From positions 55,597 to 119,596 of the forward strand of contig CAZPLO010000002.1 of the NCBI GenBank assembly GCA_964587725.1: a stretch of DNA of 64,000 nucleotides, read 5' to 3'. Shown here piece by piece: positions 1 to 64,000 of the stretch (position 1 is the first letter of the stretch; each line of letters begins with the position of its first letter). A program made the translations under genes and the position numbers. The notes below the pieces were generated by a model. It searched no databases, had not been told where the DNA came from, and worked only from the letters and a program-made list of their open reading frames with translations. Source of the stretch: an uncultured archaeon. GTDB taxonomy: Archaea > Altiarchaeota > Altiarchaeia > IMC4 > SCGC-AAA252-I15.

Positions 1-146
1 AGGAACATGACGCCGACGTCGTATACGTTGCCGATGATGAATGCCATCGCCAGCGTCACAAACCCGAGGGTGACGGCTACCGCCACAATCAGTATCCACG
101 ACGCTCGTTTGTTCCGGTCTATCTGGTCGTAGAAGCTCCGCTTCAT
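1..146 (-). CDS. htpX: 5' part of probable M48 zinc metalloprotease HtpX (runs off window start)
   Basis: Manual translation from ATG at 146: MKRSFYDQIDRNKRASWILIVAVAVTLGFVTLAMAF..., typical HtpX N-terminus; directly downstream of lemA (common pairing). Catalytic HExxH lies outside the window. Confidence 0.6.
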   Translation of the reverse strand, partial: MKRSFYDQIDRNKRASWILIVAVAVTLGFVTLAMAFIIGNVYDVGVMF

Positions 147-148
147 CC

Positions 149-727
149 TCACTTCCTAAAGTCTACCTTCGGCACTTCCCGGGTTCCCTCCTCGGTTTCG
201 AAGTAGTCCCGGTCCGCGAAGTTGAACATGCCCGCGACGATGTTGCCCGGGAACGTCTGCCTGCTGGTGTCGTATCTCATGACGCTGTCGTTGTAGAACT
301 GCCGCGCATACGCTATCTTGTTCTCCGTGGTGGTTAATTCCTCCTGCAGTTGCATGAAGTTCTCGTTCGCCTTCAGCTCAGGATAGTTCTCGGCGACCGC
401 GAACAGACTCTTCAAAGCGCCGGTGAGCATGTTATCCGCCTTCTCGGTTTCCTTCACCGTCTCCGCCTTGGCCATCGCCGCCCGCGCCTCCGTCACGCGC
501 TGGAACGTCTCCTGCTCGTGGGCTGCGTAGCCCTTCACAGTATCCACGAGATTCGGTATTAAATCGTTCCGCCTGCGCAGCTGAACCTCTATCTGGCTCC
601 ACGCGTTCTCACACCTGTTACGTAACGTCACGAGGTTGTTGTAGATGAACACCACCGCTAAAACACCCAATACTACTGCTGCGGCGCCAGCCAACCCAAC
701 CAGTCCGATTACGGCTCCTAAGACCAT
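149..727 (-). CDS. lemA: LemA family protein
   Basis: N-terminal TM, [33 protein letters not shown], [15 protein letters not shown] motifs. Start placed at ATG 727 after a GGTGA RBS; ORF-track start 802 overlaps the upstream gene. Confidence 0.93.
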
Positions 728-770
728 GTCATTCACCGTCAACATATTACAGACTGCATATAAATAAGGG

Positions 771-2732
771 TCACCCGGCTCCCCCTCCACCGCCTCCCCC
801 ACCCCCGCCTCCGCCGCCGGAGAAGCCGCCGCTTCCGCCGGTGGACGTTGCTGTGGAGAATGCGCTGGAGAAGCTGCCCACAGCGGAGCCGAAGCTGGCG
901 GCGTTGAATCCGCCGACTCCGCCCACGAATATGTGGGAGCCTGTTTCGCCCGTGTAGTTTCGGAACACGTCGTCCATGGCCTTCTGCACAGTGCCTGCGA
1001 CCCCCAGGGGGATGGAGTATACGAGGTATTTCTCCCACAACACTATGGCGTCCGGCGGCACGTCTTTGAGGTTGCTGAAGTCGGACAGGAACTTCTTCAG
1101 CCTCGTCCATTTCACATGGTGTTCAGCGCCTTTTTGGGTTCTGTTGGGTAGGGCGTCCGGGAATATGGCGGCGAGGATGAATGCTTCACCGAGTACGGCG
1201 GCCGCCACCGGCAGGGTGAACAGGGCCGCAAGTATCGTGTTCGCCAGGCTCGCGGCTATGTAGGAGAGGTATCCCGTCTTCTTCGAAAAGAAACCCCGGT
1301 CTTTCGCCTCGTCCGACACGAGTTCCGTCCACTCCCTCAGCCACTTCTGTGTCTTGTAGGGTTTCGCCCGCAGGTACTTCTTCAGCTCATTCAACGTGAC
1401 TATGTCTGGGGTGTCGTCCCTCACCCCCTTCTTGAATATGAGTCCCTCATACCTGAACTTGGCTGCCTTCTTTATTATCTTGAACAACAGTCTCTCGCTC
1501 TCCGGCAGTCCCTCGTCGCTTTCGTCCGTTATTTGTATTTCATAGTCGCCTCCCCCGAACAGTCCCAGAACCCTATCCCCCTCAATCTTGCGTATCCTGG
1601 CTTTCCCCCGGAGGCAGATGTCCAGCAGCTCGGCTGCCATGCTCTCCTGCCTCGGCTTTTTGGTGACCTGGTGCATGAGCGCGTCCACGACTGCGGGGCT
1701 GTAGTCGTACGGCACATCCCGTTCGTACACGGACTGCACATCCACCTTGGGTTCGCGGCCGTAGGAATGCCAGATTCCTGCGAAGACTAGAATCTGAAGG
1801 GTGCCGAACACCGGCAGCCACAGGAAGTCGCCGACGGGGAACAGTCCTGCTACGAAGAAGATTGAGATGAACAGCATCATCATCCCCGCGAGCATCGCGG
1901 GCAGGAACACCCTCCCCAGTTTGTGGCCGAAGTCTGGGTTGACTCTCCGGAGTACGGCGAGGCCTATGCCTCCGAAGAAACCCATCCCCCAGACGAGCAG
2001 GAACAGGGGGAGGATGATTAACCACATAGTATCTTCAGTGTCCTGTGGAGGCCGGTAGTTCTCCTCTTCCTCAATGACCTCATCCAGACCCGGTCCCTCA
2101 TGCAGCACCGCCTCGGTCGGCTGCGGCAGCACATACCGGGGGAACACCGTCCGGACTTCAACCCACTGGCCTGCTGGAATGTTGAACGCCTGGAATATAA
2201 CCTTCTCATCGTCCACCATCGCGATTTTTCCGTTCAGTTCAGGGTGGCCCCATGTGTAGGCTTCAGAGGAATTCCCCACCTTACCTGGCAGCATTATGTG
2301 GCCTTCCAGTTCGCGTAGGCGGCGGTCCCATCCGCTCCCCCACACCCTCCAGTTGAGGTCGCAGACGTCACTGTAACAGTGCACGGCGTCCGTCAGATGA
2401 TAATGGATGGTGAACGTCCGCTCCTCGTCTACCGCGTTATAATACCATTTCGCCCGGATGTGGGCTCCTTGGCTGGACACCTCCTTCCTAAGGGGGACGC
2501 CGTCTTCCGTCACCTCCATGCCGGTGATGACCCAGTCGCCCAGCCGGACGTCCCTGTAGGCGTGGGTGAAGGAGCCGGTGAAGTCGTATGTGATGTCTTC
2601 GCGGACGTCAACGGACCCGTCGGGGTTGACGGTCAATGAGACGTAGGCTTTGTCGATGGTGTAGGATTTTGCGGAAGCGGCGGTTGACAGGATGAGAAGT
2701 AGGGCGGCGGCTGCGATAACCTTATCCTTCAT
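771..2732 (-). CDS. DUF2207 family membrane protein
   Basis: Signal peptide, N-terminal beta domain, TMs, [14 protein letters not shown] motif and Gly/Ser-rich C-tail; adjacent to lemA. Confidence 0.85.
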
Positions 2733-3234
2733 CTTCCACGGCCTCTTCGGCGTGTTTCTTCACCAGCTCCTTGGCGTCGTTTATGCGGAAGTACTGGTTG
2801 AAATTGGGTGTCGTAATCAGTATCTTGGTGTGGCCCTCCGGCTTGCGTTCAATCAGCTGCAGCCCCTCAAGGCGTTTCACGTACTCGTACACGCGGTTGC
2901 CGCGGAGCTTCACCACATAAGACTGTTTGATAGGTTGCTCGTACGCTATCATGGCCAGCGTCTTCAGCATCGCCTTCGGCATGTCGGTTTCTGGAATCAA
3001 CTGGGTGACGGTGTCCTCGTACTCCGGCTTAACGCGCATGCCGTAGGATTTACCGGACTTGAACACTTCGACGCCGCCGTCCCGCTGCGAGTACTCGCGG
3101 ACCAGGCCTTCCGCAATCTCCTTCACGGCCTTCACGTCCAGGCTGCCGCACACCCGCGCCAGCTTCTCAGCGCTCATGTTCTCGGAGGCCACGAACAACG
3201 CGGCCTCCACCACGCCTCTGTCCGACATGTCCAT
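2722..3234 (-). CDS. scpB: Segregation and condensation protein B (SMC-ScpAB kite subunit)
   Basis: VEAALF, KTLAMIAYEQPI, VKLRG, TTPNFNQYF motifs; start moved to MDMSD (3234). Confidence 0.9.
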   Translation of the reverse strand: MDMSDRGVVEAALFVASENMSAEKLARVCGSLDVKAVKEIAEGLVREYSQRDGGVEVFKSGKSYGMRVKPEYEDTVTQLIPETDMPKAMLKTLAMIAYEQPIKQSYVVKLRGNRVYEYVKRLEGLQLIERKPEGHTKILITTPNFNQYFRINDAKELVKKHAEEAVEDEG

Positions 3235-3260
3235 GAAAAATGGGAATGCGCGGATAAAAA

Positions 3261-4778
3261 CTATTCCACCGCAGCCAGCGGCAGCTTCGCAGCCACCGCG
3301 AAAGCCAATGCAAGCACCGCCGGCAGCATCGGCAGGCAGCAAAGTCCCCCCCCTCCTTCTTCAGGCACGGTGGTTGTGGTGGGCTGGGTTGTGGGTGGGG
3401 CAGCCAACGTCGTGGCAGTGCTTTCGGTCGTGGTGGTTTCCTCAAACACGGTTGTGGTCGTCGTCTCCGGGCTGTAGTCCTCGTCTATCTCGTATAAGCG
3501 GACGTCTGTGCTGTACTCGTTCCCTCTTACGGTGCTTTGCTCCCAGTTCCAGGCCGCAACCACTTCGGCTTCGCCGTCGCCGTCGAGGTCGCCCATGTAT
3601 GTGGCGACCGCGTTCGCGTCCCGTTCCTCATATGCTTTAGTCAGGCCCTGTATCTCTATGGTGTATTTCCAGCTGCCTATGAGGCTGCCGTCGTCGTCCA
3701 GCAGGTACAGGTATTTGGTTGTGCCGACCACCACCTCCATGCGTCCGTCCCCGTCCATGTCGTAGGCGCTCATACTGTATACTGTGCCTTCCACGGGTTC
3801 CGTCCACTCCCACAGCATCCTGCCGTTGCCCTCTAATGCGGTCACCCGCGGGGCTGAGCCGACCAGCACCTCCACGCCGCCCGAGCCGTCGAGGTTGACT
3901 GCGTGGACGCTGGAGACGATGTTGCCTGTGTCGTAGCTCCAGTCCAGGCTGCCGTCTCCGTCGTATGCGACTACTCCCTGCTCGGCCGTACCCACCACGA
4001 CCATGTCTGCGGCGGTTTCTATGAGGTTTCCGGCCAACATTGCAGTGTAAACTCCACCCTCGATGTTCTCCTCCCAGAGTATCGTGCCGTCGGAGGATAT
4101 GGCGTACACGTATGCGTCGCCGTAGCGGTGTGAGAGGGCGACCACTTCCGGGCTTCCGTCCCCGTCCAAGTCCACGGATTCAACATAGTATACGGGGTAC
4201 TGTCTGGTGTCGACGCTCCACAGCACCGGCTCCCGCTGCTTGGGGTCGTCTTTAAGCACGCACACCTTCTTGCTCTGCGTCCCCATTATGACGTTTAGTG
4301 TGCCTGTGCCGTCGAGGTCGGCTGCGTCGACGCTGTGGCTGAGACCGCATTCCTTGTCGAAGTTCCAGTCCTCTATGCTGGTGTCATGTATCACGCGCAC
4401 GTATTCGCTGGGCGTTTCGGAGCCGGGGTGACTGGACTTCACCGAGTTAACCACCACCTGCTTCCTCCCGTCTCCGTCGAGGTCCGCCACGGCGAAGCTT
4501 TTCACGTTGCCGTCGGTGTCGAAGGACCAGCCTCCGCTGGTCAACGCAGTCCACTCGCTGGTGCAGTCAACGCCTTTGTAGACGTAGTTGTAGAGTATCC
4601 CGTTCACCGAGGTGCCCATGAGTATGTTGGGTGTTCCGTCCCCGTCAAGGTCTTCTACTTCTATGACGTTGGCGAGGTCGTTTTTCAGGATGGACTGGCA
4701 CGCCGGCTGAAACAGTTCAGCCGATACCGTGCCTGCCAGCAGCACTATTAAGCCCAGGTAGAGTGCGCGGTATTTCAT
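3261..4778 (-). CDS. Secreted FG-GAP/PQQ-type beta-propeller surface protein with Thr-rich linker and C-terminal anchor
   Basis: Signal peptide MKYRALYLGL..., many D-L-D-G-D-G Ca-binding loops, TTTT linker, GGGGLCCLP + hydrophobic tail. Confidence 0.8.
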   Translation of the reverse strand: MKYRALYLGLIVLLAGTVSAELFQPACQSILKNDLANVIEVEDLDGDGTPNILMGTSVNGILYNYVYKGVDCTSEWTALTSGGWSFDTDGNVKSFAVADLDGDGRKQVVVNSVKSSHPGSETPSEYVRVIHDTSIEDWNFDKECGLSHSVDAADLDGTGTLNVIMGTQSKKVCVLKDDPKQREPVLWSVDTRQYPVYYVESVDLDGDGSPEVVALSHRYGDAYVYAISSDGTILWEENIEGGVYTAMLAGNLIETAADMVVVGTAEQGVVAYDGDGSLDWSYDTGNIVSSVHAVNLDGSGGVEVLVGSAPRVTALEGNGRMLWEWTEPVEGTVYSMSAYDMDGDGRMEVVVGTTKYLYLLDDDGSLIGSWKYTIEIQGLTKAYEERDANAVATYMGDLDGDGEAEVVAAWNWEQSTVRGNEYSTDVRLYEIDEDYSPETTTTTVFEETTTTESTATTLAAPPTTQPTTTTVPEEGGGGLCCLPMLPAVLALAFAVAAKLPLAAVE

Positions 4779-4788
4779 GTTATAAGCA

Positions 4789-5355
4789 TTACCGCCCGGT
4801 TTTATAAACGCCGGACAGCACACACAACGTTTCGAAGAACAGTTTCTCCTCCGCCGCAACCTCCACGGTGAACCCCAGCCTCCCCATCTTCTCCACAACC
4901 AAGCCGACGTCGTTGAAGCTTGATATCAGCAGCCGCATCCGCCCGCCCGGCTTCAGGTGCTCCGCCGCACCCGCCAGAAACCGGTCTATGACCTCCCTGC
5001 CCGTTCCGCCGCCGGACCACGCCCCGTCCTCGCCTTCCACCGGCAGATACGGGGGGTTGAAGACTATGAGGTCGAATACACCGTCCACGTTCTCAAAGAG
5101 GTCGCTAACCATGAACTCTACGTTGGCTATGCCGTTGGATTCTGCGTTCTTCCCCGCCAACTCCACCGCGTCTGGGTTAACGTCGACCCCCAGCACGTAC
5201 TCTGCCTTCTCCGCGGCAGTCAAAGCGATTACTCCGGTGCCGGTGCCCACCTCCAACACCCTGTCCCCCCGGCGGACGTCCAGGTTTTCTGCCAGCAGGA
5301 AACTATCCTCCGCCGGCTTATAGACGCCTTCGGAGGTCTCCAGCTCCATGGTCAT
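4789..5355 (-). CDS. hemK2: HemK2/Mtq2-type release factor N5-glutamine methyltransferase
   Basis: VYKPAEDSFLL, LEVGTGTG (SAM motif I), FNPPY motif. Confidence 0.88.
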   Translation of the reverse strand: MTMELETSEGVYKPAEDSFLLAENLDVRRGDRVLEVGTGTGVIALTAAEKAEYVLGVDVNPDAVELAGKNAESNGIANVEFMVSDLFENVDGVFDLIVFNPPYLPVEGEDGAWSGGGTGREVIDRFLAGAAEHLKPGGRMRLLISSFNDVGLVVEKMGRLGFTVEVAAEEKLFFETLCVLSGVYKTGR

Positions 5356-5385
5356 TTAATACTGTGCCGCATCCTATATACTCCC

Positions 5386-6207
5386 ATGGAACTGTACCTG
5401 GATCGGAACCTGATACTGGAGTCCGCCGCCCAGCTGGAGGACGCGGACTACGTGCTGTTGGGCGTGCCGTTCGACGGCACCTCCTCTTACAGGCCGGGGA
5501 GCAGGTTCGCGCCGCTGGAGATTAGGAAGGAGTTTCTGGAGCTGGAGGCCGGTTCCATCAGATTCCACGACCTCGGCAACGTCGACGTCGTATACGGGAA
5601 CGCCGCCGAAACCGTGAAGAGGGTTAGGGAGACGGTGTCGAAGGCGCTGGAGCGGAACAATTCAGCAGAGTACATTATCCTCGGCGGCGAACACCTCATC
5701 ACCTACCCTGTGGTGGAGGCGTTGAAGGAACGGGTGGATGCTGTGGTGTGGCTGGACGCCCACCCCGACCTGCGGGACGAATACCAGGGGGGGCGGCTGA
5801 GCCACGCGTGCGTCGCCCGCAGGATAACAGAGTTAGGCACTACATTGATCCAATACGGTGTTCGCAGCGGCAGCCCAGACCAGGAGGAGTTCATTCGGGA
5901 AAACGGCATACTGTCGCTGCCCCCGACGGCGGACTTCAAGGAGGTGATGGAGGCTGTCAGAGACAAAAGAGTGTATCTGAGCGTGGACTTGGACGTATTG
6001 GACCCCCGTGAAACCGACGGAGTGGGCAACCCGGAGCCGGGCGGCCTGTCCTTTAATACCCTGGAATCCATAGTAGAGTACGTGTCAGAGGGGTGTGAGG
6101 TCGCGGGCTTCGACGTCGTCGAGGCCTCGCCGGTATACGATTCCACGGCCGCCGTTTACGCGGCTAAGCTGCTCGCAACCCACATGATGAATGATGAAAA
6201 GCCATAA
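5386..6207 (+). CDS. speB: Agmatinase (arginase family)
   Basis: GVPFDGTSSYRPGSRFAP, GGEH, DAHPD, SVDLDVLD, PEPGG motifs; real start ATG 5386. Confidence 0.9.
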   Translation: MELYLDRNLILESAAQLEDADYVLLGVPFDGTSSYRPGSRFAPLEIRKEFLELEAGSIRFHDLGNVDVVYGNAAETVKRVRETVSKALERNNSAEYIILGGEHLITYPVVEALKERVDAVVWLDAHPDLRDEYQGGRLSHACVARRITELGTTLIQYGVRSGSPDQEEFIRENGILSLPPTADFKEVMEAVRDKRVYLSVDLDVLDPRETDGVGNPEPGGLSFNTLESIVEYVSEGCEVAGFDVVEASPVYDSTAAVYAAKLLATHMMNDEKP

Positions 6208-6712
6208 GGTAGCTATCGGGGGTTCCTTCTCAGGCAACACGTCGGAGCTGTTTCACAGTTTGTCGGACGAGGACATCCTCCAGTTCTCGCTCTGCGGCCG
6301 GGAAGTCACCCTGCAGGTGCGCAGCGAAAACCTCGAATCCATTATAGAATCGCTGAAACGGCACGGCGTCGACAACATCAGCATCCTGGAGTGGAAAAAA
6401 TACGGCACCACCGTCGCAGGCTCCGGCTCCGGCAACGACGACGGCACCTCAGTCAACGTCTCCTTGATTCCCGCCACACTAGGAGACGGCCTCCGGCCGC
6501 TGTCCGCCACCCATAGGGTGCCGTTGGACCGGAAACTATACATAGAGTTGCTGGCGAATCTGGAAGCAGTATTACTCGACGCAGGGGTCACCGACGTCCT
6601 GTATGCGGTGCAGATAGAGAAGGAGATGTCCAGACTAGAGTACTTGGATGCGGTGCGGGACGCCGCATTGAACGCTCTGTTCAACACCGGCGGCATCGTC
6701 GGCATAGAATAG
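6191..6712 (+). CDS. Hypothetical protein (possible S5-domain-2/EF-G domain IV-like C-terminal fold)
   Basis: 173-aa ORF overlapping the speB end, coding-like composition; family not recognised. Confidence 0.65.
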   Translation: MMKSHKVAIGGSFSGNTSELFHSLSDEDILQFSLCGREVTLQVRSENLESIIESLKRHGVDNISILEWKKYGTTVAGSGSGNDDGTSVNVSLIPATLGDGLRPLSATHRVPLDRKLYIELLANLEAVLLDAGVTDVLYAVQIEKEMSRLEYLDAVRDAALNALFNTGGIVGIE

Positions 6713-6755
6713 ATTTCCCACGCACTCTCCCCCGTTTTATTGTCCCTGTTTTCCT

Positions 6756-8618
6756 ATGGAATGTGTGGACTGTTTCCCCTACTCCGCCGTCCGCAGCGGC
6801 CAGGAGGAGTTCATGCGCGACTGCAGCGAAGCATTCAAGAAAGCGGACGTGCTTGTCGCCCACGCACCCACCGGCATTGGGAAAACCGCCGCCGTTTTGT
6901 CCGCCGCAGTCGACCACGCCCTGAAAAACCAGAAGACCATATTCTTTCTGACCCCCAAACACACCCAGCACACCATCGTCGTAGACACCGTGAAGAGGAT
7001 GCGGAAACGCCACGGAGTGTCGGCGTCGGTGGTGGACATAATAGGGAAGCAGTGGATGTGCCCACACCGCGTCCGCGACCTGAGCTCCCGGGAGTTCAAC
7101 GAGTTCTGCCGCAGCCGGAAGAAGGACGAGACATGCGAGTACTACAACAACACCCGCAGGAACAAACTGTCCAGGAATGGGTTGGACGCCGCCGCCAAGA
7201 TACTCGCGGAGCCCCTCCACAACGAGGAAGCGTTGAAAATATGTTCTGAATCAGGCCTCTGCCCGTATGAGGTGCTGCTGGAGGCCGGGCGGAAAGCGGA
7301 CGTCATAGTATGCGACTACTTTCACGTCTTCAGCCCGTCGGTGCGTCGGGCGTTCCTCAGCAAACTCGACCGCAGCGTAGAAGACAGCGTCCTCATAGTC
7401 GACGAAGCGCATAACCTGCCGGACCGTATACGGTCGATTATGTCCAACACACTCAGCACGTACACGCTCGACCGGGCGTCGAAGGAGGCTAAGGCGTTGG
7501 ACATGCGGCAGCTCGCCGACGACTTCATAGAAACCGTGAAGGTGCTGAAGAAGCTCGCAAGGAGCGTGAAGCCGGGCGGGGAGCGGTTCGTGGACAAGAC
7601 GGAGTTCGCGGACGAACTGGAGGCTGCGTTGAAGATGCCGTACGACGACTTCCACGGGGGCGTGGAGGCGTTGGGGGAGGAGGTGCTGAAGCTGCCGAAC
7701 CGCTACCGCTCCCACGCCAAGACCGCCGCACGGTTCCTGGAGTCGTGGCGGGGCCTGGACCTCGGTTACGCCCGCATACTTCGGAAGGAGAGGAAGGGAT
7801 TGAAATTGTCTTACCGGTGCTTGGACCCTGGCGTATCGTGCAGCGAGGTCTTCAACGCCGTTTACTCGGCTGTGCTGATGAGCGGCACCCTGACTCCATT
7901 GAGCATGTACTCGGACACCCTGGGTCTGCCTGGGAACAGGACCATGGAGCGCGCATACCGGAGCCCGTTCCCCAGGGAAAACCGCCTCACACTGCTGGTG
8001 CCGGGGCTGACGACGAAGTACGCGCAGCGCGGCGACTTCATGTACGGGAAGTACGCGTCCACGATTTCATCCGTCCTGTCCCACATACCCGGGAACGCGG
8101 CTGTCTTCTACCCGTCGTACAGGCTGCTGGCTGAGATCGGCGCGAGGGTGAAGTCGTCGAAGGAGGTGGTTGCGGAGCGGCAGGACATGAAGAAGGCGGA
8201 CAGACGCCGCGTATTCAACCGGCTGGTGAACCTGCGCGGGGACGGCGGGGGGGTGTTGATGGGCGTGCAGGCCGGCGGCTTCAGCGAAGGGCTCGACTAC
8301 GCAGGCAACCTGTTGGATGCGGTCGTCATCGTGGGGCTGCCGTTGGAGCACCCCACCCTGGAGACGCAGGCGCTGATAGACTACTACGACTTCCGTTTCG
8401 AACGCGGCTGGGACTACGGCTACATCTACCCTGCCATGAACCGCGCCCTCCAGGCTGCCGGAAGGTGCATCCGCAGCGAAACAGACCGCGGAGCCATCAT
8501 ATTGTTGGATGAACGCTTCAAATGGGGTAATTATAGGAAATGCTTCCCCTCCGACTTCGATTTCATTGTCACGGAGAAGCCGGGGAAGTATCTGCAGCGT
8601 TTTTTTCAAATAGTTTAG
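6756..8618 (+). CDS. xpd: XPD/Rad3-family Fe-S DNA helicase
   Basis: APTGIGKT Walker A, four Cys of the Fe-S domain, CPYE, DEAH, SGTL, QAAGRCIR motif VI. Confidence 0.93.
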   Translation: MECVDCFPYSAVRSGQEEFMRDCSEAFKKADVLVAHAPTGIGKTAAVLSAAVDHALKNQKTIFFLTPKHTQHTIVVDTVKRMRKRHGVSASVVDIIGKQWMCPHRVRDLSSREFNEFCRSRKKDETCEYYNNTRRNKLSRNGLDAAAKILAEPLHNEEALKICSESGLCPYEVLLEAGRKADVIVCDYFHVFSPSVRRAFLSKLDRSVEDSVLIVDEAHNLPDRIRSIMSNTLSTYTLDRASKEAKALDMRQLADDFIETVKVLKKLARSVKPGGERFVDKTEFADELEAALKMPYDDFHGGVEALGEEVLKLPNRYRSHAKTAARFLESWRGLDLGYARILRKERKGLKLSYRCLDPGVSCSEVFNAVYSAVLMSGTLTPLSMYSDTLGLPGNRTMERAYRSPFPRENRLTLLVPGLTTKYAQRGDFMYGKYASTISSVLSHIPGNAAVFYPSYRLLAEIGARVKSSKEVVAERQDMKKADRRRVFNRLVNLRGDGGGVLMGVQAGGFSEGLDYAGNLLDAVVIVGLPLEHPTLETQALIDYYDFRFERGWDYGYIYPAMNRALQAAGRCIRSETDRGAIILLDERFKWGNYRKCFPSDFDFIVTEKPGKYLQRFFQIV

Positions 8619-8659
8619 AGTAAACTTTAAACTGTTTATACTTTCTTTTAAACTGTTTC
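8607..8659. repeat. Three AAACWGTTT-like palindromic boxes at exact 21-bp period (site A)
   Basis: aaatagttta 8608-8617, aaactgttta 8629-8638, aaactgtttc 8650-8659; matches site B at 37936-37988. Confidence 0.8.
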
Positions 8660-9529
8660 AATTTGTATGGCGCCTTTGTAGACTTCCTCGGCGGGGCCGA
8701 TGAGGTAGGCTTTTCTGATGTCGTCTTTTTTGCCTTCCAGTTCTACTTTCACGTCTCCTCCGCGGGCGTGGAACAGCAGCGGCCTTCCGATGTCTGCCCT
8801 CCCGTTCAATACTGCGGCGACGGCGGACGCGCAGATGCCTGTGCCGCAGGCGAGGGTCTCGTCTTCCACGCCGCGTTCGTAAGTCCTTATCTTGAACTCG
8901 TTCTCCCCCGCTTCTTCGATGAAGTGGACGTTGACGCCGTTGGGGAACAGCTGCGTGTAATAGCGTATCCGGGGGCCGATGGTCTTCAGGTCGAGGTTGT
9001 CTATGTCGCCGTTGAATATTATGGCGTGGGGGTTGCCCATGCCCACGGCGGTTATCTCGTATTCGAACCCGTGTATCATAACCTTCTCTCCGACGAATTT
9101 TTCATCCGGGTCTCCTGTGACCTGGGCTTCCCCGCGTTTCACCTGCGGGCGGTCCATGTCCACCTTCACCTCCAACACCGCGTCCTCCACCACTGTGAGT
9201 TCGAGCGTCTTCACGCCCGCCAGGGTTTCGGCGGTCATAGCCGGCGTGTCGACGAGCAGGTGGTCGTGGACGTATTTGGCGAGGCAGCGTATGCCGTTGC
9301 CGCACATTTCAGCGCGGCTGCCGTCGGGGTTGTAGAACACGAAGTTCACGTCCGCTTTACCGGATTTCTGGACGAATATGGCTCCGTCGGCGCCGACGCC
9401 GGTGTGGCGCCTGCACATTTTCTCCACGAAACTCGGTTTATCCGTGTCCGGGACTACCTTATTATCCCATTCCTCGACCACGATAAAGTCGTTGCCGCTT
9501 CCGTGCATCTTCGTGAACCTGACTTCCAT
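8648..9529 (-). CDS. dapF: Diaminopimelate epimerase
   Basis: FTKMHGSGNDF, EMCGNGIRC, MGNPH, ERGVEDETLACGTG. Confidence 0.96.
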   Translation of the reverse strand: MEVRFTKMHGSGNDFIVVEEWDNKVVPDTDKPSFVEKMCRRHTGVGADGAIFVQKSGKADVNFVFYNPDGSRAEMCGNGIRCLAKYVHDHLLVDTPAMTAETLAGVKTLELTVVEDAVLEVKVDMDRPQVKRGEAQVTGDPDEKFVGEKVMIHGFEYEITAVGMGNPHAIIFNGDIDNLDLKTIGPRIRYYTQLFPNGVNVHFIEEAGENEFKIRTYERGVEDETLACGTGICASAVAAVLNGRADIGRPLLFHARGGDVKVELEGKKDDIRKAYLIGPAEEVYKGAIQIETV

Positions 9530-9584
9530 GTCCCATCCCTTTAGGCTTACAGATTATTAAAGCTTTGTTTAAGAATACTTTGAG

Positions 9585-11900
9585 ATGGTTAAGTGCCTGT
9601 TGGATGCGGACTACGTCACCCGCGCGGATAAGCCGGTGGTGAGGCTGTTCTATAAGACGGAATCCGGTGCTGTGACGGAGGAGGTGGAGGGTGTTGAACC
9701 CTACTTCTACGCCCTCCCCAGGGGCGATGTCGGCAGGTTGGCTGATGACGTGAATTCCCTGGGGGGTGTGGCCCGGGTGGAGGAGGTTGAGAAGCTCGAC
9801 TTCGGCCGCCGGGTTAAGGCGTTGAAGGTTATGTCGCAGCTGCCACATGACGTCCCGAAGCTGCGGGAGGCGGTTGCGCGGTTGGACAGTTCCGTCGGCT
9901 ACCGTGAAGCTGATATTCCGTTCGCCAGACGTTACATCATCGACTCTGGTGTGGTGCCGATGGAGGGGTGTGAATCTGTAGAGTTGAATGTCGCCGCATT
10001 GGACTTGGAGGTTGCTTCTGGCGGGGAGCCGGTCGCCTCCAGGCACCCGATTGCGATGATAAGCTACGCGGACTCCAGCGGCCTCCGTAGGGTGTGGACT
10101 TACGGGAAAGACGACCCTGGCGTCGACTACGTGGAGGTGTTGGGCAGTGAGGCGGAGATGCTGCGGAAGCTGGAGGATACCGTACGGGAGCGGGAGATAG
10201 ACGTACTCACAGGCTATAACACGGACAACTTCGACTTCCCGTATCTTCAGGAGCGCGCCAAACAGAACGGCTTCGAGCTGGCGTTGGGCGTGGACGGCCG
10301 CCCGTTCAAACTGGAGCGGCGTGGGATGAATATGGGCGCCCGCGTCACCGGCCGGCCGCACGTGGACATGTATCCCCTCTGCAGGCAGGTGTTCAACCTC
10401 CCCAGGTATCAGCTGGAGGACGTGTATGAGTCGTTGTTCGACGAGAAGAAGGTGGATATCAAGGTGGGTGAGATAACCGAGTTCTTCAACTCCCCGGACA
10501 GGGAAAAATTCGCCAGACTGTGCGAGTATTCGATGTCGGATGCGGACGCGACGTTGAAGATTGCGTTGAAGATGCTTCCGCTGGCGTATGAGCTGTCTAA
10601 GGTGATTAGGCAGCCGGTGTATGAGACGTCGCGGATGGGCAGCGGCCAGCGGGTGGAGTATCTGCTGATGGAGGAGGCTTACAGGCGCGGCATCATCGTG
10701 CCCAACAGGCCGTCGGACGAGGAATACGGCTACCGCGACGAGACGCCGTATGAGGGGGCGTTTGTGGTTGACCCGGACAGGGGCATACACGACAACATTA
10801 TCTTGTTTGACTTCCGCAGCCTGTATCCGAGCATCATCATCTCCCACAATGTGGACCCAGCCACATTGGACTGCAGCTGCTGCGGCGACAGAGCGCCTAA
10901 GGCGCCGAACGGCCACTACTTCTGCTTGAAGGAGCGGGGTTTCATCCCCGAGGTTCTGCAGGGGTTGATTGAGAAGCGGGTGGAGCTGAAGAAGCGTTTG
11001 AAGGCGGAGGAGGACCCTGAAGTGAAGTCTATGTTGGATGTGGAGCAGCAGGCGATGAAGCTGCTGGCTAACAGCATGTACGGTTATTATGGCTTCCAGC
11101 GGGCCCGCTGGTACTGCCGCGAATGCGCGGAGGCGATTGCCGGCTGGGGCCGCGAATACATTCAGAAGACGATTGAGTTGGCTGGAAAGCACGGGTTCAG
11201 GGTCATATACGGCGACACCGACAGCGTGTATCTGACGCGGCCGGACATGGACGACGTCGGCGAGATAATGCGTGTGTCGAAGGAGTTTCAGAAATCCATC
11301 AACAGCGAGCTGCCGGAGGCTATGGAGCTGGAGTTCGAAGGTTTTTACCCCCGGGGTGTGTTCATCACCAAGAAACGTTATGCGGTGGTGGACACGGAGG
11401 GTAAGCTGACGGTTAAGGGCTTGGAGACCCGGAGGAGGGACTGGTGTAACGTCGCCAAGGACACGCAGCGGAAGGTGTTGGATGCGTTGTTGCGTGACCG
11501 GGACCCGGATAAGGCGGCGCAGGTTGTGAAGGACGTGATAGAGGAGATTAAGGGCGGCGGCATCCTGTTGGAGGATTTGGCGATTAACACGCAGATGACC
11601 CGGAACATCGGCGGGTATGTGAGCGAGGGCCCGCATGTTGCGGCTGCGAAGAAGGCGATGAAGGAGGGTATGGACTTCAAGCAGGGCGACATCATAACCT
11701 ACGTTATTACTCGGCGTGGCGGGTCAAGCATCGGCGACAAAGCGGTTGTTATCGACTTGGCGGAGGAGGGCGAATACGACCCCGACTACTACGTCAACAA
11801 CCAGGTGCTGCCCGCCGTGATGAGGATTCTCGAAGCCCTGGGGTTCCAGGAGGATGAGTTGAAGGGCTACGGCCGTCAGATGAGTTTGGGCGACTGGTAG
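9585..11900 (+). CDS. polB: Family B DNA polymerase (PolB3 type), no intein
   Basis: Exonuclease DLE / GYNTDNFD, DFRSLYPSII, KLLANSMYGY, YGDTDS, KKRY motifs. Confidence 0.97.
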   Translation: MVKCLLDADYVTRADKPVVRLFYKTESGAVTEEVEGVEPYFYALPRGDVGRLADDVNSLGGVARVEEVEKLDFGRRVKALKVMSQLPHDVPKLREAVARLDSSVGYREADIPFARRYIIDSGVVPMEGCESVELNVAALDLEVASGGEPVASRHPIAMISYADSSGLRRVWTYGKDDPGVDYVEVLGSEAEMLRKLEDTVREREIDVLTGYNTDNFDFPYLQERAKQNGFELALGVDGRPFKLERRGMNMGARVTGRPHVDMYPLCRQVFNLPRYQLEDVYESLFDEKKVDIKVGEITEFFNSPDREKFARLCEYSMSDADATLKIALKMLPLAYELSKVIRQPVYETSRMGSGQRVEYLLMEEAYRRGIIVPNRPSDEEYGYRDETPYEGAFVVDPDRGIHDNIILFDFRSLYPSIIISHNVDPATLDCSCCGDRAPKAPNGHYFCLKERGFIPEVLQGLIEKRVELKKRLKAEEDPEVKSMLDVEQQAMKLLANSMYGYYGFQRARWYCRECAEAIAGWGREYIQKTIELAGKHGFRVIYGDTDSVYLTRPDMDDVGEIMRVSKEFQKSINSELPEAMELEFEGFYPRGVFITKKRYAVVDTEGKLTVKGLETRRRDWCNVAKDTQRKVLDALLRDRDPDKAAQVVKDVIEEIKGGGILLEDLAINTQMTRNIGGYVSEGPHVAAAKKAMKEGMDFKQGDIITYVITRRGGSSIGDKAVVIDLAEEGEYDPDYYVNNQVLPAVMRILEALGFQEDELKGYGRQMSLGDW

Positions 11901-11912
11901 CCTTCACACACT

Positions 11913-12878
11913 CTATTCTTGTTTGGTTAGTTCCAGCAGTTTCAGGTGGAATACTAGGGTTTTCCCAGCCAGTGGAGGGTTGAAGTCTAATGTTATCTCG
12001 TCGTCTGTTACATCAACCACCTTGGCGGGGCCGTTCAACGTGACTATGTCCTGGCCTTCTTCGGCGTTCACCTCTATCACCACCTCCCCTTCGGTGGAGT
12101 AGACGAGGGCGTCTCCGAAGACGGTTTCTATGGTGGCGTTGCTGCCTGGGTGGTATTTGAAGGTTATGGTGTCGTTGTACACCTGCAGCACCTCCATGGG
12201 CCATGCTAGTTCGTAGGCGGAGGTGTTGGGTACCGTGAAGTTCAGTCCCTCATAGGGTGTTACGTTCACGTCCTCGAGGAACTGCTCTAGGCTGACGTTC
12301 TGGACTACGGGGCTGGTCTGCTTCCGGTCGACGGTCTGTATGAGCTCCTCCTGCGGGTATCCGAAGCCTTTCTCCGGCGGTATCGTAACCGTTTTTTCTT
12401 CGCCGACCTCCATGTCCATCACGGCCTCCTCGAAACCGGGTATGAGTCCTTCGTATCCTAGTGTGAATATGACCGGCTCGTACGGTCGTGCGGGGTTGTA
12501 TATGCCCGCCTCCCGTGCGACGGATTCTATGCTGGTGTCGAATACGGTGCCGTTGGTGTATCTGCCCGTGTATTCGACTTCGACGATGTCGTATTGGTCT
12601 GCTACGTTCGGGTTCTCGGGAGCTGTGGGCAGCGTGGTGGCTGACGGTGGTTCTTCGGGGCCGCCCTGGCCCATCAGGTAGGCTATGCCCGCTAAAACAG
12701 CTAAAACCGCCACTACCCCTATTATTAGGTGTGTGGAGACCTTGAATTCCTCACCCTCTTCATCCTGTTCTTCGGCCTTCTTCTTGGTCTTCTTCTTACC
12801 GGCCTTTTTCCTTTTCTTCTTGGCTTCGGATTTCACCTGCTCCGAAGCCGCCTCCCCATTTTTTTCTTCGTCAGCCAT
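11913..12878 (-). CDS. FKBP-type peptidyl-prolyl isomerase with N-terminal membrane anchor
   Basis: VEYTGR..GTVFDTS, LIPGFEEA, PPEKGFG, LDFNPPLAGKTLVF; Lys-rich N-terminus plus one TM. Confidence 0.88.
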   Translation of the reverse strand: MADEEKNGEAASEQVKSEAKKKRKKAGKKKTKKKAEEQDEEGEEFKVSTHLIIGVVAVLAVLAGIAYLMGQGGPEEPPSATTLPTAPENPNVADQYDIVEVEYTGRYTNGTVFDTSIESVAREAGIYNPARPYEPVIFTLGYEGLIPGFEEAVMDMEVGEEKTVTIPPEKGFGYPQEELIQTVDRKQTSPVVQNVSLEQFLEDVNVTPYEGLNFTVPNTSAYELAWPMEVLQVYNDTITFKYHPGSNATIETVFGDALVYSTEGEVVIEVNAEEGQDIVTLNGPAKVVDVTDDEITLDFNPPLAGKTLVFHLKLLELTKQE

Positions 12879-12937
12879 CTTACAACGACTACATATTATA
12901 GATATATTAATTTAAAAACACAGGATTAACACACACA

Positions 12938-14989
12938 ATGAACTCCACAGTAAAGACACTTATAGCAGCCCTGATACTCCTCTCCGCAGCCTATTCAGCC
13001 ACAGCAGCAACCTGGGACACCGACTTCAAATGGAACAACAACCACCAGGGGAGGTATTACGTTTACGGAGGTGAGGCTCATCTTACCGGATACGCCGAAG
13101 TCACCCCTCAAAAACATATTGTGGGGAATTTCGTCTTACATCGTTGTAACGGGGATGCTGGCGTGTGGGATGATTTCACAGGCAACCAAATATATGTGAG
13201 AGTACCTAACACCAACCTCCTACAGGACTATATAATCCAAAATCCAACGGTCTCTGTTACTGGGGATATGATTTCAATATCGTTTGATCAGGAGGCGTCT
13301 CGTTTGGGTGCTCTTACCAGTGATGTATGGTATGTACGGTTCGACCTTCTGGTTCTGGAGGGTTCAACAACCCCTGGCTGCTCTGGCTGTAGCGTGCTGT
13401 GGCTGCCAACAGACCGAACTTTCGGTCCATACGAGGATTGTAACTTCTACGGCCCCCGTGTTAGGGATTTGGCCGCTTCTCCAAACGAGCTTGCATATGA
13501 TTCACTATCAGCTGTTGGTGTTTCCTGCTCGGTAACCGACGACACCGGTGTTTTGTCGGTTGATGGTGAGATATCCATACCTGGTGATGGAACCCAGCAG
13601 GTGTCGATGGTTCCTGCGTCGGTGGGGCCGACGGGCAACGGCACATACGAGTACACGATACCTGAGAGTCAGATGGAGGTGTGGAACGACTCCGGCTACT
13701 GGGGTGTCTACTGGTTCAGAGTTATTGCAGAGGATGTGGACGGTAACGTGAACGACTGGGTGAGGACGTCATTCAACCTTACCACTCCACCGGATGTGAC
13801 CACCACAACCTCCACCACGACCACGACGATACCGCAGCCCATACCGGACTCCATTAACGTCACATTCGAGTATTTTGAGGTGGAGCGTGACGTGATACAG
13901 TGGTGTGAGTTGTGGACCAACATCTCCGGCTCCTGGGGCGTTGACAAACTCAGCTACGAAGTCGAAAACCTGTCAATCAACCGGTTTATCAGGTACTATG
14001 TCCCCAACGGTACCTACATCTGGAATGTCCGTTGCAAGACAGACACCAACTACACATTCATAGCGGAACAGCCGTGGCTGTTCCACGTCTGCATAGGCTG
14101 CGAACCCTGCTACCAGGTCTGCAGGGGCAACGGGTTTGACTACGGCATATGCCGGTCGGACGACTCCTGCTTGGATTATGAGTCGTTGGGAGGTGGCGTA
14201 TGTACCTCCGGTGAACTATGCTGTTGTGGCAATGTTCAGACAACCACTACTACTACGGTGACCACTACGACCCTGTTCACCGCAACCACCATGACGATAC
14301 CGCAGGTCTGCGGTGACACCTTTATCATGGAACCTGAGGAATGTGACCCACCCAGATTTGATTCACCGGAATGCATGGCGGCGGGCTTCCAGAACTGCGA
14401 CCTCGACTGCATCTGCACCAATTCGCCGATTACAACATCCACAACGTCAACCCCGACCACGACGCCGCCGACTACATCAACCACCACTACGACGTCAACA
14501 ACATCAACCTCCACAACAACGACGTCGTCAACATCAACCACCACACTCGAAGTAAGCTGGAGTACTGGGTTCACTTGGAATCAGAATCACCAGGGTTCCA
14601 CATACGTCGAAGGCGGCGAAGCCAACATGGTTGGAATTGTTTCAGTAACAGGTGACAAGCATATTGTGGGGTCTTTCGAGTTAAATAGGTGTTCTGGCAA
14701 CCCGGACTTATGGGATGATTTCACAGGCAATAGCATCTACATTCGGATACCTAACACAAACCTCTTCCAGGATTTCATCCTATTCTCGCCCACAGTCACA
14801 GTCAACGATGATACAATAACCATCTCGTTTGACGAAGCTGCTCATACGTCAAGAATAGGCGATATAACCTCCGATGTGTGGTATGTCCGATTCGATTTGT
14901 TGTTGATGGAGGGTACCACCACACCAGGATGCAGTGGCTGCAGCACCATCTGGATGCCCTCAAACTACGATGAACCCATGTGCAATTGA
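12938..14989 (+). CDS. Secreted modular surface protein with a duplicated ~133-aa domain, Cys-rich modules and Thr-rich linkers
   Basis: Signal peptide; N- and C-terminal domains align (WDDFTGNxIY.R.PNTNL.QD, SDVWYVRFDLL..EG.TTPGCSGCS). Confidence 0.8.
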   Translation: MNSTVKTLIAALILLSAAYSATAATWDTDFKWNNNHQGRYYVYGGEAHLTGYAEVTPQKHIVGNFVLHRCNGDAGVWDDFTGNQIYVRVPNTNLLQDYIIQNPTVSVTGDMISISFDQEASRLGALTSDVWYVRFDLLVLEGSTTPGCSGCSVLWLPTDRTFGPYEDCNFYGPRVRDLAASPNELAYDSLSAVGVSCSVTDDTGVLSVDGEISIPGDGTQQVSMVPASVGPTGNGTYEYTIPESQMEVWNDSGYWGVYWFRVIAEDVDGNVNDWVRTSFNLTTPPDVTTTTSTTTTTIPQPIPDSINVTFEYFEVERDVIQWCELWTNISGSWGVDKLSYEVENLSINRFIRYYVPNGTYIWNVRCKTDTNYTFIAEQPWLFHVCIGCEPCYQVCRGNGFDYGICRSDDSCLDYESLGGGVCTSGELCCCGNVQTTTTTTVTTTTLFTATTMTIPQVCGDTFIMEPEECDPPRFDSPECMAAGFQNCDLDCICTNSPITTSTTSTPTTTPPTTSTTTTTSTTSTSTTTTSSTSTTTLEVSWSTGFTWNQNHQGSTYVEGGEANMVGIVSVTGDKHIVGSFELNRCSGNPDLWDDFTGNSIYIRIPNTNLFQDFILFSPTVTVNDDTITISFDEAAHTSRIGDITSDVWYVRFDLLLMEGTTTPGCSGCSTIWMPSNYDEPMCN

Positions 14990-15006
14990 GGTATAGTGCT
15001 CTGAAG

Positions 15007-16251
15007 ATGGTTTTTGAGCGTCCCCGCGGTGTGCGGGATTTCGGACCTGATGAGATGTCTGCGAGAGTGTCTGTAGAGTATGCTCTGTCGGATGTTTTCC
15101 GGTCGTTCGGTTATCGTCCCATATTGATGCCTACGTTTGAGTTCGTGGAGTTGTTCGAGCTGAAGTCCGGGGAAGACATACGGGAACACCTGTATGTGTT
15201 CAAGGACAAGGGTGGGCGGCGGCTCTGCCTCCGGCCTGAGGCCACGGCTTCAGTGGCGAGAATGTATGCGTCGGAGCTGCGGAGCCTGCCTAAGCCGCTG
15301 CGCCTCAGTTATTATGGGCCAATGTTCCGGTATGAGGAGCCTCAGCGCGGCCGTTACCGGGAGTTCTGGCAGGCCGGCGTCGAACTCTTCGGCGTGGAGG
15401 GGCCGGAGGCAGACGCTGAAATACTGCTGATGGCGTCCGAGTGCCTGAAGAAGCTGCGGCTGAAACACACTCTGCGGGTCAGCCACATAGGGGTTCTGCG
15501 TTCGCTTCTTGGGAATCAGGGTTTGGTTGAAGATGAGCAGGACAGTGTCCTACAGTCTCTGGACAGGGGCGACCTGGAGTCCGTTGAATCCAAGGTGGAC
15601 GAGTCCTTCATTAAGCTGCTGGAGCTCCGGGGTTCGTCGGGGGTTGTGGGTGAAGCGTTGAAGTTGGTGTCGGACAAGGGTGTGCAGGCGTTGTTATCCG
15701 CATTCAAACGGTCTCTGGAGCTGCTGGATTCCGCGGGCGTCGACTACGTAGTCGACTTCGGCATGGCCCGCGGCCTGGACTATTACACCGGCATGGTATT
15801 CGACGTCCGCGTGGAGGGCTTGGGTGCTCAGGACCAGGTCTGTGGCGGCGGCCGCTACGACAACCTGGTAGGCTTGTTCGGCGGCCCGGACACGCCCGCC
15901 GTAGGGTTTGCATTTGGAGTCGACCGCTTGTTGGAGGCTATGAAGGAGCAGGGTGTGCAGCCCGATATTGCTGCCGTTGACGTTTATGTTATACCCGTAT
16001 CCGATGATGTATCGTCCCCTGCCTTCAATATTGCCGCCGACCTCAGGCGCAGTCTGGAAGGTACGGTTGAGTGCGAAATATCCGGACGTAAACTGAACAA
16101 GGCGTTGAAGGTCGCCAGCGACACGGGAGTCAGATACGCGGTCATAGTCGGCCCCAAAGAGTTGGAGGAAGAGTCGGTCGTGCTCCGCGACATGAAGTCC
16201 GAGGAACAGTCGAACGTTAAACTGAAGGAGTTAGCCTCAAAAATCGGTTAG
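15007..16251 (+). CDS. hisS: Histidyl-tRNA synthetase
   Basis: RPRGVRDF, LRPEATA, FRYEEPQRGRYREFWQ, RGLDYYTG, GGGRYD; start placed at MVFERP. Confidence 0.97.
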   Translation: MVFERPRGVRDFGPDEMSARVSVEYALSDVFRSFGYRPILMPTFEFVELFELKSGEDIREHLYVFKDKGGRRLCLRPEATASVARMYASELRSLPKPLRLSYYGPMFRYEEPQRGRYREFWQAGVELFGVEGPEADAEILLMASECLKKLRLKHTLRVSHIGVLRSLLGNQGLVEDEQDSVLQSLDRGDLESVESKVDESFIKLLELRGSSGVVGEALKLVSDKGVQALLSAFKRSLELLDSAGVDYVVDFGMARGLDYYTGMVFDVRVEGLGAQDQVCGGGRYDNLVGLFGGPDTPAVGFAFGVDRLLEAMKEQGVQPDIAAVDVYVIPVSDDVSSPAFNIAADLRRSLEGTVECEISGRKLNKALKVASDTGVRYAVIVGPKELEEESVVLRDMKSEEQSNVKLKELASKIG

Positions 16252-16718
16252 CCCACCGGCCCCCATACGACTCCGTTGCTGACGTGTGCTAGCCCTGAGG
16301 AGGGGTTGGTGTAGCTTATGGTGACATTGACTCTGTAGTATTCTCCGTTGCTGGCTTCGACGTTGCAGCCGCTGAAGTTGAGCATCCTTGTGGAGGCGGG
16401 GCGGAAGTCGTCCATTGGCATGGTGGTGTCGAGGTTGCACCATCCGCTGCCGCCTGAGACAACCGAGGCGTCCGCGTCGCTGACATCCAGTATGCTGCCG
16501 GCGTTGTTCTGGACAACGACCACGAAGTCGCCATCATCGCTGAGTTTCCAGTCCAGCGGCGTTATCTGGCTGAAACCCCGTTTGTCGGGGGTTACGTTCT
16601 GGGTTATGTTCAACAAACCCATCTGCCACACCAGAACTCCAACAACCATTATGACGAGTATGGCCCACCCGTACGTCATCATGTACTCGACCGCACTCTG
16701 GCCTCTAACGGCTCTCAT
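16248..16718 (-). CDS. Type IV pilin-like protein 1 (class III signal peptide)
   Basis: RG|QSAVEYMMTYGWAILV hydrophobic helix after a basic leader. Confidence 0.85.
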   Translation of the reverse strand: MRAVRGQSAVEYMMTYGWAILVIMVVGVLVWQMGLLNITQNVTPDKRGFSQITPLDWKLSDDGDFVVVVQNNAGSILDVSDADASVVSGGSGWCNLDTTMPMDDFRPASTRMLNFSGCNVEASNGEYYRVNVTISYTNPSSGLAHVSNGVVWGPVG

Positions 16719-16740
16719 GATAATCTATGGTGTGGGAGGA

Positions 16741-16770
16741 AAATAAAAAGAAAAAGAGGGAAAAGGAGGC
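16741..16770 (-). terminator. T-rich archaeal terminator-like tract after pilin 2
   Basis: Pyrimidine/T-run on the minus strand immediately after the stop; similar tract follows pilin 4 (about 23211-23232). Confidence 0.45.
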
Positions 16771-16771
16771 C

Positions 16772-17281
16772 TTATTCGTAGGGGCCTCTTATGGTTCCGG
16801 ATTCGGTGTGTCCTACGGTCTGGCTGCCTATGGTGACGTCGTATTCTATTTCAACGTCGACGCTGTAGACGTCGCCTGAGGGTCCTGTCTGGCAGTCGCC
16901 TATCGATATCTTAAAGTTGTCTCCCCCGCCAACCGCTATTCCTCCACCATAGTCCCCAGCAACTGGATCAACACCGTCAGTGCTTCCAACGCAGGTTGTT
17001 GTGTCACCAGTTATCGTGACCTCGTATATCTCGATTTTGGTTCCTATTCCATTTGTGAAGGTTCCTACAAACAATCCAGGGTTCGGCGCACTGTTCCCCT
17101 GTAGTCCTGTTCCTGCTAGCTGCGGCTTTATTTTGGCGAAGCCGGTGAATGTTACGGTGGTTCCGCCCATGTTGAAGATGCCGAGCCTCCACATGGCTAT
17201 GCCGACGACCATGACCACTAGTATGGCCCAGCCGTATGTCATAAGGTACTCCATGGCACCCTGTCCCTTATTTTTTCTCAT
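16772..17281 (-). CDS. Type IV pilin-like protein 2 (probable major pilin)
   Basis: KG|QGAMEYLMTYGWAILVV, GAGGTG RBS, own promoter-like and terminator-like flanks. Confidence 0.88.
   Translation of the reverse strand: MRKNKGQGAMEYLMTYGWAILVVMVVGIAMWRLGIFNMGGTTVTFTGFAKIKPQLAGTGLQGNSAPNPGLFVGTFTNGIGTKIEIYEVTITGDTTTCVGSTDGVDPVAGDYGGGIAVGGGDNFKISIGDCQTGPSGDVYSVDVEIEYDVTIGSQTVGHTESGTIRGPYE
17189..17257. repeat. 69-bp exact repeat, copy 1 (pilin 2 N-terminal helix)
   Basis: Identical to 17747-17815 by direct comparison. Confidence 0.9.
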
Positions 17282-17362
17282 GTTTTACACCTCAAATATT
17301 TCGATAGAATCCAGCCAAACACCGATGTAATCTATTAAAACGGCGCATTTAAATACTGAGAA

Positions 17363-17842
17363 TCACTCGAATGGGCCGCGGATGGTGCCGAATTCGCTGT
17401 GGCGGCTCTGTACGTTACCGACCACCACGTCGTAGGGGATGGAGAACTGGAGGTCGTAGACTTCCCCCGGCAAACCTGTGGCGCAGCCGCTGGCGCTGAC
17501 CTTGAAATTCCGGCCCGCAGACACCGTCACAGGGCTGATTTCTACGGTGGCGCACTCCGAACCGGAGCCGAGTTCGCGTATCACCGCATTCTCGGTGTCC
17601 GCGTACATTAAAGTGCCTAATCCGTTGGTGAATATGCCCTTGAATTCGCCGTCCCTGCCGAGTCCGCAGGCGGCCAGCTGCGGCTTTATTTTGGCCCAGC
17701 CGGTGGATGATACGCTGGAGCTGCCCATGCTGAATATCCCCAGCTGCCACATGGCTATGCCGACGACCATGACCACTAGTATGGCCCAGCCGTATGTCAT
17801 AAGGTACTCCATGGCCGCCTGGCCGCGGGAACCAAATTTCAT
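17363..17842 (-). CDS. Type IV pilin-like protein 3
   Basis: RG|QAAMEYLMTYGWAILVV; AKIKPQLA and G.IRGP.E shared with pilins 2 and 4. Confidence 0.88.
   Translation of the reverse strand: MKFGSRGQAAMEYLMTYGWAILVVMVVGIAMWQLGIFSMGSSSVSSTGWAKIKPQLAACGLGRDGEFKGIFTNGLGTLMYADTENAVIRELGSGSECATVEISPVTVSAGRNFKVSASGCATGLPGEVYDLQFSIPYDVVVGNVQSRHSEFGTIRGPFE
17747..17815. repeat. 69-bp exact repeat, copy 2 (pilin 3 N-terminal helix)
   Basis: Identical to 17189-17257. Confidence 0.9.
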
Positions 17843-17882
17843 GTAAAGTATTAAGTTTATCTGTTAATTAATTACGGATATC

Positions 17883-18812
17883 ATGTATCGTGAACGCGTG
17901 GTTGGCGTGGTGGTGCCAGCATACAACGAGGGGGCTTTGATAACGCAGACGCTCGAATCAGTCCCCGGCTTCATAGACCACGTGTTCGTGGTCGACGACG
18001 GCAGCGAAGATAAGACATCGGAGAAGGCGAACTCCGTCGGGGACGGGCGGGTGCAAATCGTACGGCATGATGTCAACAGGGGGGTGGGCGCTGCCATAGT
18101 CTCCGGGTACCAGGCCGCCATAGAAGGAGGATGCGACCTGGTGGCGGTGATGGCCGGCGACCACCAGATGGACTCCAAATACTTGGCTCGGCTTCTGGAC
18201 CCGCTGGTCGACGGCAGGGCGGACTACAGCAAAGGCAACCGCCTGCTAAGCTCCCGCCGAAAGGGGATGCCGGGTTTCAGGCTGTTCGGCAACTCCCTCC
18301 TGTCTTTCCTCACCAAGGTGGCTTCCGGGTACTGGGATGTCATGGACCCCCAGAACGGGTACGCCGCAACAACCCGGGAGGTTCTGGAGGCCCTGCCGTT
18401 GGATAGGGTGTACCCACGTTACGGCTACCCGAACGACATGCTGGTTAAACTCAACGCCTACGGGTTCCGGGTCGTCGACGTGGTCATGCCCCCCCGATAC
18501 GGCGACGAGAAGTCGAAGATAAAAATCTGGAGCTACATACCGTCGGTGTCGTGGCTCCTCATAAAAGGGTTCTTCTGGAGGATGAAGGAGAAACACGTTT
18601 TACAGAGCTTCCACCCCCTCATACTATTCTACGCACTTGGCCTCACACTCCTCCCGCTCGGAGTCCTCTCAGGATTCTACATGCTGTACCTCCGCCTGTC
18701 CACCGGAGGCATCACCGCAGCGAGCGCAATCATACCAATGTTCCTGCTCATCACCGGCCTCCAGAGCCTGTTCTTCGCCATGCTGTTCGACATGCAGTCA
18801 ACCAAAAAATGA
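17883..18812 (+). CDS. GT2 glycosyltransferase (Dol-P-sugar synthase-like) with two C-terminal TMs
   Basis: VVVPAYNE, VVDDGSED, NRGVGAA, MAGDHQ, DPQNGY. Confidence 0.9.
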   Translation: MYRERVVGVVVPAYNEGALITQTLESVPGFIDHVFVVDDGSEDKTSEKANSVGDGRVQIVRHDVNRGVGAAIVSGYQAAIEGGCDLVAVMAGDHQMDSKYLARLLDPLVDGRADYSKGNRLLSSRRKGMPGFRLFGNSLLSFLTKVASGYWDVMDPQNGYAATTREVLEALPLDRVYPRYGYPNDMLVKLNAYGFRVVDVVMPPRYGDEKSKIKIWSYIPSVSWLLIKGFFWRMKEKHVLQSFHPLILFYALGLTLLPLGVLSGFYMLYLRLSTGGITAASAIIPMFLLITGLQSLFFAMLFDMQSTKK

Positions 18813-19984
18813 AGGTACTGATGCTCACCACATCATACCCTAGATGGGAGGGAGACTACGCTGGCTCTTTCATACATTCATTGTCAAAGAAGCTCATTGA
18901 AAAAGGATGTTCTGTTGTCGTTCTTGCCCCCCTCTACCAGTCTTCAAAGTCCTCCGAGGTGCTTGAAGGCGTATCTGTTAAACGTTTCAGTTATATGCCA
19001 CTGTCAGTTTGGCAAAAACTTGCTTATGGCGCGGGCTTCCACCGAAATCTCCGCAACCCATTAAACCTGTTACAGCTCCCTTTTTTCACATTAAACCACC
19101 TAATTCGAGCTACTATTATGGCCACCTCCTGCGACATAATACATGCCCACTGGCTGTTTTCAGGATTGATTGCAGTGTTAGCGGGGAAAATAACCAATAA
19201 GCCGGTGGTGTTAACGCTACACGGATCCGGCCTAAAAAATATGCCCGATTCTATTATATCCAAGGTCTTGATCAAGTGGATTCTTTCAATGTGCAGTAAA
19301 ACAATCACGGTCAACAGTAAAATGTGTGAAAGACTCATCTCATCTGGTGTAAATGCTGAAAAGATTACTTTCATACCTAATGGAGTTGACTGCAACCGGT
19401 TTAAGGAACCTCAGAAGACAGATAACACAAACAGGATAATATCCGTCGGTTCACTTGTCGAGGTTAAAGGCCACATGTATCTGCTTCAGGCGTTTAAACA
19501 CGTTTCCAAGGAATATCCTACGGCCCGGCTGGTCCTTGTTGGAGACGGTCCACTACGACATGAACTGGAAGACATTGCCTCCAAACTGGGTATTTCAGTG
19601 TCTGTTGAATTTGTTGGAGAAGTGGGCCACAATAGGGTTCCTTCGCTGCTGGAAAGTTCGGACCTGTTTGTACTGCCTTCGCTGAGCGAGGGAATGCCTT
19701 TAGCCCTACTAGAAGCCATGTGCGCTTCTATGGCGGTTATAGCCTCCAATATTGATGGAATACCCGACGTCGTGGAGGACGGTGTCACCGGATTAATCGT
19801 GGAGCCTGAAGACGCGTCCTCTCTGTCAGAATCTATTAAACGGCTTCTTGGGGATAATAAATTGAGATGTAAAATGGGTTTGGCTGCCAGGGCCCGGGTG
19901 ATGTCAAAGTTCACCTTAGACCGGGTGTCCGAGGATACGCTGCAAGTATACCAAAAAGTTTACGGTGTGCACGGTGAAACGTGA
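18809..19984 (+). CDS. GT4 glycosyltransferase
   Basis: Start MKVLMLTTSYPRW; HAHW, IPNGVD, KG, PSLSEGMPLALLEAM (EX7E). Confidence 0.92.
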   Translation: MKVLMLTTSYPRWEGDYAGSFIHSLSKKLIEKGCSVVVLAPLYQSSKSSEVLEGVSVKRFSYMPLSVWQKLAYGAGFHRNLRNPLNLLQLPFFTLNHLIRATIMATSCDIIHAHWLFSGLIAVLAGKITNKPVVLTLHGSGLKNMPDSIISKVLIKWILSMCSKTITVNSKMCERLISSGVNAEKITFIPNGVDCNRFKEPQKTDNTNRIISVGSLVEVKGHMYLLQAFKHVSKEYPTARLVLVGDGPLRHELEDIASKLGISVSVEFVGEVGHNRVPSLLESSDLFVLPSLSEGMPLALLEAMCASMAVIASNIDGIPDVVEDGVTGLIVEPEDASSLSESIKRLLGDNKLRCKMGLAARARVMSKFTLDRVSEDTLQVYQKVYGVHGET

Positions 19985-20498
19985 GGGGATAATACGCGAG
20001 CTCGCCGAGGGTAAGAGTGTCCTTGACGTCGGCAGCGTCGGCCAGAGCGGCGAATACTCCCTGTGGAACGAGTTGAAAGAGGTTGCCGGTTCACTGACCG
20101 GCATAGACGTGACCGACTCACCCGACGAAGACGTGGTAAAAGGGGATATGGAGTCTTACGACTTTAGCCGAGAATTCGATGTTATCGTTCTTGGTGACGT
20201 GCTGGAGCACGTGAAAAACCAGGGCCTGTTGCTTGACAACGTGAGACGCCATCTCTCTGATGAGGGTGTGTTGGTTGTGACGACTCCGAACGCGAAATGG
20301 TGGACTGTCTTCCTGAAGCCGAACCCCACACACACCCTATGGCACGACAGTTACACGTTAACGAGGATTCTGGAGGACCGCGGCTTCGCGGTGGAGCGTC
20401 TACTATACTACCCCGGCAACAAAAAAACCTACCCCCTGCCCCTCATTCCGTTCATCTGGCGTCAGGGCCTCCTTGCGATATGCAGAAAGCGGCTGTAG
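19965..20498 (+). CDS. Class I SAM-dependent methyltransferase
   Basis: VLDVG, FDVIVLGDVLEH, GVLVVTTPN; start may be GTG 19974. Confidence 0.85.
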   Translation: MCTVKREGIIRELAEGKSVLDVGSVGQSGEYSLWNELKEVAGSLTGIDVTDSPDEDVVKGDMESYDFSREFDVIVLGDVLEHVKNQGLLLDNVRRHLSDEGVLVVTTPNAKWWTVFLKPNPTHTLWHDSYTLTRILEDRGFAVERLLYYPGNKKTYPLPLIPFIWRQGLLAICRKRL

Positions 20499-21361
20499 AA
20501 TAGAAATGCTGTCGCCGTAGCAATCTCTGCGAGAATCATCACTGCCCTGCTGAGGATGGAGGCGGTGAAAGACTTCCCCCGGTCTATATTGAACAAGGCC
20601 GCGGACTCCGTGAATGCCACCTCCCTAACCCCCAACCCAGCGGGCAGGGGTGAGAAGAACCCGGACAAATAGCTCGTCTGGTCGGAGAACACGGTCTGCA
20701 TGAAACCTGCATCTGTCTCACCCAAACCATTCAACAGCACATAGTATGACGCTGAAGTGGATACTGCCATCAGGACGCCCAACAGCAGCACCTGCACGGC
20801 CTTCCCCGGGTTCACCATCTGTAGCAGCCTATGTTTCTTAATCTCATGCCGCCGCCGTCTGGCGACCGCATACAGTACGGCAGCGAAAACCAACGTCAAC
20901 ACCATCACATACCCTGATTCTCTGGTCAAATTAAATAACGAGATGGATGCTACAGCAAACACAATAGCCCTCGAGGCGATACCTGAAACCGATTGTAGCA
21001 AAAACAATGCTGTAGACTTTCTAGTGTCTCCCAACCGCTCCCTGATGAAGGCTATCTTGGGGAGGGAAAACAGAGAAGAGGCTATTCCGAGATTGAGCAT
21101 CATAGTGTAAACCTCTATCATCACACAGTCCGCCACAGGCAACATGTTGTCGGATAGCGCCCTCAGCATCAACGTCAGGCAAATGAACCCCACCACGGAA
21201 AAAAACAACGACTGGAGTAACGCAGCGGGCTCAACCAGCAGGAGCGTGTCAACTATCCCATACTCCCCGGCATACTGGACTATAACATACGCCGCCGCTG
21301 CTACCACAACCAACTTGAAAACAAAGAACATGCGCCTCCACAACCCACCCCCTCCAACCAT
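20462..21361 (-). CDS. LPG-synthase-TM/UPF0104 flippase-like membrane protein
   Basis: Multiple TMs; PLPAGLGVRE motif and terminal SR helix. Confidence 0.75.
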   Translation of the reverse strand: MVGGGGLWRRMFFVFKLVVVAAAAYVIVQYAGEYGIVDTLLLVEPAALLQSLFFSVVGFICLTLMLRALSDNMLPVADCVMIEVYTMMLNLGIASSLFSLPKIAFIRERLGDTRKSTALFLLQSVSGIASRAIVFAVASISLFNLTRESGYVMVLTLVFAAVLYAVARRRRHEIKKHRLLQMVNPGKAVQVLLLGVLMAVSTSASYYVLLNGLGETDAGFMQTVFSDQTSYLSGFFSPLPAGLGVREVAFTESAALFNIDRGKSFTASILSRAVMILAEIATATAFLFYSRFLHIARRP

Positions 21362-21395
21362 AGTTAATAATACAATCCCCTCCTAATATCTGAGG

Positions 21396-23219
21396 ATGGA
21401 AAAACCCGATATCCTACTGTGTTCATACGCCCTCATAACGTTTGTCCTGCTAACCTACACGTTGTCCCCGGGTGTGTGGGTGACCGACGAGTCAACGTAT
21501 CTGCTTATGGTGAAGTCCTTCGCCGTCGACGGTTCCTTGGAGGTGTGGAACGGGTTCGACGAGATTGTCTCCTCGGAGCTGTGGCTGCCGGGTATGCAGC
21601 TGGTTTCTAATGGAGAGGAGGTGCGGATGTACGGGATTCCAGCGCCTCTATATCCGCTACTGGTGTCACCCGTATTCAACGTACTGGGTGTCTGGGGCCT
21701 GAACCTGGTTAACGTGGTCGCCTTCTGCCTGTCCGTCGTCGTGGTCTACCTGCTGTCCCTCAGGTTAATGTCGAAGAAGACTTCGGTGTTGGCGGGACTC
21801 TTCTACTCCCTCACCTACGCGATCGGGTACTCGCAGATGCTGTGGCCCCACATGGTGTCGGTTCTCATTGTCCTGTCGTCCGCATACCTCATCCTGAGGT
21901 ATTACCTGTCTGACGCCACAGGCCCTACCCCTCTTTTTCTCGCCGGTCTTCTGTCCGGGCTGGCGGTGGGAGTCAGATACCCTAACGCCGTGTTCACTGC
22001 TGTGGCGCTGCTGTTCCTGTGGTTCACTTCTCGGCAGGGGATTAAGCCGTTCGCCACCGGGCTGATGTTGCCCGCTGCTGCATTGTCTTACCTGCATGTC
22101 CGACTGTACGGCAGCATCCTGGAGACATCGTATCCTTCTCACGTGATAAAGTATCTTTGGATGCTGCTGGCAGCCTCCACGGCAGCCTTGCTGGCGGTCG
22201 AGGTTCTGGGGAAAAAAGGATACCGGCTTAAAGCGTCTCACCTGCGTTATGGTGTGGTGGGTTTTGCGTTAGTCCTCCTGGTTCTCTCTTTTTCGAGCTG
22301 GGGGCGGGATATGTTGCTGACCGCGTACGCCAAGTTGTTCGACATGTCCCATATGCCTGACTACCCCGGCTTGTATAAGAAGGCTCTGCTGCAGTCGGTG
22401 CCCGCGTTCGCGTTGGCGGCATTCGCACCCTACCTGATGTGGAAAAAAGACGTGAACAAAAATGCGGTCCTCCTGCTGTCCTCTCTCGTGTTGGCGGAGT
22501 TCATGCTCACGCCGTTCACATCCATGGGCGGGTTGGACGAAACCTATGGTATGCGGTATCTCCTGGAATCCGTGCCTTTCTTGGCGGTACTCTCCATGTA
22601 TTCTGCATCAGTGTTCCTGGCTGGCGTGAAGAAAAAACACATGATACTGTCCTTCATGGTCTTCGTTGTGTTCACGGCGTTCATGCTGTCTTCGGGCCAT
22701 CGGCTGTACAGCAACGCAGGCCTCCACCGGACCCTCCCCCTGCTGCTGGCGGTTTCATTGTTTGTTTCATCGGCTGAGTGGTTCCGTGACCGCCGGGTGA
22801 AACTCGTCCTGCTGCTGTTCCTGGCGCTTTCAGCTGGCTACTCTGCGTCGGTGGGCTACGCGGACTTGAAGGTGATGAAGCTGACCCGGGACGTGGTGTG
22901 GGGGACGTCGGTGCAGCTGTTGGAGGGGGTGGAGGATGATTCCGTCATAGTGTATGCGAACAAACAGGCTTACCCGTACGTCGTCCTGCCAAAGGTTTAC
23001 AAAAGGGTTCGGCTGGTGTCGGCGTACGCCGACGGGGGAGCTGATTTGCCTGCCGTCCTCGACTATTACGCTGGAGAGGGGAAGAAAGTGTACGTCAGCA
23101 ACATGCTGGGTCCCGCATGGTATAACGCCACCATGAACTATGCGGTTGAAAACAACATGTCCAACATGTTCTTCCTCAACTACGAGTTCAGGAACCCAGT
23201 CTATGTTATGGAAAAATAA
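21396..23219 (+). CDS. GT-C (ArnT/PMT-like) membrane glycosyltransferase
   Basis: TM followed by DESTY, many TMs, P.YP, RY motifs, soluble C-domain. Confidence 0.75.
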   Translation: MEKPDILLCSYALITFVLLTYTLSPGVWVTDESTYLLMVKSFAVDGSLEVWNGFDEIVSSELWLPGMQLVSNGEEVRMYGIPAPLYPLLVSPVFNVLGVWGLNLVNVVAFCLSVVVVYLLSLRLMSKKTSVLAGLFYSLTYAIGYSQMLWPHMVSVLIVLSSAYLILRYYLSDATGPTPLFLAGLLSGLAVGVRYPNAVFTAVALLFLWFTSRQGIKPFATGLMLPAAALSYLHVRLYGSILETSYPSHVIKYLWMLLAASTAALLAVEVLGKKGYRLKASHLRYGVVGFALVLLVLSFSSWGRDMLLTAYAKLFDMSHMPDYPGLYKKALLQSVPAFALAAFAPYLMWKKDVNKNAVLLLSSLVLAEFMLTPFTSMGGLDETYGMRYLLESVPFLAVLSMYSASVFLAGVKKKHMILSFMVFVVFTAFMLSSGHRLYSNAGLHRTLPLLLAVSLFVSSAEWFRDRRVKLVLLLFLALSAGYSASVGYADLKVMKLTRDVVWGTSVQLLEGVEDDSVIVYANKQAYPYVVLPKVYKRVRLVSAYADGGADLPAVLDYYAGEGKKVYVSNMLGPAWYNATMNYAVENNMSNMFFLNYEFRNPVYVMEK

Positions 23220-23244
23220 AAAGGAAAAGGGGATGGAGTAAGTT

Positions 23245-23718
23245 TTACTCCATCGGCCCGCGTACGGTGCCTGATTCGGTGTGGTCTGACTGCACTCCAC
23301 CAACAGTCACGGTGTACGGTATGGAGACAACCACGTTGTAGATGTCTCCTGCACTTCCGCTGACACAGCCGCTGGCCGTTATCTGGAAGTTCTGTCCGGC
23401 AGCGATAGCGGATGGTGTCACATCGTATGCGCCGCAGGTTTCTGTGCCGACTTCACGGATTACCATCCCTGTTGTGGTCACAGCTATGTTGGTTCCGACG
23501 CCGTTGGTGAATATTCCCTTGAATACTCCGGTGTGGTCCAGTCCCGTTCCTGCCAGCTGTGGCTTTATTTTGGCGAAGCCGGTTGATGTTACGGTGGTTC
23601 CGCCCATGTTGAAGATGCCCAGCTGCCACATTACTATTCCCACGATCATGACCACTAGTATGGCCCAGCCGTAGGTCATAAGGTACTCCATGGCACCCTG
23701 TCCTTTTCTTCCGATCAC
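23245..23718 (-). CDS. Type IV pilin-like protein 4
   Basis: GTG start (MIGRKG|QGAMEYLMTYGWAIL) after GAGGTG RBS; close paralog of pilins 2 and 3. Confidence 0.88.
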   Translation of the reverse strand: MIGRKGQGAMEYLMTYGWAILVVMIVGIVMWQLGIFNMGGTTVTSTGFAKIKPQLAGTGLDHTGVFKGIFTNGVGTNIAVTTTGMVIREVGTETCGAYDVTPSAIAAGQNFQITASGCVSGSAGDIYNVVVSIPYTVTVGGVQSDHTESGTVRGPME

Positions 23719-23811
23719 GTTTTTCACCTCAGTTTTTTATAGAAACAGCCAACCAAATGGGTACTGATATCATATTAAAATGGTGTGTTTATAAATAGTG
23801 TTTGAGGGGCT

Positions 23812-24543
23812 ATGAGGGTTTTGTCGGATGGGGGCGCAGGGTATGTGTGGCGGAACACGCAGCTGGTGAAGAGCAGGGTACTATTGTTCCTCACGTTGCT
23901 GGTGTTGGCGTTCACCATGTTCCTACTTGACCAGGCCCCGTACTCCAGCGTCGGCCTCATCCTGGTGCCGCTGGCGTACGTGCTCGGCATATACTCGTAC
24001 AAAAGCTACCTCACATGGCGCGGCGGGTCCGTGGGGGAGGAAAGCGTAGCAGACGCCCTCAACGAGCTCGACGACTCCTACATACTGCTGAACGGACTCG
24101 TAGTCCCGCCGAACAGGGGGGACACCGACCACATAGTCGTAGGCCCCAACGGATTCTACGTGATGGAGTCTAAAAACTACGGCGGACGCATAAGCTGCGA
24201 CGGAGACCAGTGGAGTAAAGTGAAGGTGGGCCGCGGCGGCACAGTCTACACCCTCGAAATAGGCAGCCCCAGCAACCAGGTGAAACGGAACGCGAAAGTG
24301 TTGAAAGACTTCATACTGGAACATCAGGGTGAAATATTCGAGGATAAGGCGCCGCACCTGTGGGTTCACGGGCTGCTGGTGTTCACCAACCCCGACGCCG
24401 AAGTCGAACTACACAACCCCACCGTGGAGGTGGTGGAACTCGACCAGCTCGCCGAACACATACAGTCCACCGACTCCTGCTACACGCTAACGCCCGGTGA
24501 AGTCGACTCCGCCGGCAGGCTCCTCATGAAGCACTGCCGCTAG
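23812..24543 (+). CDS. Membrane-anchored NERD-domain nuclease-like protein
   Basis: Two TMs then GxxGE, DTDHIVVGPNG, ESKN, SPxxQ motifs of NERD (PD-(D/E)xK). Confidence 0.85.
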   Translation: MRVLSDGGAGYVWRNTQLVKSRVLLFLTLLVLAFTMFLLDQAPYSSVGLILVPLAYVLGIYSYKSYLTWRGGSVGEESVADALNELDDSYILLNGLVVPPNRGDTDHIVVGPNGFYVMESKNYGGRISCDGDQWSKVKVGRGGTVYTLEIGSPSNQVKRNAKVLKDFILEHQGEIFEDKAPHLWVHGLLVFTNPDAEVELHNPTVEVVELDQLAEHIQSTDSCYTLTPGEVDSAGRLLMKHCR

Positions 24544-25700
24544 AACACGATAATGCCGGAGAAGAATATGCCCAGCGCATACTTCAACGCCAGGAATATG
24601 GCCACCGAAGCCACTATGAACACCGGCGTATTCGGCACCCCCGACAAGACGTTGCCGGTTCGCAGCAGCCCCACCAGCAATGCGCCGAAGAACCCGGAGA
24701 TAACAAGTATCGCCACGGCGTACATCTGGAAGAACCCCGGGTCTATGCTCAGCGGCGACAACGCAATCATACCCTCCGGCGTCTCCTGAGCCAAGTCGGT
24801 GACGTTCAAGTTCTCCATCATCGTCGAGAAAATGGTTATGAACTGCAGCGACACCGCGAACAGCAGCGGCGCACCCACCATGATGGCGAAGATTATGAAG
24901 ATTGCGTGGGCGTTTGTTTCAGCAGCCATCTGCTTCTTCAGATTATGCTCGCGGCGCATGTCCGTGGCAATACCCTGGAGGACGTTCGGCAGGTCGCCGC
25001 CCGACTTCATCCCCTGGATGATAAGGCGGACGCTCCGGGACAGCTTCGTCGAACGCACGTGATTGGTCATACCCACCAACGCGTCCGTCAACGGTATCCC
25101 CGTCAACGTCGCCTTGGCCACGTCCTGTATCTCCACCGCCAGCGGTCCGAACTCCGGGCGTGCCGCACTCCACAGCGCGTTATACGATGTCATCCCCGCC
25201 GTCATGTTCTGGGACACCATACTCAGGACGTCCGGGAGCACGTTCTCCACCGACTCGCTGCGGCCGTTGATAAGCAGGCTTAATATGATGAACGGCATCA
25301 TAAACACCCCCACGAAACCAACCAACACAGCCACCCACGCCATGTACTCCGGGAAACCAAGGACATTCGCCGCCAGGTAGGCGACCGCAGCAACCACTAT
25401 ACTGTACACGGCGGTGACGCTCATCACCTCCTCCGAGGTCATGTCCACGCCCGCGTATATGAGCTGCTGGTTCATCCGGTTGCTGGACTTCCGGGGCATG
25501 AACCCCGCCATCAGCTTCGGAATGTGCACCATCACCACCTTCACGGTCTTGCTCATAATCTTGAAGAAGATGATGAACACCAATATCACAACGTTAACGG
25601 CCCTCAACAGAATCTGCACCAGACCCACCACCAGCTGGGACATGGTGCTGGAGGCCTCCTTCACGCCCTTCGGAACCGCAGGTTTCTTGTCATCAGCCAT
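24540..25700 (-). CDS. TadC/FlaJ-like (T2SS-F) pilus platform protein
   Basis: LPDVL, RPEFGPL, KSGG, multi-TM; in operon with the ATPase. Confidence 0.88.
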   Translation of the reverse strand: MADDKKPAVPKGVKEASSTMSQLVVGLVQILLRAVNVVILVFIIFFKIMSKTVKVVMVHIPKLMAGFMPRKSSNRMNQQLIYAGVDMTSEEVMSVTAVYSIVVAAVAYLAANVLGFPEYMAWVAVLVGFVGVFMMPFIILSLLINGRSESVENVLPDVLSMVSQNMTAGMTSYNALWSAARPEFGPLAVEIQDVAKATLTGIPLTDALVGMTNHVRSTKLSRSVRLIIQGMKSGGDLPNVLQGIATDMRREHNLKKQMAAETNAHAIFIIFAIMVGAPLLFAVSLQFITIFSTMMENLNVTDLAQETPEGMIALSPLSIDPGFFQMYAVAILVISGFFGALLVGLLRTGNVLSGVPNTPVFIVASVAIFLALKYALGIFFSGIIVF

Positions 25701-25703
25701 CTC

Positions 25704-26570
25704 TTACACCGCAGGCCTCTTGCCTTTAACGTACATTATGAACACCAGCTGGAATATCACCAACCCCACCATGATAATCCAGAACACATCCTCCGTAATC
25801 ACGCCCTCGCCCAGGAAACTGGAGAGTATGACAAGCAGCGTGACCCCCATCGACGGTATTATGACGCCCAGCATCATGTAGACGAGGCCGTAGAGGTTCA
25901 ATTCCTTCCCATAGGCTTTTATCCGGTTCTCCTTCTCCATGCGGATGTCGCTGGATATCGCCTCCAACGCCTTCACCACGTCGCTGCCGGTCTTCAACGC
26001 GTTCACAATCTGCCACATAGTCTTCCTGAAATACTCCGACGGACTCCACATTCCCACGTCGTCCAACACCTCAGTCATCGACTTCCCCTGCTGCACCTCC
26101 TGGATGATGCCCTCGCAGATTAACGAGCATTCCCCGTACTCCCCGCGGGCTATGTTGACCAGGCTGTCGAACAACGGAACGCCGGAATTCAACTGAATCT
26201 GTATGTCCTTCAACATGTACTCAAGGTCCTGGTCTATCAGCGTAGCCCTCCTCCTCATCTTCACCTTCGGCAGATAGATGAGGTAGAGTAGGGCGACGGC
26301 GGATATGAACAGCGTGAATATTATGCTGCCGTAGCTGGCCTGCAAGCCGTCGGCGAGTACGAACGGCACCACAGCAACAAGCATCACCCCCGTGAAAACC
26401 ACAAGGGTCAGGTATAAAGCCACCGACAGGTACTGGACGGAGTCGATGGTGTATCCGCTGCGTTTCAAATCCCACTCCATCTGCGGGAACAGCGGCTCCA
26501 GGTGGCGGGAGAAATCCAGCAGAGGCTCAGCCATGTGCAGCATGGTCCGGGACTCTAGTGTGGAAGCCAT
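25704..26570 (-). CDS. TadB/TadC-like (T2SS-F) pilus platform protein
   Basis: SGVPLFD, YGECS, WQIVNALKTG, YGKELN, VIIPSMG. Confidence 0.88.
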   Translation of the reverse strand: MASTLESRTMLHMAEPLLDFSRHLEPLFPQMEWDLKRSGYTIDSVQYLSVALYLTLVVFTGVMLVAVVPFVLADGLQASYGSIIFTLFISAVALLYLIYLPKVKMRRRATLIDQDLEYMLKDIQIQLNSGVPLFDSLVNIARGEYGECSLICEGIIQEVQQGKSMTEVLDDVGMWSPSEYFRKTMWQIVNALKTGSDVVKALEAISSDIRMEKENRIKAYGKELNLYGLVYMMLGVIIPSMGVTLLVILSSFLGEGVITEDVFWIIMVGLVIFQLVFIMYVKGKRPAV

Positions 26571-26571
26571 C

Positions 26572-28386
26572 CTACTGTACCAACTTGTTAATGTCTACTT
26601 TACTCTTACTCTTGGCAAGGTCTATGATTTTACCGCGGTCCAGGTAGTATTCCGTCACCATCCTGCCCACGCTGTTAACGTCCTTTATGTCGAGGTCGAG
26701 CATCCACTCCAGCACCTGCCTCTTGCCCTGCAGGTCCTCATCCACCTCCTTCTCCGTCATCCCCGTGAACAGCGCCAGCTCGTCCTTCACCCTGATGCTC
26801 GGATACATCCTGTTTATGCTGTCGCTGCGGGGGTCCCACTTGTAGAGGGTGTTCAACGTGGGGGTGTCGGATTCGTCCTTGGTGAGCTCGCATATCTCGA
26901 ACGTCCGCCGCTGCCTGGTCCTGCGGTTCCTGTACTGTATCACAATCAAGTGCAGGGACTTCATCACCGTCGGGGGAATGTCCATGGGCGGACTGGTTAT
27001 CCTGTCCACCACCTCCTGCGCGCGTTCCGCGTGGAATGTGGAGTAGACGCTGTGGCCGGTGTGCATGGACTCGAACAACACCTCCGTCTCCCGCTTCGCC
27101 CGGACCTCCCCCACTATAATCCTGTCGGGCCGCATACGCAGAGAGTTCTGCAGCAGCTCCAGCATCCCTATCCCGCCTTCGCCGTCGGGGTTAGGGGGCC
27201 GGATGGTCATGGGAATCCACTGCAGGTACTCCGGCAGATTCAGCTCCCGAGTATCCTCCAGAGAGATTATCCTCTGGTTCGCGGGCATGAACGGCATAAT
27301 CGCGTTCAACACCGTCGTCTTACCCGAGGCGGTCCCGCCGCCCACGAGTATGCTCATCTCGTACTCCACACCCATCCACAGGAAAGCCGCCACCTCCGGC
27401 GTCAGCGTGGCCGTATCCGGGTCTATCAAATGGACTGCGCTCCACGGCAGCCTCGAAAACCTCCGTATGGTAAGGGTGTTCCCTGAAGTGGATATGGGGA
27501 ATAATGTGGCGTTAACCCTGTCCCCAGTAACAAGGTGGGCGTCCAGCAGCGGGTTCAAATGCGTTATCTCCCTGCCGACCTCACGGGCCACCCGCGACGC
27601 ATAGTTCTGTATCAAATCCTCCGTCGGCAGTATGATGTTGGTTTTAAGCCAGCCCCGCTCCTTGTGGTAAACCCACACCACGTCCTGGCTGTTGTTGACC
27701 ACCACCTCCTCCAACCGGTTGTCCATAAGCAGGTACTCTATGTCTCCGAGCCCCAGCATCTCATTCACCAGTAGCCTGCTCAACGTCGCAATATACTCTT
27801 CAGACGACTTCTTCAGCACGTTCCGGAGCTTTTCCTTGGCGCGGCTGATGAACTTCACCTTCATCTTCTGGAACTTCATGGTGTCGAACACGTCCCTGGT
27901 CTCAATCTGGATTTCACCTATCAGCGCCCGCTTGGTCTCGTCCAGCAGCGCCCTGGTCACGAAGTCGATGTGGGGCATAGACACCATGTAGTGGGGGACG
28001 TAGTCTCCGCTGTCCACTACCTTCACGCCGACGCTGAAGTCGTCGCTGGTGAGTGTGTAACCGTCTAATTCCTCCTCTCCCTTTTCAGACGGCCGGGCCT
28101 TGGGGGCCTCCGGCGTGTGCATTTCAACCGACTCTGTCTCCCGCTCCTGGAGCTCATTCTTCCGCTCCTTGTAGTCGAGGGACTCCAGGTCAGGCTCCTT
28201 CAGGTAGTGGGACTCCACCCGTATCAGCTTCCGCTGCATCAAATCCTCCGCCAACCGGGTGACCATGGTCTTGTCTATTTCGAGTTTGTCTGAGGCTTCG
28301 GACACGTTTATCCTGCCGGAGGAGTTTATCAAGTCCAGAAGCCGTTTCCTCTGCCCCGTAACTCCAGAATCAGCGTTCTCCTCCAT
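26572..28386 (-). CDS. Type IV pilus assembly ATPase (VirB11/TadA/FlaI family) with N-terminal wHTH
   Basis: GGTASGKT, EDTREL, LRMRPDRIIVGEVR, TGH..YSTFHA. Confidence 0.95.
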   Translation of the reverse strand: MEENADSGVTGQRKRLLDLINSSGRINVSEASDKLEIDKTMVTRLAEDLMQRKLIRVESHYLKEPDLESLDYKERKNELQERETESVEMHTPEAPKARPSEKGEEELDGYTLTSDDFSVGVKVVDSGDYVPHYMVSMPHIDFVTRALLDETKRALIGEIQIETRDVFDTMKFQKMKVKFISRAKEKLRNVLKKSSEEYIATLSRLLVNEMLGLGDIEYLLMDNRLEEVVVNNSQDVVWVYHKERGWLKTNIILPTEDLIQNYASRVAREVGREITHLNPLLDAHLVTGDRVNATLFPISTSGNTLTIRRFSRLPWSAVHLIDPDTATLTPEVAAFLWMGVEYEMSILVGGGTASGKTTVLNAIMPFMPANQRIISLEDTRELNLPEYLQWIPMTIRPPNPDGEGGIGMLELLQNSLRMRPDRIIVGEVRAKRETEVLFESMHTGHSVYSTFHAERAQEVVDRITSPPMDIPPTVMKSLHLIVIQYRNRRTRQRRTFEICELTKDESDTPTLNTLYKWDPRSDSINRMYPSIRVKDELALFTGMTEKEVDEDLQGKRQVLEWMLDLDIKDVNSVGRMVTEYYLDRGKIIDLAKSKSKVDINKLVQ

Positions 28387-28429
28387 TTTCCGGTCGCTTT
28401 AATTATGCTTTCCGCGCAATAAATACATC

Positions 28430-29746
28430 CTAGTCCACGACGTCCAAGTGGAAGTCGCCGTCGTGGTCTGCGCACACTACAGTGTATGTTCCCGTCTCGT
28501 TGAACAGCCACTTGAAGCTGCTGCCGGCGTGTAATGTTCTGTCGCCCTCCCATGCGTCACCTCCGAAGCCTATGGCCACCAGGTGGTGCTCCACTCCGGC
28601 CGCCTCAACCCATGTGACTGTGGTGTCGACGGGCACAGTCATCCTCGGCGGTATGAACAAGTCCGTTCCCCCGTCGTGGGTTACCGTGGCCAGACAGTTC
28701 AGCCCCCTCACACCGTATTCGGTCGCGTGTTCTATGTCCAGTCGGAACCCAGGGTGCCGGGTCATCCCCTCCACCGTGCACCTGCTGGAGACGTTGCTCC
28801 AGTACAGGTAGTCTACCTGGCTGAGGTTACCGTTCACGGACACGTTGTATTCGCTCAGCAGGTCCAGGTTAACCAGGCTCTCCAGGCTTATGTTTCCGGG
28901 CCGGTCGCCGACCATGAACAGCGTGTCCGCCGCCCGGTCAAGGAACTTGCTGCTCAGGTTCGCCCGCCCCTCCATACGGTCGAAGAACGACGGCGCATCG
29001 TACTCGGTCGTTGAGGGGAGGTAGCAGCCGCTGTCTATCCAGTCGTCCAGTACGCTGCCGTTCACCACACCCGTATCAGGGCATCTTTTGAAGCCGTGTA
29101 TGGCCGCCGGCACGCCTGTCGTCGTATAATGCATGGGGTCCTCCAGCGGCTCAATGGACACAATCGACGTTACAGGGAGTCCGCGGCCAATGTAGCGGTT
29201 GCCGCTTGACTCATCCAACACCGTCAAATCGATTTCGCTCACTATGGCGTAGTGCCAGGGCTCGTATAATGCGATGCTCATGTTCCTGAACTCCACCGTC
29301 ACATTGTATCCTACGGCATCCACTCTGTCCGTCCAGTCCAATACGGTGTTGTTTCTCATGTACTTTCTGATGTCTGTTGCCGGCTGGACCGTGTTCTCTA
29401 GGGTGCCGCACACCATCAGCTCAGCCAGCGCCGCCTCCACGCCGTCGACGTGGTATCTGAAGGAGGTGCAGTTCTCCATCACGTAACCGTCGAATGTTTC
29501 GTTGGTTAATATTACGTGGTTGACGGCGTACGCTGTCGCCCGCTGCCCGGAGATGGCGAACGCCCGCCCAGCGTCCTCCATCAGTGACTCAACGTAGTAG
29601 TGGAGTTCGTCCAAGTCCATGCGGTTAGACACGTCCGCGTAGGCGGGGGAGGATATGGCTGTGTAGAAGAACGCTAGGGACAGGGCAATCAGGATAAGCA
29701 TTGTGGTAACCAGGGTGAAAACGTATCCGCGGGAGCCTAAACCCAT
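28430..29746 (-). CDS. Large pilin-like/pilus-associated protein with C-terminal cupredoxin-like domain
   Basis: SRG|YVFTLV class III-like signal; C-terminal F.P....V..DTTVTW...H...GTYTVVCADH. Confidence 0.7.
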   Translation of the reverse strand: MGLGSRGYVFTLVTTMLILIALSLAFFYTAISSPAYADVSNRMDLDELHYYVESLMEDAGRAFAISGQRATAYAVNHVILTNETFDGYVMENCTSFRYHVDGVEAALAELMVCGTLENTVQPATDIRKYMRNNTVLDWTDRVDAVGYNVTVEFRNMSIALYEPWHYAIVSEIDLTVLDESSGNRYIGRGLPVTSIVSIEPLEDPMHYTTTGVPAAIHGFKRCPDTGVVNGSVLDDWIDSGCYLPSTTEYDAPSFFDRMEGRANLSSKFLDRAADTLFMVGDRPGNISLESLVNLDLLSEYNVSVNGNLSQVDYLYWSNVSSRCTVEGMTRHPGFRLDIEHATEYGVRGLNCLATVTHDGGTDLFIPPRMTVPVDTTVTWVEAAGVEHHLVAIGFGGDAWEGDRTLHAGSSFKWLFNETGTYTVVCADHDGDFHLDVVD

Positions 29747-30408
29747 ACTATCAACCTCATCTCCATCGGCCCCCACAGCGTCTGCACGCCTATCCTGCCT
29801 TCGGCGTCGAAGGTCATGTTGTCCCTGTACGGTATGTCCATGACGCCGTCGCCGTCCAAATCAAGCGTTTCGTTGAGGAGGCGGTAGACTGCGTCGTCGA
29901 CCGCGTCGTCCGTGTTCGGGTGACTGTGCGATTCGAAGGTGTACTGGTGCACCCCCCCGTCGCAGCTGTAGCCCTGGGGAATGGGTGTGTCGGGGGTGAA
30001 CAGGTCCGGTTCCCTCCCATACTGTATCCTCCAGCATCCGCCGTCGCTGAAGCGGTGGGGCTCCCCGTACGCGACCTCACTCACCAGGGTGGAGCGTGAG
30101 AACGTGACCTTCACGTCGTCCACGGAGAGGTTGCCCGCCGCCTCGGACTTCAATACCGTCGGGACAGTGCAGTTGCCTGATGCGGGGTCGTATATGCAGC
30201 CTATGCACCAGCACCCACCCCTTACGTAGCGGTTCACGCTGCCGGTGGCCTCTACGGTTTCCGGGCCTGCGAAGGTTGTCGAGGCAGCCCATTCGTAGTC
30301 TGTGTCGTTGCCGACGTCCAGGAATATTCCCGACTGGGCGTGTGCTGTGAGCAGTGCCGCGGCGGCCAGCAAACCCGCCAGCAGGTAGAAACCAGACCTC
30401 ATATCCAA
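29737..30408 (-). CDS. Secreted pilus-locus protein
   Basis: Hydrophobic N-terminus, Cys pairs, C-terminal LWGPMEMRLIVW; overlaps the next gene. Confidence 0.65.
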   Translation of the reverse strand: MDMRSGFYLLAGLLAAAALLTAHAQSGIFLDVGNDTDYEWAASTTFAGPETVEATGSVNRYVRGGCWCIGCIYDPASGNCTVPTVLKSEAAGNLSVDDVKVTFSRSTLVSEVAYGEPHRFSDGGCWRIQYGREPDLFTPDTPIPQGYSCDGGVHQYTFESHSHPNTDDAVDDAVYRLLNETLDLDGDGVMDIPYRDNMTFDAEGRIGVQTLWGPMEMRLIVWV

Positions 30409-30442
30409 TCATATATATGTTCTTTTAAACAAATACCTGTGC

Positions 30443-30907
30443 ATGGTACTGGAGGACTGGCTGTGGGTTCTGCTCATCACATGCGTGCCGTGGATTGAGT
30501 TGCGGGGCAGCATACCCGCGGGCATAATCCGGTTCGGCTTGAATCCCGTGCTGGTGTTCGCGTCCGCCGTGTTGGTGAACATAGCGGTCATATACCCTGC
30601 GTTCGTGTTCCTGGACTGGTTCTTCGACTTGATGAACAGCACGCCCTTGAGGCACTTCATAGACCGGACGCAGCGTAAGGCACAGCCGTACGTGGAGAAA
30701 TACGGGATGCTGGGTCTGGCGTTGTTCGTGGCTGTTCCGCTGCCGGGCACCGGCGCATACTCCGGCTCCCTGGCGGCCCACATATTCGGGATTAAAAACA
30801 GGCGCGCGTTCCTCTCCATAGCGGCGGGGGTTACTGCAGCAGGTGTAGCCGTCACGTTGATGTCGACGCTGTTCAGGGACACGTTCGGCTGGCTGTTAGG
30901 ACTTTAG
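30443..30907 (+). CDS. Small multi-drug export family (COG2426-like) membrane protein
   Basis: PWIELRGSIP, FVAVPLPGTGAY motifs. Confidence 0.88.
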   Translation: MVLEDWLWVLLITCVPWIELRGSIPAGIIRFGLNPVLVFASAVLVNIAVIYPAFVFLDWFFDLMNSTPLRHFIDRTQRKAQPYVEKYGMLGLALFVAVPLPGTGAYSGSLAAHIFGIKNRRAFLSIAAGVTAAGVAVTLMSTLFRDTFGWLLGL

Positions 30908-31444
30908 GTCCCGGCGCATGCTCTGGAGGTACTCCTCCACTTCGCGGGTGAAGTCCTCTTTCATGGGCTTCCCCAGCAGGTTCTTCTTCGCCACAGAACG
31001 GTAAATCTGCTTCCTCAGCCTCCTGCTCTTCTTCGAATCACCCTCCCGTATCACTGGCAGGTTCTTCATCGGCGGGTAGATGACCTCCACCACCTTGTGT
31101 TTGTCGAGGAAACGCACCAGGTCGTTCAGCGCGTAGATGCTGACGTCCAGTTCCGTCGCTATCTCGGCCATGTCTATGGTCTTCCTCCTCTCCAGCAGAG
31201 TGAGTATGTGGAATATGAGCAGCTTCTTCTCTCGTTCGTCAAGGCCGCCTTCCTCCTTCTTCCCGGAGGGGCTGAAGGAGCCGGTGAGGTAGTTTATGTC
31301 GGAGTCTCGTGTGACGACCGCAATAAGTATGACGGCGACTACTACCACGTAGAGGCTCAGCTGGGAGCCGAAGCCGAGGAGCAGCACCAGCAATGCGGTG
31401 AACGCGACTATTACGCCCACCATCGTCTTGGTGTTCTCTTTCAC
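30896..31444 (-). CDS. Membrane protein (2 TM) with cytoplasmic winged-helix-like domain
   Basis: Two N-terminal TMs; ILTLLERRKTIDMAEIATELDV...FLDKHKVVEV. Confidence 0.7.
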   Translation of the reverse strand: MKENTKTMVGVIVAFTALLVLLLGFGSQLSLYVVVVAVILIAVVTRDSDINYLTGSFSPSGKKEEGGLDEREKKLLIFHILTLLERRKTIDMAEIATELDVSIYALNDLVRFLDKHKVVEVIYPPMKNLPVIREGDSKKSRRLRKQIYRSVAKKNLLGKPMKEDFTREVEEYLQSMRRDLKS

Positions 31445-31445
31445 C

Positions 31446-33785
31446 CTACACCTCCTCCTTCTCCAGGGCGGCGAGTTCCTCGTCTATTTCGTCGCGGGGC
31501 ATCCGCGGCCGCCCAGTCGAAGGCTTCTTAAGCCTAACATAAGCTACCGCGGCCACGGCCACGGCAAAAGCCAGTATCACGTAGATTGTGTAGTCCTGTC
31601 CTTCGCCGCCTCCGCCGTTGACGGGTTTGCCGATGCTCTGGTTCGCCCTCCGCACCAAATCCAGGGCGGTGTCGGAGGCGTTGTGGTAGTCCGCGCGCTC
31701 GTATAGTTCGCCGGCGGTTTCCGCATAGGACATGGCCTTGGGGTAGTCTCCGGACTCGTAGGCGGTCAGCGCAATCCTGTAGTGGCGGTCCGCTATCCTG
31801 ATGACCAGTATGTCCGACCGCACGGTTCCGTTGTAGTCGTCTATCTCGGCATATATCTCCTTGGCCCGGTCTATCATCATCAGCGCCCCGGAGTAGTTGC
31901 CGAAGTTACTCAGCGTGACGGCTTTGGTGTAGTATCCGTCCGCCGTAAGTCGCTTCTGCATCCTCATCTCGTCCCTGATGCTGTCCTCGAGTTCGTCGCA
32001 GTTTTCCACACCCGTTCCGTCGCCTATCTTCTCGTATATTCTGCGGGCGTCGTCTATCTTCCGCAGGGCGGCCTCCAGGTTGTTCATGGCGTAGTAGCTT
32101 AGGGCCTGCGAATAGTGGCGGTCCGCCTCCTCCTTGTTCTTCACCCTGAACTCGTCGTCTATCCTGGCCCTGAGCAGGTTCACCCGGGGAAGGCTGTCAC
32201 GGTCTCCTATGTCGTTGTAAAGTTCCGCAGCCTTGTCGACGTATATGCTGGCGTTGGTGACGTCGCCGGAGACGAGGTTGTCATAGGCTATGTTGTAGAA
32301 GTTGTCTGCCCGGAATTTCTTGATATAGTACTCTGTGGCTTCGAACCGGGTGACGTTGGCCGTGGTGTAGCCTATGAAGTCCGTGAGTCCGTTACCGTCC
32401 ACGTCAGCCACCCTGAATCCGTAAAGCGACTTGCCCGCGAAGTAGCTCCACTTGAGGCTGCCGACGGCGTTGTATACGTACACGTTGCCGTCCCTGGAAG
32501 AGACTATCACGTCCTTGAAACCGTCTAACTCCACGTCCTCCATACGTATGTCTGTGATGGCGTCGTCGACCCTCTGTTTCCACCGGAGTCTGCCGTTGCT
32601 CTCATACGTCTCTATGACGCCGCCGCTGCTCCCCGCCGTGACCTCCATGGTGCCCTGGCCGTCAACGTTGGCGGCGTACACCCGCCGCACCTGGCCCCCA
32701 AGGTCCGACCCCCACCTAGCTCCCATGGCACTCACGTTTGATGCGTTAATGACGTAGAACATTCCGTTATTGGATGCTATGACGAGCTCCCTCAGGATGT
32801 TGCCGTCTATGTCGCCCGCGTATATGTCGCGGACGCTGTTGTCCACCCCCTCCACGATTTTGCCGTCGTCGTCCCTCTTCCACACTTCGTATGTGCCGGC
32901 CACGCCACCGGCCTGGTCCAGTACGACTACTGTGCCGTTCATATCCTTGTATTCGACGTAACGCCACCCCAACACATCACCCGTAGACCCCTCCTCGCAT
33001 ATTATCTTCGTGTAGGTGCGGTAGCAGATGTCTTCGGTCTGGTTTCCCTCAATTTCCTCCTCAGACCATCTGCAGCTGCAGTCCCTCAACCCGGCGCAGC
33101 ATTTGCTGGGGTCGAGGCAGTCTGCTTCCGTCGCCCACCCGGATTCCTCGTCCACGACGTCCTCGCTGTAGCAGACCTGCCCCTCAATGGGCTCGTCGGT
33201 TTTCTCGTTGTATACGTATATGACGTTGTCTCCAACTCCGGCGGCCACGTACCTTTTACCCTGCTGCCTGAGGAACGAAACGGATTTTACGCTGTCAGGG
33301 GTTATGTGCCTCCACACGGGGCTGCCGTCCGGATTCACCACGTAAACCCCCCCGTGGTACCTTATAACACGGTACAGGACCCTGTTCTTTGGCAACACGC
33401 CCATGCCCTCCTCGTCAACCTCGAAGTCCTGGGGCGTGTAGGTGCGAACCTCCTTGGCGCCGCCGAGCCCGAATATAAGCTCTTCGACGCCGTCCCCGTC
33501 CACGTCTCCGGCGTCCATGCAGTATATCCTACCTATCATGCTGTGGTTTCCGAGCGCGAACTCGTCCACCAGCCTCCCGAACCGGTCCAGGACCACCACG
33601 GTGTTGTTCTGCAGGCCCACGTACACCTCACTGTATCCGTCTCCGTCGGCGTCAGCCAAAACCATGTCCCCCACGGACACCCTGGCGCCGTACGACCACT
33701 TCACGTCCAGGTTCATCCGCGGAGAGGCGGCCGACGCATACGACGCCAGCAGCACCACAGCCAATATGGTTAAAACGTGTTTCAT
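31446..33785 (-). CDS. Type I membrane protein: FG-GAP beta-propeller + TPR-like helical repeats + C-terminal TM
   Basis: Signal peptide, DxDGDG repeats, repeated A..YY..A......G.Y..A......A..IY..IGD, TM near the C-terminus. Confidence 0.8.
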   Translation of the reverse strand: MKHVLTILAVVLLASYASAASPRMNLDVKWSYGARVSVGDMVLADADGDGYSEVYVGLQNNTVVVLDRFGRLVDEFALGNHSMIGRIYCMDAGDVDGDGVEELIFGLGGAKEVRTYTPQDFEVDEEGMGVLPKNRVLYRVIRYHGGVYVVNPDGSPVWRHITPDSVKSVSFLRQQGKRYVAAGVGDNVIYVYNEKTDEPIEGQVCYSEDVVDEESGWATEADCLDPSKCCAGLRDCSCRWSEEEIEGNQTEDICYRTYTKIICEEGSTGDVLGWRYVEYKDMNGTVVVLDQAGGVAGTYEVWKRDDDGKIVEGVDNSVRDIYAGDIDGNILRELVIASNNGMFYVINASNVSAMGARWGSDLGGQVRRVYAANVDGQGTMEVTAGSSGGVIETYESNGRLRWKQRVDDAITDIRMEDVELDGFKDVIVSSRDGNVYVYNAVGSLKWSYFAGKSLYGFRVADVDGNGLTDFIGYTTANVTRFEATEYYIKKFRADNFYNIAYDNLVSGDVTNASIYVDKAAELYNDIGDRDSLPRVNLLRARIDDEFRVKNKEEADRHYSQALSYYAMNNLEAALRKIDDARRIYEKIGDGTGVENCDELEDSIRDEMRMQKRLTADGYYTKAVTLSNFGNYSGALMMIDRAKEIYAEIDDYNGTVRSDILVIRIADRHYRIALTAYESGDYPKAMSYAETAGELYERADYHNASDTALDLVRRANQSIGKPVNGGGGEGQDYTIYVILAFAVAVAAVAYVRLKKPSTGRPRMPRDEIDEELAALEKEEV

Positions 33786-33789
33786 CTTC

Positions 33790-34734
33790 CTATCCCACCG
33801 GCGCCTTCACCTTATCCAATACTTTGGAGATTATGTCGTCCGGGGTGATGCCGAAGTCTCTCGAGTCCGGATTCAATATTATCCTGTGCCGGAGCACCGG
33901 GAACGCCAGGTTCTTAATGTCTTCGGCGTTGACGCTGTCCCTGCCCTTGAAGAACGCCCTCGCCTTAGCCGCCTTCGTGAAGTCCACCGTCGCCCGGGGG
34001 CTGCCGCCAGTCGCAACCTCCCTGCGGGTGCGGGTGCCCTCCACAATCTTTATCAGGTACTCCAGCATGCTGTCTGACATGGCTATGCTGTTCTCTATCT
34101 CCTCCCTTATGATAAGTATCTCCGGCGGATTGAATATCTTGCTTATTTTAATCTCCTCGGCCTTCGACTTCACAATCATCATCTCCTGTTCCAGCGTCAA
34201 ATACTGCATCACGGACTTGAACATGAAACGGTCCTTCTGGGCCTCCGGAAGCGGATAGGTGCCGAGCTGCTCCACAGGGTTCTGTGTCGCCAACACGGTG
34301 AACGGCTGCGGCAGCTTATGGGTCGTGCCGCCCAGCGTCACAGCCTGCTCCGCCATGGCCTCCAGCAGCGCCGACTGCGTCTTCGGCTGCGCACGGTTTA
34401 TCTCGTCCACCAGAAGCAGGTTGGTGAAGATGGGGCCCTTCTCCAAAACCTTCTCCTTCTTGGCTTCCTCGTATTTCACCTTCCCGAGGATGTCGGAGGC
34501 GGTGACGTCCGGAGTGCACTGAATACGCTTGAAAACCATGTCCATGGTTTCCGCGATGGTTTTCGTCAGCACGGTCTTTCCCATGCCCGGAACGCTCTCC
34601 AGCAGGATGTGTCCGCCGGCGAAGACAGCGATTAATATGTCCTCTATGACCTCATCGTTGCCTATGACGCGCTTGTGGACTTCGTCTCCCAGCTGCCGGA
34701 ACTGCTGGAACACGTCCTTGTCTCTCTCAACCAT
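33790..34734 (-). CDS. moxR: MoxR-family AAA+ ATPase
   Basis: ESVPGMGKT, RIQCTPD, DEINRA, ATQNPVEQLGTYPLPEAQKDRF, GGSPRA, VLRHRI. Confidence 0.95.
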   Translation of the reverse strand: MVERDKDVFQQFRQLGDEVHKRVIGNDEVIEDILIAVFAGGHILLESVPGMGKTVLTKTIAETMDMVFKRIQCTPDVTASDILGKVKYEEAKKEKVLEKGPIFTNLLLVDEINRAQPKTQSALLEAMAEQAVTLGGTTHKLPQPFTVLATQNPVEQLGTYPLPEAQKDRFMFKSVMQYLTLEQEMMIVKSKAEEIKISKIFNPPEILIIREEIENSIAMSDSMLEYLIKIVEGTRTRREVATGGSPRATVDFTKAAKARAFFKGRDSVNAEDIKNLAFPVLRHRIILNPDSRDFGITPDDIISKVLDKVKAPVG

Positions 34735-34757
34735 CGCTAATGTATTTACTTTACCTT

Positions 34758-37700
34758 TTAATTACCGGCCCCCGCCTTCACGTTAACGGGCTCGCTGCTC
34801 TTGAAATACCGTTTTCCGTCCGGGTCCCTGTAAAACAGCTCCACCAGCTTAGCCGGGTAACTGCCTTCCCGACTGGACTTGAACTTAACCTTCACCGTAC
34901 GTTCCCCGCCCGCCGGGAGGGACTTGATTTCCTCCGGAGCCTCGGATACTTCGAAATCGTCTGTGGTGTTGCCGAGGAACCGGACTCCGGTGACGTCCAC
35001 GCCGCCGTCGTTGACGACCAGCCCGTCAACCCCCACCTCACTACCCACTTTCACATCCAAAGTGTCGCCGAAATCCAGCGTCACAGACGGCGTGTCGCCG
35101 GCCGGAGCCTTCTCCTCCACGGCCCCTGTAGCTTCCCCACCCCTCGCCTGCTCATCCGGCTTCTCCTCGTCGGGCGCTCCGGTGTCCAGCATGGTCCGCG
35201 CCTCCGCAGCTCCGCCCTCCAAAACCTCCAGTTCGCGTCCGCTGAATCCACCGGACTTGACCGCCTCGTTCAAATACTTCAGCGCCTCCTCCAGTTTCTC
35301 AGAGCCTCCGGCATCCCCCTCCTTCAGCATTTTAGTTCCCTCGGCCTTCAGCCTGTAGCCGGCGGAGCGGTTGACGCGGTCGTCCATGCGGCTGCGGCGG
35401 TAATAGGGTATGGACTCCTGGTAGTGTTGGGCCGCTCCTGCGGGGTCCCCTATCGCATCCAGGGCCTGTCCGATAAACCAGTGGGCGTCTCCCAGGCGTT
35501 TCACGGTTGTCTCATCCTCCACTTCACGGCCGGCCCCGATGTAACGTGTGTAGCAGTCTATTGCCTTCCGGTAGTGTTTCTCCAGCTGCTCGTCGGTCCT
35601 GAACTTACCGTATGTTTCAGCCATCTGGCGGTAGCCGTCGCCGGCCTGGAACCAGTTGCCGTTCCGCTCCTGCGACTCACCGTATCTCCTGTAGGATTCG
35701 ACGGCCTTCATGTAGTTTTTGAAGTCGGCCGCCGGCCGTTCAATGACCTCCACGCTGACTTCGCTGCTGGCTTTGACGTATTTGTGGCCTTTCTGGTCCT
35801 CGTAGTAGACTTCAATAGGCTTTATCCTGTATTCCCCCGTCCTGCTGGCCGTCAACTCCACCGAAGCCTTCCTTTCGCCGCCGGGCTCCAGCTCCGGCAC
35901 ATCGTCCGGCAGCTTCAGCAACTCCATCTCCTCGGGCAGATGCTCCAGAAACGTTATCCCCTTCATGGTGTAGCTTCCGTTGTTGCTGAGCTTCAAATTC
36001 AGCACTACGGGGACGCCGGAGAATGTTACCGTACGCTGGTCCATATCCAATGTGACGTCCGGCTTCAGTTTTATCTTGTTCACCATCGCCCTGCCTTCGT
36101 CGACGTTCTCCCCCAGTATCCTAACATACTCTCTCTTCCAGTCGCCGCCCTCGATTGCCTCGTTGAAAAGTTTCTCCGACTCCGACACCAGCTTCTCAGC
36201 CGCGTTGTAGTCGCCGCGGTCCAGGGCCTTCACAGCCTCCACGCTCACCCGGAAAGCGGATGTCACCTTCACCCTCCCCTCCTCTCCGGCTTCCCCGTAT
36301 ATCCCCTCTGCCTTGGAGAAGTGCTGCAACGCGTTGTTAAAGTCCCCCAGGGTCTTGTAGCACTCACCTATTTTGCGGTGGGCGTCGCCTAACAGGACTT
36401 TGTTGTCTCCGGCTGCGGCGTACTTGCTGAAATACGACACCGCCTTGTCCAGCCGGTTCTTCATCATGGGGTGGTCGTGCAGTCGCCGGTAGCAGTTGCC
36501 GGCCTCCATGTAGGCGAGTCCGGCCCCGTACAGGTCTTTCTCCTCCTCTTTGGCGGCGGCGTGCCGGTCATACAGTTCGGCGGCCCGCCCGTAGTCTCCG
36601 TGGTCGACGTATGATTCAGCGGCGTCCCACAGCATCCCCCCCTCCACGTAGGCTTCCGCAGCCTCTCTGAAGGCCTCTTCGGAGCCTTCATTATCCCCTG
36701 CCTTATCCAGCAGCTCAGCCCGCCTCCTGTAGGTTTCAGCCGACTTCTCATGCAACCCTATTTCACCGTAGGCTTCAGCCGCCTTCCCCATCAAATCCGC
36801 CGCATCCCCTCCTCCAGACTTTTCAGCCGCCTTCACGTAAGCGTCCGCCGCCTTCATATAAGCGTCCCGGGTCACCCCATCGTTTTTGGCTAGTTCGCTG
36901 GCCTTAGCAGCATCCACGTACCTGTCGCCGGCGGTTTTCAAATCGCCTTTCAACGCATATGCTGCCGCGGCTTGGGAGTAGGACGCCGCCGCCTGCGCCA
37001 CAGAGTCTATGCCGTAGTATGTCTCCGCGGACTTCAGGTAGTATCCTATGGCGTTGTCCACCTCCCCGCCGTTCTGGTAGACTCCCCCGACCTCCCGGTA
37101 GCTGGCTGCGGCTTTGGCTTGGTTGTCGTTCGCAGCTCGTAGGTCGGCGGCTTTGAGGTGATAGTATATCGCGTTTTTCTGGTCGTCCAGTTCATAGTAT
37201 GCCTCGGCCATCCTCTCGTAGGTGTCAGCGACTTCAAGATATTGTCTGTTGAGGGTGTCTATCTCCACCGCCCCCGCGTAGCCGTCTATGGCATCCTTCC
37301 ACCTCCCAGCCCGCTCATAGTTTTGGGCGGCCTTCTTGAAGCTGAGGCCGGCGCTGGCCTTGTCCTTTATCTTCAGGTCCACGACCGCAGACTTCTCGTA
37401 CATCTGGGCTGCGCTGCCGTGTTCTCCGTCTTTCTCATAGTATTCTGCGGCAGCATGGTATGCGTAGCTGGCGTTGAAGAAGTCGCCGACGTCCTCGAAC
37501 ATTATCCCCGACTTTTCATAGAATTCTCCCGCCCGTTTGAAGTTGTCGAGTTCCTCGAACGTTTTAGCGCCTTTCTCATATACCTCCCCCGCCTTCTCGT
37601 GGTCGCCCAGCACCCTGTAGCGGTCGGCGCATCGGATATAGTATTCGCCGGCCTTCTCATGGTCTTTGACTCTGTCTTCATGGCTTTCGTGGTCGAGTTT

Positions 37701-37880
37701 CTCGTAGCAGTCGCCGACCTTCTCCTCGTAGAAGGCCACCTCCCGTTCGTCGCCCCCCTTAAGCGCGGTCTTCAGCAGCTCCTCGTATTTCTTCAATGCT
37801 GCACGGAAGTGCTTTCCCTTGAAGCTGCTTTCGGCTTGATGATGCAGCAGCTCCCGCCTGGCCTGCTGGAGGAGGTCCAT
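34758..37880 (-). CDS. Cytoplasmic SNAP/TPR-like alpha-solenoid protein with two Ig-like domains
   Basis: Dozens of ~20-aa A...Y..AA..Y repeats; two aligned beta-sandwich domains (PxVTLD...N.G...PGGER...Y.D..G..Y); no signal peptide or TM. Confidence 0.8.
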   Translation of the reverse strand: MDLLQQARRELLHHQAESSFKGKHFRAALKKYEELLKTALKGGDEREVAFYEEKVGDCYEKLDHESHEDRVKDHEKAGEYYIRCADRYRVLGDHEKAGEVYEKGAKTFEELDNFKRAGEFYEKSGIMFEDVGDFFNASYAYHAAAEYYEKDGEHGSAAQMYEKSAVVDLKIKDKASAGLSFKKAAQNYERAGRWKDAIDGYAGAVEIDTLNRQYLEVADTYERMAEAYYELDDQKNAIYYHLKAADLRAANDNQAKAAASYREVGGVYQNGGEVDNAIGYYLKSAETYYGIDSVAQAAASYSQAAAAYALKGDLKTAGDRYVDAAKASELAKNDGVTRDAYMKAADAYVKAAEKSGGGDAADLMGKAAEAYGEIGLHEKSAETYRRRAELLDKAGDNEGSEEAFREAAEAYVEGGMLWDAAESYVDHGDYGRAAELYDRHAAAKEEEKDLYGAGLAYMEAGNCYRRLHDHPMMKNRLDKAVSYFSKYAAAGDNKVLLGDAHRKIGECYKTLGDFNNALQHFSKAEGIYGEAGEEGRVKVTSAFRVSVEAVKALDRGDYNAAEKLVSESEKLFNEAIEGGDWKREYVRILGENVDEGRAMVNKIKLKPDVTLDMDQRTVTFSGVPVVLNLKLSNNGSYTMKGITFLEHLPEEMELLKLPDDVPELEPGGERKASVELTASRTGEYRIKPIEVYYEDQKGHKYVKASSEVSVEVIERPAADFKNYMKAVESYRRYGESQERNGNWFQAGDGYRQMAETYGKFRTDEQLEKHYRKAIDCYTRYIGAGREVEDETTVKRLGDAHWFIGQALDAIGDPAGAAQHYQESIPYYRRSRMDDRVNRSAGYRLKAEGTKMLKEGDAGGSEKLEEALKYLNEAVKSGGFSGRELEVLEGGAAEARTMLDTGAPDEEKPDEQARGGEATGAVEEKAPAGDTPSVTLDFGDTLDVKVGSEVGVDGLVVNDGGVDVTGVRFLGNTTDDFEVSEAPEEIKSLPAGGERTVKVKFKSSREGSYPAKLVELFYRDPDGKRYFKSSEPVNVKAGAGN

Positions 37881-37935
37881 TGTAATAAAAAAGTATTTGT
37901 TATACGGCGGTTAAATAGCGGCTTCCACGGGTGTT

Positions 37936-37988
37936 TAAACTATTTAAAATTTCTTTTAAACAGTTTATACTTTATTCCAAACAGTTTA
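37936..37988. repeat. Three AAACWGTTT-like palindromic boxes at exact 21-bp period (site B)
   Basis: aaactattta 37937-37946, aaacagttta 37958-37967, aaacagttta 37979-37988. Confidence 0.8.
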
Positions 37989-38014
37989 ATACCTGCCTCA
38001 TCAAATATTCCATC

Positions 38015-39694
38015 ATGCGCGACGTGAAGGACGAGGTTGCCGGAATCCTCGCGGAGGCGGCTGGCTCGGAAGTCACGGTGGACGACGTTAGGGAGTCTCC
38101 GGTGGCGGACTACGGAAGTCCCGTAGCGTACCGCCTCGCCAGCGAACTCAAGAAAAAACCGCAGGACATAGCCGCCGACATAGCCTCGAAGGTGAAGCCG
38201 TCGGACCTGGTGAAGTCCGCTTCGGCCGACGGCGGCTACGTCAACTTCACCCTCGACTACGGCGCGCTGACGGAGAAGCTGCTGTCAGAGACCCGGGAAA
38301 CACAATCCAGGAAGGAAAAGGTCATACTAGAGCACACGTCGGTGAACCCGTCGGGTCCGGTGCACGTTGGGAGGATGCGGAACACGGTCATAGGCGACAG
38401 CCTGCGCAGAATCCTCGAACACGTTGGATACGAAGTGGAAACCCATTACTACGTCAACGACCTGGGGAAGCAGATCGCGATAATAGCGGCGGGATTCGAC
38501 GAGGGTGTGGAACCCAGCGGGGAGCTGGTGGAAAAATACGAGGCGTACGCGGGCCGCGAAGACTACAGCACATTCTTCACGTACGTGGAAGCCAACCGGC
38601 TTTATGAGGAGGACGAGGGCTTCCAGGAGAAGGTGCAGTCCCTGATTCAGGCGGCGGAGTCCGGCGACGAAAAAGCGTTGGAGAAGATAACGTCTGCTGC
38701 ATCCAGGTGTTTGAAGGGGCAGATGAAGACCTTCGGCCGCCTTCACGTGCGGTTCGACGTCTTCGACCTGGAAAGCTCTGACTTACGTGACGGTGGAGTC
38801 GACAGAGTATTGGAGGCTGCGAGGGAACACCCCCTCTCCAAAAAAACCGACTTCGGCGAAGGCCTGGACCTGAGCGGTCAAGGCATCGAGAAACGCGGGG
38901 GCATGTCGGTGCTGGCGCGCGCCGACGGAACCAGCGTGTATCTGGCTCGGGACATCGCATACCACCTGAGGAAGATTAAGCTGGGGGACCGCATAATCAA
39001 CGTCTTGGGTGAAGACCATAAGCTGGAGTTCAAGGAGCTCACCACCATACTGTCGGAGGTGTTCGGCGTGGAGAAGCCGCTGGAGGTCGTGCACTTCAGC
39101 TTCGTCAGCTTCGAGGGCTTGAAGTTCTCCACCCGCAGGGGGGAGATTGCGGCGGTCGACGAGCTGTTGGACGAGGCGGTGGAAAAAGCGCGCGAGGAAG
39201 TTGAGAAGCGAAAACTCGGAGACGAGTCCACGCCTCCGATTGTGGGTGTGGGTGCGGTGAAATTCCACATAGTGAAGACCACACCCAACAAGCAGATAAC
39301 GTTCCGTTGGGATGACGCACTCAGCTTTGAAGGCGAGTCCGCCCCGTACATACAGTACGCGCACGCCCGCAGCTGCAGGATACTGGAGAAGGCCGGCCGC
39401 GGTTCCAGTGAAGTCGACTACGTCGTCGAAGACAAGCATGAGAGAGCTTTGGTGCGGAAGCTGCTGGAGTTCGAAGATGTGGTGGAGGACGCAGCCCGCC
39501 AGCTCCGCCCCGACTTGGTCGCCACCTACCTGATTGAGTTGACCGGCGCATACGGCCGCTTCTACATGAACTGTCCGGTCCTGGATTCCAAGGGCGGAGT
39601 TCGGGGGAGGCGGCTGAAGCTGGTGGAGAAACTAAGGGACACCGTGAAAACAGGACTGGGTTTGCTGGGGATAGAGGCTCCGGAGAGGATGTAG
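38015..39694 (+). CDS. argS: Arginyl-tRNA synthetase
   Basis: EHTSVNPSGPVHVGR (HIGH), YYVND, KFSTRRG, YIQYAHAR, ERM terminus; start at MRDVK. Confidence 0.96.
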   Translation: MRDVKDEVAGILAEAAGSEVTVDDVRESPVADYGSPVAYRLASELKKKPQDIAADIASKVKPSDLVKSASADGGYVNFTLDYGALTEKLLSETRETQSRKEKVILEHTSVNPSGPVHVGRMRNTVIGDSLRRILEHVGYEVETHYYVNDLGKQIAIIAAGFDEGVEPSGELVEKYEAYAGREDYSTFFTYVEANRLYEEDEGFQEKVQSLIQAAESGDEKALEKITSAASRCLKGQMKTFGRLHVRFDVFDLESSDLRDGGVDRVLEAAREHPLSKKTDFGEGLDLSGQGIEKRGGMSVLARADGTSVYLARDIAYHLRKIKLGDRIINVLGEDHKLEFKELTTILSEVFGVEKPLEVVHFSFVSFEGLKFSTRRGEIAAVDELLDEAVEKAREEVEKRKLGDESTPPIVGVGAVKFHIVKTTPNKQITFRWDDALSFEGESAPYIQYAHARSCRILEKAGRGSSEVDYVVEDKHERALVRKLLEFEDVVEDAARQLRPDLVATYLIELTGAYGRFYMNCPVLDSKGGVRGRRLKLVEKLRDTVKTGLGLLGIEAPERM

Positions 39695-39724
39695 CTTATT
39701 TCAACACACCCCATATATTACAGT

Positions 39725-40438
39725 ATGTCCAGGCTTAAGCAGCCATCTGACGGCGACAACCTCCTTCCGCCGATGCACATACGCAGGGTTCTCGCCAACA
39801 AGGAGATAGTTGACGCGGGCATCACATACTCTGGTGTCAAACCGGAGGAGCACGACATCCTCGGCGAATCCCTGCTCCGTTACGTAGAAGCCAGGTTTCC
39901 GGAGGAATACCGTAGGGAGCACCTGGGCGACGCTGACCGGCCGTTCTCATTCCACATCGGCCCCGGAAGAAGCTCCCTGCCGCGCATCGACGCGTTATGC
40001 GGGTGCGAAGTCATAGTGTCCGAACCCGACCTCAAGGCGTTGGGCGTTCAGGACAGGCTGCGTCGTTCCGCCGAGCCTGAAATAGCTTCCGCATGCGGGC
40101 ACATGTTCCTGTTCCCCGAGCGGGCGGCCGGCATACTCATGCGCTATGACTCCCGCATAGACCACCTCACCGCAAGGAACGTCTTCGACAGACACCCTAT
40201 GCCGGAGGTCGCTGACATGATACTTAATGCGGTGAAGCACGGCGGCACCGTGTTGGTGGACTCCGAGCACGGGCGGAGCGGTTTCACGGGCACGCGCTCC
40301 ACAGGCGGGGAGCGCACGCTGTTGAACGCGGCGGAACGAAACCCCCGCGTGCGGCTGGAGGAGCAGGCCGAGCTGGCGATACCAACCGGATTCAACGTGC
40401 CGCGCGACTGCAAACTATTCAAGGTAATAAAGGATTGA
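39725..40438 (+). CDS. Hypothetical protein, degenerate class I methyltransferase-like
   Basis: FHIGPG (motif I-like), VIVSEPD, RNVFD, VKHGGTVLV. Confidence 0.5.
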   Translation: MSRLKQPSDGDNLLPPMHIRRVLANKEIVDAGITYSGVKPEEHDILGESLLRYVEARFPEEYRREHLGDADRPFSFHIGPGRSSLPRIDALCGCEVIVSEPDLKALGVQDRLRRSAEPEIASACGHMFLFPERAAGILMRYDSRIDHLTARNVFDRHPMPEVADMILNAVKHGGTVLVDSEHGRSGFTGTRSTGGERTLLNAAERNPRVRLEEQAELAIPTGFNVPRDCKLFKVIKD

Positions 40439-40453
40439 ATTTAATCTTCTCTT

Positions 40454-41080
40454 ATGCGTTCAACACTCCTGATCGTATTTGTGCTGTTGTGCGGGTGCGT
40501 GGAGGAGAAGGCTCCGGTGGAAGCTGTTGAGGTTCCGCCGGATGTGCACTTCAGCGAAGACTTCAGCTCCGGCCTGGACGGTTGGAGCATCAGTTCGCAG
40601 GGCGGCGGGAGCATGACCGTATCCAGTCACGAGGCTTTGGGTGTGGACGCCGCTGTGGAGATGCGGAGCCCCATGTTCCGTTCCGTCACCGCGGAGGCCC
40701 CCGCATTCGACCTCGACTATGACAGCGACTACGCTGTTTCCTTCGATTTGATGCTGCCGCACCGTGAAAACTACGGCTTCACGGTGTTCCAGAACCGTCA
40801 GGTGAAGCTGGTGCTTGAACACGGCACCGGCATAGCGTGTTTGGACGGCGACGAAGTGGACTTCCTCGGCCGGTTCAGCAACAACGAGTGGCACACCATC
40901 TCCTTGAAGGTTCAGCCGGAGTGGAGTGAATACGACGTCTACCTGGACGGGGAGCTGAAGAAAACATGCGACTTCCACGACAGCGACGTCGAAACCTTCC
41001 TGTTCGGCGACCCGGACCCCACCGACAAAGTATACGGCGACGGCTTCTGGGACAACTTCAAGGTAACCGACAGGTTATAA
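40454..41080 (+). CDS. Lipoprotein with probable ConA/LamG-like beta-sandwich
   Basis: LLCGC lipobox; FSEDF, NEWHTI, YDVYLDG, WDNFKV. Confidence 0.65.
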   Translation: MRSTLLIVFVLLCGCVEEKAPVEAVEVPPDVHFSEDFSSGLDGWSISSQGGGSMTVSSHEALGVDAAVEMRSPMFRSVTAEAPAFDLDYDSDYAVSFDLMLPHRENYGFTVFQNRQVKLVLEHGTGIACLDGDEVDFLGRFSNNEWHTISLKVQPEWSEYDVYLDGELKKTCDFHDSDVETFLFGDPDPTDKVYGDGFWDNFKVTDRL

Positions 41081-41105
41081 AACCTCCCTTCCCCTATTGT
41101 TTACG

Positions 41106-41489
41106 ATGGCTGACAAGAAGCACGGCATCCGACCCGTCGGAAAACACCGTAAAATCCACGTGCGGGAGGAATGCGAGAAATGCGGCCGCTTCGAATGTGT
41201 TTCAGTGTACGAGGACCAGGTGGAGGGCGCCGACTTCAAAGTCTCCTTCTACGAGTGCCCTGAGTGTCGTAAAACATTCTGCGACATCTGCGTAGCGGAC
41301 CAGGGGGGCGACCACATAGAATGCCCGTTCTGCCATCGACTGAAACCTGAAAAAGTTAAGCCGTTCGACATCTACGTCTGCGGAGTCTGCTTCGAGGAAT
41401 GGTGGCGTGAAGGCGGATTCTGCCACGAATGCAAGTACCACCCTGCACCAGAACCGTCCCCTCCACACTACAAGGGGCCGGAGGAGTAA
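41106..41489 (+). CDS. Cys-rich multi-zinc-finger protein (C4C4 RING-like)
   Basis: Six CxxC pairs; start MADKKH. Confidence 0.7.
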   Translation: MADKKHGIRPVGKHRKIHVREECEKCGRFECVSVYEDQVEGADFKVSFYECPECRKTFCDICVADQGGDHIECPFCHRLKPEKVKPFDIYVCGVCFEEWWREGGFCHECKYHPAPEPSPPHYKGPEE

Positions 41490-41497
41490 TAACGCGT

Positions 41498-41884
41498 TCA
41501 CAGCCTCTTCTGTTCCCCGACTACTGTGTCGAAGCTGAGGCAGTCGTCTGTTTGTTTGATGGTGTATGTGTTTTTCTTCAATAGGTCGTCTATCCGGTAG
41601 AAGCGAGGGTGTTTGCGGTAGAAGCGTATGGCGATGTAGCCTGTGCCGCCGGAGACGCGTGTGAACTCCGCAAGCTGCTGTATGGCTGTCTTCAGACTCA
41701 GCCTGTCCTTCTTCGTCGTCTTGCACTCGACCACAATCACTTTACCGTCTTTGACGGCGACGACGTCTGGCACCGGCTCCTTTCGGGTGCCGCTGCCCGC
41801 CGCCCTTACAGCAGCCCAACCCCTGCTCCAGAACATCGAAACAAGCTTTCGTTCGAAGTCCGCGCCGCGGCTGTAGATGCTCAT
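41498..41884 (-). CDS. hjc: Holliday junction resolvase Hjc
   Basis: G..FER.L, RAAGSG, PDVVA, VECK. Confidence 0.93.
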   Translation of the reverse strand: MSIYSRGADFERKLVSMFWSRGWAAVRAAGSGTRKEPVPDVVAVKDGKVIVVECKTTKKDRLSLKTAIQQLAEFTRVSGGTGYIAIRFYRKHPRFYRIDDLLKKNTYTIKQTDDCLSFDTVVGEQKRL

Positions 41885-41920
41885 GCGACTTAATTATTTG
41901 TCTTACCCCTTATTTTATTG

Positions 41921-43480
41921 ATGAAACAGCATTCTGCGGAAAAAGGCCATCTGGAGGGGCCGTTGAATCCTCATGAAGGCCTCCTTGACCCTATGCCCTC
42001 CACGGCCGCCAACGTTCCTGAAAACATATTCGGGCGGGTGGTGGATAGGGGGGGTGGGTGTGTCTTCACAGAGTCTGGGGCTATACTGGTTCCGGCCAGA
42101 ACCGTATTGGCTGCTGAAGGACGGGACAGGGGATTGCTTAAATCGTATCTCGGCTGGGATCCGGCAGTCATCCGCGACATGGTTCAGTTCCCGCCGGACC
42201 CTCTTCAGATCACCCAGCGTTACCTGACAGAAGACCCTCATGGGCTGAGGGTGCTGCCGCAGCAGCTGCGCTCAATGTCCGTCGGCGTTGAGGCGGCGGA
42301 CGGCTCCGTGAAACGGCTCTACACCAAAGGCAACATGATAGCGTTGTCCCGGGATATGCTGAAGGGGATGCAGGAGAAGGTTTTCGTGCGTAAAATATCC
42401 GGCGGCCAGTTAGGTGAACGCGCGGTAAAACAGTTCCAAAACGCAGCGACGATACAGGAAATAGCTTATGATGTCCTTGGCAGGCCAACCTACGCGCCCA
42501 TCCCCCTGCAGGTGGTTGAATACGACAGAGTGTACGTTCCCGGCGCAGGGTTGACGGGCCTGGTCGAGTTCTTCGGGAAGGGCGAGCACATGTCACACCA
42601 GGCGCATGAATTCCTTAAGACTTGGGTGAGGGGGAAATTCCGCTTCGACGAACAGTGCAGGGGCGTCAGAGACGCGTTCAGGAAACAGGGGATGTCCGAC
42701 GAAGACGTGGCATCCGACCCCGCCGCATTGGGTGAGGCTTATGTCCGGATGACCCGGCCTGCAGTGTTCAACTACCTGGCTGGAGCAGACATGCGTGTGG
42801 GCCACGTGCACTCCGACCTTAACACGCCCGCCGCGGTTCTGAGGGTGATTGGCGCCGAAGTAACTCCTGAAAGCTCTAGGGATGTGGTTGAGAAAGCGTT
42901 ATCCTACATCTTCAACGTGCACGGTCTTGACCCGGCACTGCCAGGCGAACCCGATGTCTTCACCGACTCCGGAAGATTCAACCCCCCGGCTTACATGGAC
43001 GCCTTCAGGTCCGGGAACAGCCAGTCGCTGGCCAACGTTGTTGAGAGTTTCTGCGCGAGGCATGGTGAGGTGGTGGGTTTATGCCATGGCGCGGGGTACG
43101 AGTTGGGTGCCGCGTTCGTGAAAACGAACACGGGCGGGGCGACGGCCGCCCGCAACGTCGCCGTCGACGGCTCCATAATGGATTTGGACCCGATATCCCA
43201 TGAACGTGATTTCGTAGGATCTGAAAGTCCCATCACCGGCGAGCATGTTTCATCGTTAAGCGCGAAGTCGGCTGACATACGGTTTTCTGTGGATTCCATA
43301 CGGACGTTCGCCTCCATGTTGGGTGTGTCGGATGCTTCCGCACACGCGTTGTCTGTGGCCGCTGACTCCTACGAAAAACACTATGTGCTGGCTGCAGAGA
43401 AATACGCGGGCCTCGGCAGAAGCCAGTACGGTGACGAACTCAGTTATCTAGTTGAGAAATTACGGTCTGGAAAGAATTAA
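41921..43480 (+). CDS. Hypothetical protein (ORFan; possible kinase-like fold)
   Basis: ~520-aa ORF filling the space between hjc and nadA; no family recognised. Confidence 0.6.
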   Translation: MKQHSAEKGHLEGPLNPHEGLLDPMPSTAANVPENIFGRVVDRGGGCVFTESGAILVPARTVLAAEGRDRGLLKSYLGWDPAVIRDMVQFPPDPLQITQRYLTEDPHGLRVLPQQLRSMSVGVEAADGSVKRLYTKGNMIALSRDMLKGMQEKVFVRKISGGQLGERAVKQFQNAATIQEIAYDVLGRPTYAPIPLQVVEYDRVYVPGAGLTGLVEFFGKGEHMSHQAHEFLKTWVRGKFRFDEQCRGVRDAFRKQGMSDEDVASDPAALGEAYVRMTRPAVFNYLAGADMRVGHVHSDLNTPAAVLRVIGAEVTPESSRDVVEKALSYIFNVHGLDPALPGEPDVFTDSGRFNPPAYMDAFRSGNSQSLANVVESFCARHGEVVGLCHGAGYELGAAFVKTNTGGATAARNVAVDGSIMDLDPISHERDFVGSESPITGEHVSSLSAKSADIRFSVDSIRTFASMLGVSDASAHALSVAADSYEKHYVLAAEKYAGLGRSQYGDELSYLVEKLRSGKN

Positions 43481-43481
43481 C

Positions 43482-44396
43482 TTATTTGATGTCCAGCATC
43501 CGCTGTATTGCGTCCCTCGCCTTCCCAGCGATGTCTTCTGGTACGGTGACTTCATACTGCATTTTGTCGAGGGCGTCGTACACGTGCTGGAGGGTTATCT
43601 TCTTCATGTTCTGGCATATGGCTGTTTCGCAGGCTGGGTAGAATTTCTTCCCGGACGTCTCCTTCTCCATGCGGTGTATCATCCCCGGCTCCGTGCCTAT
43701 GATGAACTCCTGGTGGTCTGTTTCCTTAACGTATTTTAGCATCTGACTGGTGCTGCCCACGTGGTCCGATATCGCCTGCACTTCAGGAGGCACTTCCGGG
43801 TGAACGGTCACCAGCGCGTCGGGGTGTTCTTTCTTGGCTTTTTCAACATCCTCCAAACGTATTTTGTTGTGGACGACGCACACACCCTTCTCCGGCACCA
43901 TGATGAGTTTCTTGCTGGTCTGCTGTTGCACATAGTGTCCGAGGTGGCGGTCCGGCGCGAACAATATGGTGTCGGAGTCCATGGCCTCCACCACCTTCAA
44001 CGCATTGGATGAAGTGCATACGCAGTCCGCATAGGCTTTTGCTGCGGCGTGGGTGTTGATGTACATCACCACCTCCGCCTGTGGGTGCTCTTCCCTGGCT
44101 TTCTTAATTGTCTCCGGCGGGAGCAGAGCCGCCATGGGACACTGTGCCGTGTGCTCTGGCAGCAGCACAGTCTTGCCGGGGTTCACGATGGCTGCGGTCT
44201 CCGCCATGAAGTCGACTCCGCAGAACACTATCACGTCTGCTTTGGTTTCACCGGCCTTCCGCGACAGCCCCAGACTGTCTCCGAGGAAGTCGCCTATGTC
44301 CTGAACCTCCCCCCGCTGGTAGTTGTGGGCGAGTATGACTGCGTTACGCCCCTCCTTCAGCTCCTTTATGGCATCTACCAGCTCCTCGTTGTCCAC
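43482..44396 (-). CDS. nadA: Quinolinate synthase
   Basis: LAHNYQ, GDSL, CGVDFMAE, CPMA, CTSSNA, HPE, CQNMK. Confidence 0.96.
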   Translation of the reverse strand: MDNEELVDAIKELKEGRNAVILAHNYQRGEVQDIGDFLGDSLGLSRKAGETKADVIVFCGVDFMAETAAIVNPGKTVLLPEHTAQCPMAALLPPETIKKAREEHPQAEVVMYINTHAAAKAYADCVCTSSNALKVVEAMDSDTILFAPDRHLGHYVQQQTSKKLIMVPEKGVCVVHNKIRLEDVEKAKKEHPDALVTVHPEVPPEVQAISDHVGSTSQMLKYVKETDHQEFIIGTEPGMIHRMEKETSGKKFYPACETAICQNMKKITLQHVYDALDKMQYEVTVPEDIAGKARDAIQRMLDIK

Positions 44397-44431
44397 GGTC
44401 TTATTATATGCTCCACATACTATAAATTGTC

Positions 44432-44944
44432 ATGAAAGTCCTCGTGGGCGTGTGCGGCAGCGTAGCCGCCGTCAGAACGCCGGAACTGGTCCGTGAGCTG
44501 GTCAGACGAGGCCATACGGTGGAGTGCGTGATGTCCGAGGCCGCGCACCAGATAATCCACCCGTATGTGCTGGAGTGGGCGAGCGAGAAGAAGGTGGTTA
44601 CGCGGCTGACGGGGATGATAGAGCACGTGCGGCTGCTGGGCATCGGAGGTGAAGCGGACGTGCTGCTGATATGCCCCGCCACGTCCAACACCATAGGCAA
44701 GATAGCTAATGGAATAGACGACACGCCGGTGACCACGATGGCCGCCACCGCGTTAGGCTCCGGCAAAAAAGTGATAATAGTGCCTGCGATGCACTGGAGC
44801 ATGTACGACAACCCGTTCGTGAAGGAAAACATCGAAAAACTGAAGAAGGCGGGTGTAGTATTCGTCGGCCCCCGCAGGGAAGAGAGCAAAGCGAAGATAG
44901 CCGACGAGGAAGAGATAATCGAAGCAGTGGAGGCGCTGAAGTGA
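44432..44944 (+). CDS. coaC: Stand-alone phosphopantothenoylcysteine decarboxylase-like flavoprotein (N-half of archaeal CoaBC)
   Basis: GSVAA, EHV, PATSNTIGKIANGIDD, PAMH..MY. Confidence 0.8.
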   Translation: MKVLVGVCGSVAAVRTPELVRELVRRGHTVECVMSEAAHQIIHPYVLEWASEKKVVTRLTGMIEHVRLLGIGGEADVLLICPATSNTIGKIANGIDDTPVTTMAATALGSGKKVIIVPAMHWSMYDNPFVKENIEKLKKAGVVFVGPRREESKAKIADEEEIIEAVEALK

Positions 44945-45540
44945 CGTTGACGCTGGAGCAGGGCGGGGATCTGGTGAAATACGCCCGCGCCGTAATCGAA
45001 GGATACTTCACCAGCGGGAAGCCGGAGCCGCCCGGCAGCCTCCGTGAAGTGTTCGCGGAGAAACGCGGGGTGTTCGTGACACTGCATAAGAGCGGGGGCC
45101 TCCGCGGATGCATCGGACTGCCGGAGCCCACCCATCCTTTGGGTTTGGCGGTGGAGAAGGCTGCATTGTCCGCTGCGTTGGAGGATCCACGGTTCCCGGA
45201 CGTCAAACAAGATGAATTAGACGACATAGTGGTGGAGGTGTCGGTGCTCACCCACCCGAAGCTGGTGGAGGTCGGCGACCCCAAGGAATACATGGAGAAC
45301 GTTTGTGTAGGCAGGGACGGACTGATTGCTGAGAAGGACTGGGCTCGCGGTCTGCTGCTCCCGCAGGTCCCGGGCGAGTGGGGATGGGACAGCGAGGATT
45401 TCATATGCCACACCTGCAGCAAAGCCGGCCTCCCTTCGACGGCGTGGCTCGACAAAGGTTTCAGGTTATACAGTTTTCAGGCGCAGGTGTTCAGCGAGGA
45501 AAGCCCCCGCGGCGAAGTGGTTGAGAAACGGCTCACCTGA
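44941..45540 (+). CDS. AMMECR1-domain protein (TIGR00296)
   Basis: GVFVTL, LRGCIG, DPRF, GLLLPQV, KAG. Confidence 0.93.
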   Translation: MTLTLEQGGDLVKYARAVIEGYFTSGKPEPPGSLREVFAEKRGVFVTLHKSGGLRGCIGLPEPTHPLGLAVEKAALSAALEDPRFPDVKQDELDDIVVEVSVLTHPKLVEVGDPKEYMENVCVGRDGLIAEKDWARGLLLPQVPGEWGWDSEDFICHTCSKAGLPSTAWLDKGFRLYSFQAQVFSEESPRGEVVEKRLT

Positions 45541-46186
45541 CTTCTACCACGGCTTTGTCGCCGTCCCGGATATTGTGTTTGCGGCGGAGGTTGTGTCCGG
45601 CTATCAACTCCAGCTCATTCTGATGGTGTGTCCGCTCCGGGACTATGGCGTAGCAGTCCAGGGTTTTTCCCCGGACCTTCAACGCCACGGCAGTCAGCTG
45701 TATGCCTCCGAAGCTCCGCCCCCCGGAGGTGAAGGATTCGATGTCCACGGTCTCGCATGCGGTGAGTTCCGGCCGCCCCTCTTCGAAGCTCACGTTCAAC
45801 GTCCCATAGTAGGGGTGGTAGCCGACCGCATCCTTTATCCTGTCCGCGTACTCCTTCACGTAGTATGCGCCCTCCCCGATGCCGGACACGATGACTCCCT
45901 CAAAGGACTGCCTGGCCTTGCCATCCAGCACGCGGTTGAGTTGGGATTGAATGCTCTTCAGCACACCCACGCCCTTCGGGGTGAGCTTCACCTCGAAGCC
46001 TCTTCCGATGCGCCGCCGCGTAATCAGTCCGTCGTCCTCCAACTCTGTTAGGTACCGGGAGGTGGTCTGCTGGGACACGTCGAGCAGCTCGCCCAATTCC
46101 GTTGTCGTTAACGTGGTGGAGTCCGACGGCGACTTCAGCCGCCCCGCCAACGCAATCAACACAGGCTCCAGAGAAACCATACTCAA
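45533..46186 (-). CDS. ribK: CTP-dependent riboflavin kinase with N-terminal wHTH
   Basis: SQQT.SR.L wHTH; G.IVSGIGEG.YY, PYYGTLN, PERTHH, LELIA. Confidence 0.92.
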   Translation of the reverse strand: MSMVSLEPVLIALAGRLKSPSDSTTLTTTELGELLDVSQQTTSRYLTELEDDGLITRRRIGRGFEVKLTPKGVGVLKSIQSQLNRVLDGKARQSFEGVIVSGIGEGAYYVKEYADRIKDAVGYHPYYGTLNVSFEEGRPELTACETVDIESFTSGGRSFGGIQLTAVALKVRGKTLDCYAIVPERTHHQNELELIAGHNLRRKHNIRDGDKAVVEVR

Positions 46187-46221
46187 AAATAAGTAAGACG
46201 GGAATATAAGGTGGAGGGCAT

Positions 46222-47202
46222 CTATATTTCGATGCCCAGTTCCCTCGCTATCTCCTCGTAGCGGTTGCGGATGGTGACTTCCGTGACGCCCGCTAGCCGG
46301 CCGGCGATGCCCTTCTGGGTTTGTTTGTCGTTGGTTATCTTCCCAGCCAGGTATATGGCGGCCGCGGCGACGCCGGTGGGGCCTCTCCCTGATGTGACGC
46401 CCTTCTCCCGCGCCTTCTCCAGTATCTCAATCGCCTTCGCCTCCGTTTCACCCGACAAACCGAGTTCCGAAGCGAACCGGGGGACGTAGTCCATGGGCGT
46501 GGCCACCGGCATCCTCAGCCCCAGACGCCTGCACGCGAACCGGTAGCTTCTGCCGATGTCCTTCTTCTTCACGCCGCTGGCTTCCTCCAGCTCCTCCAGC
46601 GTCTTCGGAAGCTGATGCTTACGGGAAATCAGGTAGATGATTGCAGCCACCACGGACTCGATGCTGCGGCCCCGGACCAAACCCTTGTTGACGGCCTTCC
46701 GGTACCACATCGCGCACTCCTCCTTGATGTTGTTTGGTATGTTGAGGTACGCGCACATCCTGTCCAGCTCAGGCAACGCGATGCTAAGGTTCCTCTGCAC
46801 GCTGTCGCTCATCCTGCTCCTGCGCTGCCACTTCCGCAGACGGTAAAGCTGGGCCTTCCGCTCCGGCTGTATGGCTCCGCCGCGGATGTCGCGGTCGTAA
46901 CGGTCTATCTCTGTTGTAAGTCCCTTGTTGAGTTTCGCGAACTTCACAGGCCCGCCGGTTCTCGCGCGCTTGCTCTTCTGCTCCTCGTCGAACGCCCTCC
47001 ACTCCGGGCCGAAGTCGAACATCCCAGCCTCCAATACAAGGCCGCAGTCCTTGCACACCAGCTCCCCGTGTTTGTAGTCTGTAATAAGATTCGCGCCGCC
47101 GCAGTCCGGGCACCTGACTTCTCCGTCGCCGCCGGACGGTGTCCTGTCCGCAGACGCCTCCTCCGTATCGTCCGACTTTTTCCCGCCCGTTGATTTAACC
47201 AT
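46222..47202 (-). CDS. tfb: Transcription initiation factor IIB
   Basis: CPDC...CKDCG ribbon, GPEWRAF, RLRKWQ, two cyclin repeats, GVTEVTIRNRY. Confidence 0.97.
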   Translation of the reverse strand: MVKSTGGKKSDDTEEASADRTPSGGDGEVRCPDCGGANLITDYKHGELVCKDCGLVLEAGMFDFGPEWRAFDEEQKSKRARTGGPVKFAKLNKGLTTEIDRYDRDIRGGAIQPERKAQLYRLRKWQRRSRMSDSVQRNLSIALPELDRMCAYLNIPNNIKEECAMWYRKAVNKGLVRGRSIESVVAAIIYLISRKHQLPKTLEELEEASGVKKKDIGRSYRFACRRLGLRMPVATPMDYVPRFASELGLSGETEAKAIEILEKAREKGVTSGRGPTGVAAAAIYLAGKITNDKQTQKGIAGRLAGVTEVTIRNRYEEIARELGIEI

Positions 47203-47221
47203 GATGCGTTCCTCCCATTAG

Positions 47222-47434
47222 TTATCTTGAAGTGAGCGTGTCACCCACAGATACGCCCGAACCCGGCTGCGCCTTGACCACCAGGTACGGGTCATCCACC
47301 CTCCCGATTACGTCCGAGACCACGCCCGCCTTCAGCTTACCCCTGTACACCGGGGACCCTATCGCAGGGGGATTAGGGTTCGACTTCACAACCACCTGTT
47401 CCCCCACTATAGAAGCTACTTCTCCGGCAGTCAA
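47222..47434 (-). CDS. gar1: Gar1/Naf1 H/ACA RNP protein
   Basis: P.IGS.V...G.V.DVIG.V..PY..VK; conserved archaeal gar1-tfb adjacency. Confidence 0.8.
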   Translation of the reverse strand: MTAGEVASIVGEQVVVKSNPNPPAIGSPVYRGKLKAGVVSDVIGRVDDPYLVVKAQPGSGVSVGDTLTSR

Positions 47435-47615
47435 TGCAGCACCTGTATAGAATCCACGTCAAATCTTAGGGATAATATACGCAGAAGTCATTTAAATACT
47501 GGTGTACAGGGTGTTCAAGCCCTTAAAGCGATTTACGGGGTGGTTTTGTCCAGGGGATGCCGTCGGCCGGCCCATGCTCTGCCGTATTTATTACGGCCTC
47601 TGCCTATTCTTTAAG

Positions 47616-48194
47616 GTGAAAGTCACGCTGCTCAGGATTACGGACGACCCGGAGGACTTGATTGCTGCGAGCGCCCGCATATGCTATGCGTCTGAGCCTA
47701 AGGCGGAGGGCGCCAACGAGAAACTGGTTAAGAACCTCCGGAACTGGGGTCACTTGAGCACGTTCGAGCACGCGTCCGCGACCTTCCTCATAGAGGGTGT
47801 TTCGAGGGCGTGCACGCACCAGCTGGTGCGGCACCGCCTCGCATCCTACAGTCAGCAGAGCCAGCGTTACGTCAACGAGGAAGGTTTCGACTACGTTACG
47901 CCCCCGACGATAGAAAAGGACGACGACGCCAGGACAAAATTCGACGACGCGGTGGAGCACGCGCGGAAGGCCTACAAGGATTTGATAGACTCAGGCGTCC
48001 CCAAAGAGGACGCCCGGTTCCTGCTGCCGAACGCGGTGTCGTCCAAGATTGTTGTGACAATGAACTTCCGCGAACTACGGCACTTCATCCAGCTGCGGAG
48101 CGCCAAGGGCGCGCAGTGGGAGATAAGGGAGCTGGCTAGGGAGATTCTCAAGCTGCTTAAGGAGAAGGCTCCCCACGCATTCGACGATTTATGA
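47616..48194 (+). CDS. thyX: Flavin-dependent thymidylate synthase
   Basis: GHLSTFEH, RHRLASYSQQSQRY, EDARFLLP, AQWEIR; start GTG 47616. Confidence 0.96.
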   Translation: MKVTLLRITDDPEDLIAASARICYASEPKAEGANEKLVKNLRNWGHLSTFEHASATFLIEGVSRACTHQLVRHRLASYSQQSQRYVNEEGFDYVTPPTIEKDDDARTKFDDAVEHARKAYKDLIDSGVPKEDARFLLPNAVSSKIVVTMNFRELRHFIQLRSAKGAQWEIRELAREILKLLKEKAPHAFDDL

Positions 48195-49222
48195 AAATGG
48201 ACTTGCTTGAGAGACTATGCAGGGCACCCGGCGTGTCAGGGTTCGAAGACGCCGTAGTGGATGTGATGAAGGCTGAGCTGAAGAAGTCATGCGACGAAGT
48301 TGGTGTGGACAACTTCGGCAACCTGATAGGGCGGAGGGGCAGCGGTCCAAAGAAAATCATGATTGCCGCCCACATGGACGAGGTGGGGTTGATGGTGAAG
48401 CACATCACCAATGAAGGCTTCATCTACTTCGTCAAAGTCGGCGGCATAGACGACCGCGTATTGCTGGGGCAGCGGGTGATAGTGAAGGGGAAGAAGGGGG
48501 ATGTCCCGGGGGTTATAGGGTCTAAGCCTCCTCACCTCCAGAAGCAGGAGGAGCGGAAGAAGGTGATAAAACACGACAGCATGTTCATAGATATTGGCGC
48601 CGCGTCGAAGAAGGAGGCTGAAAAGCAGGTCAGGATAGGCGACCCCGTCGTGTATGAGCCTAACTATGGCGCGTTGAGCAAGGACGTGTACTACGGTAAG
48701 GCTGTGGACAACCGCGTCGGCTGCTACGCCCTGCTGAAGGTGATGGAGAAGCTGCCGAAGAAACTCAACGCCACCGTTTACGCGGTCGGGTCCGCGCAGG
48801 AGGAGGTGGGGTTGAAGGGTGCCAGGGTTGCCGCGTACAAGCTGAACCCCGACTACTCGATTGCGTTGGACACCAACTTGGCGGGCGGGACGCCGGAGAC
48901 CAAGGAGACCGAAACCAATTTGAAGCTGGGCGGGGGTCCGGCCATAACCATCATCGAGGCGTCGGGCCGCGGAGTAATCACCCACCCGAAGGTTCGGGAA
49001 GTCATGATGAAGGCTGCGAAGTCGGCGAAGATACCTGTGCAGATAGACGTGCTGGAGGGTGGGATGACCGACGCAGCGATAATATATCTGACTCGGGAGG
49101 GCATACCGTCCGGCGTAATAAGCATCCCCACCCGCTACATACACAGCAGCACCGGCGTGTTCAGCATGAAGGACGTCGACAACGCGGTGAAGCTGACGCT
49201 GGAAACAATTAAGAGAATGTAA
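48191..49222 (+). CDS. M42 family (TET) aminopeptidase
   Basis: GVSGFE, AAHMDEVG, KAVDNR, QEEVGLKGA, GGMTD, RYIHS. Confidence 0.93.
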   Translation: MKMDLLERLCRAPGVSGFEDAVVDVMKAELKKSCDEVGVDNFGNLIGRRGSGPKKIMIAAHMDEVGLMVKHITNEGFIYFVKVGGIDDRVLLGQRVIVKGKKGDVPGVIGSKPPHLQKQEERKKVIKHDSMFIDIGAASKKEAEKQVRIGDPVVYEPNYGALSKDVYYGKAVDNRVGCYALLKVMEKLPKKLNATVYAVGSAQEEVGLKGARVAAYKLNPDYSIALDTNLAGGTPETKETETNLKLGGGPAITIIEASGRGVITHPKVREVMMKAAKSAKIPVQIDVLEGGMTDAAIIYLTREGIPSGVISIPTRYIHSSTGVFSMKDVDNAVKLTLETIKRM

Positions 49223-49223
49223 C

Positions 49224-49712
49224 ATGGTCGTCTGGAAGACTATCCTGCGTTCGGCCGCTTCGGTCGCGGTCGGCGCCCTCCTGTACCCTGTCTTCAACTG
49301 GGTTCCCATACTGGGGGCTCTGGCTGTCGGGTTGTCGGTCGGCTACGCCGTGGGCGGCGGGTTCAGACGCGGGTTCAACCACGCCATAGTGTCGTCGCTT
49401 CTTGGTGCACTGGCGCTCGCATACGTGATACTGTATTCGAACGTGCTTGCGGGCTTGGGCAACGCGCTGACGCTGTTCATCGTATGGGTGCTGGTGGTGT
49501 GGAACACCGTCTCCATAGCCTTTGCCGGGGTGGGTGGAGGATTCGGGGCGGTGGGGAAAGAAATCCACTCCCTGATTCCGTGGGAGATACGTGAGTTCAT
49601 GTTCCCCCGGCGGGAGCGGTCGGGCACGGACTACATAATATGTCCCATATGTGGGCAGGGCAACGTGCAGTCAGCCACCACCTGTGTGTCATGTGGCCAC
49701 CAGCTAAGATGA
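49224..49712 (+). CDS. Membrane protein with C-terminal zinc ribbon
   Basis: Four TMs; CPICG...CVSCG. Confidence 0.7.
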   Translation: MVVWKTILRSAASVAVGALLYPVFNWVPILGALAVGLSVGYAVGGGFRRGFNHAIVSSLLGALALAYVILYSNVLAGLGNALTLFIVWVLVVWNTVSIAFAGVGGGFGAVGKEIHSLIPWEIREFMFPRRERSGTDYIICPICGQGNVQSATTCVSCGHQLR

Positions 49713-50272
49713 AGTCGCTGAAACAGGTTCTTTCGGAGAATAAACGGCTGTTCGTGGCGGCGGCGGCCGCATTCCTCGTCGGGGTTCCGGCGGGAATGCT
49801 AGCCTATCCTCTGGTGGAGGACCAGCTTCCAGCCCTGCTGGAGGAGGCGTTCGGGGACGTCATGGACGGCTCCACCCTCGACGTTGTCGTTAAGGTGTTT
49901 CTGAGGAACACGTCCGCGTCCCTTATCATGTTGTTCCTGGGCATGACTGTCTTGTTGGCGGTGGCTTCACTGTTCCTGAACGGCTTCGTCGTGGGGTTGG
50001 TGTTCATGCTGTCGCTGTCCAAGGGCCTGGGGTTGTCCACCATCTTTCTGGGGGTGGCCCCCCACGGCATCTTTGAACTGCCCGCGATATTCCTGTCCGT
50101 GGCTGCAGGCATCCGCGTGGGATTGGCGGTATTCCAATCCAAGGGCAGGCGGGTGGCGGCGGCGTCGCAGGCTATACGGGAGGCCGCCGCAGTCTACCTC
50201 ACCGTGGTCCTGCCTCTTCTGGCGGTGGCGGCCGCGGTCGAAGTCCTGGTTTCCCTGGCGTTGGTCAAGTAG
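49709..50272 (+). CDS. SpoIIM-family membrane protein
   Basis: FLRN, NGFVVG, PHGIFELPA, AAAVE motifs; start ATG 49709. Confidence 0.88.
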   Translation: MKSLKQVLSENKRLFVAAAAAFLVGVPAGMLAYPLVEDQLPALLEEAFGDVMDGSTLDVVVKVFLRNTSASLIMLFLGMTVLLAVASLFLNGFVVGLVFMLSLSKGLGLSTIFLGVAPHGIFELPAIFLSVAAGIRVGLAVFQSKGRRVAAASQAIREAAAVYLTVVLPLLAVAAAVEVLVSLALVK

Positions 50273-50669
50273 CCTTCAATGTAGAGAGCTTGCAGTTAAT
50301 GACCCCCCGTATGGCGCTCAAGCCCCCGTAGAGTTTCTGGATTTCAGTGGATGAGCCCTCAACAATCAACACCTCTATGCACAGGCTGTGTGTGATGTGG
50401 CTGTGCATGGTCGAACGGATGTTGTGTTCGAAGCCGTGCTGCAGGTCCACCAGTCTGCCGTTGACGTCCGGCACGTGGTGGTCGTACAGGTAGGATATGG
50501 TTCCCATCAATTCGCAGTCTTCAACTTTTTTCTGTGTTATGAACTCGGTCACCGCGTCCCCCAATGCTTTGCTCCTGTTCCGGTACCCCAGTTCCGCTAT
50601 GACGGCGTCAAAGCGGTCCAACAGACTTTTGGGCAGTGAAACCCCGAATCGTGTCACCCGCTCCACCAT
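50265..50669 (-). CDS. nikR: Nickel-responsive regulator NikR
   Basis: RHH domain RFGVSL...GYRNRSKA; YDHH, QH, H-x-H and C Ni ligands. Confidence 0.92.
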   Translation of the reverse strand: MVERVTRFGVSLPKSLLDRFDAVIAELGYRNRSKALGDAVTEFITQKKVEDCELMGTISYLYDHHVPDVNGRLVDLQHGFEHNIRSTMHSHITHSLCIEVLIVEGSSTEIQKLYGGLSAIRGVINCKLSTLKAT

Positions 50670-50670
50670 G

Positions 50671-50704
50671 TTGTGTCACCACACTTATATAACATGTGAC
50701 ACAA
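50671..50704. promoter_or_regulatory. Probable NikR operator enclosing a TATA box (TTGTGTCAC-N16-GTGACACAA)
   Basis: Perfect 9-bp inverted repeat with 16-bp spacer containing TTATATAA (50685-50692), between divergent nikR and 50724. Confidence 0.75.
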
Positions 50705-50723
50705 TACTAAAAAAGGTGTTACT

Positions 50724-51008
50724 ATGTGGCTGATTACATCCTCTGCGGCGGCGGTCATCGTAACCGCCATATGGGCTTATGCTCCGAAGAAATACAGGCT
50801 AAGCAACCTGGCGTTGATGCTGTGGGGCCTCACCCTCCTCGTGTTCGTGGACCACGTTCTGGGCTACGAGGGCGGGCCGTTCATCGAAATGGAAACCGAC
50901 GGACTCATCGAGAACGGGACGGTGTTGGGGGTTGCCATGCTTATCCCGGTCTTTATAATCTGGGAAATCCAGTTAGTAATCTCAAAAATCAAAAACGAGG
51001 TAAGTTAA
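50724..51008 (+). CDS. Small 3-TM membrane protein A (NikR-divergent)
   Basis: 94 aa hydrophobic; paralog of the next gene. Confidence 0.8.
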   Translation: MWLITSSAAAVIVTAIWAYAPKKYRLSNLALMLWGLTLLVFVDHVLGYEGGPFIEMETDGLIENGTVLGVAMLIPVFIIWEIQLVISKIKNEVS

Positions 51009-51009
51009 G

Positions 51010-51339
51010 ATGGCGTGTTTTACAGCACCCGCCGCCGCGGCGGCGGTGACGACAGTGTTCAGGAATAAGATACCGGCTAAGTACCACATCGAATGGTTCA
51101 ACGCCCTCGTATGGGGCGGCAGCGCAGGCCTGCTTCTAGAACATTTGGCCAGCGGCGAAATAGTCCCCTACCCGCCGTTCCTCACCGCGATGGCGTCTCC
51201 CGCCGAAACAGCGGTGATGGTGGCTGAGATAATTTCCATAGGGGTGCCGATGCTTCTCGCATGCGCCACCGTGTGGGCTGTCATGGTCGTAGCCGTTAAC
51301 AGGATAGGGCAGTCGGCGAAGACCGTGCAGACCGCGTGA
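51010..51339 (+). CDS. Small 3-TM membrane protein B (N-terminal MACF)
   Basis: 109 aa; GAGGT RBS; WGG...LEH...GE..P.PPFLTAM. Confidence 0.8.
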   Translation: MACFTAPAAAAAVTTVFRNKIPAKYHIEWFNALVWGGSAGLLLEHLASGEIVPYPPFLTAMASPAETAVMVAEIISIGVPMLLACATVWAVMVVAVNRIGQSAKTVQTA

Positions 51340-51397
51340 AAAGACTCTCCGAAGCCCGTATGCCTTATTAACCCTGGGTTTCTATTGGGTAAGGCAA

Positions 51398-52276
51398 ATG
51401 GATTCAGAGGCGGAAGACTCGGGGAGCGTGTCCCTGGAGGAGTTCATAACCTCCAACTGGCAGATACTCACCATATTCGGGGTGTTCGCAGGCATAACAA
51501 ACTACATGAGCGGCCTGGGGAGTACCTGGCTGGTGACATCAGGGGTTCTACTCACGTTCATCGTGGGGTTGGAGATACTGCAGCTGCTCCTGAGGATAAA
51601 AAACCGCAGCATCACGTTGAACGCGTTCACAGTGTTGTCGGTGTTGTTTATCGTGTTGTTCGCGGGCTTCATATACTCGCAGCATTTATCCGACATGCTG
51701 GAGGGCTTCGGACTCGCCGTCTACCCCTGGGTGAACCAACACCATGTGCTGCTGCTGCGCACCATATTCTTCGCATCCATTATGGTGGTGCTGCTGGGCC
51801 TCTACCGCCACCTCCGCTCAGCGGTCACCGCGGCGTTGAAGATGCTGGGCAGGGACAAGGTTATTATGGCGGGGTTCCTGTCCACGGTTGTGCTCGCAGC
51901 TGCAGGAGTCGTAGTCCTCGCATTCCTCAGCCTCGCACCCGAAGGCACGGTGCCGGCTGAGACTACCACGACCACGTTGGAGGCTCCGACGACAACCACG
52001 TCTTCAACCACGACCTCAACCACCGTCACGACGACCTCATCAACCCTCCCTCCTACAGCCTGCACCACAAACAGCGACTGCGGCAATCAGACGTCAGAGA
52101 GAATATGCTACCGCGGCGACGTCTACGTCCAGGTGACTACGCCCCTCTGCCAGCGCCCGGGCACACCCGAAGCAAGGTGCGTGTACCGCACCCGCCTGGA
52201 AGGAGAAACCATAGCCCAGGAAGCCACGCCCGAGGAACGCTGCTCCCATGGATGTGAGAACGGGGAATGCATCTGA
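51398..52276 (+). CDS. Multi-TM membrane protein with Thr-rich linker and Cys-rich extracellular domain
   Basis: About five TMs, TTTT linker, six-Cys C-terminal module. Confidence 0.7.
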   Translation: MDSEAEDSGSVSLEEFITSNWQILTIFGVFAGITNYMSGLGSTWLVTSGVLLTFIVGLEILQLLLRIKNRSITLNAFTVLSVLFIVLFAGFIYSQHLSDMLEGFGLAVYPWVNQHHVLLLRTIFFASIMVVLLGLYRHLRSAVTAALKMLGRDKVIMAGFLSTVVLAAAGVVVLAFLSLAPEGTVPAETTTTTLEAPTTTTSSTTTSTTVTTTSSTLPPTACTTNSDCGNQTSERICYRGDVYVQVTTPLCQRPGTPEARCVYRTRLEGETIAQEATPEERCSHGCENGECI

Positions 52277-52685
52277 TATCCGGCATTTTTATGTTGTCGT
52301 CCCTCTTTTACAGTGGGGTCTACTCCGGGTGTTTTGGAGTTGGTTACGGCGCCGTTCCTGTTCGCAATAGTATTCCCGCTGGTGGCGGGCGCGTTGCTGG
52401 TGGTTGGTGAAAAAGGCTCGTTCGAACCATTGGGTTTCATTTTTGCAGCCACCAGTATATCTCTACATGTGGGAAATACACCTCGAGAACCTAGTGCAAA
52501 ACCCATTTCAGAGTACCTTTAGCGGAAACCGGTTCAGGGGGGTCTCCATAAGCTCCGTGGCCGATGCTTTGGTGGGGGAAGATGCACTTTTTAGACGTCT
52601 TTTTCAGGCTTCCTGTTTTTGCATTTTTAAGTGTTGGATACGTGTAGTAAACAGATTTTTGCCTTATTCGGCATAACCGTCGGAG

Positions 52686-53111
52686 ATGGAATATAACAAC
52701 AAAGTCGGCAGGCCCAAGTGCCTGCGCAAAGTCCAGGAAACCCCGGAATTCAACTACTTCAAACCCAGGGGCATCCCGGTGACCGAACTGGATTCGATAA
52801 GACTTAAGGTAGAGGAACTGGAGGCCATGAAGATGGTGTGCTATGACGGGTTAAGCCGTGTGGAGGCTGCTGAACAGATGGGCATATCCCCCAGGACGCT
52901 GGGGAGAGAACTGAACTCGGGTCTGGTGAAAGTGGTTGACGCCCTTTTGAACGGAAAGGCTATCGAAATAAGTGGCGGATACTATGTGTCAGAGGGGGAA
53001 ATCGTTTTCCGATGCCTGAACGAAGGACACCAGTGGAAGGCCGACAAACTCATGGGCAAACCACTGGAATGCCCTGAATGCGGAAGCCAAAGTATCACGA
53101 AAGTGGGATGA
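52686..53111 (+). CDS. DUF134 (UPF0251) DNA-binding protein with C-terminal zinc ribbon
   Basis: GRPK..R, YFKPRG, EELEA, AAEQMGIS..T..R, AIEISGG, C..EGH.W...CPECGS. Confidence 0.9.
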   Translation: MEYNNKVGRPKCLRKVQETPEFNYFKPRGIPVTELDSIRLKVEELEAMKMVCYDGLSRVEAAEQMGISPRTLGRELNSGLVKVVDALLNGKAIEISGGYYVSEGEIVFRCLNEGHQWKADKLMGKPLECPECGSQSITKVG

Positions 53112-53152
53112 TACTAAACCATTAATCGATAAAACAAAGGAGGTGAATAAAA

Positions 53153-53323
53153 ATGGAAGTACTGACCTTATGTGATGGGCCTGGACCAAACCCCAATTGT
53201 CCGCAGTTGGTTGTGAACGACGACGGCAGCGCCATAATAGGTGAAGACAAGGAAGGCATTGGACTATGCAGGCTGGATAGAGACCAGTTCGAGAAATTGA
53301 AGGAGGCCATAAACGCTTTCTGA
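53153..53323 (+). CDS. Small Cys-containing hypothetical protein (56 aa, absent from ORF track)
   Basis: Strong AGGAGGTGA RBS; MEVLTLCDGPGPNPNCPQLVVNDDGSAIIGEDKEGIGLCRLDRDQFEKLKEAINAF. Confidence 0.7.
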   Translation: MEVLTLCDGPGPNPNCPQLVVNDDGSAIIGEDKEGIGLCRLDRDQFEKLKEAINAF

Positions 53324-53343
53324 AAACAAAGAGAGTGGATGTG

Positions 53344-53475
53344 ATGCCTATATCGTATGGGACGGAGCCTATGGCAGGCGAAGGATTAGGTTACTGCACC
53401 GGTTACGCAACCGGGGGTGAACCGCCTGCAAGGCCGTCCGGGTTGGGGTGGGTATTTTCCAAGAGAGGATTATAA
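53344..53475 (+). pseudogene. Degenerate DUF5320-like Gly-rich small ORF
   Basis: MPISYGTEPMAGEGLGYCTGY resembles the MPxxDGTGP..GRGxGYCxGY pattern. Confidence 0.45.
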
Positions 53476-53636
53476 AACGGAGGATTGACGATGTTCAGAG
53501 GAGATGAAGAAGACTAATCTGGGTCTTTGATCAGGGGTTAGAGGCCGCTGACAAGATTTATTATCCAGCGGCCTCGGCAACATATTTGCCGTAGTTTAAC
53601 TAAACGTTATCAAACGATAGACGGGAGGAGCGAAAA

Positions 53637-53723
53637 ATGCCAGACGGAGACGGTACCTGGCCACGCGCCAGGAGCCCCAGACCCTCCGGGAAAAAAGGGG
53701 GTCGAGGTGAAGGAAACTGCTGA
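53637..53723 (+). CDS. DUF5320-like micro-ORF (28 aa)
   Basis: GGAGG RBS; MPDGDGTWPRARSPRPSGKKGGRGEGNC. Confidence 0.5.
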   Translation: MPDGDGTWPRARSPRPSGKKGGRGEGNC

Positions 53724-53759
53724 AAAAAACTAGGGCATACATGAGGAGGCGTATGTAGG

Positions 53760-54503
53760 TTGAGTACACTAGCATGGGTTATGGGAGGCACGCTCGCCAT
53801 GAGTTTTCTGGCGTTCACCGGAGTGGCCGCCCTGTCGTTGAGGGAGAGGACGCTGAAGAAAATACTTTTGCCTCTGGTTGCGTTTTCAGCCGGTGCGCTG
53901 CTGGGCGGAGCGTTCCTGCACCTGATACCCGAAACAACCGCCAAAAGAGGGTCGGATGTGTCAATGTTCATCTGGGTTCTGGTCGGATTCTCCATATTCT
54001 TCCTGATGGAGCAGTTCCTCCACTGGCACCACTGCCATAAGGTGCCGTCGGAGCATAGAAGGCCTGTAACCTACCTGATTCTACTGGCTGACGGACTGCA
54101 CAACTTCATCGGGGGATTGGCTATAGGGGGCAGCTTCATGGTCAGCGTTAAACTAGGGTTGGTGACCTGGATTGCGTGCGCCGCCCACGAAATCCCCCAG
54201 GAAATGGGAGACTTCGGAGTACTGGTCCATGGCGGCTGGGAGAAGAAGAAGGCGTTGTGGTTTAACTTCCTGTCAGCCCTCACAATAGTCCCCGGGGGAC
54301 TGCTGGTATACCTTGTGTCACCCACCATCGACACCACCTTCCTGCTGCCGTTCGCCGCGGGAAACTTCATCTACATAGCATCCAGCGACCTGATACCTGA
54401 GGTGAAGCACGGGGAACTGAGGAAAGGCCTGCTTCACTTCACCGCCTTCGTATCTGGCATACTGCTGTTACTGGCAGTGAAACTGGTTTTCGGAGGCGGA
54501 TAA
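53760..54503 (+). CDS. ZIP family metal transporter
   Basis: FLHLIPE, HWHHCH loop, DGLHNF, AHEIPQEMGDF, ASSDLIPE. Confidence 0.93.
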   Translation: MSTLAWVMGGTLAMSFLAFTGVAALSLRERTLKKILLPLVAFSAGALLGGAFLHLIPETTAKRGSDVSMFIWVLVGFSIFFLMEQFLHWHHCHKVPSEHRRPVTYLILLADGLHNFIGGLAIGGSFMVSVKLGLVTWIACAAHEIPQEMGDFGVLVHGGWEKKKALWFNFLSALTIVPGGLLVYLVSPTIDTTFLLPFAAGNFIYIASSDLIPEVKHGELRKGLLHFTAFVSGILLLLAVKLVFGGG

Positions 54504-55222
54504 TGGGTGTGCTAACAATCATTTCATTGATTTTCGCCGGACAGACGGTGGGGGCGCTCACCGGGTTAATCTGGAAGCCGGGGGAGAAGTTTCTCCGTCT
54601 CTCCCTTTCTTTCGCCGCAAGTATGATGGTGGGAATCTCGCTACTGCAGTTGGTGCCCGAAGCTCTAGGTCTTGTTTCAGCCGAGGTCGCGGTCGCGGCT
54701 TTTTTCTCTGGCGTGCTCATCATGTCGGCCATCAACTGGGTTATCCCGCACATGCATCCGGGGTTCGGCAGAATGGATTCGCTACAGAAAACCGCTTTAA
54801 TGCTCACAGTGGGAATAGCATTGCATAACCTGCCTGAAGGCCTGGCGATAGGTTCGGGTTTCGCCGTCACGGGTTCGCTGGGGCTTGTGGTCGCGTTGGG
54901 GATAGCGGTTCAGGACGTCCCCGAGAACATAGCAACCATAATCCCATTGTATGCTGTGACCAAAAGCAGGGTTAAATCCTTTGCCATAACGTCTCTGACC
55001 ATAATGTTCGAGTTAGCGGGCTTCATCGTCGCCTATTTCATACTAAAAGACGTCTCCCCGGGGATGCTGGGGGGTTCGTTGGCTATGGCGGCTGGGTTCA
55101 TGACGCACATATCATTCCACGAGCTGATACCAGAAGCACGGATAAGAGAATGCCCTGCGGCTTCCGCAGCAAGCATCTTATTGGGGCTGGCGTGTGTGAT
55201 GTTAACGGGTTTGTTGCACTAG
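54503..55222 (+). CDS. ZIP family metal transporter (ZupT-like)
   Basis: LHNLPEGLAIG, QDVPE, AAGFM..IS..ELIP. Confidence 0.9.
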   Translation: MGVLTIISLIFAGQTVGALTGLIWKPGEKFLRLSLSFAASMMVGISLLQLVPEALGLVSAEVAVAAFFSGVLIMSAINWVIPHMHPGFGRMDSLQKTALMLTVGIALHNLPEGLAIGSGFAVTGSLGLVVALGIAVQDVPENIATIIPLYAVTKSRVKSFAITSLTIMFELAGFIVAYFILKDVSPGMLGGSLAMAAGFMTHISFHELIPEARIRECPAASAASILLGLACVMLTGLLH

Positions 55223-55267
55223 TATTTAAAATGATTGGACTGGAAGCAGGTCATGTGGTGGTGGGTT

Positions 55268-55630
55268 GTGGCTGACTTGAAGATAGAGGTTTTCACGGGG
55301 CCCAGGTGCCCTCACTGCCCCCACGCAGTTAAGGCTACGAAAAAACTGCTTAAAGACAACCCGCGTCTGCGGGAGAGGGTGAAGTGGGTGGAGGTCAGCA
55401 CGGGAACGAAGAAGGGGAGCAGGAGAGCTCAGAGATACGGCATAAGGAGTGTGCCCACGATAATCCTCACCAACAAGGAGGGGGATAAGGGGGGGATACG
55501 TGGAACTCCATCTCAGCGAAAGTATCTGGAGTACGTATACGAGATGCTGGGGGAGGAAATGCCGGCGGAAAAATCCCGCATAGAAAACGGAGGTTTAATC
55601 GAACGATTGTTTAAAAAATGGGGGAGTTGA
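55268..55630 (+). CDS. Thioredoxin/glutaredoxin-like protein (CPHC)
   Basis: IEVFTGPRCPHC, YGIRSVPT; start moved to GTG 55268. Confidence 0.85.
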   Translation: MADLKIEVFTGPRCPHCPHAVKATKKLLKDNPRLRERVKWVEVSTGTKKGSRRAQRYGIRSVPTIILTNKEGDKGGIRGTPSQRKYLEYVYEMLGEEMPAEKSRIENGGLIERLFKKWGS

Positions 55631-55935
55631 TTAGAGAATTCCTGGATAAGGGGAATGTTTTCGCGGTGGTGGGAGCATCCAGGAATCCGGATAAATACGG
55701 TTATCAGGTATGCCGGGAACTAAAGGGGGCGGGCTACGGCGTATACCCTGTTAACCCAAGCAGCCGCGAGATACTGGGGGATGAATGCTATCCGTCTCTA
55801 ACCAGTCTGCCGGTTAAACCGGATGTTGTTGACTTCGTGGTGCCGCCGGCGGTCACGGAGAAAGTGGTCAGAGAGTGTGTGAGTCTGGGCGTGGATAAGG
55901 TGTGGATGCAGCCTGGTTCGGAGTCTGTGGCATAG
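55618..55935 (+). pseudogene. CoA-binding (YccU-like) protein, C-terminally truncated
   Basis: AVVGASRNPDKYG, YPVNP, VWMQPG then a stop after 5 residues. Confidence 0.7.
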
Positions 55936-56045
55936 CCTTTAACGCAGACGAAATCCTGGAAGACAAGGAAACCCTGGATTCAACAGCAAAACTCGGCGAA
56001 CGAATACTAGGGCTAATGAAACAAAAAAGACAGCCGCCGGCTTAG
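55929..56045 (+). pseudogene. C-terminal remnant of a flavodoxin/iron-sulfur flavoprotein-like gene
   Basis: Startless frame GIAFNADEILEDKETLDSTAKLGERILGLMKQKRQPPA*. Confidence 0.45.
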
Positions 56046-56278
56046 AAAGCAGCAGATTCACGCACGGAACCCCTCACCCTGACTGCATGTTCAAGCATCT
56101 TAAGCCCCCCTCAGTATATCCTGAAGCCCCAAATCCAATTGCCAGTGGCACATGATGTTCTTATCAATGCTTGGGTCAAACACCAAAATCCTTGTATTCT
56201 TACCGACTTTGATAGCACAGTGTATTAGCTAATAACGGTGTTATCCTGTTGGTGTTTTTCTGCTTGCTGGTTGGTTTT

Positions 56279-57382
56279 TTATAGGTTTCCGAATATGAGT
56301 CCGGCGGTGGTTGCGTAGATTACGACGAATGTTACGTATACGATTGTTTTTTTGGTTCCCAGCACTGATTTTATGACGAGCATGTTTGGCAGGCTCAGGG
56401 AGGGTCCTGCCAGAAGGAGTGCGAGTGCGGGGCCTTGATTCATGCCTTTGGATATGAGTGTCTGGAGTATGGGTATTTCGGTTAGGGTGCTGAAGTACAT
56501 GAAGGCTCCGAATATTGCCGCCGTCACGTTTCCTATTACATTGTTCTGTCCGACCAGTCTTTCAACCAAATCGCGGGGGAGATATGGGTCTATGAATCCG
56601 GCTATGAATACTCCGGCGAACAGGTAGGGGGTCAATAGTTTTGTGAACCCCCATACTTCAGTTAGCCATTCGTTTCTCTCCTCCTTCTTGAATTTCGTTG
56701 ACACGGTTGCCAAGGTCACCAGTGCAAACACCCCCATCAACAAGTATTTTAGGGTTGTGTTAATCTGCAGTCCGTTTACTACTAAGACTGCTATCATGCT
56801 GCCAAAGAATAACGCCATGACCGGTTTGGACAGTTCGAAGCTGCCGTCACCCATTACTAGCTCTTGTTCCTTGTGTTTTTCCCTGAAAACCAGCTCCATC
56901 GATAGCCCCGTGATTAATGCCAACACTATCGCAGCTATCGCCCGTGCCAAACCAATCTTGACTCCCAGCACGCTCCATGTTAGGAATATTGCCGCGATGT
57001 TTATGGCAGGGCCGGAGAAAAGGAATGTTACGGCCGGACCAAGCCCTGCGCCTCTTTTGTATATTCCCGCAAATAGCGGGAGGATTGTGCATGAGCATAC
57101 TGCGAGTATTGCCCCGGATACGGAGGCTATCGCGTATGCCAAGGCTTTGTTGGCTTTGCCGCCCAGGTATTTGAGTACGAAGTCTTTTTTTATGAATACT
57201 GCTATGCCACCTGCTATGAAGAACGCGGGTACAAGGCAGGTGAGGACGTGCTTTTGGGCGTAGTCGTTCAGAAGATACACTCCGTTCTGGATTGCCTGCT
57301 GGAATGTTTGACTTCCAACCGGCATGAAGTATATGCCGATGAAAAACAACAGCAGCCCGATTAGTTTCGTCCTCTCCTTCAC
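56279..57382 (-). CDS. ArsP/DUF318 family permease
   Basis: HVLTCLVPAFFIAG, AVCSCTILPLF, MYFSTLTE, GPSLSLP. Confidence 0.9.
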   Translation of the reverse strand: MKERTKLIGLLLFFIGIYFMPVGSQTFQQAIQNGVYLLNDYAQKHVLTCLVPAFFIAGGIAVFIKKDFVLKYLGGKANKALAYAIASVSGAILAVCSCTILPLFAGIYKRGAGLGPAVTFLFSGPAINIAAIFLTWSVLGVKIGLARAIAAIVLALITGLSMELVFREKHKEQELVMGDGSFELSKPVMALFFGSMIAVLVVNGLQINTTLKYLLMGVFALVTLATVSTKFKKEERNEWLTEVWGFTKLLTPYLFAGVFIAGFIDPYLPRDLVERLVGQNNVIGNVTAAIFGAFMYFSTLTEIPILQTLISKGMNQGPALALLLAGPSLSLPNMLVIKSVLGTKKTIVYVTFVVIYATTAGLIFGNL

Positions 57383-57618
57383 TTTCTCGCCCTTTCAATC
57401 AGCTTCTCGATTTCTTCAGCATCCAATACTTTTCCCGCAGACACGACTTTCCCGTCTATGACTAATGCGGGCGTCATCATCACGCCATAAGAGAGTATCT
57501 TGTCCATGTCCTGGGTCTTAACGACATCCACATTTTCAATTTCTTCCACCGCTTTTATTGCATTCTCCTCAAGCTTCTTGCATTTCGGGCAGCCTGTCCC
57601 CAGTATTTCAATCTTCAT
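57379..57618 (-). CDS. MTH895/ArsE-family small thioredoxin-like protein
   Basis: ILGTGCPKC, YGVMMTPALVIDG. Confidence 0.92.
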   Translation of the reverse strand: MKIEILGTGCPKCKKLEENAIKAVEEIENVDVVKTQDMDKILSYGVMMTPALVIDGKVVSAGKVLDAEEIEKLIERARK

Positions 57619-57940
57619 TTTGTTTCTCCTCCATTAATTTTTTCTTTACCGTGGAGAGCAATGAATTTTCCCGTATAATATCCCGTACATACTCTTTGTC
57701 CGGGAAGCTTATTGCATCCTGTATGCAGGTTACCTGGCAGGTGGTACAGCCGACCATGCAGTTTTTAGGTCTTGCCACCGTCGGCTTGTTTTCTTCAAAA
57801 TCAAAGTCATAGACGTTTCTGCCACAGCCTACTGCACACATGCCGCATCCCACGCACTTATCTGTGTCAACTGTTGGGTTCCAATCTATCTTTTCCCTGG
57901 GTATTCCATGCCATTGAGTAAATTTTTTATCTGAATCCAT
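57608..57940 (-). CDS. 2[4Fe-4S]-type ferredoxin family protein
   Basis: CVGCGMCAVGC and CMVGCTTCQVTC. Confidence 0.88.
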   Translation of the reverse strand: MDSDKKFTQWHGIPREKIDWNPTVDTDKCVGCGMCAVGCGRNVYDFDFEENKPTVARPKNCMVGCTTCQVTCIQDAISFPDKEYVRDIIRENSLLSTVKKKLMEEKQNED

Positions 57941-57943
57941 TTT

Positions 57944-58318
57944 TTAGAGTTTTTTCATAACGTCGTCCACTATCTTGCAAACATCTTCTTTTTTGACTGG
58001 TTCGGATGATTTCTCCACCCCTGCTTCTGTGGCAACACAGTATAAGTCTGCTTTAAGCCCTGCCTGCTCTAACGTCTTTAAAGCGCATTTCACCGGGCAG
58101 CCGTCCAAGACTATTCTTTTTTCCGCGTCCCTTGCACCAACTATCATGCCTTCCACGCCCCCGCCTATCCCGGCCAGGCAATACATCCTCCCCGCTCTGT
58201 TTTCTGCGAGTTTGAGGGCTGCTTGGTTTGTCGCCTGCCCGCAGTTTGACGCACCGCTGCACGCGAAAATCAGGGTTTCGCCCCCAGAGCAACTACATTG
58301 CGCACACATCTTCACCAC
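57944..58318 (-). CDS. DGC-domain putative zinc-binding protein
   Basis: FACSGASN.GQ, MYCLAG, LDGCPVKC. Confidence 0.9.
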   Translation of the reverse strand: MVKMCAQCSCSGGETLIFACSGASNCGQATNQAALKLAENRAGRMYCLAGIGGGVEGMIVGARDAEKRIVLDGCPVKCALKTLEQAGLKADLYCVATEAGVEKSSEPVKKEDVCKIVDDVMKKL

Positions 58319-58321
58319 ATA

Positions 58322-58343
58322 TATATTGATACATTTGAATATA
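58322..58343. promoter_or_regulatory. Imperfect 8-N6-8 palindrome (candidate ArsR/SmtB-type operator)
   Basis: TATATTGA-tacatt-TGAATATA just upstream of the DGC gene; second copy at 59615-59636. Confidence 0.5.
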
Positions 58344-58355
58344 AAAATTTAGTGG

Positions 58356-59063
58356 TTACATGAACATTATTAGGGTATAGTATATCCCGACTGCCAGGAA
58401 GACGTAGGCTACTAGTCTTCTGACTGTTTTCTCCACCTTCTGGGCCTTATTTATCATGCCACCGATTTTTGACGCGCTTTTCACCAAGAGTATTGAGGAT
58501 AATATGACTGGCAACCCGGTAGCGAACGCGAATATCGATGGCACGAGTATTCCGTCGTTTGACTTTAAGGCAAGGGGTATGAGCATTCCAAAGTATAATA
58601 CTGCGCTGAACGGGCAAAACGAGAGTGCGAATATCACTCCCAGAAGGAATGCGCCGATGTATCCTTTCTCGCCGAGTTTCTCCTTCAGGCCCTCTAACTT
58701 GCCTTCTCCACTGATGTCAAACTGTATTATCTCAAGCATCACTAAACCGATGACAAGAAGTAGGGGTCCCAAAATCTTTTCCCCATATGCCTGCAGAAAC
58801 AATGCTATTTCCTGGCTGTTCATACCCACATAGACAATTAGGCTTGCCAATCCCGCATAGGACACCATCCTGCCAAAGGTGTAGACTAGGCCGACAAGTA
58901 TCGTATGCCTGCTGTTGTCTATTTTCCGGGATATGTAGGCTACTGCAGTAATGTTTGTGGCAAGGGGGCAGGGGCTGAATGCCGTCATCAAGCCGATGAA
59001 GAATGCTGCAACAACAGGTATGTTGCTTGAACCCATCGACTCCATAAAAGACATCAAATCCAT
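58356..59063 (-). CDS. ArsG/CcdA-like (DsbD_2) membrane protein
   Basis: SPCPLATN, GR..SY, LSFCPFS, TGLPV. Confidence 0.88.
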   Translation of the reverse strand: MDLMSFMESMGSSNIPVVAAFFIGLMTAFSPCPLATNITAVAYISRKIDNSRHTILVGLVYTFGRMVSYAGLASLIVYVGMNSQEIALFLQAYGEKILGPLLLVIGLVMLEIIQFDISGEGKLEGLKEKLGEKGYIGAFLLGVIFALSFCPFSAVLYFGMLIPLALKSNDGILVPSIFAFATGLPVILSSILLVKSASKIGGMINKAQKVEKTVRRLVAYVFLAVGIYYTLIMFM

Positions 59064-59064
59064 T

Positions 59065-59592
59065 TTAGCTTAGGTCTCCGTTGAGTCTCTTGTCCAGTAT
59101 GCCCTTCAGATAGCTCATATAATCTTCTTCGTTGTTGAGCTTGTACCAGACTTGAACGTTCTCCTCCTTGTGGAATTCCCCATTGACATAGGTTCCTATG
59201 AAAAGAGAGGAACCCCTTGCACCGTATTTCATCACCAAATCTCCGTTTTCAGCTTTCTGGCCGTCTATGTGCCCAAAAACCAGTTTCCCAGAGGCTAACT
59301 CATCCTTGTAGTATGTGTCCACCGTCTTTTCCGCCAGCTCCCCCAGCCTGATACATGACCAGCACTGGTTTGTGGCATGAAAATGAATGACTTCCACCTT
59401 CACGCCCAAATCATCCTTTTTTTCCAAAACCGTGGTTGATGGCGAAGGCTGGGGGGTTGTCGGGGTTGTTTCTTGTGGTGTTTCACTGTTTTTCAAAAGC
59501 GGCATCGCCGCCACCGCCAACACCATCACCGCCATCAACCCTAACACAGCGTATCCCCTTTGTTTGTCAATCATGATTTTCATCTTATCCAA
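59065..59592 (-). CDS. ArsF-like membrane-anchored thioredoxin-fold protein
   Basis: N-terminal TM; VIHFH..QCWSC, SSL motif. Confidence 0.8.
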   Translation of the reverse strand: MDKMKIMIDKQRGYAVLGLMAVMVLAVAAMPLLKNSETPQETTPTTPQPSPSTTVLEKKDDLGVKVEVIHFHATNQCWSCIRLGELAEKTVDTYYKDELASGKLVFGHIDGQKAENGDLVMKYGARGSSLFIGTYVNGEFHKEENVQVWYKLNNEEDYMSYLKGILDKRLNGDLS

Positions 59593-59614
59593 AATACTAT
59601 GTCACCTATATTTA

Positions 59615-59636
59615 TATATTCAAATACTTAAATCTA
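59615..59636. promoter_or_regulatory. Second copy of 8-N6-8 palindrome
   Basis: TATATTCA-aatact-TAAATCTA upstream of the ArsF-like gene. Confidence 0.45.
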
Positions 59637-59654
59637 TATCTTCTGTGCCTGTTC

Positions 59655-59945
59655 TTAGCAACAGCCCCCTGGTGGATTAGTGCTGTTGCATCCGTAGCTT
59701 GAAGAATTGGCTTTTTGAGAGCACAATTTTTCAGCAATGCCAAGTATGGAATTTGCAGGCATTTGCTTCACCCTGCAGGCCATATCCACTGCCAGCCATA
59801 TATATTCTTTGGATACTCCAAGCTGCATTGCCTCATTAAAATGATATTTCAGGCACACGTCACAATTACATCCAATCGCGGCTCCAATCGCAACCAACTC
59901 TCTTGTCTTATCATCAAAAATGCTTTCTTTTGCGTCTCCATTCAT
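59655..59945 (-). CDS. Carboxymuconolactone decarboxylase/AhpD-family protein
   Basis: RELVAIGAAIGCNCDVCLKYH; GCC C-terminus. Confidence 0.85.
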   Translation of the reverse strand: MNGDAKESIFDDKTRELVAIGAAIGCNCDVCLKYHFNEAMQLGVSKEYIWLAVDMACRVKQMPANSILGIAEKLCSQKANSSSYGCNSTNPPGGCC

Positions 59946-59951
59946 TTTTTT

Positions 59952-60134
59952 TTAACCTCCTGAGTCTAACCCCTGCATTAATTCTTCAAGCTCTTCCCGG
60001 GCTTTCTGTAACACATTATTTTTCTTGATAAAATTCTTAACAATCTTCTTGTCATGAAAGTTTATTGCGTCAAATATACGCCAAACCTCACAGGAACTGC
60101 AGCCCATCATACACTGCAAAGGACTTGCCGACAT
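59952..60134 (-). pseudogene. Truncated paralog of the 57608-57940 ferredoxin
   Basis: PLQCMMGCSSCEVWRIFDAINF aligns to PKNCMVGCTTCQVTCIQDAISF; N-half is missing and one Cys is replaced by Arg. Confidence 0.65.
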
Positions 60135-60136
60135 AC

Positions 60137-60781
60137 CTATACCTCCAAGTCCTGGATTTTCTCTTGATTGTAGGAATAAATGACTGGGATTCTGAATTTT
60201 TCTATCTTGTTTCCTGCATCATCAACAGGTATGACCAGCGCAAGACCGCCTGCATAATCTCTCCAGTCAATCAATACAATCTCGTTTATCCCCTCCCTGA
60301 TTGCGGATTCTACCGAATCGTAGAACAGGATATTCTCTGTATCTTGAAGGTATTCCCTGGCAAGCTGTTCATCTACTGATGTGTGAATCCTGTTGTTTTT
60401 CAATCGAGAAACGTGTATCAACCTCTTTTCTCTGCCTGCCAGCGTCAAACCTTGCCTTAACCTTTTTTCAAAAGCATTATCTAATTCATCATTTTCTGCA
60501 AGCCGTCCAACAAGAACTAGATCAACAGAACCTTTATTTAACTCATTGAGTGCTTGGGCTGTATAGTCAAATGCTTGTAATGAAACATGACTGTTTTTTG
60601 ACGCAGTCTCCTTGGCCAAGTCAGCCATTGTCGGGCAGTAGCCGACAGTCACCCGCTCTTTTACAGTAACATTTACTTCAAGACCTTCTTTTGCTCTAAC
60701 ATTTCCTTCAAAAGTGAGTCCACCCAACAGCAGTAATAGTATGATTGTTGGCAGGCTTAAAACAATGATTGTTTTCTTCAT
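60137..60781 (-). CDS. Hypothetical membrane-anchored/secreted protein (possible binding-protein-like)
   Basis: N-terminal hydrophobic helix; GYCPTM, ALNELNKGSVDLVL. Confidence 0.65.
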   Translation of the reverse strand: MKKTIIVLSLPTIILLLLLGGLTFEGNVRAKEGLEVNVTVKERVTVGYCPTMADLAKETASKNSHVSLQAFDYTAQALNELNKGSVDLVLVGRLAENDELDNAFEKRLRQGLTLAGREKRLIHVSRLKNNRIHTSVDEQLAREYLQDTENILFYDSVESAIREGINEIVLIDWRDYAGGLALVIPVDDAGNKIEKFRIPVIYSYNQEKIQDLEV

Positions 60782-60785
60782 TTTT

Positions 60786-61052
60786 TTAGATTGTCCTCAA
60801 TGCGTTAGTTAAATCCACGGCATTAAAACCAACAAGTTTAATATGGTTTTCTTCAATGAACTTGTTTACGACATCAGTTACATCATCCCTGCTTTTTCCC
60901 TCAAGCATTTTTTCTATCTGAGTGATTGCTGTTTCTGGATGCACGAAAAAATCCCCTGATATTTTTATGGATTTTATGCTGTCTTTTTTCATATCGACTT
61001 CGAGCCTGAGCAGTTTTCCGTTTGGCACCTTGTAATCAATATCTTGTTTCAT
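60786..61052 (-). CDS. lplB: Lipoate-protein ligase small subunit (C-terminal domain, LplB-like)
   Basis: YKVPNGKLL, IKISGDFF.HPE; overlaps the lplA stop. Confidence 0.85.
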   Translation of the reverse strand: MKQDIDYKVPNGKLLRLEVDMKKDSIKSIKISGDFFVHPETAITQIEKMLEGKSRDDVTDVVNKFIEENHIKLVGFNAVDLTNALRTI

Positions 61053-61813
61053 CGTAGTTCCATCCACCCCGTTGTAGCGTATTTTTCCCGGCATAATTTC
61101 TCAGCTAATTCCCACTCTCCTTGAAGTAATCCACTTTCTTCAAGCTTGATGTTAAATACATCTTCAAACCCGGTTATCATAGAGTTCCTCAGTTCATCAA
61201 AGGATGGTTCCCGGCCTAATTCTGAAGCTAGAGACGTGACTCTTTCTTCAACAGCCTTTATCAGCTTGTCTTTAATCTTTTCATCAGGCACTTTCAAGAG
61301 AGTGAACATTCTCTTTACATCGACATCAATAAGAATAGTCCCATGCTGCAAGACGGCTCCTTCTTTTCTTGTCTGGGCGTTGCCCGATATTTTCTTGTTA
61401 TTAACGACAATATCATTTATCGGTTTGAATCCTGAATGAACACCGATTAAATCCAAGCCCCTTGTGATAGCGCCACAGATTATTCTATAAGATTCGATTA
61501 TGTTTTGGGGGACATCTTTTTCAGAGACCGCTAATGAATAAGTCAGTTCCTTATCATGGAAAACCGCCCCTCCGCCAGTATATCTCCGCACTATATCCAC
61601 TCCCTGCCTTTCTGCAGTTTTAGCATCAACTTCTTTTTCAACTGACTGGAAATACCCAATTGTAACGCACTTTGGATTCCATGTGAAGAATCTTAATGTG
61701 TTTGGCACTTTATTTTTGATCCTATAAGTCAGTATGGCCTCGTCTATTGCCATCTGCATCGCCCCGTTTGCCTCGATTGTATTAATTAATCTCCATGTTT
61801 TCATTTTCTGCAT
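61049..61813 (-). CDS. lplA: Lipoate-protein ligase catalytic subunit
   Basis: MAIDEA, RRYTGGGAVFHD, ND, KKISGNAQ, LQHGT. Confidence 0.93.
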   Translation of the reverse strand: MQKMKTWRLINTIEANGAMQMAIDEAILTYRIKNKVPNTLRFFTWNPKCVTIGYFQSVEKEVDAKTAERQGVDIVRRYTGGGAVFHDKELTYSLAVSEKDVPQNIIESYRIICGAITRGLDLIGVHSGFKPINDIVVNNKKISGNAQTRKEGAVLQHGTILIDVDVKRMFTLLKVPDEKIKDKLIKAVEERVTSLASELGREPSFDELRNSMITGFEDVFNIKLEESGLLQGEWELAEKLCREKYATTGWMELR

Positions 61814-62259
61814 TAATGATCGACCAGATTTATGGTTGTGCTGGAATTGACAACCAGCCCCCCAGTTATAAGTATTTCCACGTTAAGGTCATAAGGGCCT
61901 GGATAGACGCCTCCACAGCCTGAAGTACAGTAAGGCGTTTTTGCATTAAACACTATCTCGTTTTCGCCCTGGGAGAGATTCACGATTTTTGATTCTTTTA
62001 CATAAGCGCGGTTGTATGGCTTTATTCCAGACAGACTCACAGTAGCCTTTTCAAGGCTTTCTGAACTTCTGATAAGAACCGAAACCCTCATGTCTTCATG
62101 GGAGCCGTAGGTGTTTTTGTCCGTCGTGAGCATGGCGATTTCAATGCCTGGAGTTCCGTTTTCGAATGTGTTTGTATTCTGAATGCACCCAGAAATAGAG
62201 GCCAAGACGGCAAGCATCAATGCCAGAGAAAATAATTTGCAGATATTTAACGCCTTCAT
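61813..62259 (-). CDS. Hypothetical lipoprotein
   Basis: ISGC lipobox; TPYCTSGCGG; Ig-like beta pattern. Confidence 0.7.
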   Translation of the reverse strand: MKALNICKLFSLALMLAVLASISGCIQNTNTFENGTPGIEIAMLTTDKNTYGSHEDMRVSVLIRSSESLEKATVSLSGIKPYNRAYVKESKIVNLSQGENEIVFNAKTPYCTSGCGGVYPGPYDLNVEILITGGLVVNSSTTINLVDH

Positions 62260-63095
62260 ATAACATCCCCTGCCTTGTATGAGCTTCTCACTAAAGGTCC
62301 TGCAATAACCTGCTTTACCCTCATTTCTTTCGTTCTTTCCTCGATTTTCTTGAATTCTTTAGGAGTATAATACTTTTTTACCTCAAAATGTTTTTCGCTT
62401 GGCTGTAAATATTGCCCGATTGTCACGATATCACAGCCAGCATCCTTTAGATCGGTTATAGTCTGGACGACTTGGCTCATTTCCTCTCCAAATCCCAGCA
62501 TAAGGCCTGATTTGATTTTCATATCTGGATTAAATTCCTCTGCCTTTTTTAACAGCATCAAGGAAATAGCATAACTTCCCTTAGGCCTTAATGTAGGGAA
62601 CAAGTCCCTTACGGTTTCGATGTTGTGGTTTAATACATCCGGTCTTGCATCGATTATTTCCTTTAGTGAATTCCAGTCTCCATTAAGGTCGGAAATCAAC
62701 ACCTCGATTCTGCAGTCAGGAGTTAACTTTCTGATTTCTTTTATTGTATTAACAAATTGTTTGGCTCCTCCGTCTGGAAGATCATCCCTTGTAACACAAG
62801 TGATTACCGCGTATTTCAGGTTTAGTTTCTTAATTGCTTTTGCTATCCTTGCTGGCTCACCAGCATCAACCTCTGCAGGTATGCCGCTTTTGACGTTGCA
62901 GTAAAGGCAGTTTCTTGTGCACGTATCCCCCAGTATCATGAATGTAGCTGTCCTTTTTGAAAAGCATTCATATCTATTAGGGCAATTCGCCTCAACACAC
63001 ACCGTCGTCAAATTATTCTGTTCAATCAGCTCCTTTGTTTCCACATATGCTGTTCTGTCATATTCAGGAATCTGAATATTTTTTAGCATAAGCAT
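62256..63095 (-). CDS. lipA: Lipoyl synthase
   Basis: CVEANCPNRYEC (auxiliary cluster), CTRNCLYC (radical SAM), HNIETV, GQYLQPS, RSSY. Confidence 0.96.
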   Translation of the reverse strand: MLMLKNIQIPEYDRTAYVETKELIEQNNLTTVCVEANCPNRYECFSKRTATFMILGDTCTRNCLYCNVKSGIPAEVDAGEPARIAKAIKKLNLKYAVITCVTRDDLPDGGAKQFVNTIKEIRKLTPDCRIEVLISDLNGDWNSLKEIIDARPDVLNHNIETVRDLFPTLRPKGSYAISLMLLKKAEEFNPDMKIKSGLMLGFGEEMSQVVQTITDLKDAGCDIVTIGQYLQPSEKHFEVKKYYTPKEFKKIEERTKEMRVKQVIAGPLVRSSYKAGDVI

Positions 63096-63097
63096 CT

Positions 63098-63373
63098 TTA
63101 AGAAAACACCTTCTCGGTTTCTATCAATTCAACAAAGCCCGGATAATCAATAAGCTCGACCCCTGCATTATTCTGGATTCCCCGAAGCTCCAAGTCTTCT
63201 TTTAATGCCGATACTTCAACGTTTTTCTCTGTGAGTGTTTGGATGCCGGACTCATCTTTATTCAATATCAGCACTCCATCCTGTATCAGCAGCACCTTGT
63301 CTTTAGGATTCAAATGCTTAGTCATGCTAGGTTCTCCTTTCAGCAAAGATTCTTTTATTATGAATAACACCAT
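63098..63373 (-). CDS. dsrH: DsrH/TusB-family sulfur relay protein
   Basis: VLLIQDGV, LKEDLELRG, IDYPGFVEL. Confidence 0.88.
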   Translation of the reverse strand: MVLFIIKESLLKGEPSMTKHLNPKDKVLLIQDGVLILNKDESGIQTLTEKNVEVSALKEDLELRGIQNNAGVELIDYPGFVELIETEKVFS

Positions 63374-63382
63374 TCTTTCACC

Positions 63383-63733
63383 TCAAAAATTAATGATTGC
63401 TTCAGCTTCATCGATGAAGCCCCTAATCTGTTGTTGGGTTGCCTGTTTTACGTCAATCAAACTATCGTTTTTAAGATTCCGCTCGGATACGGACTCTGCA
63501 TCGGCAAATATTTTCAGCCCGAACTCTCCAGCATTGCTAAATCCTTCTGCCAAGCTGGTCATTTCAGCAATTTCCGGGTGCTGGTTTTTTGTAAGGCAAA
63601 ACACCCCCTCGTCTGCAAAAACAAGCTTTGCCTCCAAGTCCATGCCCGCGAAAGCAATTCCTGCCCTCAATGCTTCTGCCGCAAAAACGCTTCCAAAAGG
63701 AGCCTTATTAACTATCAATAATACTTTTTTCAT
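63383..63733 (-). CDS. dsrF: DsrF/TusC-like sulfur relay protein
   Basis: KAPFGS...EALR, F.DEGV, ESVSER; between dsrE and dsrH. Confidence 0.8.
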   Translation of the reverse strand: MKKVLLIVNKAPFGSVFAAEALRAGIAFAGMDLEAKLVFADEGVFCLTKNQHPEIAEMTSLAEGFSNAGEFGLKIFADAESVSERNLKNDSLIDVKQATQQQIRGFIDEAEAIINF

Positions 63734-63742
63734 TTTAACACC

Positions 63743-64000
63743 TCATATGTTCACGAATTTGTCGCAATCCTTTATCATATCTGCAAGTCCTGGAAGGCCT
63801 TCAAGCTCTCCTTTTTCGATAAGCTGGTCTCTTCTTATCCCCCGGTATTGGACGCAGACTCCACAGATCTTTACCTCAACCCCTAATCTTGTCAGTTCAT
63901 CAAGCTTTTTTGCAAGGTTTCTCTCACTGCCGGAGTTTATCTCTTTATTTGCTGCTATTACGCTGTCTACATAAAGAAATATTTTAACTTCATGTTTTTT
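63743..64000 (-). CDS. dsrE: DsrE/TusD-like sulfur relay protein (3' part; runs off window end)
   Basis: Manual translation ...HEVKIFLYVDSV...ICGVCVQYRGI...GLPGLADMIKDCDKFVNI*. Confidence 0.8.
   Translation of the reverse strand, partial: KKHEVKIFLYVDSVIAANKEINSGSERNLAKKLDELTRLGVEVKICGVCVQYRGIRRDQLIEKGELEGLPGLADMIKDCDKFVNI

Follow-up and report, generated by a model that had tools for sequence, protein, structure and literature searches.

A NikR-linked pair of small paralogous membrane proteins in an uncultured archaeon, predicted to take up nickel

The gene pair and its predicted NikR operator

The window, by which we mean the whole 64,000-nucleotide stretch of archaeal DNA analysed here, carries two small genes on its forward strand, ORF A (50724..51008) and ORF B (51010..51339), which are separated by a gap of 1 bp and encode small membrane proteins of 94 aa and 109 aa, respectively, with a GAGGT lying 8 nt upstream of the ORF B ATG. 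ORF A has three hydrophobic helices, and we predict a three-helix (3-TM) arrangement for both products from their hydrophobic stretches, charge distribution and AF2 helices; the ORF B model (pLDDT 89.9) has helices at residues 5-16, 27-47 and 64-108, the first being short at ~12 residues. The two proteins align by BLASTP (22% identity over 73 residues, E 9e-5), and a profile-profile comparison of the A family with the B family by hhalign gave a probability of 96.2% and an E of 2.7e-9 over 81 columns. For the latter a 28-row A alignment was set against a 29-row B alignment, from which the fused or extended rows P0037, P0060 and P0066 were excluded because a first run had aligned A with the fused tail of P0037. 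By these sequence comparisons ORF A and ORF B are paralogous, beyond chance, and the closely spaced, mutually alignable pair proposed in an earlier reading of the DNA by itself (hereafter the sequence-only reading) is as described. Complex prediction for ORF A with ORF B returned a score of 0.17 (mark 0.32), which counts neither for nor against binding.

Divergent from ORF A, at a distance of 54 bp, lies nikR (50265..50669, reverse strand), which encodes a nickel-responsive ribbon-helix-helix repressor of 134 aa. We regard this assignment, made from the protein sequence, as certain: the product matches both Pfam NikR_C (4.4e-26, 91.3 bits, cut-off 22) and the NCBIfam NikR equivalog NF003381 (1.3e-35, 122.5 bits, cut-off 105), with RHH_1 falling just below its cut-off (20.2 against 20.5 bits), and the divergent nikR of the sequence-only reading is thereby confirmed. 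The host genome has no other NikR_C match. Between the two genes we found an inverted repeat, TTGTGTCAC-N16-GTGACACAA (50671..50704), with 9-nt arms that are 100% complementary and lie 16 nt apart, and within its spacer the self-complementary TTATATAA (50685-50692), which we infer to be a TATA-like box. The motif GTGTCAC-N16-GTGACAC also occurs at two homologous loci (L001 and L005) and, with one base differing, at three more (L020, L021 and L026). A second element, GTGACAC-N13-GTGTTAC (50696..50722), ends 1 nt upstream of the ORF A ATG and is a predicted NikR box of the 'reversed' type, having one mismatch to the reversed NikR signal GTAACAC-[N13]-GTGTTAC given in PMC545781. It is the sole match within the 64-kb window (0.02 expected) and no other site in the 1.56-Mb genome fits the consensus as well, the next five each carrying two mismatches. 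Moreover, when up to 2 mismatches were allowed, NikR-type sites were present in 37 of the 77 non-identical upstream regions of homologous pairs, compared with a mean of 0.09 and a maximum of 2 in 200 shuffles. A dyad box in the promoter region, with GTGTTAC/GTAACAC half-sites 13-14 nt apart, that is conserved at orthologous loci marks a NikR regulon member; the A-B operon has one by sequence, and we predict that it belongs to the NikR regulon.

Conservation and gene neighbourhood of the family

ORF A has 516 relatives, and the best 120 of these 516 are 63-100% identical to it and include records from Altiarchaeota, Thermoplasmata and Diapherotrites. The A/B superfamily as a whole is large and unannotated (569 clusters at 50% identity), is present in many uncultured archaea and bacteria, and occurs in two-gene, single-gene and fused B-A forms. 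The natural B-A fusions support, at the level of sequence, a two-protein unit. In one fusion, P0343, helix 1 of A is retained after the C-terminus of B, an arrangement at odds with a simple topology with a membrane-spanning helix 1. One copy lies beside a tRNA gene and an integrase, which together with the very high conservation of subunit A across phyla suggests spread by gene transfer.

Family alignments show that LMLWG, D43-H44, GYEGG and an acidic loop are invariant in the ORF A family, while in the ORF B family the invariant positions are a GG in helix 2, E44-H45, G49-E50, PPFLTA, M70 and E73. The helix-2 (D/E)H that the sequence-only reading had picked out in both proteins is kept throughout, and the MAC start that it had noted in one of them is widely conserved: at the ORF B N-terminus, M-A-C-F, M1 is invariant and A2, C3 and F4 are each conserved in at least 90% of the alignment, with an M-x-C start found in 127/147, 70/73 and 114/116 of three sets of B-like relatives. 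Across both families G35, H44, G69 and W80 (A numbering) are invariant in a joint 39-row alignment. Judged from this conservation, the N-terminal M-A-C of ORF B and the helix-2 (D/E)H of both proteins are candidate metal ligands.

We collected 80 metagenome loci with the A-family alignment as query, the joint A/B alignment being too divergent for a scan. At 72 of them A and B are adjacent on the same strand, 1-19 nt apart (in the order A-B at 59 and B-A at 13), and at seven of the remaining eight the contig ends 0-139 bp after A. NikR is present at 54/80 loci, within 500 bp at 52, and forms the commonest neighbour cluster (49 loci, 42 of them at the divergent -1 position). Lar and Hyp genes are repeated neighbours as well: LarC occurs at 12/80 loci, in every case within 500 bp, LarB at 10, a LarE-like protein at 8, HypA at 10 and HypC at 3, and one single-gene homologue lies immediately upstream of hypA-hypC, beside HycI and a [NiFe]-hydrogenase. 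Linkage to nickel genes is thus recurrent, in line with the metal role that the sequence-only reading had given the pair. The largest clusters other than NikR are the cytoplasmic LarC and LarB, and these loci share no constant second membrane protein. NikR was not seen at 26/80 loci, some of which have several kb of flank, nor within 1.5 kb at the five bacterial loci examined, where the neighbours are unrelated (SPFH, LysE, Cons_hypoth698, Uma2). Other metal-related genes also recur: ZIP is found at 5/80 loci and directly adjoins the pair in L007, in L004 and L008 an ArsP_1 permease comes after the pair, Fur and ZIP accompany it in L009, and two ZIP genes lie 2.4 kb downstream of the pair in the window. 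Because ZIP, ArsP_1 and Fur with ZIP recur in this way, the metal handled, or the role, may differ from locus to locus. An HMA-domain protein and ArsR are neighbours at single loci each.

Relation to known nickel transporters

The sequence-only reading had recognised no known family in either protein, and the searches agree. For ORF A and ORF B no Pfam or NCBIfam family was over threshold (E up to 0.1 for Pfam), and among 33 longer relatives and 39 aligned members Pfam returned only scattered sub-threshold matches to Vpu, Bestrophin-like, DUF6358 and MerC. The nickel and cobalt transporter profiles were likewise silent: CbiM (PF01891) had no match to ORF A or B (E up to 0.1) or to the 39 members (E up to 10), NicO (PF03824) none among the window proteins or the 39 members (E up to 10), HupE_UreJ (PF04955) none by HMMER in ORF A, ORF B or the 39 members (E up to 10), and CbiN (PF02553) and PDGLE (PF13190) none in the same proteins. 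In the ESM Atlas the family matches only 'hypothetical protein' clusters, a PDB sequence profile search gave no match for it, and Foldseek with the ORF B model against the PDB gave nothing at E up to 0.001. A fused B-A model, built from an alignment without A rows because MAFFT had put A-family rows on the B half, reached a best Z of 7.9 in VIA-align wide against GPCR-type bundles, which is within the noise range for helical models; these matches are unspecific helical bundles in which no transporter family is prominent. No known family, including any of non-transport function, claims either protein, and in the part of the literature that our search reached we found no description of such a pair.

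The host genome, which is 92% complete, encodes two [NiFe]-hydrogenase large subunits, and a profile search found in it no match to CbiM, NicO, HupE_UreJ or, for NikA-type proteins, SBP_bac_5, absences that are not proven at this completeness. Across 54 genomes of the phylum the pair is present in 21 and CbiM/NikM is over the Pfam cut-off in 12, and no genome has both. For the 10 genomes with strong CbiM/NikM matches this exclusion has a Fisher p of 0.004, a value to be read with the kinship, and hence non-independence, of the genomes in mind. G025, which has the pair, also gave a CbiM-like match below threshold (21.1 bits), and in two genera one species has the pair and another a weak CbiM match. 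NicO is absent from all 54 genomes. A hydrogenase match accompanies the pair in 20 of its 21 genomes.

Of the known systems NikM(N)QO/CbiMNQO stands closest in genomic position. In a related genus (G041) a NikR 49% identical to that of the host faces nikM-PDGLE-cbiQ, so that the same slot beside the same regulator is held there by an importer of that kind and in the host by A and B. NikM(N)QO/CbiMNQO systems also have the same NikR box type, and the distributions of NikM/CbiM and the pair within the phylum are mutually exclusive. NikM ligates nickel through its N-terminus, and a conserved extreme N-terminus is a feature that it shares with ORF B, although its motif is M-H whereas that of ORF B is M-A-C-F. 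Moreover, NikM/CbiM is an S component of roughly 220 aa and seven helices, in contrast to two proteins of 94 and 109 aa, and the pair has no sequence match to CbiM, PDGLE or CbiQ. The single-chain permeases NiCoT (HoxN/NixA) and HupE/UreJ offer a different likeness, in that nickel uptake for hydrogenase without an energy module is what we propose for the pair, and in that the pair has an Asp/Glu-His within a transmembrane helix. A DH-containing signature is typical of NiCoT and HupE/UreJ, which carry it as H-X4-D-H. This full signature is not found in the pair, however, where the position at -5 is Leu relative to D43 of A and Ala relative to E44 of B; furthermore NiCoT has eight helices and HupE/UreJ six in one chain, unlike the two-protein pair, which has no HMM match to either family. 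In size (~100 aa) and membrane location ORF A and ORF B also resemble NikN, NikL and CbiN, small membrane proteins of nickel/cobalt uptake operons (PMC2667541), but these have two helices and always accompany NikM/CbiM, whereas the pair occurs without NikM. A further lead, compared by description only, comes from Table 4 of Rodionov et al. 2004 (PMC545781), where the Desulfotalea psychrophila two-gene cluster '422176-177' is given two reversed NikR boxes and the function '?'; like the pair, it is a hypothetical two-gene operon behind reversed boxes, in its case GTAACAC-[N13]-GTGTTAC.

A predicted nickel uptake system and its alternatives

Taken together, the operator, the neighbourhood and the distribution lead us to favour, with modest confidence, the reading that the pair takes up Ni(II) as a heteromeric system of a new family, repressed by NikR. 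In such a system ORF A and ORF B would be co-transcribed and their products would assemble into a small heteromeric membrane complex of about six helices, with, in our reading, the N-termini outside and the C-termini inside. The complex would import Ni(II) for the nickel enzymes of the cell, in the host the two [NiFe]-hydrogenases and elsewhere the nickel-pincer (Lar) enzymes as well, and nickel-loaded NikR would turn off A-B expression from an operator spanning the TATA-like box and the 27 bp directly before the ORF A start codon. The metal path would be lined by the (D/E)H at the outer end of helix 2 in both subunits, by conserved Glu residues (GYE in A, HGE and E73 in B) and by the extreme N-terminus of ORF B, M-A-C-F, whose free amine and Cys thiolate might form a nickel hook, as NikM uses its own N-terminus. 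In this scheme we infer how the subunits assemble and lie in the membrane, which residues bind the metal, which way the metal moves, and that NikR represses the pair; the genes, their paralogy and conservation, nikR and its box, the recurring nickel context and the exclusivity with NikM are observed. On the models, six short helices make a very small translocation unit, and the pair could instead act as a capture or accessory subunit.

The most serious alternative, which we nevertheless consider unlikely, follows from that last point, namely that the pair belongs to the nickel regulon as a capture, gating or chaperone-like accessory to another transporter, or as a membrane nickel sensor. The transporter served could be a ZIP protein, a permease of the ArsP_1 type or some unknown partner. 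The very small size of the pair and the short helix 1 of B speak for such a role, as do the ZIP genes adjoining the pair in L007, recurring across the loci and lying downstream in the window, and the ArsP_1 permeases that follow it in two others; small accessory membrane proteins are also known from nickel systems, in NikN, NikL and CbiN (PMC2667541). However, the loci show no constant second membrane neighbour, their largest non-NikR clusters being LarC and LarB. Beside nikR, moreover, the pair replaces the entire nikM-PDGLE-cbiQ set and not just a small subunit, and it excludes NikM across the 54 genomes.

A role in tolerance, by export or sequestration of nickel or of another metal, is improbable in our view. 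Small metal-handling membrane proteins do exist, such as the Mer proteins, and 3 of the 39 members have a MerC match, which is non-significant (best E 0.058); the HMA-domain and ArsR neighbours at single loci would also fit. The operator, however, lies across the promoter and the start region, where Ni-NikR would be expected to repress, and such repression would silence an exporter at the very moment of need. The neighbours, too, are the nickel consumers Lar, Hyp and hydrogenase, and the pair is exclusive with the importer NikM.

We give still less weight to the pair being a split S component of an ECF-type ABC importer energised by EcfT/EcfAA' encoded elsewhere. The host genome has one CbiQ/EcfT gene, which adjoins a double ABC ATPase but lacks a neighbouring S component, A and B together would supply about six helices and ~200 aa, and the conserved N-terminus of ORF B is reminiscent of NikM. 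Against this, CbiQ has no match in 9 of the 21 genomes with the pair, including ones that are 97%, 93%, 93%, 93% and 91% complete, and is absent from both Patescibacteria genomes with the pair; because nine of the 21 do without it, the pair does not need an ECF module, and on this distribution the S component was rejected as a general mechanism. Neither CbiM nor any other S-component family matches the pair, none is among the fold matches of the fused B-A model, which lie in the noise range, and the predicted N-out topology is unlike that of classical S components. Least probable of all is a function unrelated to metals with an incidental nikR neighbour, for which the 26 loci without NikR and the unrelated bacterial neighbours could be cited, but against which stand the recurrence of the NikR gene and box in distant lineages, the recurring Lar and Hyp linkage, and invariant residues that are Cys, His, Asp and Glu.

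Beyond the predicted NikR-repressed uptake system at this locus we raise a wider proposal, which is a real possibility although we stop short of calling it probable: that the pair is the founding example of a minimal, ATPase-free nickel uptake family, a dimer of ~100-aa three-helix proteins in homodimeric, heterodimeric and fused forms, in which Ni(II) would be held by an N-terminal amine/Cys 'hook' and intramembrane (D/E)H pairs. Hydrogenases, CODH, urease, Lar enzymes and methanogenesis all require nickel, and comparative genomics has for long turned up organisms that use the metal without a recognisable transporter for it. A survey (PMC2667541) counts 62 such bacteria and names only three transporter families in archaea, and a NikR-controlled ~100-aa pair substituting for NikMNQO would, if true, help to fill this gap. 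The pair would then rank with the smallest known units of metal transport and make an attractive subject for structural and mechanistic work, and hundreds of 'hypothetical' genes would gain a better annotation. If this proposal is true, the family would supply the nickel importer that is missing from many Altiarchaeota, Thermoplasmata, DPANN, Patescibacteria and some anaerobic bacteria, lineages that would be using nickel enzymes while lacking every known transporter.

The paired genes and their protein family

ORF A (window 50724..51008, + strand, 94 aa) and ORF B (51010..51339, + strand, 109 aa) are, as the sequence-only reading had proposed, real adjacent reading frames with a 1-bp gap whose products align with each other, showing 22% identity across 73 residues by BLASTP (E 9e-5). 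Because a fused protein among the B rows dominated the first profile-profile run, we reran hhalign without the fused or extended rows P0037, P0060 and P0066, and the remaining 28 A rows and 29 B rows aligned along nearly their whole length (81 columns) with a probability of 96.2% and E 2.7e-9. When the two families are aligned jointly (39 rows, A numbering), G35, H44, G69 and W80 are invariant in both and E49, F53 and M72 nearly so. Family A is remarkably conserved, at 63-100% identity among the 120 matches listed of 516 relatives (from Altiarchaeota, Thermoplasmata and Diapherotrites records), and its invariant residues comprise LMLWG, D43-H44, GYEGG, G60, G69, M72, P75 and W80. Family B conserves M1, A2, C3, F4, W29, G36-G37, E44-H45, G49-E50, P56-F-L-T-A60, M70, E73, G78 and W89. 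The (D/E)H motif noticed in both proteins is a family feature, being DH in all A relatives among the 120 matches listed and present in 146/147, 73/73 and 116/116 B-type proteins of three wider sets. The MAC start noticed in one protein belongs to B: in the same three sets M-x-C begins 127/147, 70/73 and 114/116 sequences, the exceptions mostly having different called starts, and none of the 120 A matches listed has a Cys within its first five residues.

The two genes form a recurrent unit. In 72 of the 80 metagenome loci that we found by searching with the A alignment, A and B share a strand and are separated by 1-19 nt (A-B in 59, B-A in 13); in seven A is alone and the contig ends 0-139 bp 3' of it, and in one (L058) A was found by the alignment search and missed by ORF calling. 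Natural fusions join B then A, and most (P0197, P0198, P0199, P0224, P0250, P0256, P0269, P0037 and P0342) have lost A's first helix, which one, P0343, keeps. Single-gene forms in genomes G004 and G051 combine a B-type N-terminus (M-V/T-C-Y) with an A-type VDH/IDH motif, which suggests a homodimeric ancestor. These members, with M-x-C-Y and VDH/IDH, have 102 aa (L102:2299-3210, G051) and 96 aa (L103:2163-2453, G004); one is divergent from nikR and the other precedes hypA-hypC beside a [NiFe]-hydrogenase.

We read the topology from sequence charges by the positive-inside rule. In both proteins the C-terminus is basic, as is the loop that follows helix 1 (A, PKKYR; B, RNKIPAKYH), and the loop past helix 2 is acidic and devoid of Lys and Arg, so that each would span the membrane three times, N-out/C-in. 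In this arrangement the outer face would carry the (D/E)H and the acidic loop, together with the N-terminal Cys of B. The three-span reading carries the caveat that helix 1 of B is short (~12-17 residues); moreover, P0343 retains A's helix 1 past B's cytoplasmic C-terminus, which is inconsistent with a membrane-spanning helix 1, and this region has a pLDDT of 53-69 in the AF2 model.

The view that the pair resembles no known family also stands. Neither A nor B matched Pfam or NCBIfam, 33 longer relatives and 39 aligned members gave merely scattered sub-threshold matches with E allowed up to 10, and a profile search of PDB sequences with the family found nothing. An AF2 model of B (pLDDT 89.9; helices 5-16, 27-47 and 64-108) had no Foldseek match, and that of P0343 (pLDDT 80.9) had unspecific bundle matches alone, with a best Z of 7.9. 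Public records label close relatives of A and B Candidatus Altiarchaeota, and source annotation calls relatives 'hypothetical protein', bar a few stray automatic labels. The superfamily is large, with 569 clusters at 50% identity in an exhaustive profile search at E <=1e-3 and 339 at E <=1e-10. With a fused member as query, a word-based search gave 2380 proteins at E <=1e-5 among 8000 candidates scored; many of these, in records labelled Chloroflexi, Anaerolineae, Thermoleophilia and Actinobacteria, are of the B type, ~134 aa in length, and contain a long charged loop. In the searchable literature, which covers part of the field, we found no description of the family; an unnamed two-gene cluster of D. 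psychrophila preceded by a NikR box, mentioned in PMC545781, may be the same thing.

NikR, its candidate operator and the recurrent neighbours

The 134-aa product of the gene divergent from A (50265..50669, opposite strand, 54 bp upstream) is unambiguously NikR, as first read (NCBIfam equivalog NF003381 122.5 bits, cut-off 105; Pfam NikR_C 4.4e-26), and is the sole NikR_C match in the host genome, G000. The 54-bp intergenic region contains three GTRNYAC-type half-sites, GTGTCAC (50673-79), GTGACAC (50696-702) and GTGTTAC (50716-22). The latter two form GTGACAC-N13-GTGTTAC, one mismatch from the 'reversed' NikR signal GTAACAC-[N13]-GTGTTAC that Rodionov et al. derived for nickel transporter operons (PMC545781). 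It is the sole match in the window, where 0.02 are expected, and the best genome-wide, the five others having two mismatches and GC-rich spacers. This candidate NikR box ends 1 nt 5' of A's ATG, and the first two half-sites form a perfect 9-nt inverted repeat, arms 16 nt apart, whose spacer contains TTATATAA, a putative archaeal TATA box. An operator across the promoter and start region would imply that A-B expression is repressed by Ni-NikR, as with known uptake systems. Beyond the window, 37 of 77 non-identical 120-bp upstream regions of homologous loci carry a NikR-type site with at most two mismatches to the published consensus (200 shuffled controls: mean 0.09, maximum 2), and many of the rest have visibly related, unscored variants such as GTAGCAC-N13-GTGCTAC and GTAATAT-N14-GTATTAC. 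Inside nikR itself, the codons that specify the conserved N-terminal RVTRFG include ATCGTGTCAC (50648-50657), which shows 90% complementarity to the central half-site (50696-50705); the same GTGTCAC/GTGTTAC string recurs at the nikR coding start in many loci, and may be either one more half-site or mere coding coincidence.

Linkage to nikR recurs as anticipated. No other neighbour is nearly as common as NikR, which occurs in 54/80 metagenome loci (within 500 bp in 52) and in 48/73 once identical pairs are removed; de novo clustering of neighbours likewise made NikR the largest cluster (49 loci, 42 at the divergent -1 position). In four loci nikR lies 3' of the pair on the same strand. Among loci from genome contigs, it is divergent in four of the five from Altiarchaeota with upstream sequence. 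Genus g16 has the order A-B, a 412-aa lipoprotein-like ORF without a family, then nikR. This g16 protein (L100:2289-3524 in G010, L104:2415-3659 in G009, same strand; 412-415 aa, no Pfam family) starts with what resembles a signal peptide and lipobox (…FFCGCAGNK…), and it may bind nickel outside the cytoplasm as a partner of the pair.

Other neighbours of the 80 loci, named via Pfam on representatives and counted by phmmer, include LarC (12, all within 500 bp), LarB (10), a LarE-like PP-loop protein (8), DUF1858 (10), a cupin protein (7), ZIP (5), FmdE (4) and ABC-3 (4). HypA (10) and HypC (3) recur as well, and the G051 single-gene form is followed by hypA and hypC, with HycI and [NiFe]-hydrogenase 2-3 kb away. 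NikR was not seen in 26 of the 80, some with several kb of flank. The family is rare in one large bacterial phylum (4/201 sampled genomes), where its five loci, all B-A, lack NikR within 1.5 kb and have unrelated neighbours (ArsP_1, Cons_hypoth698, SPFH, LysE and an Uma2/HTH protein). Since ZIP, Fur, ArsR and ArsP_1 genes adjoin the pair in some loci, the metal handled may vary between loci, or the pair may act as a helper of another transporter.

Several flanking genes are worth recording. The 217-aa cupin-domain protein (Cupin_2/AraC_binding; L063:2213-2863 and six other loci) often takes the divergent -1 position where nikR is missing and may be an alternative regulator. Directly 3' of B, the product of a 292-aa ORF (51398-52276, +) begins with a multi-helix membrane part, continues through a Thr-rich linker and ends in a Cys-rich domain; its sole family match is a spurious 'New_glue' (0.0019), and similar N-termini are encoded in L003 and L005, at 1-1.3 kb from the pair, and in none of the 80 metagenome loci. 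The + stretch 52686-55630 is a second metal module adjoining the nickel one, with a DUF134 putative regulator bearing a zinc ribbon (52686-53111), tandem ZIP transporters (53760-54503 and 54503-55222) and a small thioredoxin-like ORF. Two other loci, L001 and L007, likewise have DUF134 close to the pair, and in L007 ZIP is directly 3' of it. In L001, a related Altiarchaeota contig, a conserved cluster beside the nickel locus, directly beyond nikR (954-4211), encodes DUF134, two Nitro_FeMo-Co (NifX-like) proteins and two MinD/ParA-type ATPases with 4Fe-4S domains. In a Patescibacteria genome (L009:3311-5000) a B-A pair lies just 3' of a phage-type integrase, the intervening sequence resembling a tRNA gene by eye; with A at least 63% identical across several phyla among the 120 relatives listed, this hints at horizontal spread.

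Distribution relative to known nickel transporters

G000 (1.56 Mb, 48 contigs) encodes two [NiFe]-hydrogenase large subunits and has no match to CbiM, NicO, HupE_UreJ or SBP_bac_5, an absence that its 92% completeness leaves unproven. Across 54 genomes of the phylum with a completeness of 70% or more, we found the pair in 21, NikR in 41 (19 of the 21 pair carriers), CbiM/NikM above the Pfam cut-off in 12 and NicO in none. A [NiFe]-hydrogenase match occurs in 39, including 20 pair carriers, that of G016 being its sole one and below cut-off. No genome combines the pair with an over-threshold CbiM; one carrier, G025, has a sub-threshold match (21.1 bits), and in each of the genera g10 and g18 the pair is present in one species and a weak CbiM match in another. 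Set against the ten strong CbiM genomes, the exclusivity gives a Fisher's exact p of 0.004, which is overstated since related genomes are not independent. In G041, from a different genus of the same family, the NikR gene, whose product shares 49% identity with that of the window, faces nikM (CbiM 1.7e-63), a PDGLE protein and cbiQ, in the slot that A/B occupy in the window, with GTGTTAC/GTAACAC half-sites between nikR and nikM.

The single EcfT/CbiQ gene of G000 adjoins a double ABC ATPase and has no neighbouring S component, which raised the idea that A/B are a split S component. We reject it as a general mechanism, since CbiQ is absent from 9 of the 21 pair-carrying phylum genomes, including ones 97%, 93%, 93%, 93% and 91% complete, and from both Patescibacteria genomes with the pair.

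A probable role in nickel homeostasis

As far as sequence-based tests reach, these data support the proposal that the pair is a NikR-controlled heteromeric permease or sensor for nickel, of a kind not described before. Transport, assembly of the pair, its ligands and its repression are all inferred, and we lean slightly towards A/B themselves being the Ni(II) importer. With considerably more confidence, we regard A and B as a membrane pair of the NikR regulon that very probably serves nickel homeostasis.
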